DNA from: Desulfocapsa sulfexigens DSM 10523
GTDB taxonomy: Bacteria; Desulfobacterota; Desulfobulbia; Desulfobulbales; Desulfocapsaceae
Length of the DNA: 32,000 nt
Direction of reading: 5' to 3'
Assembly (NCBI RefSeq): GCF_000341395.1
Contig: NC_020304.1
Location: 1,050,001 to 1,082,000 of the forward strand
Below the pieces are notes generated by a model that saw nothing but the letters and a program-made list of their open reading frames with translations, had not been told where the DNA came from and made no database searches. Positions within the stretch are counted from its first letter, which is position 1; every line of letters starts with the position of its first letter. Below, one piece after another: positions 1-32,000 of the stretch. Made by a program: the position numbers and the translations under genes.

Positions 1-960
1 TCAGCCAAAAGCTGGCTGGAGAAACACGACCTGCACAGAGATAAAGCCTTTTGCCGATTCATCAATGCCCAGTTGTTGATTTCCGCCCAAACCACCTCTT
101 CTTCCACTAATGCACTCTATGCTGCCATGGCCCTTGACCTGCCACGAACGTCACCATGCTCCATTGCTGGTGGTATAGGAACTATTGCGGACATGCTCGC
201 CACGAAAATCAGGAGCCTGGGTGGACAGATGCACTGCGGTGAAAAGGCACTTTCCTTTACAGTGGATAAAGACACGATAAGTGAGGTGGTCTCCAGTAAG
301 GCACGCTATACAGCCAGAGAAATTGTGTTTAATGGTTCCAGTGCCGGATTGTCCACTCTGCTCGGCAAAAAAATCCCCTCGACCTGGCAAACAAAAAGCC
401 GTGCCAGGTGGGGTGCATTCATCCTCCATATTGCTGCTGGTAAAAAGATCATGGAACAACTTACCTCCTCACACCTACAGCTTGTGGATGCAGCTGCCGG
501 GAAACTGGCCGAGGGGGCATCACTTTTTTTATCCGCCTCCCTTCCCTATGACATGACACGAGCACCAGAAGGAAAAGTTGCTCTCAGCATCTCCACCCAT
601 ACGGCCGTTCAACCCTGGTGGGACGCCTGGAACAAGGGAAAGGATAGCTATACAGCCATGAAACGGGGGTACACGGATGAAATTCTTGCCCTGTTGGAAA
701 GCTATGTGCCCGGATTCAAGTCCAGTATAGATTTTTGCATGGCAGGAACCCCAATTACCTACAGTCGTTACACCGGACGTCATCTTGGCCTGGTTGGAGG
801 ATATAGCCAGAATAGCCTGATTCCGCCAAAACAGAATCACTTCGGGATAAAAAACTGCACACTGGTGGGTGATTTCACCTTTCCGGGGCAATCCATGGCT
901 GCAGTAACGGTTGGAGCGACTTTGTCTGTGGATCGAATTTTCCGGCGACTTGAAGAGTGA
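1..960 (+). CDS. FAD-dependent oxidoreductase of the phytoene desaturase (CrtI/CrtD) family, C-terminal part; the 5' end lies outside the window
   Basis: Frame 1 is open from nt 1 into the listed ORF 73-960. The C-terminal block MAGTPITYSRYTGRHLGLVGGY ... VGDFTFPGQSMAAVTVGA resembles the conserved C-terminal FAD-contact segment of CrtI-type desaturases. Stop TGA at 958-960. Confidence 0.7.
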   Translation, partial: SAKSWLEKHDLHRDKAFCRFINAQLLISAQTTSSSTNALYAAMALDLPRTSPCSIAGGIGTIADMLATKIRSLGGQMHCGEKALSFTVDKDTISEVVSSKARYTAREIVFNGSSAGLSTLLGKKIPSTWQTKSRARWGAFILHIAAGKKIMEQLTSSHLQLVDAAAGKLAEGASLFLSASLPYDMTRAPEGKVALSISTHTAVQPWWDAWNKGKDSYTAMKRGYTDEILALLESYVPGFKSSIDFCMAGTPITYSRYTGRHLGLVGGYSQNSLIPPKQNHFGIKNCTLVGDFTFPGQSMAAVTVGATLSVDRIFRRLEE

Positions 961-971
961 AACCTGTTAAC

Positions 972-993
972 AATGACAGTATTCACTGTCATT
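972..993 (+). terminator. Perfect 9-bp stem / 4-nt loop hairpin just after the CrtI-like stop; possible weak terminator or protein-binding palindrome
   Basis: AATGACAGT attc ACTGTCATT at 972-993, 12 nt after the stop. No U-run follows. Confidence 0.3.
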
Positions 994-1097
994 AAACTCT
1001 CTTCTAACCCCCATTGATTATCTCTCGTATAGGGCTATTGTATAAAGCATGAGCAGCAAACGCAGTACAACCATTAAAACTATCTAAGGAGAACATC

Positions 1098-1280
1098 ATG
1101 GCTGATAAATCAAAAAGTGGATTTGGAAATCTTGTATGGGTAAGTGACAAAGACGGTAAACAATACGCCTGTAACGTTGAGGCCCTGAAAGGGAATATCA
1201 GGACAAAAGAAGAGTTGAGCGAAGAGGAAAAAGCCAGCTGTACTGATGTTAGCACCATCGTTGGCACCGAACGCTGGTAA
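1098..1280 (+). CDS. Small (60 aa) hydrophilic hypothetical protein
   Basis: A strong AAGGAG Shine-Dalgarno lies 6 nt upstream of the ATG. The ORF is followed by a clean intrinsic terminator. No family recognised. Confidence 0.6.
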   Translation: MADKSKSGFGNLVWVSDKDGKQYACNVEALKGNIRTKEELSEEEKASCTDVSTIVGTERW

Positions 1281-1362
1281 GGTCGCAGGCATACTTTTCT
1301 TTGATTTGCAGGAACAAAGCCTGAAAAACAGAAGCAAAGAGTAAGAAAATCTTTGTTTTAAA

Positions 1363-1393
1363 GGTGTTGCCTTTCAGGCAGCACCTTTTTTTT
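1363..1393 (+). terminator. Rho-independent terminator
   Basis: GGTGTTGCC tttca GGCAGCACC forms a 9-bp stem with one G-U pair, followed by T8 (1386-1393). Confidence 0.8.
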
Positions 1394-1438
1394 ATTAGCA
1401 GTACCATGGGTAATAGACACTCTGCAAGAGGATGAAAA

Positions 1439-1870
1439 ATGGAATATAATGTAAGTTCACTGACAGCATTGCAGCTTATTGTGGATAGTGGACTGCTTAT
1501 CCTGATCTGGCTTGTCCAGTTAATTATCTACCCCTCATTTCGCTATACCGAGAACAATCAATTTGTCGCCTGGCATGGCAGATACACAGCTCTGATTGGC
1601 TTGATTGTTGCTCCCCTTATGTTTAGCCAGGTAGGAGTAGAAGTTGCCTTTTTTCTGGGGCAAGATCCGAGATGGAACCGCATTCTGATCATTTTAGCAA
1701 TCTGGACAGCCACCTTCGGCCTTTCTGTTCCCTGCCACAATCGCCTGCATAGGCAAGGAAAGGAGCTGATCACCCTTAAGCGACTGGTCACAACTAACTG
1801 GATTCGAACCCTGTGTTGGAGTCTGTTATTTTTAGAAACCGTTTTAATCTCAGACGGAAACTTTTTTTAA
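1439..1870 (+). CDS. Hypothetical integral membrane protein (about four hydrophobic helices)
   Basis: 143-aa ORF with four long hydrophobic segments. It lies directly upstream of the photolyase operon on the same strand. Confidence 0.55.
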   Translation: MEYNVSSLTALQLIVDSGLLILIWLVQLIIYPSFRYTENNQFVAWHGRYTALIGLIVAPLMFSQVGVEVAFFLGQDPRWNRILIILAIWTATFGLSVPCHNRLHRQGKELITLKRLVTTNWIRTLCWSLLFLETVLISDGNFF

Positions 1871-1880
1871 TGGAGTATTC

Positions 1881-2858
1881 GTGATGAACTCTTCCTTTCC
1901 ACGCCCAAGAGTCCTTGTCAGTCGCTGTCTTGGTTTTGCACCCTGCCGTTATGACGGAGCACAGCTTTCTTCAATGGTTGTGAAACTACTGCAGAACCAC
2001 GTTGATTTTATTGATGTCTGCCCGGAAATGGAAGCGGGTCTAGGTGTACCCCGTCCCCCGATCCGTCTCTGTCTGGAAGGTAACAAAGTCGAGGTATGGC
2101 AGCCGGCAGAGTCACGCACAGTCACCACCGCCCTGCATGAAGCCGCAATTCGTCAGGCCGGGCAGCTTCCTGAGTGCGATGGTGCTATCCTGAAATCAAG
2201 ATCTCCCTCCTGCGGTCTCTATGATGCCAAGGTATACAGGGGAATCGAAAAACCGCAGTTTCTGCGCTGGGAGAGCGGTGTCTTTGGGACACTGGTATTG
2301 GAAAGGCTAGGACAGAAAGCGGTGGATGATGAACAGCGTTTGACGAACATCGTTCTTCGGGAACACTTTCTCATCAAACTCTATGTCTGGACTCGTTTTC
2401 GTAACATTGCAGCTCACCCCAAAATGGGTGAGCTGGTGAATTTTCATGCCAGTCACAAGCTGCTCTTTCTCGCCTACAACCAGAGCCGTTTTCGTCGCTG
2501 TGGTAAAATAACGGCAAACCATGAACATTTACCTGCTGCTGAGGTTTTTCAACTCTATGCGGAAGAAATGGCCCAGATTCTGGCCAGGCCCTTTCGCCGG
2601 CAGGCCATGGTCAATACGCTTTATCATGCTTATGGCTGGATTGCAAAAAAGATGTCCAACGAGGAAAAACAATATATTATCAACACTTTTGAAGAGTACC
2701 GCGACGAAAGAATTCCCCTGCAGGCGGCCACCCGGCTTCTGGAAGCCCAGGCAATCCGTTTTAAACAAAAATATCTGCTCAGTCAGATTCTGCTCCAGCC
2801 CTTTCCGCCGAAACTCTCAGACCTGTCAGACAGCGGTAGCGGGAGGGAGGTACAATGA
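1881..2858 (+). CDS. DUF523 (TudS-like) plus DUF1722 (YbgA-like) fusion protein
   Basis: The N-terminus RVLVSRCLGFAPCRYDG matches the Cys-rich DUF523 signature. The C-terminal half is a helical YbgA-type region. GTG/ATG start at 1881-1886. The stop overlaps the next start (ATGA at 2855-2858). Confidence 0.8.
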   Translation: MMNSSFPRPRVLVSRCLGFAPCRYDGAQLSSMVVKLLQNHVDFIDVCPEMEAGLGVPRPPIRLCLEGNKVEVWQPAESRTVTTALHEAAIRQAGQLPECDGAILKSRSPSCGLYDAKVYRGIEKPQFLRWESGVFGTLVLERLGQKAVDDEQRLTNIVLREHFLIKLYVWTRFRNIAAHPKMGELVNFHASHKLLFLAYNQSRFRRCGKITANHEHLPAAEVFQLYAEEMAQILARPFRRQAMVNTLYHAYGWIAKKMSNEEKQYIINTFEEYRDERIPLQAATRLLEAQAIRFKQKYLLSQILLQPFPPKLSDLSDSGSGREVQ

Positions 2859-3145
2859 GTCAGGTAGAAAAAGATATAAGCCAACAACGACAACAGCCTG
2901 AGATTCACCTGCTCACCCTGAGCACCTGTTTTTTCTGCAGCACCCTGAAGAGGCAGCTGAAAGAAGCCGGTTTCCAGTATAGCTATACCGATCTTGATCT
3001 CCTCCCGGAAAGTGAAAGGGATAAGCAGATCGAGGAACTGAGAGAATTCAACCCTGAAGAGAGTTTTCCCGTTATCATTATCGATAATGTTGCCATTGTC
3101 GGGTATCAGGAAGAACGGATTAAAAAGGAGCTAGGCCTCTCATGA
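2855..3145 (+). CDS. Glutaredoxin-like / thioredoxin-fold protein (CFFC active site)
   Basis: LSTCFFCSTLK contains a CxxC motif, and FPVIIIDNVAIVGY is the typical Grx/NrdH C-terminal motif. GGGAGGGAGG Shine-Dalgarno upstream. ATGA overlaps at both ends. Confidence 0.7.
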   Translation: MSQVEKDISQQRQQPEIHLLTLSTCFFCSTLKRQLKEAGFQYSYTDLDLLPESERDKQIEELREFNPEESFPVIIIDNVAIVGYQEERIKKELGLS

Positions 3146-3474
3146 CAGATACAGCGAATCTCTATAAAACCCTGCAGAACATTCAGGAAGCCCTCGGTTA
3201 TTTTTTTAACAAAAACAAAGAACAGGTAGAATCATTGCTTCAGGGACTGATGACCAACAAGGAACGTTACGGTTACATGTCCTGCCCCTGCCGTCTTGCC
3301 TCAGGAGAGAAGGAAAAGGACAGGGATATCATCTGCCCATGTGTTTACCGTGAGCCCGATGTGAGGGAATATGGAAGCTGTTACTGCGGTCTCTATGTCG
3401 ACAGCGACTGGAACGAAGAAAAAAGAGCTCGTGTCCATGTGCCGGAACGACGCCCGCCATTTATCAAACGATAG
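3142..3474 (+). CDS. Ferredoxin:thioredoxin reductase catalytic-subunit-like protein (FTR-like)
   Basis: SCPCRLASG...IICPCVYRE...GSCYCGLY reproduces the CPC...CPC...C-x-C cysteine pattern of FTR catalytic subunits. Confidence 0.8.
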   Translation: MTDTANLYKTLQNIQEALGYFFNKNKEQVESLLQGLMTNKERYGYMSCPCRLASGEKEKDRDIICPCVYREPDVREYGSCYCGLYVDSDWNEEKRARVHVPERRPPFIKR

Positions 3475-3503
3475 AACAGGAAGTTTTTTTTGAGAGCATT
3501 TCT

Positions 3504-3914
3504 ATGAAAAAAGTAACCCCACCAATACGTATTTTTTTTGACGGTTCTTGCAGCGTCTGTGCCAGCGAAATACGACACTATAAGAGTAGGGACATTCACG
3601 GAAACCTTTTGCTCGTGGATATCAGTAAAGAGGATTTTCAACCGGAAAAATATGGGAAAACCATGGAGGATTTCATGACCCAGATGCATGTACTCGATCA
3701 GCAGGGCCAATTTTTTCTCGGTGTAAATGCCTTTCCAGCTATATGGCAGGCATTGCCAGGAAGGTTGTTTGCCTTTTTGGCAATGTTCATGATGCTTCCC
3801 GGTATTCACTCAGTTGCTCGACTGGCGTATATTCTCTTTGCAAAATACCGGAGAAACCTCTTCCCGAAAAAGAACAAATGCGAGACTGGTACTTGCGATA
3901 TTAAGCCTTTATAA
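3504..3914 (+). CDS. Thiol-disulfide oxidoreductase, DCC family (DUF393)
   Basis: The N-terminal IFFDGSCSVCASEIRHY matches the D-x-x-C-x-x-C DCC signature. A hydrophobic C-terminal helix is present. Confidence 0.8.
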   Translation: MKKVTPPIRIFFDGSCSVCASEIRHYKSRDIHGNLLLVDISKEDFQPEKYGKTMEDFMTQMHVLDQQGQFFLGVNAFPAIWQALPGRLFAFLAMFMMLPGIHSVARLAYILFAKYRRNLFPKKNKCETGTCDIKPL

Positions 3915-3959
3915 CGACTAGTTGTATAGAATAATTCTAGCATAAATGAGTAACAGGGA

Positions 3960-5339
3960 ATGAACTGGAAACGCACCGTTGATCAGGAACGCAGTCGCCT
4001 GCTGCAGAGAGGACACTTAGGGGATGGGCCGGTAATCTACTGGATGAGCAGGGACCAACGAGTGCATGATAACTGGGCCCTTCTTTACGCCCAGGAGAGG
4101 GCGCTTGCCCTGCACAGGGGTTTGATTGTTGTCTTCTGCATCGACCTGGACTACCCGGCGGCCAATCTTCGCCACGTTGCTTTTCTCCTGCACGGCCTGG
4201 AAGAATTGCAACACACTCTGCAAAAGGCGGCTATCGGCTTCTACCTTTTGCATGGAGCGCCTGATATTGCATTGCCTCCCTTTTTAAAAAAAATAAACCC
4301 TGCCCTCCTGATTACTGATTTTGACCCGCTACGTATCAAGAAACAGTGGAAAAAGGATACCCTTCAGTACTGCAGTATGCCTGTTTTTGAGGTGGACGCC
4401 CACAACATAGTTCCCTGCTGGCTGGCCTCTGATAAACGTGAATATGCAGCCTATACCATACGGAAAAAGATACAACGGCTACTGCCCAGGTTTCTTACGG
4501 ACTTCCCGCCACTTGAAAAACATCCATATTCCTCAGCCACTCAGCCGTTTTCTGCCAGGACATACCTGAAACAGATCAAAGACAAATCAGTTGCTGAAGT
4601 TCACTGGATCCATCCCGGTGAAAGAGCAGGAAAAAATCTTCTGGCAGAATTCCTGGCCCATGGCCTCCATTCATATTCCACAGAGCGCAATAATCCGTGC
4701 CTAGACGGTCAGTCAAATCTCTCACCCTACTTCCATTTTGGCCAGCTTGCTCCCCAGCGTGTAGCCTGGGAGGTAGAAAAAAGTCCGGCAGACCTGGAAA
4801 ACAAAGAGGCATATCTGGAAGAATTAATCATCCGCCGCGAACTTTCAGATAATTTCTGTTATTACAGTCACGATTATGACCGTTGTACTACCTTTCCGGA
4901 TTGGGCAGGAAAATCCTTGGATATTCATCGAGGAGATGTCCGTTCGTATGTAGCGAATCTTCAAACCCTTGAGAGTGCAACTACGGAAGATGAACTCTGG
5001 AATGCTTGTCAGCAGGATTTAGCAGAGCAGGGGAAGCTTCACGGGTATCTGCGTATGTACTGGGCAAAAAAGATTCTTGAATGGTCAACATCCCCTGAAG
5101 AAGCCATGTACAACGCCATTTATCTCAACGACAAATATTCCCTCGATGGACGTGACCCTAATGGTTACGCTGGTGTTGCCTGGAGTATTGGCGGAGTGCA
5201 TGACAGAGCATGGGCGGAACGGCCTGTGTTTGGCAAAATCCGATATATGAACAGCAATGGATGCAAACGAAAATTTGATATTGCCTGTTATTTGAAACGA
5301 GTAAAGAAACCTGATTACCATCGAAACTCAGCTTTGTAA
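3960..5339 (+). CDS. phr: Deoxyribodipyrimidine (CPD) photolyase, class II
   Basis: VIYWMSRDQRVHDNWALLYAQ and the C-terminal GYLRMYWAKKILEW ... WSIGGVHDRAW blocks are class II photolyase hallmarks. The last 10 codons and the stop lie inside repeat copy A. Confidence 0.9.
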   Translation: MNWKRTVDQERSRLLQRGHLGDGPVIYWMSRDQRVHDNWALLYAQERALALHRGLIVVFCIDLDYPAANLRHVAFLLHGLEELQHTLQKAAIGFYLLHGAPDIALPPFLKKINPALLITDFDPLRIKKQWKKDTLQYCSMPVFEVDAHNIVPCWLASDKREYAAYTIRKKIQRLLPRFLTDFPPLEKHPYSSATQPFSARTYLKQIKDKSVAEVHWIHPGERAGKNLLAEFLAHGLHSYSTERNNPCLDGQSNLSPYFHFGQLAPQRVAWEVEKSPADLENKEAYLEELIIRRELSDNFCYYSHDYDRCTTFPDWAGKSLDIHRGDVRSYVANLQTLESATTEDELWNACQQDLAEQGKLHGYLRMYWAKKILEWSTSPEEAMYNAIYLNDKYSLDGRDPNGYAGVAWSIGGVHDRAWAERPVFGKIRYMNSNGCKRKFDIACYLKRVKKPDYHRNSAL

Positions 5340-5485
5340 CCCGGAGTTGTTCCGTGTCGATTATATGGGACGCCATAACCCCTTCCCTGGGGGCTCTGCT
5401 GCGGCCGTCCAGCCCGCAGAGCCCATATAATCAACACAAAACAACTCTTCCTCAGGCGGGTAGGCTGAGGATTAGTGGTAATCAA
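5310..5485 (+). repeat. Structured non-coding repeat, copy A (MITE/REP-like)
   Basis: 5310-5459 recurs as a reverse complement at 19103-19255 with few mismatches. Nested inverted repeats: GTGTCGATTATAT (5354-5366) / ATATAATCAACAC (5425-5437), and GGGCTCTGC (5391-5399) / GCAGAGCCC (5416-5424). Terminal inverted repeats TGATTACCAT (5312-5321) / GTGGTAATCA (5475-5484). Confidence 0.8.
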
Positions 5486-5496
5486 GTAAAGAAAAG

Positions 5497-6438
5497 CTAA
5501 AATTTTCCCTTTAAAGTAACACCGACAAAAGGTGCAGCATCGAAATCTGTTTCACCCAGTTCGTGGCCATCTGCATCCTCTATGGTAATACTTCCGCCCA
5601 TCAGCAGACCGGTGTTAACATCAAAGCGGTAATCTTCATCCAGCTTCCAGCCCACCCGTAAAAATGGGGCCCAGAAGGTCATATCAGCAATACCGTCTGC
5701 CACCATGCTGCTGTCGTCCAGACGAAACCGATAGGATCTGTAAGCACCGCCGATTCCCACTTCCAGACTGCTTACAGGGGCGTATACCAGCTCCACCCCT
5801 GCCGGGCCAACCGGTCCTGCCGGAAAGGGATTCGTCAGCCGGAACTGCTCGTTAATCTGCCAGTTAATGACCACATAGGGAAACATCTCAAACTGATCAA
5901 GACGTTCGAACATTCCTGCACCGATTCCCAGCATTAAGTGTCGACTAAAGACATAGGCACCTGACAGCACGCCCCCATAGGACAGAGACTCACTGATTTC
6001 AGCACCAGAAGCACTGGCAAAGCCAATAGATGGGATCAGTCCAAAATGCCAGTTTTGTGATGGTGCATAAAAAACAGGAATGGATATCCCCGGTCTGATA
6101 ATTTCTTCCCACAGGTCAACGGAATGCAGTCTCGCAATGTTGGAGAAATCCCAGATCTCATAATCAAAACTCAACCCCAGACCTACTGTCCAGTTGCTGT
6201 CAATGGAGCGGGATGCGTTAAATCGTAAAAAATGACGCTGCACATCGAACTGTCCACTGCTATCCAGATCCGTTTCGAACTGATAGATCGGGGTGTAGGA
6301 GAGTCGGTAATTGTTTTTCGATTCCACATTCCCTTCCCGGGATCCCTCTGGCGGAGGCGATCCGGCAAAGCTGGAAATCTGTGTTGTAAAGAAAATTGAG
6401 AACAGGATGCTGGCTTTGACAAGATGTTTTTGGAACAT
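5497..6438 (-). CDS. Outer-membrane beta-barrel protein with signal peptide
   Basis: N-terminal signal MFQKHLVKASILFSIFFTTQISSFAGS. Alternating beta-strand pattern. C-terminal ...VTLKGKF ends in Phe, as is typical of OMPs. The ATG at 6438 has an AGAGGA Shine-Dalgarno. An alternative TTG at 6465 overlaps the upstream stop. Confidence 0.7.
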   Translation of the reverse strand: MFQKHLVKASILFSIFFTTQISSFAGSPPPEGSREGNVESKNNYRLSYTPIYQFETDLDSSGQFDVQRHFLRFNASRSIDSNWTVGLGLSFDYEIWDFSNIARLHSVDLWEEIIRPGISIPVFYAPSQNWHFGLIPSIGFASASGAEISESLSYGGVLSGAYVFSRHLMLGIGAGMFERLDQFEMFPYVVINWQINEQFRLTNPFPAGPVGPAGVELVYAPVSSLEVGIGGAYRSYRFRLDDSSMVADGIADMTFWAPFLRVGWKLDEDYRFDVNTGLLMGGSITIEDADGHELGETDFDAAPFVGVTLKGKF

Positions 6439-6461
6439 GTGGATCCTCTTTTTGGTTGGAA

Positions 6462-6902
6462 TCAAGGGGAAATACTTTTTTGTTTTGCCTCCTGGTCAAG
6501 ATACTCTGCAAAAGATGCAAGGGACTTTTTATCAAGAGGTGTTGGCTGATGACTTTTTTTGTCAATGAAGAGGCCTGTCTGAGTACCGCTGACCGTTAAT
6601 TCATCGTTGCAATTATAGAAACGAAATTCCATATTAGCCGAGACATGACGCAGTCTGGACAACCACACCTCAATGCGAACGGTATCCCCAAGAAAAAGCT
6701 GCTTGTGATATCGTGCCTCTGTCCTGATAAGTGTGGGGAGAAGACCAAGCTTTTCAATGATCTCATGGACCGGCATGCCGATAGCTTCAAGGAGCTTGAG
6801 GCGGCCGATTTCCATCCACTGAATATAGACAATATTACTCACATGGCCAGCAAAATCGATGTGATAGGTGTGGACATTTTCTGTAAATATTACTTTTTTC
6901 AT
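6462..6902 (-). CDS. Acyl-CoA thioesterase, hotdog fold (4HBT/YbgC-like)
   Basis: HTYHIDFAGHVSNIVYIQWMEIGR is a typical 4HBT N-terminal motif. The start overlaps the upstream stop (ATGA at 6899-6902). Confidence 0.8.
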   Translation of the reverse strand: MKKVIFTENVHTYHIDFAGHVSNIVYIQWMEIGRLKLLEAIGMPVHEIIEKLGLLPTLIRTEARYHKQLFLGDTVRIEVWLSRLRHVSANMEFRFYNCNDELTVSGTQTGLFIDKKSHQPTPLDKKSLASFAEYLDQEAKQKSISP

Positions 6903-7849
6903 CGGCTAACGTCTCTGTAAATGGATTGCACAGCTGCAGGTTGACAGGAGGGAGGCGAGCAGAGTGTGCAGCCGGATTCAAGGAGCAGGGGGTCGTCTCC
7001 TCGAACTCCCTGACCACCAAGGATAATGGGTATGGGGTGCCTGCCGGCCAGAGCAGCAATCTCGTTTCTGTGTTTATCATACAGCACTGTGCTTGTAACA
7101 GAAAGCCAGACACTTTTTGGCTGTATCTGCACAATGGCCTGTTCAAGGCTCTCCAGGGGAAGAGAAGAACCGAAATAGACGGGCCTGGACCCCTCCCGGG
7201 CCAGGGTATACATAACAACAAGCAGTCCTAACCTGTGTTCTTCTCCCGGAAAACAGGAACAGATAACTGGTGGATCTACCCTTTCAGGTACAGCCTGGCT
7301 CGCCTGATCGATGCAGTTGCGCAGATAGTGTTCACTTATACCGCTGATCAGATGTTCACCGGCAACAGTTATTTTTCCACTCAGATAAGCCTCACCTACC
7401 TTTTCCATGGCAGGCAGAATTACCTCATAGACAACTCTGTCCGGACTGAGCTCCAGTAGCGCTCGGTTTAATCCATCGCGAAGCTGTAAAAAATTTACGC
7501 TTTCTGCAGCTTCGATGAGGGGATTGATATAGCTCTCCAGTTCATTGTCAACAAACAGACCGGCTGCTTCCGGTTCCCGTCTCAGCCCTGTTTTATTCTC
7601 AATCTGCTGTAACAGTTTTTGTCTGCCAAAGGATGCCAGTTCACCAATGCGAAGCCCCTCTTCTCGAGTGGCCTCAGCAATATGACAGACAAGGCTCAAA
7701 TCCTCTTCGCTGTAGAGGCGTTGTCCGCCTGGGCCGCGTTCAGGACTCCACAGTGCATAGCGTTTCTCCCAGACACGCAGAAGGTCTGGCGAAATCCCGC
7801 TCTCCCGTGCCAGCGTTCCAATCTTATAAAAAGTCTTATTATTTGCCAT
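6899..7849 (-). CDS. MerR-family transcription regulator with C-terminal cobalamin-binding domain (CarH/LitR-like)
   Basis: The true start is the ATG at 7849 (MANNKTFYKIGTLARESGISPDLLRVWEKRY is a MerR HTH). The C-terminal domain carries E-x-H-x-x-G (EEHRLG, aa 203-208), S-x-L (aa 228-230) and GG (aa 278-279), plus Y-x9-EH (aa 155-166). The ATG overlaps the upstream gene end by 11 nt. Confidence 0.85.
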   Translation of the reverse strand: MANNKTFYKIGTLARESGISPDLLRVWEKRYALWSPERGPGGQRLYSEEDLSLVCHIAEATREEGLRIGELASFGRQKLLQQIENKTGLRREPEAAGLFVDNELESYINPLIEAAESVNFLQLRDGLNRALLELSPDRVVYEVILPAMEKVGEAYLSGKITVAGEHLISGISEHYLRNCIDQASQAVPERVDPPVICSCFPGEEHRLGLLVVMYTLAREGSRPVYFGSSLPLESLEQAIVQIQPKSVWLSVTSTVLYDKHRNEIAALAGRHPIPIILGGQGVRGDDPLLLESGCTLCSPPSCQPAAVQSIYRDVSR

Positions 7850-9059
7850 CTGCTGATTTCCTTCCCCAGGCCATATAGACCGGGTCACTGTGTGATATTT
7901 CCCAATGCGGGTCATCTTCTGGTCTTGGCAGGCCGCGTCTGCTTGAGGCAGAAAGATCCTGAAAGCCTCCAGTCCGATGGAACATCTCCAAAACCATGCC
8001 CAGTCGCTCAAATTCATGCAGTTGCCCCCAGATGCTGACTGCCTTTGAGGGAAACCAGCGATTGGAAAAGGCAATAGCCAGCACACCACCAGGAACCAGG
8101 ACACGCTGCAGTTCCTTAAAAACAGCCAGTGGGTCGATAAGATACTCCACCGAAGCCGTACAGATAATAGCATCAAAACTGTTCTCGTCAAAGGGTAGAG
8201 CCGAATTCTTGTTAAGATCTCTCACCATCCTCTCACCTGCCCTTGAGTTTGCTGCCAGTTCCTCCTTATTCATTCCAAGGACAGTCAGCTGCCGGACTGC
8301 AAGCTCATCGGGGAGATGGGAATCCCAGCTTCCCATAAGATCCAGGATCCTTGATTCCGGGGCAAGAATATGACCATATTCCGTACCTATGTGGTTGCGT
8401 GCCGTTGAGTCGAGATGCTGAACCATCCGGGGCTCCTGATAAAAATCACCGTCAGCTGACTCGTCGCCGCGTTCCAGGGATTTTGGAGAGAAAAATGCTG
8501 TCTCCTGTCCCTTATACCTGCTCTGCATTCCCGGCCCGTCTGCTGCAGCTCTTTCCAGCCAGTCTTCGCAGCGACCGCCCCGTTCTGTTTTGCTTGTATC
8601 TATCTGAATCACCTCTGCATGTACCGTCAGATCATGTCCGGCCAGAGGATGATTCAAATCAAAAAGGAACTTCCCCTCCTCCATTCCGACATAACGGGCA
8701 GGGGCAATGGAAACCTGAAACACACCACTTTGGCCATGGAGATACCCCTGGGGGTAAAATTGCCCCATCCTCGGCTCCAGGGGTTTATGTGCTTTATTGG
8801 GAGCTGCAAACTGTCGGGGGGTAACCCTTACAAGCTTGTTTTTCTGATAAGGTAAAAGGGAAACACTGGCCGGCACGGTCACTGACACCCTCTCCCCTTC
8901 TTTTTTACCAGTAAGCGCTGCGGCCAGCTCGGGTTCAAACCAGTCACGCCACATGCTCACTGGATCAGCCCACAGACTGTCGCGGAACTGCACCCCTCCT
9001 GCAGACCACTCAAGAGTAAATTCAACTATCGCCTTACTGTCTTTTTCCAGGGTTTTCAT
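7839..9059 (-). CDS. Fusion protein: SlyD/FKBP-like domain plus class I SAM-dependent methyltransferase
   Basis: The N-terminal half contains FDLNHPLAGHDLTVHAEVIQI (FKBP/SlyD signature). The C-terminal half contains ILDLMGSWDSHLP ... FDAIICTASVEYL ... LVPGGVLAIAF (methyltransferase motifs I to post-II). GAGGGGG Shine-Dalgarno upstream of the ATG at 9059. Confidence 0.75.
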   Translation of the reverse strand: MKTLEKDSKAIVEFTLEWSAGGVQFRDSLWADPVSMWRDWFEPELAAALTGKKEGERVSVTVPASVSLLPYQKNKLVRVTPRQFAAPNKAHKPLEPRMGQFYPQGYLHGQSGVFQVSIAPARYVGMEEGKFLFDLNHPLAGHDLTVHAEVIQIDTSKTERGGRCEDWLERAAADGPGMQSRYKGQETAFFSPKSLERGDESADGDFYQEPRMVQHLDSTARNHIGTEYGHILAPESRILDLMGSWDSHLPDELAVRQLTVLGMNKEELAANSRAGERMVRDLNKNSALPFDENSFDAIICTASVEYLIDPLAVFKELQRVLVPGGVLAIAFSNRWFPSKAVSIWGQLHEFERLGMVLEMFHRTGGFQDLSASSRRGLPRPEDDPHWEISHSDPVYMAWGRKSADGK

Positions 9060-9079
9060 CGTATTCCCCCTCTCTGTGT

Positions 9080-9101
9080 TTGTTCAGTTTCTGTTGATCT
9101 T
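9080..9101 (-). promoter_or_regulatory. Two tandem 11-bp direct repeats (AAGATCAACAG AAACTGAACAA on the minus strand); candidate CarH-type operator
   Basis: Both units fit nAnnTnnACAn and are in exact 11-bp register. They lie 21-42 nt upstream of the ATG at 9059. Confidence 0.4.
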
Positions 9102-9174
9102 TCCCAGAGATCTTCCTCTTACAACCCTCTTTCTCAAGGGCAACATGAACAGAACATAGACACAATCCCGGAGG

Positions 9175-9207
9175 AGTCAATACAAAAGTTAGACAAAACA
9201 TTGACAA
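9175..9207 (+). promoter_or_regulatory. Tandem 11-bp direct repeats overlapping a TTGACA -35 hexamer; candidate CarH-type operator and promoter of the SDR gene
   Basis: AGTCAATACAA (degenerate), AAGTTAGACAA and AACATTGACAA have ACA triplets at 9182, 9193 and 9204, an 11-bp period. TTGACA is at 9201-9206. A possible weak -10 TACTTT is at 9223-9228. Confidence 0.4.
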
Positions 9208-9276
9208 TACTCCGTGAGTCCCTACTTTTGTATCAGGAAAAGCTAAAAAACAACACCTACCCTCGGGAGAAATACC

Positions 9277-10173
9277 ATGAAAACACTGATCACAGGCGCA
9301 ACCGGTTTTGTCGGCCACCATCTGGCACAGAAGATACCCGAGGCCGTTGTTGCAGGCCGAAGCGTTGAGAAACTCAACAAACGGTTTGGGAAAAAGCGAG
9401 AAGCAAGGCAATGGGATGGATCAGCAATGCCAGATGCTACTCTGCTTGAAGGGATAGACACCGTCTATCATTTAGCGGGGGAATCAATCTTTCATGGCCG
9501 TTGGAATAAAGCAAAAAAAGAACGCATCCGTGCCAGTCGCGTTGACAATACCCGCAATCTGGTTGAAATGATCTCAAAGGCCGCAGACAGACCGAAAACC
9601 CTTATATGTTCCTCAGCTGTCGGCTATTATGGTTCTCGCGGAGATGAAAAACTGACCGAGCAAGCAACTCCTGGATCGGATTTTCTGGCTCGGGTATGCA
9701 TGGACTGGGAGAAAGAAGCACTGAAGGCGGAAGAGTATGGTGTGCGGGTGGTACTGATCCGTACGGGTGTTGTACTGGGGGCCGATGGCGGAGCTTTGGC
9801 ACAAATGCTCCAGCCTTTTAAAATGGGAGTGGGAGGACGCCTGGGCAGTGGACGCCAGTTTATGTCCTGGATCCATATTGACGATCTCATCGCTATTATG
9901 CTCTATGCAAAGGAAAACACATCTCTTCACGGAGCAATAAATGCGGTGGCGCCTAACCCTCTAAGCAACAGCGATTTTACCCGGGCTCTGGCAAGTGTTC
10001 TCCATCGTCCTGCCATTCTTCCCGCACCAGGGTTTGCCCTGAAACTTCTTTTGGGTGAATTTGCCAACGTGTTACTGGGTTCCCAGCGTGCCCTGCCGGA
10101 GGTCCTGCAACGGGCAGGATATACATACAACTATCCTGAAATCAAGACTGCCTTGAAGAACCTTCTACAGTAA
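9277..10173 (+). CDS. TIGR01777/YfcH-type NAD-dependent epimerase family protein (SDR39U1, with DUF1731 C-terminus)
   Basis: N-terminal ITGATGFVGHHL Rossmann motif. Length and C-terminal region are typical of the YfcH family. Confidence 0.85.
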   Translation: MKTLITGATGFVGHHLAQKIPEAVVAGRSVEKLNKRFGKKREARQWDGSAMPDATLLEGIDTVYHLAGESIFHGRWNKAKKERIRASRVDNTRNLVEMISKAADRPKTLICSSAVGYYGSRGDEKLTEQATPGSDFLARVCMDWEKEALKAEEYGVRVVLIRTGVVLGADGGALAQMLQPFKMGVGGRLGSGRQFMSWIHIDDLIAIMLYAKENTSLHGAINAVAPNPLSNSDFTRALASVLHRPAILPAPGFALKLLLGEFANVLLGSQRALPEVLQRAGYTYNYPEIKTALKNLLQ

Positions 10174-10210
10174 GTAGGGGAAGGTACTCTTGTTGCTTCT
10201 TCTTACCTTA

Positions 10211-11224
10211 CTACCACGACCAGTTCCCACTATTAATCCCCATGTAGACAACGGGAATGGTTAAGAGGAAACGACAGACAGTGATATACTTTTGTTTTGA
10301 GGCGAGCCTGTCAATAAATTCAAGCCCTGGAAGCCAGATCACTCCAAGCAGAAAATCAGCCGGAGCATCAGGGGCTTTGCCTAAAAAGAGGAAGGGAGAG
10401 ACAAACACAAACAGTATTGCCAGGCCACCAAGCACTGTTTTTATGAGAAAAAAGAGATAAAAAGTCTCTTCATCTCGGCTGAAATGCCCTGGTCTTGCCA
10501 GGGGGATTATCTGCATAAAAAAATATAACAGATCCCCTGTCCGGGTTCTTCTGTATATTGGTCCCAAAAACAGATGATTTTCCACCTGTCTGACAATCCG
10601 TGGTGACCCTTGAGCATCTGCCAGTAATTCCTTGACCCAGCTATTTGCAGGTTTTGTTTTTTTATTCTGTGTAGATCCGCTATCTCCACTCTCCTTTACA
10701 CCTTGTTCTTCCTGTACAGGAGCAAACTCACCCATGCCTGCATACCGTTCCAAAGCGCGCACGCCCAGAAAAAAACCACAGGCAAGAAGACCCAGCAGTC
10801 CAAAAATGATGAGTGTTATTCCACCCCTTGTCCTTCCCGGTTCAAGGCAGGATTCTCCAGGGTTTTCCGGATTAAAATATACCGTAACCTCCTTACCCAC
10901 GGTATACTTGGCAGAAACCTTTTCCGCCATACTTCTATAATTTTTAGAACCATCGCCGGAATACGTTACACTGCTATTTGTCACCATCCCCATGGGAGTT
11001 TTATATTCATAGCGTATCCCGGGATTGTAGTAGGTGTGCTCCCCACCCCTTGGCGAACTGGAGGTGTGCTTCGTTACAGTATTTGCAAGTATTATCCCAG
11101 GAACAGAAACCCACTGTGTAGACAGTTTGGAGTTTCTATCCATGACATATCCACCATAGATAAAACCGAGCGCGATGCATACAAAGATCCCGACCTTAAC
11201 TGTGAACTTCCAGTTCAAATTCAT
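10211..11224 (-). CDS. DUF3592-domain membrane protein with an extra C-terminal multi-TM region
   Basis: An N-terminal TM is followed by a beta-rich segment (YYNPGIRYEYKTP...YTVGKEVTVYFNPENPGES) typical of DUF3592, then a TM, a charged linker and three more hydrophobic helices. The ATG at 11224 has a GGAG Shine-Dalgarno. An alternative GTG lies at 11245. Confidence 0.65.
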   Translation of the reverse strand: MNLNWKFTVKVGIFVCIALGFIYGGYVMDRNSKLSTQWVSVPGIILANTVTKHTSSSPRGGEHTYYNPGIRYEYKTPMGMVTNSSVTYSGDGSKNYRSMAEKVSAKYTVGKEVTVYFNPENPGESCLEPGRTRGGITLIIFGLLGLLACGFFLGVRALERYAGMGEFAPVQEEQGVKESGDSGSTQNKKTKPANSWVKELLADAQGSPRIVRQVENHLFLGPIYRRTRTGDLLYFFMQIIPLARPGHFSRDEETFYLFFLIKTVLGGLAILFVFVSPFLFLGKAPDAPADFLLGVIWLPGLEFIDRLASKQKYITVCRFLLTIPVVYMGINSGNWSW

Positions 11225-11258
11225 AAATACACTCCGGACCTGCACAACACCGCTGGTT

Positions 11259-12950
11259 TTACAACTCTATTTCAACTAAATTTCCCGCTTGCAAATCAAA
11301 GGAATCCACCAGGGTGATGGTGGATGAACCGTGCTCCTGCTGTCGATAATTTATTTTGTAGGCCCCTGGGGCTAGTGCTATGGGACCAAAATTTCCTTTA
11401 AGGTAACTCCCATTGAGTCGAACAGCTTCTCCTTCTTTTCCTGCTCCATCAAGGGGTATAAATTCCACAAAATATGGTGGATCTATCCCCTCCGGCAAAA
11501 CAAAGGCCGCGCCGGTATTCATCGCAAATTCATTCATTTTTCCGGCTGTAATCTCAACCTCACCAAGAAAGGAATCTGTGGAACCGTGCTCCGAAAGGCG
11601 GTAAACAAGATGATACCTCCCTGCTGGAACCAGCTGTGGAGAAAACAGTTCACCAAACCTGGCCACCATCTTTCCCTTACCATCCGGGCTGATTTCCCTT
11701 AGATCCCAATATGATATTTTTTTCTGCATCCAATCGGCAGGCACCGGGTTGAATGCGGTAGCCACTTCTATGATATTCAAGGTGTCCGGCTCGATATTTA
11801 CAGGCGAGAGAATGGCATCCTCCGCATAATGCTGGCTCTGACGCCAGATAAGAGTGTATTCTCCTGCCGGCACAAGACAGGGGTCCAATCTATTGCTCTG
11901 GAAGACCTGTTCACCTGTTTCAGGGTCAAGAAGTTTCCAGTAATAGGGCTTTTTTACCCATGAAGGCACGTTGAGTTGCATTGAGGTTGTCAGTGGAACG
12001 ATACTTTCCTCTCCACTTTTCACAGTGACCACTTCCGCAAGCACCACCGAAGAGCTTCCATGCTCATGCTGCCTCCAGGCTATCTGATATTCACCTGCAG
12101 GTACGACAGTTGTATCAATCGAATTAAACTTCCCTCTGCTCTCACCCGTCTCAGGATCAACAAGTTCCCAGTAATAAGGTTTTTTCAGCCACGATGGAGT
12201 AGTAAAAGATACCCTGCCCGGCCTGTTGATTTTGATCCGAAGGGATGTTGAAGAGCTGGTTACCTGCTGTTTGATTTCTTTTACTTCAGGGGGTGGTTCC
12301 GGGATCGGAGCCGGAGTTTTCGTTACAACACTTTTCTGAACCGTGGAAAGTGTTTCGAGTAACTCTGCTGCATTGGTGACGGAAAAATAATGACCACCAC
12401 CCTCCATTGCCACACAGGCGAGCTGATCGGAGGCCTGTTGGCCAACGTCAAAACCAACCGTATGCATGACAAATTTAATTCCTGATTCTTTCAGCTCTCT
12501 TGTGACCTTACAGGGGTTCCCGCCACAGGTCTCTATACCGTCACTGACCAGCACAATTGTTGTTTCATCCTCCTGCACTTTCAACCGGGCAGCAACCCGT
12601 TGAATGCTTTCAGCTATGGGAGTCTTTCCCTTGGGTTTTATGGATTGAACAGCTCTGGTCGCCTGTTCCCTGTCAAGCTTGCCAAGTGGAATAAGTTCTG
12701 CGATATCTGAACAGTCCCCCTTTCTTCGGTGGCCGTAGACCGTAAGCCCTGAGTCTATCTCAGGGGGCATTTCAGCAATAAGCTGTGTCATCACCTTTTT
12801 GGCAGCGACAATCTTCATTTCACCATCCACCCGGCCCCACATTGAACCTGAGCCATCGAGAATGTAATATAACCCCGTCGCTTCGACTAGAGTATGAATG
12901 GAACAGAACAGAAACAGAAAAAACAGCAGGAACAATCTTTTTCGGCGCAT
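11259..12950 (-). CDS. Secreted von Willebrand factor A (vWA) domain protein with four C-terminal repeat modules
   Basis: Signal peptide MRRKRLFLLFFLFLFCSIHTLVEA. MIDAS motif DGSGSM. Four modules of about 77-81 aa share xxW-KKPYYW-L-DPETGE...VPAGxY-I-WRQ-EHGSS. AAGGAG Shine-Dalgarno. Confidence 0.85.
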   Translation of the reverse strand: MRRKRLFLLFFLFLFCSIHTLVEATGLYYILDGSGSMWGRVDGEMKIVAAKKVMTQLIAEMPPEIDSGLTVYGHRRKGDCSDIAELIPLGKLDREQATRAVQSIKPKGKTPIAESIQRVAARLKVQEDETTIVLVSDGIETCGGNPCKVTRELKESGIKFVMHTVGFDVGQQASDQLACVAMEGGGHYFSVTNAAELLETLSTVQKSVVTKTPAPIPEPPPEVKEIKQQVTSSSTSLRIKINRPGRVSFTTPSWLKKPYYWELVDPETGESRGKFNSIDTTVVPAGEYQIAWRQHEHGSSSVVLAEVVTVKSGEESIVPLTTSMQLNVPSWVKKPYYWKLLDPETGEQVFQSNRLDPCLVPAGEYTLIWRQSQHYAEDAILSPVNIEPDTLNIIEVATAFNPVPADWMQKKISYWDLREISPDGKGKMVARFGELFSPQLVPAGRYHLVYRLSEHGSTDSFLGEVEITAGKMNEFAMNTGAAFVLPEGIDPPYFVEFIPLDGAGKEGEAVRLNGSYLKGNFGPIALAPGAYKINYRQQEHGSSTITLVDSFDLQAGNLVEIEL

Positions 12951-13008
12951 TGATAGGGCTCCTTAAAGAGTATTTAAAAAAACCGGGAAGATAAAAAGGA
13001 CTGAGAGA

Positions 13009-13038
13009 AGTGTATCAAAAAGACAAAAAAGATGTCAA
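13009..13038 (-). promoter_or_regulatory. Sigma-70-like promoter candidate for the vWA operon
   Basis: The minus strand reads TTGACA (13038-13033), an 18-nt spacer, then TACACT (13014-13009). Confidence 0.35.
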
Positions 13039-13126
13039 ATTTCTTTTAAAAAAAAGAAGTTATACAAGAAACAGACAAAGGAGAGTTCACTGTAAAGCGG
13101 AACTAAAGGCTACGGGTGCTACTTAG

Positions 13127-13164
13127 AAAGCCGAGCTACAGGGAGGAAGAAGTAGCCCGGCTTT
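13127..13164 (-). terminator. Hairpin downstream of the mini-gene (possible terminator)
   Basis: AAAGCCGAGCTAC (13127-13139) pairs with GTAGCCCGGCTTT (13152-13164), with one mismatch and a 12-nt loop. The U-run is short. Confidence 0.35.
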
Positions 13165-13228
13165 AGTATCATCCGGGTGATGATTATAAGAAATGTATTT
13201 CATAAAACGTTCGTGGCTTTATAAAATA

Positions 13229-13402
13229 TCAGGATTGGGGAACAACACCACCCATTCCTACACACTCGATGCAGTACTCTTCCATCGTTTCAGGACTGTG
13301 ACAATCCTCACAAAAATTCTTATTGCACCCGATACAGACAGTGAGTTTATCCTTATCTGTTACTTTTCCACATACTTCACATTTCGCTGTTTCTTTACTC
13401 AT
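13229..13402 (-). CDS. 57-aa cysteine-rich (four CxxC) zinc-ribbon-like mini-protein, not in the supplied ORF track
   Basis: Reverse-complement translation: MSKETAKCEVCGKVTDKDKLTVCIGCNKNFCEDCHSPETMEEYCIECVGMGGVVPQS. An AAGAGG Shine-Dalgarno lies 7 nt upstream of the ATG at 13402. Stop TGA at 13231-13229. Confidence 0.6.
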   Translation of the reverse strand: MSKETAKCEVCGKVTDKDKLTVCIGCNKNFCEDCHSPETMEEYCIECVGMGGVVPQS

Positions 13403-13446
13403 TTATTACCTCTTGGTTTTAAATTGGCCATTAGCGACACGCTTTC

Positions 13447-13474
13447 GTTATAAATGCTCATTACAAAATATCAA
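13447..13474 (-). promoter_or_regulatory. Sigma-70-like promoter candidate for the mini-gene
   Basis: The minus strand reads TTGATA (13474-13469), a 16-nt spacer, then TATAAC (13452-13447). The palindrome AAATATCAATATTT (13466-13479) overlaps the -35. Confidence 0.35.
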
Positions 13475-13501
13475 TATTTCAACTCCCTCACACTGGAAGT
13501 A

Positions 13502-13516
13502 TATTGATAATCAATA
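13502..13516. promoter_or_regulatory. Perfect 7-1-7 palindrome TATTGATAATCAATA (Fur-box-like core TGATAATCA)
   Basis: Seen directly, about 100 nt upstream of the mini-gene ATG. The context is AT-rich, which weakens its significance. Confidence 0.25.
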
Positions 13517-13681
13517 CTATATACTGAATATGAGAATTCGCAAATGGAAAAATGTGTACTGGTCTCGTTTATTTCATTGATGCAACAGAACAGCACACAC
13601 GCGACCAGGCCATTCAACTGTCTATTCAACACATTACACTAGAAACAACTGTAATACATCAGGCCCGGCAGCACGAACATT

Positions 13682-15259
13682 TCAGTCAAGCAAATAATAG
13701 CCCCTGGCAAGTTCTGTAAATTCTCTCACCTGCAGTTCCTGCCACTCCTTATCCCTTCCCAGCTCCTTTGCCAGGATCTTTGCCACTGCAGGAGCCATTT
13801 CGATGGCAGCCCTGGCGTCAAGGAACAACGCTCTCTGCCTTCGGGCAAGTATATCTTCAACCGTTCGAGCCATTTCATAGCGTGCCGACCAGATGACCTC
13901 AATGGGAGTATAGGGCAGTCCAGGGTGCAGCTGTTCACCCAGTTCGGGATGATCCATGACAAGGTCACGCATATAATCGGCATCTGAACCATAATAGTAG
14001 AGAGGATCATGATAGTCCACATTTGCCAGCCATCCGTGGATAGGCATATCCTCCGTCCTACATTTCTGCTGTTTCAACCCACCCACCAATGCCGCCTTAT
14101 CCACTGTATCCTCAGCCATTTTACGATAGGTGGTCCACTTGCCTCCTGTTATGGTAACCAGTCCAGACAGGGATACCCGCAAATGATGACTGCGGGATAT
14201 CTCCTTGGTACTACTGCCGTCACTGCCCTCTTCGGGAGCGGCAAGAGGCCTGAGACCTGCAAAGATGGAAAGAATATCCTTACGCTGCGGTTCACGGGTC
14301 AGATATTTCTTTGCCGTGGAAAGGATGAATTCAATTTCTTCTTCCAATGCACGAGGTTCCAGTGAACACTCATCGAGTGGGGTATCGGTGGTACCAACCA
14401 CAACCCGATCATGCCACGGCACGGCAAAAAGTACACGCCCATCGGATGTCTTGGGTATCATGATGGCGGATTCACCCTTCAGAAACTGTTTATCCAGAAT
14501 GATATGTACCCCCTGACTGGGTCTTACAAGTGGCAGCGCATCCGGATCATCCATCTTCATGATCTCATCAACAAAAACCCCCGTGGCATTCACCACGCTT
14601 TTTGAAAGCAGGCTATAGGTCTCACCACTTTCCAGATCCACGGCCTCAACTCCTGAAATAATTCCGTCACCACTTTTCGTGAGCCCGGATACACGCATAT
14701 AATTCAGCAGTACTCCACCGTGCTCAGCACAGGTCTGAGCAATATTGATCGCCAGGCGGGAATCATCAAACTGGCCATCATAATAGATAACACCGCCTCG
14801 AAGCCCTTCGGTTTTAAGGTTGGGAATAGCACGCAGCACCTCATCGGAAGAGAGTGACTGAGATGGGCCGAGACCTAATTTCCCGGCCATCATATCGTAG
14901 ACCTTCATCCCAACCGTATAAAAAGGCCCATCCCACCAGTCGTAATTGGGAATAATAAAAGATTGGTTCTTCACCAGATGAGGAGCATTGTGACGCATAA
15001 GTCCCCGTTCGTGAAGGGCTTCAAGGACCAGAGAGACATCGCCCTGGGCAAGATAACGGACACCTCCGTGAACCAGCTTGGTGGAACGGCTTGAGGTCCC
15101 TTTGCTAAAGTCATCCTGTTCCAGAAGGAGTGTGTGGTAACCACGTGATGCTGCATCAAGGGCCGTTCCCAGACCGGTAGCACCTCCGCCGATAACAATA
15201 ATATCCCAGGGTTTGCTGCCCTGTTTCCTGATATTCACAAGCATGCGTTCGCGCTTCAT
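13682..15259 (-). CDS. glpD: FAD-dependent glycerol-3-phosphate dehydrogenase
   Basis: DIIVIGGGATGLGTALDAASRGY...KGTSSRSTKLVHGGVRYL is the GlpD N-terminal signature. The protein has the full length, including the helical C-terminal domain. Confidence 0.9.
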   Translation of the reverse strand: MKRERMLVNIRKQGSKPWDIIVIGGGATGLGTALDAASRGYHTLLLEQDDFSKGTSSRSTKLVHGGVRYLAQGDVSLVLEALHERGLMRHNAPHLVKNQSFIIPNYDWWDGPFYTVGMKVYDMMAGKLGLGPSQSLSSDEVLRAIPNLKTEGLRGGVIYYDGQFDDSRLAINIAQTCAEHGGVLLNYMRVSGLTKSGDGIISGVEAVDLESGETYSLLSKSVVNATGVFVDEIMKMDDPDALPLVRPSQGVHIILDKQFLKGESAIMIPKTSDGRVLFAVPWHDRVVVGTTDTPLDECSLEPRALEEEIEFILSTAKKYLTREPQRKDILSIFAGLRPLAAPEEGSDGSSTKEISRSHHLRVSLSGLVTITGGKWTTYRKMAEDTVDKAALVGGLKQQKCRTEDMPIHGWLANVDYHDPLYYYGSDADYMRDLVMDHPELGEQLHPGLPYTPIEVIWSARYEMARTVEDILARRQRALFLDARAAIEMAPAVAKILAKELGRDKEWQELQVREFTELARGYYLLD

Positions 15260-15375
15260 GAAGTTCTCCCTTCAGTGAAGAAGTAAAGTGGTTGTAACAG
15301 ATCTCCCAAAAGATCTACCAAAAAAGCGGAATGAAAGTCGACCCAATCCGCCCCCTTCTTTAATCGGTACACCAG

Positions 15376-15404
15376 TTGACCTTTTTACTTGCAAGTGCTA
15401 TTTT
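15376..15404 (+). promoter_or_regulatory. Sigma-70-like promoter candidate for the nikR operon
   Basis: TTGACC (15376-15381), a 17-nt spacer, then TATTTT (15399-15404). The spacer contains the 10-bp palindrome ACTTGCAAGT (15387-15396). Confidence 0.35.
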
Positions 15405-15428
15405 AACACAAACTCAAAAAAGGTGTTA
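15404..15428 (+). promoter_or_regulatory. Inverted repeat TAACAC-N13-GTGTTA; candidate NikR operator
   Basis: A perfect 6-bp inverted repeat with a 13-nt spacer ends 3 nt before the nikR ATG. The half-sites resemble GTGTTAC/GTAACAC NikR half-sites recalled from comparative genomics of nickel regulons. Confidence 0.4.
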
Positions 15429-15431
15429 CAA

Positions 15432-15842
15432 ATGCTCAAACGTTTTACTGTTTCAATGGAAGACAACCTTCTTGATGATTTTGACAGTTTTATTCAGGAT
15501 CATCATTACCAGAACCGTTCAGAAGCCCTCCGTGATCTTATCCGTGGCCGCATCATAGAGAAAGAGTGGCAGGCGGACAAAGATGTGATGGGTGTAATTT
15601 CACTGGTCTACGATCATCATCAGCATAAATTGCAGGAAAAAGTGACTGAGCTGCAGCATGGCTTTCATCACCAGATCGTCTCCACCACCCATGTCCATAT
15701 GGACCACAACAACTGTCTCGAAGTAATTATTGTTCGGGGTAAGGCGGGTGTTGTCCGAGAGCTCGCCGACAACCTAAGGGCCCTGCGCGGTGTGCGAAAC
15801 AGTAATTTATCCATGAGCTCCACGGGCATCGAGCTCCACTGA
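15432..15842 (+). CDS. nikR: Nickel-responsive transcriptional regulator NikR
   Basis: MLKRFTVSMEDNLLDDFD is the ribbon-helix-helix N-terminus. The His-rich ACT-like C-terminal domain contains HHHQHK...HVHMDH. The upstream part of the listed ORF (15288-) has no homology signal. Confidence 0.9.
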   Translation: MLKRFTVSMEDNLLDDFDSFIQDHHYQNRSEALRDLIRGRIIEKEWQADKDVMGVISLVYDHHQHKLQEKVTELQHGFHHQIVSTTHVHMDHNNCLEVIIVRGKAGVVRELADNLRALRGVRNSNLSMSSTGIELH

Positions 15843-15848
15843 TCAGTT

Positions 15849-16448
15849 ATGCATATTTCTGAAGGTGTCCTGAGTGCACCGGTTCTGGCAGGTGGTGCCG
15901 TTCTCACCGCGGTGGGCACGGCCATTGGTCTGAAAAAGCTGGATTATGATCGTATCATGACCGTATCGCTGCTCTCAGCCACATTTTTTGTGGCCTCTCT
16001 GATCCATGTTCCGCTGGGACCGGGCTCTGTCCACCTCCTCCTTGGCGGTCTCCTTGGACTCATCCTTGGCTGGGGCGCATTTCCGGCAATTGTCGTGGCC
16101 CTGGCCCTGCAGACACTTTTTTTCCAGTATGGCGGCATAATCGTCCTCGGTGTCAACGGATGTGTCATTGCCGGCCCTGCAGTTCTCTGTGGCACCCTTC
16201 TCAAACCCTTTCTTTCAGGCACTAAAAAGCAGCAGTTACTTACAGGGTTTCTGGCTGGATTCTGTGCCATGTTTCTTTCAGCCCTCCTTATGGCGGCTGC
16301 CCTCTTCCTCTCCGATCACGGATTTATGAAAGTTGCAGGTCTTGTGCTGATCAGCCACCTCCCTGTTATGCTGATTGAAGGACTGATCACCATGTTTGTT
16401 GTCAGCTTTCTTATCAGGGTTCAACCAGAAATCTTCTCTCTTAACTGA
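15849..16448 (+). CDS. cbiM: ECF transporter substrate-capture component CbiM/NikM
   Basis: The N-terminus MHISEGVL, with His2, is the metal-binding signature of CbiM/NikM. The protein is polytopic. Its start is 6 nt after the nikR stop. Confidence 0.9.
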   Translation: MHISEGVLSAPVLAGGAVLTAVGTAIGLKKLDYDRIMTVSLLSATFFVASLIHVPLGPGSVHLLLGGLLGLILGWGAFPAIVVALALQTLFFQYGGIIVLGVNGCVIAGPAVLCGTLLKPFLSGTKKQQLLTGFLAGFCAMFLSALLMAAALFLSDHGFMKVAGLVLISHLPVMLIEGLITMFVVSFLIRVQPEIFSLN

Positions 16449-16459
16449 CCCAGAATACT

Positions 16460-17038
16460 ATGCTCAAACGAACAGTTTTCCTTCTCTGCTGTCTCCTTTT
16501 CCTACCCTGTCTGGCACAGGCCCATAAAATTCATGTCTTCGCCTGGGTGTCGGGGAATACGGTGACCGTGGAGTCAAGTTTTTCAGGGAACAGGCCATTA
16601 ATCAACGGGACTGTAACCATACAGGATAATAAATCCAAAGCTATTCTATTGGAGGGTACAGGAGATAAAAAAGGAATTTTTACCTTCGCTATCCCGGCCC
16701 TTGCCAGAGAAGGGAAAATGGATCTCCTGGTCGTGGTCAGCGGAAGCGAAGGACATCAGAGCCAGTGGCTGATCCCGGCAGACGAGTATCTCTCCACTCA
16801 ACCACCCGTTAACGTTCCTGCCCAGGCGCCTGCCACGGTCGACAATGACGAACTCAAAGAGATGATCCGACAAATACTCTCCCAGGAGCTTGCCCCCATC
16901 AAACGAAGCCTTGCGGCCGCTGAGAACAGAAAACCTGGTTTTCGTGACATCATAGGCGGTATCGGCTACCTTCTTGGTCTTGCGGGACTCGTTGCCTGGT
17001 TAAAAAATCGTCGTCCAACAGATCTGTCCAAGAAATGA
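16460..17038 (+). CDS. Periplasmic, C-terminally anchored accessory component of the Ni/Co ECF transporter (NikK/NikL-type, in the position of CbiN)
   Basis: The signal peptide ends ...CLAQA, so the mature N-terminus is HKIHVF. There is a beta-rich domain and a C-terminal TM, IIGGIGYLLGLAGLVAWL. The gene sits between cbiM and cbiQ. Confidence 0.5.
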   Translation: MLKRTVFLLCCLLFLPCLAQAHKIHVFAWVSGNTVTVESSFSGNRPLINGTVTIQDNKSKAILLEGTGDKKGIFTFAIPALAREGKMDLLVVVSGSEGHQSQWLIPADEYLSTQPPVNVPAQAPATVDNDELKEMIRQILSQELAPIKRSLAAAENRKPGFRDIIGGIGYLLGLAGLVAWLKNRRPTDLSKK

Positions 17039-17796
17039 TGGAGGAGCCCTTTGCCACTGGCACAAGTTTTTTCCACAGACGCGATCCCCGGGTCAAACTT
17101 ATTGCTGCCGCATGCCTCAGTCTGGTACTTGCCCTTACAACCTCATTTATAATAGCAACAACAGGCTGTCTTATTACAGCGCTTCTGCTCTTCTTTTCCA
17201 GGCCGAATCCGTCCCGTGTTCTCAAACGGATCGCAGTCGTCAATATCTTCACCCTTTTTCTTCTTCTCACCCTTCCCTTTACCTATGGTGGGGATGAGAC
17301 AGCGCACCTGCGATTCTTCCACTTCAGCCTGGATGGTCTGCACATGGCGGCACTTATTGCATTAAAGAGTAACGGAATCCTCTTCTGCTTTCTGGCACTC
17401 CTTGCCACCTCCACTACTGTGAACCTTGGCCATGGCCTGGAAAAGCTTGGGATGCCGCGTAAGCTCGTCTTCCTCCTTCTCTTTTCCTATCGTCAGCTCT
17501 TTGTTATTCACCAGGAATATACACGACTCCAGCGAGCGGCAAAACTCAGGGGCTTTATCCCCGCCAACTCACTGCACACTTACCGCACCTACGGTCATCT
17601 CTTTGGTATGACCCTGGTAAAAAGCTGGAACCGTGCAGAGCAGATACAACAGGCCATGGTACTCCGTGGCTTCAGCGGCAGACTTATTCCCCTGAACCAG
17701 CCCAGTCCCACCCGGATCGATTACTTTTTTCTCTTTATATCCCTTCTGGTCAGCCTGATACTTAGCGGTTTTTCATTTGTCCCTCTTCCACTGTGA
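17035..17796 (+). CDS. cbiQ: ECF transporter transmembrane (T) component CbiQ
   Basis: Polytopic protein in an operon with cbiM and cbiO, with length and hydrophobicity typical of the family. ATGA overlap with the upstream gene. Confidence 0.85.
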   Translation: MMEEPFATGTSFFHRRDPRVKLIAAACLSLVLALTTSFIIATTGCLITALLLFFSRPNPSRVLKRIAVVNIFTLFLLLTLPFTYGGDETAHLRFFHFSLDGLHMAALIALKSNGILFCFLALLATSTTVNLGHGLEKLGMPRKLVFLLLFSYRQLFVIHQEYTRLQRAAKLRGFIPANSLHTYRTYGHLFGMTLVKSWNRAEQIQQAMVLRGFSGRLIPLNQPSPTRIDYFFLFISLLVSLILSGFSFVPLPL

Positions 17797-17802
17797 TCCT
17801 AT

Positions 17803-18531
17803 ATGAGCAAGGCACCACTCCTCGAACTCCGTAATATCAGTTACTCTCATCCGGGCCACAGCGCACCACTGCTCGACAGTATCAGCTTCCATATCGATAC
17901 TGATCGCATTGGGCTGATTGGTCCTAATGGTTGTGGCAAGACAACATTTTTTGAAATTATAATGGGACTGCTAAAGGCTGAAACGGGAGAAATTCTCCTG
18001 GATGGTACGGTAATGGAGAATGAAAAAGATTTTCGTTCCCTGCGAAGAAAGCTAGGATTCCTCTTCCAAAACTCGGATGATCAGCTCTTTTCACCTACGG
18101 TGCTGGAGGATGTGGCATTTGGCCCTCTCAACCTTGGAATGACACCGGATAGTGCCAGGGAAGTCTCAATAAAAACCCTGGAACACCTCGGTCTGTTCGG
18201 TTTTGAAGACCGTATCACCCATAAATTATCAGGCGGCGAGAAGAAGCTTGTGGCCCTCGCCACCATCCTCTCCATGGAACCAAAACTGCTGCTCCTTGAT
18301 GAACCAAGTAACAATCTCGATCCGGCAACCAGAGAACGATTAATAGAGATCCTGCGGAACCAGGACCTGGCACATATCATCATCTCCCATGACCTGGACT
18401 TTCTTGCCTCCACCTGCAGCAGACTCTACACTCTCCACGATGGCAAACTCATCCGCTGTGAAGAGAAACAGATCCATAGCCATGAACATATTCATCCCTA
18501 TGGTGAGCACCCTCATCAGCATGGAACGTGA
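17803..18531 (+). CDS. cbiO: ECF transporter ATPase CbiO with a His-rich C-terminal tail
   Basis: Walker A GPNGCGKTT, ABC signature LSGGEKK, Walker B LLLLDEP. The tail IHSHEHIHPYGEHPHQHGT has 7 His in 19 residues. Confidence 0.9.
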   Translation: MSKAPLLELRNISYSHPGHSAPLLDSISFHIDTDRIGLIGPNGCGKTTFFEIIMGLLKAETGEILLDGTVMENEKDFRSLRRKLGFLFQNSDDQLFSPTVLEDVAFGPLNLGMTPDSAREVSIKTLEHLGLFGFEDRITHKLSGGEKKLVALATILSMEPKLLLLDEPSNNLDPATRERLIEILRNQDLAHIIISHDLDFLASTCSRLYTLHDGKLIRCEEKQIHSHEHIHPYGEHPHQHGT

Positions 18532-18546
18532 ACAGAGGAAAAGAGA

Positions 18547-18981
18547 TCATATCTGATACTGCGCCGCGATATCATCAGGGACACGGGTGGGCCGCCCACT
18601 CTTCACCGTGATCATGGTGAAACTGACATTTCCCTGGGCAGCGACCTTCTCACGCTCTCCCTTTACGATCCAGAAATTAATCATCACCCTGGCACCATGG
18701 AATTCTTCAAGCTGGGTACGTACTTTTACGACGCCGTCCTGCAGCAATATTGGCCGCTTATACTGGATATTCACCTCTGTGGCCACCCAGGAAAACCCGC
18801 GCGCCACAAACTCCTCCATTGCTACCTTGTAATCCTTTTTCATCTGGTCATAGCGGGCCATAAGGATATAATCCAGATACCTGGAATAGTGAACATGGTT
18901 ATTCATGTCGATATCATCAGGACGTACCGTAATATCTGTCTCAAAGATGGAATACATTTTTTTCCTGTAGTTGTATTTCAT
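18547..18981 (-). CDS. Acyl-CoA thioesterase, hotdog fold (4HBT family)
   Basis: VRPDDIDMNNHVHYSRYLDYI is the 4HBT signature. The ATG at 18981 is preceded by GAGGGGG. The listed ORF extends to 18999. Confidence 0.8.
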   Translation of the reverse strand: MKYNYRKKMYSIFETDITVRPDDIDMNNHVHYSRYLDYILMARYDQMKKDYKVAMEEFVARGFSWVATEVNIQYKRPILLQDGVVKVRTQLEEFHGARVMINFWIVKGEREKVAAQGNVSFTMITVKSGRPTRVPDDIAAQYQI

Positions 18982-19102
18982 AGCCCCCTCACAGTTCATC
19001 CATATTGAGCGGGTGATAAAAGTCCCTCAAAAATCACGAAGTACTCGTATAATAGGCTGACCACATAAAAGAATCACGGAAAAAACTATGGTGGTGGCAT
19101 CC

Positions 19103-19255
19103 CCACCTGAGGAGGAGTTTTTTTTCGTGTTGATTATATGGGCATCTGCGGCCTGGACGGCCGCAGCAGAGCCCCCAGGGATGGGTTTATGGCGTCCCAT
19201 ATAATCGACACGGAACAACTCCGGGTTGCAAAGCTGAGTTTCGATGGTAATCAGG
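19103..19255 (-). repeat. Structured non-coding repeat, copy B (inverted relative to copy A)
   Basis: The reverse complement aligns with 5310-5459 with a handful of substitutions and small indels. It begins 28 nt downstream of the EamA stop. Confidence 0.8.
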
Positions 19256-19283
19256 AACAGAAACGGCCGAATCTGGCAAGAAA

Positions 19284-20144
19284 TCAGATAGTATTACTCC
19301 GAATACGGCTATACACAAGCCAGAGACCACCAGTGACAATACAGAGTCCACCAATCCAGGTAGCCAGGGTCGGCACCTCACCCCAGAAGAAATAGCCATA
19401 TAGTACTGAGAGGACAACGGAGGCATAACTAGATGCGGCAATTGCCGGCGCCTTATCGTGGCGATAAGCCAAAGTAAGCAGATATTGTCCAGAGCTTGCC
19501 AGAAGTGAAACTCCGGCAATCACCCCCCACTGCTGCCAGCTAGGCATCTGGAACCTTTGGTAGCAGAGTATCCCACTGATAAGTGCCAGCAAGACGGTAA
19601 CATTAAAAACGATCACACCAGCATCATCGGTACGGGCAAGCCTTCTCACCAGAAGATGAGCAATGGCTGACGTGGCGGCGGCAAGCAGTGCCACCCAGGA
19701 TGCCACACTCCAGTCAAGTCCTGGCCGCATAATAATAAGTGAACCGGCAAGTCCACAGAGGACCGCAACCCATGCCTCTTTCGGAGCACGTTCTCCTACA
19801 ATAAAGGGTGCAGCGAGAACAAGGAGCAGAGGCTGAGTACGGCCAATAAAGACACAATCGGCAAGGGGCATATTCGTGAGGGCGTAATAAAAACTGAACA
19901 TGGCTATAGCGCCAAAGAGGGTACGGAGCAACAAAGTCTCCCAGGCTCTAGCAACCAGTGGTTTTCCCCGTTTCATAAGTGACGCAAAGAGAAAAGGAAT
20001 TGCCAGCAGACAACGAAGAAACATGAGTTCTGTGAGTGGCAGAGAATCATCAAGGGCCTTGACCAACGTGGCCATGGTCACAAAACAGATTGAAGCACAG
20101 AGCATCAGTAAAATTCCCCGTATTTTTATTGTACCGCCCTCCAT
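19284..20144 (-). CDS. EamA/DMT-family transporter
   Basis: About ten hydrophobic helices in two similar halves, and a length of 286 aa typical of EamA. Confidence 0.8.
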   Translation of the reverse strand: MEGGTIKIRGILLMLCASICFVTMATLVKALDDSLPLTELMFLRCLLAIPFLFASLMKRGKPLVARAWETLLLRTLFGAIAMFSFYYALTNMPLADCVFIGRTQPLLLVLAAPFIVGERAPKEAWVAVLCGLAGSLIIMRPGLDWSVASWVALLAAATSAIAHLLVRRLARTDDAGVIVFNVTVLLALISGILCYQRFQMPSWQQWGVIAGVSLLASSGQYLLTLAYRHDKAPAIAASSYASVVLSVLYGYFFWGEVPTLATWIGGLCIVTGGLWLVYSRIRSNTI

Positions 20145-20320
20145 TTCCTCTCCCAGTTCTTTCGGATTTTCCTTACCAGATAAGTCATATGGGGAAATTT
20201 ACACGCTCGACAAATTAAAAACAGATTTCTTTTTCCTATGGAAAGCAATAGAGAAGATGTAGACTTACGGGCAACAGATTTCCGGGATACTATCCCCTCC
20301 ACCAACTCAAACATACATTT

Positions 20321-22444
20321 ATGATAACCACTGGTATTGCCATCCTTCTTGCTATCGGCCTTATTGCGGCAAAAATATGTCAACGGATACACCTGCCTTC
20401 TGTCACCGGCTACATTATAGCCGGTTTGCTTCTTGGTCCCACCGGAATCAATCTTATATCCGAACAGTCCATCGGTCACAATCTGGATCACTTCACCAAT
20501 ATTGCCCTTATGTTGATTGCCTTTGGGATTGGTGAGCATATTGAGATTAAAAATCTCAAAAAACATGCCAGAAGCCTTCTGTTTATTGCCCTCTTTGAAA
20601 CAAGCTGTACCCTTGTTGTAGTCACATCCGCAATATTTGGAGTGATCACATTGACAGGCCTGCACATTGATGGCTGGCAGCTGAAAGAAAATCTGGCACT
20701 TTCCATTCTCCTGGGAGCCGTAAGTGTGGCGACTGCTCCTGCTGCAACGCTGCTGGTAATCCGGGAACTCAAAGCCAAAGGCCCTCTCACATCAACATTA
20801 ATGGCCATTGTCGCCATTGATAATGGGCTGGCAATCATCCTTTTTGGTTTTGCCGTATCCCTCACCCACCAGATTATAGGTCAAAGCGAAATCCCTCTGA
20901 TCTTCGCGATAGGAAATGGTTTCCTTGAAATATTCCTCTCCCTGCTCCTTGGCTGGGTTACAGGATTTTGCCTGGAAACGGTCCTGAGAAGACTCAAAAA
21001 AGATGGGGAAATGCTCACCGCCGGACTTGCTATTCTACTCCTTTGCAGTCAGTTTGCAGTATTTATGAACCTCTCAGCTCTGCTTGCAGGTATGGTCGCA
21101 GGATTTACCCTGGTAAACAAGGCAGAGCGTGATGTACGTGTGTTTCGGGTTCTAAATAGTTTTGAACCGCCCATTTATGTACTCTTTTTCACACTGGCTG
21201 GAACCCATCTTGACATTAAAACTCTGGGCAGTGTGGGAATCCTCGGTATTGTTTATTTTCTAGCCAGAATAACAGGTAAAATCAGCGGAGTTCAGCTTGG
21301 ATCTCGTTTCGGCAACACCCCTGATGTTGTCAGAAAACATCTTGGTTTCACCCTGGTTCCCCAGGCAGGAGTCGCCATTGGTCTCATTTTTCTTATCAGT
21401 GCAGACCCCAGCCTGGCATTTTACTCCTCGGTTATTACACCGGTGGTCCTCACGGGGGTGTTTCTCTCCGAGCTGATTGGCCCTCTTTCTGCAAAATTTG
21501 CGGTCATTGGAGCCAAAGAGGCCACTCTGCCTGATCATGAGGATCATGAAGAACCACAGTGTCTCGGTTTCACAGAAAAGGAATGCGATCAATTCATGAG
21601 ATCCGAGGCAGGTATAAAAATTCTCCCCTGGACCTGGCAGAAACTACAGCCTGCAGCCACCACTGAAAGCGTTGTTGTTTTTGGAGCAACACGTCGTCAT
21701 ACCGTTAACGGCATCGCAAGAATTGCTACAATTTTTGCCCATTATCATAAGGCTCTCCCCATGGCCGTACTCGTCCGGGGCGCAGATAAACCTCCGGTTC
21801 CTGCGAACTACTTCCAGACAGAACGTGAAGAAGTCAAATCCATGGGCTACAATCTATTGACTGAAGTCGTTCCAGACCGTGAAATTGCCTCGGGCCTGGT
21901 GGCAGCTGTTGAATACAACAACGCCAAGGCTGTCGTCCTCAGTTATCCCCTCCACGATGAGACCTCGGATTTCCCGAAAATACTGGAAACAGTCGCTGAA
22001 AATGTCTCCTGCCCGGTGGTGGTTGTACAATTTTATGGTATCCTGCATACAGAAAAAATCCTCGTTCCCGTCACCGATATGGACGACCTTGCTGAGGTCT
22101 ATCCAGTTGTAGCTGCACTCGATACCGTCGGTGAACATCAGATTCAACTGCTCTATCTTATCAGCTCTGATACAGACCAGGACGATATTAATGCTCATAC
22201 TGAAAGGGTCTATCACTGGCTGAAGGAACAACCCAAGCGGGTACATCTCTCAGTAAAGGCAGTCCCCACTGATTCCCGGGTGGAATGTATCCAACAGGAG
22301 GCAGAGAAACACGATATTGTTGTCATGGGAGCTATCCGCGCTCAGGGTGTCAGAAAATTTTTCTTTGGCTCACTGGCTGACAGCTTGGCAAAAAAACTGA
22401 AAAAACCTTTTATCGTGGTCTACGACGCCAAAAAAGATCAGTAA
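20321..22444 (+). CDS. CPA2-type cation:proton antiporter fused to a C-terminal tandem universal-stress-protein (USP)-like region
   Basis: The N-terminal 390 aa are polytopic with Kef/NapA-like motifs (LPSVTGYIIAGLLLGP). The C-terminal 270 aa are soluble and end in a USP-like block (HDIVVMGAIRAQGVRKFFFGSLADSL). Confidence 0.8.
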   Translation: MITTGIAILLAIGLIAAKICQRIHLPSVTGYIIAGLLLGPTGINLISEQSIGHNLDHFTNIALMLIAFGIGEHIEIKNLKKHARSLLFIALFETSCTLVVVTSAIFGVITLTGLHIDGWQLKENLALSILLGAVSVATAPAATLLVIRELKAKGPLTSTLMAIVAIDNGLAIILFGFAVSLTHQIIGQSEIPLIFAIGNGFLEIFLSLLLGWVTGFCLETVLRRLKKDGEMLTAGLAILLLCSQFAVFMNLSALLAGMVAGFTLVNKAERDVRVFRVLNSFEPPIYVLFFTLAGTHLDIKTLGSVGILGIVYFLARITGKISGVQLGSRFGNTPDVVRKHLGFTLVPQAGVAIGLIFLISADPSLAFYSSVITPVVLTGVFLSELIGPLSAKFAVIGAKEATLPDHEDHEEPQCLGFTEKECDQFMRSEAGIKILPWTWQKLQPAATTESVVVFGATRRHTVNGIARIATIFAHYHKALPMAVLVRGADKPPVPANYFQTEREEVKSMGYNLLTEVVPDREIASGLVAAVEYNNAKAVVLSYPLHDETSDFPKILETVAENVSCPVVVVQFYGILHTEKILVPVTDMDDLAEVYPVVAALDTVGEHQIQLLYLISSDTDQDDINAHTERVYHWLKEQPKRVHLSVKAVPTDSRVECIQQEAEKHDIVVMGAIRAQGVRKFFFGSLADSLAKKLKKPFIVVYDAKKDQ

Positions 22445-22567
22445 TGGGCTTGCAGAATCCATATACTCTCTATATGAATAATATTCAGTATCTAAAAATT
22501 GAGTAGAAAAACATCGTGGGAAACACACCGCGACACCACATTAAGAAAAGAGACAAAACAGGAAATC

Positions 22568-23137
22568 ATGCCAGATAGCAGAGAAGAGCTCAGAAAACTC
22601 ATTGCAGAACGCGCCCATATTGAGGACGGACACTATCGCACCCCATCGGGTATCATAACGGATCATTTCGATTTTTTTAAAATTTCCCTCAAGCATCAGG
22701 GAATAAAACTGGCAGGTGAACTTGTCTACAATGAAATCAAAGATCTCAATATCTGTGCCCTGGGCGGACCTGGCCATCCAATTGCCTCCGTCCTTTGCCG
22801 CGCTGCTTTTCTGAAAGAAATCGGGGTATTCTACATCCGTGACTCCATGCGCAAAGAAGGTAACTTAATGGAACCCAAATGGATCGAATCACGGATCAAG
22901 GCAGGGGATCGTGTGGCATTACTCGGAGATGTGGTTGCAACGGGAAGTCAGCTTATTCGGGCTCTTGAAGAAGTGATACAGTTTGGTGCCTATATTGTGA
23001 AAATTATCATCATAATAGACAGTGGAAATGGCAACGGGGTTGAAAACATACTGAAATTTGCCCAACTCAATCAGATGGATAACTGCCCTGTGGTCGCCCT
23101 CTATACAAGGGATGAAATTCTGGGAGTTGCTCCATGA
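22568..23137 (+). CDS. Phosphoribosyltransferase (type I PRTase, OPRT-like)
   Basis: PRPP-binding loop DRVALLGDVVATGSQL. The start is taken at the ATG at 22568; the listed ORF begins at a TTG at 22499. The stop overlaps the next start (ATGA at 23134-23137). Confidence 0.7.
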   Translation: MPDSREELRKLIAERAHIEDGHYRTPSGIITDHFDFFKISLKHQGIKLAGELVYNEIKDLNICALGGPGHPIASVLCRAAFLKEIGVFYIRDSMRKEGNLMEPKWIESRIKAGDRVALLGDVVATGSQLIRALEEVIQFGAYIVKIIIIIDSGNGNGVENILKFAQLNQMDNCPVVALYTRDEILGVAP

Positions 23138-23529
23138 GCAGTAAATCCAATTTCCCAATCACCCTGTTTTCTTTTGGTTATAAATATGACCCGCCGCAGG
23201 ATGTAAACTTTCTTTTTGATGTACGTTTTCTCGCTAATCCGTTTCATGAAAAGGAACTTCGTTCCTTCACAGGCCTGGAAGCCTCTATTGCTGATTTTGT
23301 CCTGAACAATGATTCTGGAAAAGAGTGTTTGCAGCAACTCCACCGTATAATAAAATTTCATGCAAACCAACTCCGGCAGAGCGGTAAAGATGAGCTGCGG
23401 ATAGGCATCGGCTGTACCGGTGGGCACCATCGCTCCGTTGCGGTAACCGAAGCCCTGGCAAATCTGCTCCGTGAAGACTTTGAAGCCGTCACTCACTTTC
23501 ACAGAGATATAAAAAAAGAAAGCCACTGA
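23134..23529 (+). CDS. RapZ (YhbJ/YvcJ) C-terminal-domain-only protein
   Basis: FGYKYDPPQDVNFLFDVRFLANPF and IGIGCTGGHHRSVAVTEAL match the conserved RapZ C-terminal blocks. The protein is 131 aa and has no Walker A N-terminal domain. Confidence 0.8.
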   Translation: MSSKSNFPITLFSFGYKYDPPQDVNFLFDVRFLANPFHEKELRSFTGLEASIADFVLNNDSGKECLQQLHRIIKFHANQLRQSGKDELRIGIGCTGGHHRSVAVTEALANLLREDFEAVTHFHRDIKKESH

Positions 23530-23540
23530 GTTACCTGCAC

Positions 23541-23577
23541 AAAAAAAAGCCTCCTGCTTCTCGAGCAGAAGGCTTTT
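23541..23577. terminator. Bidirectional rho-independent terminator
   Basis: A8, then GCCTCCTGCT tctcg AGCAGAAGGC, then T4. Read on the minus strand, the hairpin is followed by U8. Confidence 0.8.
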
Positions 23578-23602
23578 AGCACCTTTTTATGATTATTATC
23601 TA

Positions 23603-23797
23603 TCAGCCGACAAGCGCAGCAACATAGCCTTTAACCACATTGAGAGGACCGATATTTACAAGAGCACTTACCAGGCACGCTGTGCCCCAGATTCCAACGA
23701 GTGCAGCCACAACCATTCCTGATCCAAGTGCAAACGTAGAAACTTCGTATCCAACATTAGCCTGAGTTCTAGTTACTGTATGAGTATTTGCAGTCAT
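23603..23797 (-). CDS. 64-aa single-TM small protein, paralog 1
   Basis: GGAGGACACC-ATG Shine-Dalgarno context. About 56 percent identical, by eye, to the neighbouring ORF. The TM is rich in small residues. Confidence 0.65.
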   Translation of the reverse strand: MTANTHTVTRTQANVGYEVSTFALGSGMVVAALVGIWGTACLVSALVNIGPLNVVKGYVAALVG

Positions 23798-23851
23798 GGT
23801 GTCCTCCTGATCTGTTGGAATGTATTCTTTCCCTTCGATTCTTTCTCTCTA

Positions 23852-24046
23852 CTAGCCAGTAATTGCGGTCAACAACGCCTTCGCTGTTCCAACCACTCCG
23901 TTATTCATTAATACACTTACCATACATGCTGTGGCCCAGAGTCCGATCATTGCAGCCGTTGCCATACCAACACCGAGTGCAAATTTTGAAGTTTCGTATC
24001 CAGCATTTACTTGAGTTCTGGTCGTTGTAATTGTATTTGCAGTCAT
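23852..24046 (-). CDS. 64-aa single-TM small protein, paralog 2
   Basis: Same GGAGGACACC-ATG context and the same MTANT...TRTQ.N.GYE.S.FALG.GM..AA..G.W.TAC.VS.L.N scaffold. Confidence 0.65.
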   Translation of the reverse strand: MTANTITTTRTQVNAGYETSKFALGVGMATAAMIGLWATACMVSVLMNNGVVGTAKALLTAITG

Positions 24047-24103
24047 GGTGTCCTCCGTATAGGTTTGAGTTTGTGCTCTTTTCTGTTTTCTTGCCTTTTA
24101 TAT

Positions 24104-24119
24104 AGCATCAATGATGCCA
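24104..24119 (-). promoter_or_regulatory. Sigma-54 (-24/-12) promoter candidate
   Basis: The minus strand reads TGGCAT-CATTG-ATGCT with GG-N10-GC spacing. It lies about 60 nt upstream of the ATG at 24046. Confidence 0.5.
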
Positions 24120-24217
24120 GTTTTTACTATCCGGAAAACAACAACAGACTCACAGTATAAGTAATTAGTATTACTCGACATGATAGGGAGAGTCCTCCAC
24201 TACCCTCGGAACACACA

Positions 24218-24239
24218 TGTGGCGCATCCCCATGCCACA
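24218..24239. promoter_or_regulatory. Inverted repeat TGTGGC-N10-GCCACA; candidate enhancer (UAS) site
   Basis: It lies about 100-120 nt upstream of the -24/-12 element on the minus strand, a typical distance for bacterial enhancer-binding proteins. Confidence 0.3.
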
Positions 24240-24421
24240 GTAGGCAGTTGTGTGGTATACGAAGAGAAAAGTGTGGTTTCGAACCGACGTTAGTGTTGCA
24301 GTTATTTAGGATAGGTACTTACAGGTGGCTATCATGGGACAATTATGCCGGATTCACTCGATCTCCTGAAGTACAACGTGAATTGCTGCACGAAACTCTC
24401 TGCAGTATGCATGTGCTACTC

Positions 24422-25318
24422 TCAACAACCGTCGCAGCCTGCCAAATAATTAAGAAAAGCCGAAGTAACGGGAGACAATGCCCTGTTTTTACGCTGAATC
24501 AGATAAAAAGGGCGATACAGAGTTTTTCCTGACAGAGCAACGCTCACCAGTCGGCCGCACTCAACCTCATCTGTCACAGCCAGGCGTGAAAGTATGGACA
24601 CTCCCATTCCGGCCTTCACTGCTTCTTTAATTGCAGCGGTGGAGCCTATTTCCGCAACCTCCCTGAGGCTGCTCTCCGAAAATCCATTCTCCTCTAAAAT
24701 TCTCGAAAAAACCCTTCGCGTTCCAGACTCAGGTTCCCGCAATATAAACGGCTCCTCAAGCACCTTCTGTATGGACACTTTTTTCTTCAAGGCCCATGGA
24801 TGTGAAGGATAAACCACAAGTGTCAATTCATCTGAAAACATTTCAGTCCAAGTCAAGCCATTTTCATTCCATTTAGCACCAACGACTCCAAATTCAATAT
24901 CTCCATCCAGTACCTTTTTTGAGATAATGCGTGAGCTGCTAATCGTGAGTGTTGCCTTTATTAAAGAATTTTGATTACAAAAATCCCCAATTAACCGGGG
25001 CAGGATATACGTTCCCGGGATTGTACCACAACCAAGGCGGATCCTTCCAACCAGCTTTCCACTGTACTGCTCAATTGCCTGAACAGCCTCACTTCTGGTT
25101 TCAAGAATTTTTCTGGCATAACCGTACAACACGCTTCCAGCGGGACTTACACCGATATCACGTCCGAGTCTATCCACCAGTTTTTGACCAAGTTCCTCCT
25201 CAAGGCTACGGACATGCTCGCTGATCGTGGGCTGAGATAACAACATCGCCTCGGCAGCACGGGTGAAACTTTTCAATTCCACCACTTTACAAAAAGCCTC
25301 AAGTTTTCTGATTTCCAT
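24422..25318 (-). CDS. LysR-family transcriptional regulator
   Basis: MEIRKLEAFCKVVELKSFTRAAEAMLLSQPTISEHVRSLEEELG is a canonical LTTR HTH. The ATG at 25318 has an AGGAGAG Shine-Dalgarno. Confidence 0.9.
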   Translation of the reverse strand: MEIRKLEAFCKVVELKSFTRAAEAMLLSQPTISEHVRSLEEELGQKLVDRLGRDIGVSPAGSVLYGYARKILETRSEAVQAIEQYSGKLVGRIRLGCGTIPGTYILPRLIGDFCNQNSLIKATLTISSSRIISKKVLDGDIEFGVVGAKWNENGLTWTEMFSDELTLVVYPSHPWALKKKVSIQKVLEEPFILREPESGTRRVFSRILEENGFSESSLREVAEIGSTAAIKEAVKAGMGVSILSRLAVTDEVECGRLVSVALSGKTLYRPFYLIQRKNRALSPVTSAFLNYLAGCDGC

Positions 25319-25352
25319 GATCTCTCCTGTACCTATAATCGCCATATCACCG

Positions 25353-25384
25353 ATATCTATGTACAAGAAGTATGCCATAGATAT
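25353..25384. promoter_or_regulatory. 9-bp perfect inverted repeat ATATCTATG-N14-CATAGATAT in the LysR/rhodanese divergent region; candidate LTTR binding site
   Basis: Seen directly between the divergent starts at 25318 (-) and 25476 (+). Confidence 0.35.
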
Positions 25385-25475
25385 TTCCTATTTGTGTTAT
25401 ACAATAAAACAATTTATAAGTTTTTCCTCATCCTTTTTTTTCAAACTGTTCATTATTAACCAACGAGGAATTCTC

Positions 25476-25901
25476 ATGAAAAAAATCAGTATTATCTCAA
25501 TGCTTTTCATCTTTCTGCTCAATGTGGCAGCCATTTTTGATTCCTATAATTTCCTGACAGCTGACGAGTTCAAGGCATGGCTTGAGGCTGACAAAGAAAT
25601 GATCATCGTAGATATCCAGGTAAAAGATGAATTTGCGTCCCACCATTTCCCGGGATCAATAGAAACGAATGCATTTCCTGTAAAAACAGAGGCACAGAAG
25701 AATCTGATTCTTCCAGCAGTAGAGGCCTATAAAAAGACCGGACACGATGTTGTTGTTATCTGCCCAAGAGGTGGTGGTGGTGCAAAAAGCTGTTACTCTT
25801 ACATGAAAAGCCAGGGAGTTCCTGAGGAAAAACTGACCATTTTAAAAGGTGGCGTTGCCAAATGGCCATACCGGGAAATGCTGGTCAGCAACAATAAATA
25901 A
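25476..25901 (+). CDS. Secreted single-domain rhodanese-like sulfurtransferase
   Basis: Signal/TM MKKISIISMLFIFLLNVAAI and active-site loop CPRGGGGA. GAGGAA Shine-Dalgarno. The upstream part of the listed ORF overlaps the LysR start and is rejected. Confidence 0.8.
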   Translation: MKKISIISMLFIFLLNVAAIFDSYNFLTADEFKAWLEADKEMIIVDIQVKDEFASHHFPGSIETNAFPVKTEAQKNLILPAVEAYKKTGHDVVVICPRGGGGAKSCYSYMKSQGVPEEKLTILKGGVAKWPYREMLVSNNK

Positions 25902-25916
25902 TACTCCAAAGGCACA

Positions 25917-26933
25917 ATGATGAAAAAATTATTTCTTGTTCTAACTGTAATATGCTCGCTTATTTCACCGCTATGGAGTCTGGCTGCAAATGAAAGCAGT
26001 GGCACAATTACCATGGACTTTGACCTTTCCAAACACGATGTGAACGAAGAGGCTCAGCTGTGGATTCCCTATCCGCTCTCGGATCGTGATCAGATCATCT
26101 CCCAAATACAAATCAGTGGGGATTATGCCGAATCGGCAGTGTACAGTGACCAGACCTATTCAACCCCCATCCTCTATGCCCGCTGGAACAAGGGAGCCAC
26201 GAGTAGAAAACTGAGTTTATCCTTTCATGTTGTGCGTCAGGAGGTAATTCGCCGTGATTTTCCAGAAAAAGAAACGCTTTGGGATCCCGCTGACTATGCC
26301 CCCTACCTTGCTGCCACAAGCCTTGGACCGATTGATGGAGAGGTTAAAATCCTGGCCGACCAGATCACCGATGGAAAAACAACGGTTCTAGAGAAAGCCA
26401 GAGCAATATATGACTGGATCTGTGACAACATGTATCGTGATCCCGCCACAAAAGGATGTGGCCCTGGAGATGTCTGTCTCCTTCTTGAACGGCCAGGAGG
26501 AAAATGCACCGACATTCACTCTGTCTTTGTTTCACTGAGTCGTGCCGCCGGTGTTCCCGCACGGGAAGTTTTTGGTATTCGACAGGGAAAAAAAGCGGAA
26601 CAGGATATAAGCAGCTGGCAACACTGCTGGGCTGAATTTTATCTCCCCGGTTACGGTTGGGTCCCCGTAGATCCCGCCGACGTCCGGAAAATGATGCTTA
26701 CACAAACACTTGAGCCCGGTGACAGCAAAACCAAATACTACCGTGACTACTTCTGGGGTGGCTGGGATCAGTATAGAGTGAAACTTGCAATGGGACGTGA
26801 CCTGCAGCTGAACCCGCCGCAACATGGTATTCCGCTGAATACTTTTGGGTATCCCTTTGCCCAGATCGGTACCAGAACCCTTGACTGGCTTGATGCCGAA
26901 AATTTTCAATACCGTTTCACCTTCAATCAGTAA
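25917..26933 (+). CDS. Secreted transglutaminase-like cysteine protease-fold protein
   Basis: Signal peptide. GGKCTDIHSVFVSLSRAAGVPAR (catalytic Cys), HCWAEFYLPGYGWVPVDPAD (His and Asp). Confidence 0.85.
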   Translation: MMKKLFLVLTVICSLISPLWSLAANESSGTITMDFDLSKHDVNEEAQLWIPYPLSDRDQIISQIQISGDYAESAVYSDQTYSTPILYARWNKGATSRKLSLSFHVVRQEVIRRDFPEKETLWDPADYAPYLAATSLGPIDGEVKILADQITDGKTTVLEKARAIYDWICDNMYRDPATKGCGPGDVCLLLERPGGKCTDIHSVFVSLSRAAGVPAREVFGIRQGKKAEQDISSWQHCWAEFYLPGYGWVPVDPADVRKMMLTQTLEPGDSKTKYYRDYFWGGWDQYRVKLAMGRDLQLNPPQHGIPLNTFGYPFAQIGTRTLDWLDAENFQYRFTFNQ

Positions 26934-26939
26934 ACCTTT

Positions 26940-26988
26940 CCAGGGATTTTCCGGCCAACAGATACGCATGCCACCGGAAGATCCCTGG
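26940..26988. terminator. Long hairpin between convergent genes (possible bidirectional terminator)
   Basis: CCAGGGATTTTCCGG (26940-26954) pairs with CCGGAAGATCCCTGG (26974-26988) at 14/15 plus one G-U. No clear U-run. Confidence 0.4.
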
Positions 26989-27007
26989 CATCAGCCACCA
27001 CGATAGA

Positions 27008-28393
27008 CTAATTTCGAATTACCAGCATCTGTTCCCATTTACCATTGTGATAACGCCAGGAAATCAGCAAACAGAGGATTCCAATAAAAAAAACGACACA
27101 GCCCCAGGCAGCATATATTCCCATCCCCCAATAGGTAATGCCGACAAAGAGAGGAATAAGCATACAGCTGAGTGTGGCCGCGGAAATTGCCAAAAGAAGA
27201 AAACGGGTATCTCCTGCTCCTTTCAAAACTGCGGCAAATATCATATAAAAGACATCAAGCAGAATATAAACTGTAACAAACCGTAAAATGATTGATCCCA
27301 CCCGCAATATTTCCTCATAACTGCCCCCCATCGTCCCTTTTTTCATAAAAAATGAAATTATAGTTTCCGGTGCACATAGAAAGAGGACGCCTAGTGACAT
27401 GGTATAGAGCATCAGCAGATGAATACCACTCCATGCAGCAGCCCTGGCCTCCTCCGGCCTGCCTTTTCCCAGAGCCTGACCGGTCATGCTGCTTATGCCA
27501 AAAGAAAAACCGAGAGCGGGCATAAAGGCAAGTGAACTGATCGATATCACAATATTTGAAGCAGCAAGGGGTACGATTCCCATACGCCCGACAATAAGAA
27601 TAAAAAAAGTGAAAGCGAAAATATCAAGACTGAACTGTAGGGCACCTGGAACCCCGTATTTAAACAGTTTTCCCATAATATCTCGATCCAGGGCTATGGT
27701 CTCGAGCAACTTGAACTCTAAAATAAAATACCTCGAAAAAATTGGAGGTGCCAGACACAGTACCACCACTCCCCAGGAAACAACAGTAGCGATGGCAGCC
27801 CCGCGTATGCCTAGTTCCGGCATGCCCCAGATGCCATTAATCAGCGCGTAATTCAGCGGAATATTGACCACCATGCCGATAATGTTTGCACTCATCACCG
27901 GTCGTGTCATTCCTCTACCGGTGAAAAAACCAGACAGAGCCTGGATAGCCACATGAAGCATGCCTCCCTGACAAAGAATCGTAAAATATTGAATTTCGAG
28001 CACCCGGATTTCTGGATTGTGACCGACGAGGATAAAAAGAGGAGTGGAGACAAAACAGGCTATCAGCAGAAGTATCACCCCGGAGAGAAGGGTAAAGAAA
28101 ATTCCCTGCCACAGTGTGATCCCTATTTTTTCCGGCATACCTGCACCGTGATACTGGGCAATAAACACTGAAACATACCCGGCAACCCCACCCAGAAAGC
28201 AGAGAATCAGAAAAGCAGTCACCCCGGCAGGGACCACAGCTGACAGGGCATTAACACTGTAATGAGAAAGAAAAATCCTGTCGGTGAACTCCATGACCGT
28301 TGTCGCAGCCATACCTGTGACAAGAGGAACACAGACCCCTGACACTGCACGATACCTGCTTTTTTTTCGCCACTTCTGCCACTGTTTGAACAT
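27008..28393 (-). CDS. MATE-family efflux transporter
   Basis: 461 aa with twelve hydrophobic helices and MATE-like motifs in the N-terminal half. Confidence 0.85.
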   Translation of the reverse strand: MFKQWQKWRKKSRYRAVSGVCVPLVTGMAATTVMEFTDRIFLSHYSVNALSAVVPAGVTAFLILCFLGGVAGYVSVFIAQYHGAGMPEKIGITLWQGIFFTLLSGVILLLIACFVSTPLFILVGHNPEIRVLEIQYFTILCQGGMLHVAIQALSGFFTGRGMTRPVMSANIIGMVVNIPLNYALINGIWGMPELGIRGAAIATVVSWGVVVLCLAPPIFSRYFILEFKLLETIALDRDIMGKLFKYGVPGALQFSLDIFAFTFFILIVGRMGIVPLAASNIVISISSLAFMPALGFSFGISSMTGQALGKGRPEEARAAAWSGIHLLMLYTMSLGVLFLCAPETIISFFMKKGTMGGSYEEILRVGSIILRFVTVYILLDVFYMIFAAVLKGAGDTRFLLLAISAATLSCMLIPLFVGITYWGMGIYAAWGCVVFFIGILCLLISWRYHNGKWEQMLVIRN

Positions 28394-28576
28394 GCAAATC
28401 TCTTAAAGGTACCAGAGGGGAAAACAGGAAAAATATTTGGACATTTCGACCTAAACCTTTTATCCATTATAGTTCCAGTTGTAAACAGTACATTCTGCGA
28501 AGAGCTCAGGAGACAGGTATTATATACTCCCTTTACTCTTCAGCCTACTATTCCTTCAACCTACCATACTCTAGCC

Positions 28577-29239
28577 ATGGATACTCTTGAATGCATCAAA
28601 ACACGCAGAAGCATCAGAAAGTTCACCACAGACCCTGTTCCGAGAAAAGACCTGGAGGAGCTGATTGAAACAGCCAGGTGGAGTCCTTCCTATAAAAATT
28701 CTCAGCCCTGGCAGGCCATAATACTCTCCGGCAACAAAAAGCAGGAACTCTCCAAAATGCTCATTGGTCTGCTGGAAGAACGGAAAACCAACAGTCCAGA
28801 CCTCGTGGCCCCTACCTCCTGGCCCGAAGCGGAACAGAAAAACATCAGTCATCTTCTTGCGAAACGCATGGAACTCACGGGCATTGATCTTGGTGCTCCG
28901 GAAATGATCGTCAAAGCCAAAAAGGCCAATTTCAACTTTTACTATGCACCTCATGCCATCTATCTTTATCAGGATGGATCACTCAGCGAATGGTCACTCT
29001 TTGATATTGGTCTTTTTGCTCAAAGCCTGATGCTAGCAGCTCACGCCAAAGGACTCGCCACCGTCCCTCAGGCATTCGCCACCGATTACGCAAAGGAAGT
29101 TAAAGAATGCCTGGGTATTCCTGCCTCCAAACGATTAATCCTTGGCCTTTCAGTCGGCTATCCGGATATGGACTCACCCGTAAACGCCTATCGTACTGAG
29201 CGAGCAGACATAGAAGATTTTTACAGCTGGATGGAATAA
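28577..29239 (+). CDS. Nitroreductase-family flavoprotein
   Basis: ECIKTRRSIRKFT...ARWSPSYKNSQPWQ is the classical nitroreductase N-terminal signature. Confidence 0.9.
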   Translation: MDTLECIKTRRSIRKFTTDPVPRKDLEELIETARWSPSYKNSQPWQAIILSGNKKQELSKMLIGLLEERKTNSPDLVAPTSWPEAEQKNISHLLAKRMELTGIDLGAPEMIVKAKKANFNFYYAPHAIYLYQDGSLSEWSLFDIGLFAQSLMLAAHAKGLATVPQAFATDYAKEVKECLGIPASKRLILGLSVGYPDMDSPVNAYRTERADIEDFYSWME

Positions 29240-29246
29240 TCCTCTC

Positions 29247-29288
29247 GTGGTACTTCACCCAGAACCAAGCCCGTAAGTGGAGTACCAC
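29247..29288 (+). terminator. 12-bp stem hairpin after the nitroreductase gene (weak terminator candidate)
   Basis: GTGGTACTTCAC ... GTGGAGTACCAC with an 18-nt loop and no U-run. Confidence 0.3.
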
Positions 29289-29651
29289 ATTACTTGCACA
29301 ATTATTATCCATATCCGCGTTTTTTTCACTCTTTCCAAACTCCCTGTTCCAAAAAAAATATTTTCCCCTCAAGAGTGCCATACCACTCAGCCTCTCTCTC
29401 ATCTGACTGTTTCAGTGAACATTTTATTGGTATTTAGCATTTTACTGGTGAGACACTGATAAACGAATGCTGAGCAGATAACGCAATTGTGTTTCTGTCC
29501 AGAAAAGTAGTCACATGGCTACAAAACTAACCATAGGGCTACTTTCCTGAACAGGTCCGACAAAATCATTACCCTCTCAACGGGAGTGACCCAAGAACAC
29601 AATCAGCTGTTATCATACTGTTTAAGAATATTAACGATTCCCAAATATGAC

Positions 29652-29667
29652 TGGCACAGCAATTGCT
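29652..29667 (+). promoter_or_regulatory. Sigma-54 (-24/-12) promoter
   Basis: TGGCAC-AGCAA-TTGCT is a near-perfect match to TGGCAC-N5-TTGCW. It lies about 100 nt upstream of the ATG at 29768. Confidence 0.65.
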
Positions 29668-29767
29668 TAACATAACTCGCTGACATGACACACAATAACC
29701 ACATAGTGGCACTGAGAGGTTCAGTGTTTAATTCAATTTTGTGTCATACTTCAAAGGAGTCTAAATT

Positions 29768-31264
29768 ATGGCAGAACAACTTTTTGCATCATTTATTCTG
29801 GATCGGGATTCAGGGCTGGAAATTGCCATTGCCGCAGAGAGCGTAACGGAAGCAACATCTCTCACTGAGAAAATCCAACCGCTTCCAGCCAGCGTTCCCT
29901 TTCTTGAAGGCATTATGCACCTTCGGGACGCGGTCATTCCCGTACTGAACCTGAAGAAAAGAATGTGCCTTGAAGGGGCATCAAAATATGACAAAGATGC
30001 AAAGATTGCCGTTGTTCTCCTGGCAAACCAGAAATTCGGATTACTCTTTGATGACATCAAAGAAGTACTGCGGGTTGATGATTCCCTCCTTCTCCCGATC
30101 CAACCTGCCTTACAATCCGAAGACTATATCATTTCCGATCTGATCACCCTGCGCGACCAGCATCGCACGCTTGAGGTTCTTGATTTAAAACGTCTTTTCC
30201 AGGACCCAACCCTCTTGACCGATGGCATCGATAGCTCGTCAGCCATACCTCAATCCACCAAAACACGAACGTATTCCAGATATGTCATATTCTCCTCAGA
30301 GGGAAGAGAATATGGTGTTCCGGTGGAAAACTCACGAGAACTCACCTTTATTACTGAAATTGACGATATGTTTAAGACCGACTGCCTCGAGGGTGCCCTG
30401 CAGTTACGTGGCCGAACAATACCGGTTATGAACGCCAGTGCGCTCTTAAACGGTGGAACTGCAGTAAAAGCCGGGGAATTAAGTCGTATTCTGGTAATGA
30501 CAACAGATGCGCTGAATTTTGGCATGATCATAGATCAAATTGTTGAAATTCTTACTGTCTGCAATGAAGAAATTCTTCAAATGCCATCTGGAGAAAATCA
30601 ATCTGTAAGCGGTATATATGAGCCAACAACCGGTCGCAATATCATTCTTCTTGATGTGGCTAATCTCGTCACCAGCCAGATGGAACTTCTTAAATCCATG
30701 GCCAGAATAAAGAGCGGTGACAACGACAACGATGTCGAAACACTCACAGTCGCAGAATCAAGACACCTCATTACTGAAAACTGCTACCTGATTTTTTCCA
30801 TCGAAAAACACTTTGCTATAGAGTTGAAGGATGTCCAGGAAATCATCGAGCATGACATACTGATGCCAATTCCAGGAGCACGCGGATTCGACTCCAGAGT
30901 ACTCAACCTCCGGGGACAGGTAATTCCGGTGGTTGATCTACGCCACTTCTACGACTATCCCGAACAAGAGGCTGCAGAGACATCCTCAAGGCTCATTATC
31001 TGTCGAGACGGCAAGCGTCTTGTTGCCCTACAGGTAGACAGCATTGTAACCATTTACAAACAGGAAGAATTCCACCCAACACCATCCCTGAAACCACAAC
31101 TGCAGCCTAAAAAAGACACCCTGGACCGGCTCATAGAATTCATCGGGGATCTCGGGGTTACAGAACATGTTCTGGTCATTAACACCCACAATCTAATCAA
31201 TAACTATCTGCACCAAAATATTACCACAGAAAACCCAATATCTAATCACCAGGAAACCAATTAA
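29768..31264 (+). CDS. Chemotaxis coupling protein with three tandem CheW domains
   Basis: Three modules of about 150 aa each contain a CheW-type core: FLEGIMHLRDAVIPVLNLKKRM, LEGALQLRGRTIPVMNASALL and FDSRVLNLRGQVIPVVDLRHFY. AAGGAG Shine-Dalgarno. Confidence 0.85.
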   Translation: MAEQLFASFILDRDSGLEIAIAAESVTEATSLTEKIQPLPASVPFLEGIMHLRDAVIPVLNLKKRMCLEGASKYDKDAKIAVVLLANQKFGLLFDDIKEVLRVDDSLLLPIQPALQSEDYIISDLITLRDQHRTLEVLDLKRLFQDPTLLTDGIDSSSAIPQSTKTRTYSRYVIFSSEGREYGVPVENSRELTFITEIDDMFKTDCLEGALQLRGRTIPVMNASALLNGGTAVKAGELSRILVMTTDALNFGMIIDQIVEILTVCNEEILQMPSGENQSVSGIYEPTTGRNIILLDVANLVTSQMELLKSMARIKSGDNDNDVETLTVAESRHLITENCYLIFSIEKHFAIELKDVQEIIEHDILMPIPGARGFDSRVLNLRGQVIPVVDLRHFYDYPEQEAAETSSRLIICRDGKRLVALQVDSIVTIYKQEEFHPTPSLKPQLQPKKDTLDRLIEFIGDLGVTEHVLVINTHNLINNYLHQNITTENPISNHQETN

Positions 31265-31302
31265 ATGCTTTTTCCGTTACCAGAAACTCTACAAGGAGGA
31301 GA

Positions 31303-32000
31303 ATGATGGCCACTTCAACAGCAAATCAAACAAATACAGAAAGGGCAGGTTTTGAACTGTTAACGGATCCAAGCTATCTGGTCAATAATGACATGACCAT
31401 CACCTGGGCCAACGATGCTTTCTTAAAAGAATTTCACCTCAAGAAAACTGAAGTTATCAACAAACTGACCTGTGAAGAGGCATGCCCCTCACATCTTTGT
31501 GGGACAAAAGACTGTCCCATCGTTAAATCAAAACGCATAAAAAAAGCAGCAGAAGGAGACGTATTCTACACAAATAATGGAAGCGCTGCCAACTGGTACC
31601 ACTCCAAAGCAACCCCCATGCCAGCACAGGAGGGCACTCTGGTCTCCATGACAGATATTACCAGGGTCAAGGAGATGGAAGCAAAACTCAGGCAGATGGA
31701 AACAGACCTCAATGTCATCCCAACACCCATCATGGAGATTGATGATAAATTCACCATCACCTTTATGAATCCGGCAGGTGCGGCTGTGGCCGGAAAGATG
31801 CCGGATGAAGTGATTGGAAGCAAATGCTACGATCTCTTCAAGACACCGCATTGTAAAACTGAAAAATGCGCCTGTGCCCGCGCTATGAAAACGGACTCGG
31901 TGGTCACCGACACAACCATCGCCCGCCCCGCTGACGGAATTATTGTGCCTATAAAATACACCGGAGCACCGATAAAAGACGCCAAGGGCAATATCAAAGG
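31303..32000 (+). CDS. PAS-domain sensor protein (probably a chemoreceptor or kinase N-terminus) with Cys-rich motifs; the 3' end lies outside the window
   Basis: AAGGAGGAG Shine-Dalgarno before ATGATG at 31303. The frame stays open to the window end. Two PAS-like modules (MTITWANDAFLKEF, FTITFMNPAGAAVAG) are each followed by a four-Cys cluster. The ORF is not in the track because it is open-ended. Confidence 0.75.
   Translation, partial: MMATSTANQTNTERAGFELLTDPSYLVNNDMTITWANDAFLKEFHLKKTEVINKLTCEEACPSHLCGTKDCPIVKSKRIKKAAEGDVFYTNNGSAANWYHSKATPMPAQEGTLVSMTDITRVKEMEAKLRQMETDLNVIPTPIMEIDDKFTITFMNPAGAAVAGKMPDEVIGSKCYDLFKTPHCKTEKCACARAMKTDSVVTDTTIARPADGIIVPIKYTGAPIKDAKGNIK

Follow-up and report, generated by a model that had tools for sequence, protein, structure and literature searches.

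Does the 217-bp intergenic region at 9060-9276 carry an operator for the CarH-like regulator encoded beside it, which promoters would such an operator control, and what signal would release it? These questions arise at a divergent locus in the window, by which we mean the whole 32,000-nucleotide stretch of Desulfocapsa sulfexigens DNA analysed here. The initial annotation had read 11-bp repeats in this region as operators of the regulator, and proposed that they place both the regulator's own operon and the divergent SDR gene under light and B12 control.

The leftward transcription unit lies on the minus strand. Its first gene (7839-9059) encodes a protein in which a weakly SlyD-like N-terminal region precedes a class I SAM methyltransferase domain (MT), and overlaps by 11 nt with the gene for the CarH-like regulator (6899-7849), a 316-aa protein with the Pfam domains MerR_1, B12-binding_2, and B12-binding. 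The same operon continues with a gene for a 4HBT/YbgC-like thioesterase (6462-6902), which is syntenic in most orthologues, and ends with a gene for a DUF6268 protein (5497-6465), syntenic in four of the orthologous loci (L161, L162, L163, and L168). The latter protein is an outer-membrane candidate, given an N-terminus that looked signal-peptide-like when judged by eye. On the other side of the intergenic region, the plus-strand gene at 9277-10173 encodes a TIGR01777 (YfcH-type) SDR oxidoreductase (341.8 bits against a cutoff of 207) with a DUF1731 domain assigned by Pfam; this gene is the divergent target.

Convergent with the regulator operon is a neighbouring plus-strand operon that contains a RudS-like gene (1881-2858; 2-thiouracil desulfurase/TudS desulfidase plus DUF1722) and a class II photolyase gene (3960-5339). 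RudS genes are reported to occur typically alongside photolyase and LitR genes in operons that respond to light (PMC11417400). In locus L161, which is 96% identical, genes for glutaredoxin, FeThRed_B, and DCC1-like proteins are located between the RudS-like and class II photolyase genes. In another orthologous locus, L166, the photolyase homologue at 6417-7783 was matched as several fragments that overlap one another, which points to a gene disruption on this metagenomic contig.

Re-reading the sequence reproduced every string and coordinate quoted in the initial annotation, but its count of two repeat pairs proved incomplete. The region contains three exact tandem pairs of the 11-bp consensus nAnnTnnACAn, referred to as sites A, B, and C. 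Site A (AAGATCAACAG AAACTGAACAA; 9080-9101, minus strand, read from 9101 to 9080) and site C (AAGTTAGACAA AACATTGACAA; 9186-9207, plus strand) had been recognised, whereas the equally exact site B (AACATGAACAG AACATAGACAC; 9142-9163, plus strand) had been overlooked. Site B begins 33 bp (3 x 11) before 9175 and is thus in register with the set at 9175-9207. Given this 33-bp phase, the units starting at 9142, 9153, 9164, 9175, 9186, and 9197 form one six-slot, 66-bp array on the plus strand. Within it, site B provides the direct repeats (DRs) DR1-DR2 and site C provides DR5-DR6. Between the two pairs are an 11-bp spacer in slot 3 (AATCCCGGAGG; 9164-9174, plus strand), which is not conserved and has no consensus among the loci, and a pseudo-repeat in slot 4 (AGTCAATACAA; 9175-9185, plus strand). 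The layout of B plus C can therefore be written as DR-DR-n-dr-DR-DR.

The array overlaps the -35 elements of both divergent promoters. In the rightward (SDR) promoter, the -35 TTGACA (9201-9206, plus strand) lies inside DR6 and is followed by a predicted -10, TACTTT (9223-9228, plus strand), which is conserved as TAnnnT; transcription from it is predicted to begin near 9236. The combination of TTGACA, a 16-17 bp spacer, and TAnnnT was found in all loci with the SDR gene (11/11). The overlap between site C and a perfect TTGACA, already described in the initial annotation, is canonical and is conserved in every orthologue carrying that gene. For the leftward promoter, which would serve the MT-regulator operon, a promoter scan predicted a -35 TTGACT (9175-9180, minus strand), the reverse complement of slot 4, and a -10 TATGTT (9153-9158, minus strand), the reverse complement of the 5' half of DR2. 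Here, TTGAC[T/A], a spacer of exactly 16 bp, and TAnnT[T/A] were found in 12/12 loci. Because site B lies over the -10 and start region of this promoter, one array covers both -35 elements together with the leftward -10 and start site.

This arrangement depends on a property of the 11-bp repeat itself, which contains a -35 on its sense strand (nnnnTTGACAn; 9197-9207) and a -10 on its antisense strand (TAnnTn, e.g. TATGTT; 9153-9163). Since one repeat can supply either element, depending on the strand that is read, an array that runs in one direction can control divergent promoters. Both transcription units are positioned for repression by CarH-type repeats, as had been proposed. Control of the regulator's own operon would best be explained by slot 4, which covers the -35, together with site B, which covers the -10. 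Site A is situated downstream, in the leader, and its conservation is limited to the two closest relatives.

We then assessed how often such repeats would arise by chance. The strict pattern AANNTNNACANAANNTNNACA matched three times in the 32-kb window, with all matches inside 9081-9206, and had no match in 100 dinucleotide-preserving shuffles of the window. Among 20,000 random sequences of 217 bp that had the same composition as the region, the probability of at least one exact pair was 0.0008-0.0016, and that of at least three exact pairs was 0. The earlier argument that phased pairs are unlikely by chance was thus borne out, with a local P of ~0.001 per pair. Using a PWM trained without the window or L161, we obtained the highest pair score in the window for site C (28.2) and the second highest for site B (23.9), against a null 95th percentile of 16.1. 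A search for further DR-type operators in the window gave none in the region upstream of the RudS-photolyase operon (961-1880) and none between the convergent genes at 5340-5496.

Elsewhere in the window, a possible extra DR pair at 13057-13078 (plus strand; AAGTTATACAA GAAACAGACAA) was borderline, with a PWM score of 16.3, approximately the null 95th percentile. It is located ~107 bp upstream of a VWA-DUF3592 operon (start 12950, minus strand), and a TTGACA occurs nearby on the minus strand (13039-13034). The 730-bp gap from the VWA operon to the next gene also contains a small Cys-rich ORF, read by eye as MSKETAKCEVCGK...CIGCNK..CEDCH...CIEC (~13230-13403, minus strand).

To follow the array through related genomes, we collected 18 clade loci and located their genes by tblastn. 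The regulator relatives form a graded series from 96% to ~44% identity. A Desulfocapsa MAG is the nearest genome; Desulfobulbaceae, Desulfurivibrio, and other Thermodesulfobacteriota MAGs make up the rest. Most of the 18 loci keep the arrangement in which the SDR gene and the MT-regulator genes diverge from the intergenic region; in L166, mscL takes the place of the SDR gene. The MT-regulator gene pair is conserved clade-wide, with MT immediately upstream of the regulator in loci whose regulators have W, Y, C, or F at the signature Trp position considered below; only a remnant of the MT gene is present in L165, L002, and L006. Over the 18 loci, the equivalent intergenic regions (5.6 kb) contained 24 exact pairs, and the other 177 kb contained none. 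Frequent tandem matches elsewhere, or a lack of conservation, had been named as outcomes that would speak against the operator reading, and neither was observed.

We compared the layout in the 12 loci closest to the window in this respect, anchoring the alignment on the last repeat only. The order DR-DR-n-dr(GTCAA)-DR-DR was found in 12/12. The 33-bp phase was exact in 9/12, and the other three had a 1-bp deletion in spacer slot 3. At the consensus positions A2, T5, A8, C9, and A10 of the unanchored slots 1, 2, and 5, ten other loci matched in 143/150 cases, whereas control slots matched in 47/150. The consensus positions of slots 1, 2, and 5 carried 1.83 bits of information, against 0.88 bits at their other positions; control slots carried 0.3-0.45 bits and slot 3 ~0.1-1.0 bit. 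Slot 4 had the consensus nGTCAAnnnAA in the 12 loci. The unit at 9175-9185, which had been described as a degenerate repeat, is therefore conserved as GTCAA, i.e. as the TTGAC of the leftward -35, rather than as a repeat.

The association between this motif and CarH-family genes extends far beyond the clade. Among the matches listed, we examined 153 distant CarH-family loci from Actinomycetota, Gemmatimonadota, Myxococcota, Planctomycetota, and other phyla. Part of this set came from a metagenome-contig scan with the clade alignment, whose listed matches were distant relatives and served as family-wide background, not for footprinting. In the 153 loci, the stretches from -250 to +30 around the regulator start (41 kb in total) contained 41 exact tandem pairs and the other 1.15 Mb contained nine, a 127-fold enrichment near the start. 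As with sites B and C, most of the start-proximal pairs (35/41) were on the strand opposite the regulator gene, which the dual -35/-10 reading of the repeat may explain. CarH is known to bind 11-bp direct repeats of the form nAnnTnnACAn, three of them in the Thermus operator and four in that of Bacillus (PMC8156234). The Myxococcus Pcrt promoter has its -35 TTGACA inside a DR, and CarH-type operators can comprise one to three DRs plus pseudo-repeats, with two operators for divergent promoters in Sorangiineae (PMC9304148). The proposal that the repeats are CarH-type operators beside a CarH-like MerR-B12 regulator is upheld by the match to the published consensus, by conservation, and by the family-wide enrichment. 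From this sequence evidence, B and C are well supported as operators.

Site A differs from B and C in several respects. It is located in the leader of the MT-regulator operon, at ~+45 to +66 relative to a leftward start predicted near 9146; its end is 20 nt short of the ATG and immediately upstream of the ribosome-binding site. Its position overlaps no promoter element, and its score with the orthologue-trained PWM (15.2) falls inside the whole-window null range. The site is identical in L161 and L162 and absent from L001, L163, L167-L169, and L003. It is missing from the orthologues whose regulators are 54-74% identical, and its conservation does not extend beyond about 79% regulator identity. 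These features would fit the alternative that only B and C are functional operators and that A is a recent or chance occurrence without a regulatory role, an alternative that we consider possible, if doubtful. It has to be set against the local chance P of ~0.001 for site A, the 27-nt block including the site that is identical in L162 despite diverged flanks, and an analogous minus-strand pair near the methyltransferase start in L004. An RNA-level explanation for the conserved leader was also considered and rejected, as the fold z-score was -0.85 and no Rfam family was matched in the whole window; leader RNA thus does not otherwise explain the conservation of site A. Site A is probably an auxiliary, lineage-specific site that would act as a roadblock or loop anchor.

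We propose that the array at 9142-9207, with the auxiliary site at 9080-9101, is in all likelihood the operator of the adjacent CarH/LitR-family repressor (6899-7849), at which both promoters would be repressed. Each N-terminal MerR-type domain of the regulator would read one 11-bp direct repeat nAnnTnnACAn. The array would lie over two back-to-back sigma-70-type promoters, with DR6 providing the SDR -35, and slot 4 and DR2, read on the other strand, providing the leftward -35 and -10. Because the array lies over both promoters, a bound repressor oligomer would shut both and autoregulate the MT-regulator-thioesterase-DUF6268 operon. Binding and repression by the regulator at the array are thus what we infer from the arrangement of the DNA. 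By analogy with CarH, the signal is most likely light acting via a bound corrinoid, as the His-on B12 motifs, which are intact, and the neighbouring photolyase/RudS genes suggest. This is the least secure step, because the regulator is missing the Trp of the Wx9EH motif. The lack of a DR-type operator at the neighbouring photolyase operon also counts against the proposed explanation.

The regulator matched the Thermus thermophilus CarH (TtCarH) structure 5c8d at E 2e-23 over residues 7-284, a full-length match to a solved CarH that settles its fold, and its MerR_1 Pfam match had E 9e-12. The recognition helix, R25-V-W-E-K-R-Y31, differs from the published RxWERRY by one conservative R-to-K change, and R25, W27, E28, and R30 were invariant in 38 clade sequences. 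The classic B12 motif, D/ExHx2G-x41-SxT/V-x22-27-GG, is complete, consisting of E203-E-H205-R-L-G208, 41 residues, S250-V-T252, 25 residues, and G278-G279; its ExHxxG aligns to GERHEIG of TtCarH. H205 (the lower axial ligand), S250, G278, and G279 were invariant in the same 38 sequences, as was E165-H166. PF02607 and PF02310 both scored above their cutoffs, which sets the regulator apart from class II LitR architecture.

At the Wx9EH motif, the regulator reads G152-E-A-Y155-x9-E165-H166, with Tyr for Trp. In the alignment to TtCarH, the Trp is substituted without a gap in that segment. The position is occupied by Y, C, N, H, or F across the immediate clade (proteins P0001-P0027), and by W in 69/69 scorable distant homologues and in a Desulfurivibrio-like sister subclade. 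Furthermore, the counterparts of the R176-D201 salt bridge of TtCarH are E204 and S229 in the pairwise alignment. The NCBIfam CarH equivalog model NF052513 gave 117.7 bits, below its cutoff of 400, and was still the best-scoring family (E 5e-34). Reviews describe Wx9EH as conserved without exception among CarH homologues examined to date and as defining the family; its Trp is used to separate AdoCbl-dependent CarH from B12-independent CarA, in which the lack of the motif largely explains the B12-independence (PMC8156234, PMC9304148). The Trp of TtCarH makes contact with the adenosyl group and drives assembly (PMC8221060), and underlies the upright conformation and the head-to-tail dimer (PMC8221060, PMC8156234). 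GxxW also forms part of a published light-responsive signature (PMC11796333).

The proposal of light and B12 control is accordingly supported only in part. It is favoured by the B12-ligand motifs, the recognition helix, and the photolyase/RudS island, and is weakened by the Tyr, by the variability of that position in the clade, and by the low equivalog score. Such control is plausible from genomic context but not established. The operator half of the earlier reading is well supported.

These deviations lead to a second alternative, in which the DNA sites are the same and the regulator is CarA-like, i.e. an oligomer on direct repeats that is B12-independent or not driven by AdoCbl photolysis and is released by other means, for instance by an antirepressor, by redox, or by another form of corrinoid. 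Myxococcus xanthus CarA likewise has a classic B12 motif and the EH pair without the Trp, and recognises the same DR-type operator via an RxWERRY-type helix (PMC9304148). The roles of the Trp in TtCarH, the missing GxxW, and the unconserved salt-bridge pair are consistent with this alternative. So are the separated pairs in the array, since a Cystobacter CarH dimer needs two tandem DRs (PMC9304148). However, CarA also lacks four residues that flank the Trp, whereas here there is no deletion and Tyr, Phe, and His are aromatic substitutes. CarA is further distinguished by its CarS antirepressor and by a clade restricted to Cystobacterineae; the regulator's clade belongs to Desulfobulbales, outside Myxococcales, and no CarS-like gene was evident from the gene annotation. 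Invariance or near-invariance of EH, GxxH, GxxxP, SxT, and GG in the 38 sequences and the UV/light-repair island also argue against a CarA-like regulator, as does the W-type sister subclade (L005, L006, and L172), which has a homologous locus and operator. Nor are separated pairs peculiar to regulators without the Trp, as they also occur beside W-type regulators in Actinomycetota, at distances of 45-67 bp. Weighing these points, we consider a CarA-like regulator rather unlikely and retain CarH-like light sensing via a bound corrinoid as the most likely signal.

A link between Trp loss and the split-pair operator was also considered, as W-type loci within the clade carry an uninterrupted run of four DRs and a further, distal DR, and the pairs are separated in non-W loci. 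We dropped this link because the slots are homologous, only one or two evolutionary events are involved, and distant W-type loci have separated pairs as well. In the W-type sister subclade (L172 423-2498, L005, and L006), the divergent operon consists of genes for PNPOx-like, SDR, and pyrimidine-dimer glycosylase/DUF1722 proteins, a composition that reinforces the regulon's UV/light theme.

Promoter elements alone could lie behind some of the conservation seen in DR2, slot 4, and DR6. Those elements do not account for the repeats as a whole, since L166, with neither the SDR gene nor a rightward promoter, has a DR6 (AATATAGACAA) without TTGACA and still keeps a DR5-DR6 pair that fits the DR consensus. 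That the repeats are no protein operators at all and only a by-product of two conserved promoters in A-rich DNA is thus highly improbable, for although TTGACA, TTGAC, and TAnnnT coincide with DR6, slot 4, and DR2, both DR1 and DR5 lie outside all promoter hexamers with A2 and A8-C9-A10 invariant or nearly so, the 11-bp register is exact or off by one base in all 12 loci, and the tandem motif is enriched beside CarH-family genes of unrelated phyla among the matches listed.

The preferred reading, an operator of a CarH/LitR-family repressor, places the locus among known systems with some differences. The regulator shares a MerR-type DNA-binding domain, a bundle of four helices, and a B12 domain of the Rossmann type with the CarH (LitR class I) proteins of T. 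thermophilus and Bacillus megaterium, and in all three cases the regulator is encoded within the locus under control, an arrangement for autoregulation. Their operators are likewise tandem nAnnTnnACAn repeats, one of which embeds the -35 TTGACA, and CarH operators tolerate pseudo-repeats and overlap the -35 or -10 (PMC8156234, PMC9304148). In contrast to these proteins, the regulator has Tyr for the Wx9EH Trp, with no His after it, and has not conserved the R176-D201 pair. Its array spans 66 bp with two DRs, a spacer, a pseudo-repeat, and two more DRs, instead of three to four contiguous DRs; the putative targets are the SDR gene and a methyltransferase-thioesterase operon, not carotenoid genes; and the host is a Desulfocapsa-like member of Desulfobulbales.

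CarH operators from Sorangiineae and Nannocystineae are also similar, with one to three DRs plus pseudo-repeats and with two operators for divergent promoters, and so is the dimer of Cystobacter CarH, each of which binds a tandem DR pair (PMC9304148). Those systems have an intact Wx9EH and serve carotenogenesis, whereas here two pairs about two helical turns apart form one array. The class II LitR proteins of Pseudomonas (PplR/PmlR) are MerR-type light-response repressors, too, with photolyase, RudS, and other non-carotenoid targets (PMC9758184, PMC11417400). That class lacks the Rossmann B12 domain and acts via a LOV partner, in contrast to the regulator here, which has both B12 domains.

The Desulfocapsa-like clade may, tentatively, represent an undescribed CarH-family subclass that has kept His-on corrinoid binding and direct-repeat operators and has lost the Trp. 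If the Trp has been abandoned, and with it the coupling of the adenosyl group to oligomerisation, a different upper ligand or photochemistry becomes possible. Such a subclass might sense light through an upper ligand or photochemistry suited to anoxic habitats, or else corrinoid status or redox, and in either case would control a partner gene, of the SlyD-like-methyltransferase type, that is conserved and translationally coupled to the regulator gene. If this is true, published mining based on the Wx9EH or GxxW signatures would have excluded these repressors.

The switch itself is of a known kind. The operator is an ordinary CarH-type operator, and the variant part is a regulator clade without the signature Trp; as the site is a textbook-style CarH site, its value lies mainly in a confident regulatory annotation. 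For the organism, the locus points to a small regulon that would be autoregulated and probably respond to light, in a sulfur-cycling lineage of anaerobes, with no carotenoids from this locus. The repeat geometry illustrates how a single directional array can silence two divergent promoters. For the family, the clade is a reminder that motif-based mining misses such CarH relatives. By breaking the Wx9EH rule while keeping the other B12 and DNA-recognition features and a conserved operator, it offers a natural test of the role of the Trp.
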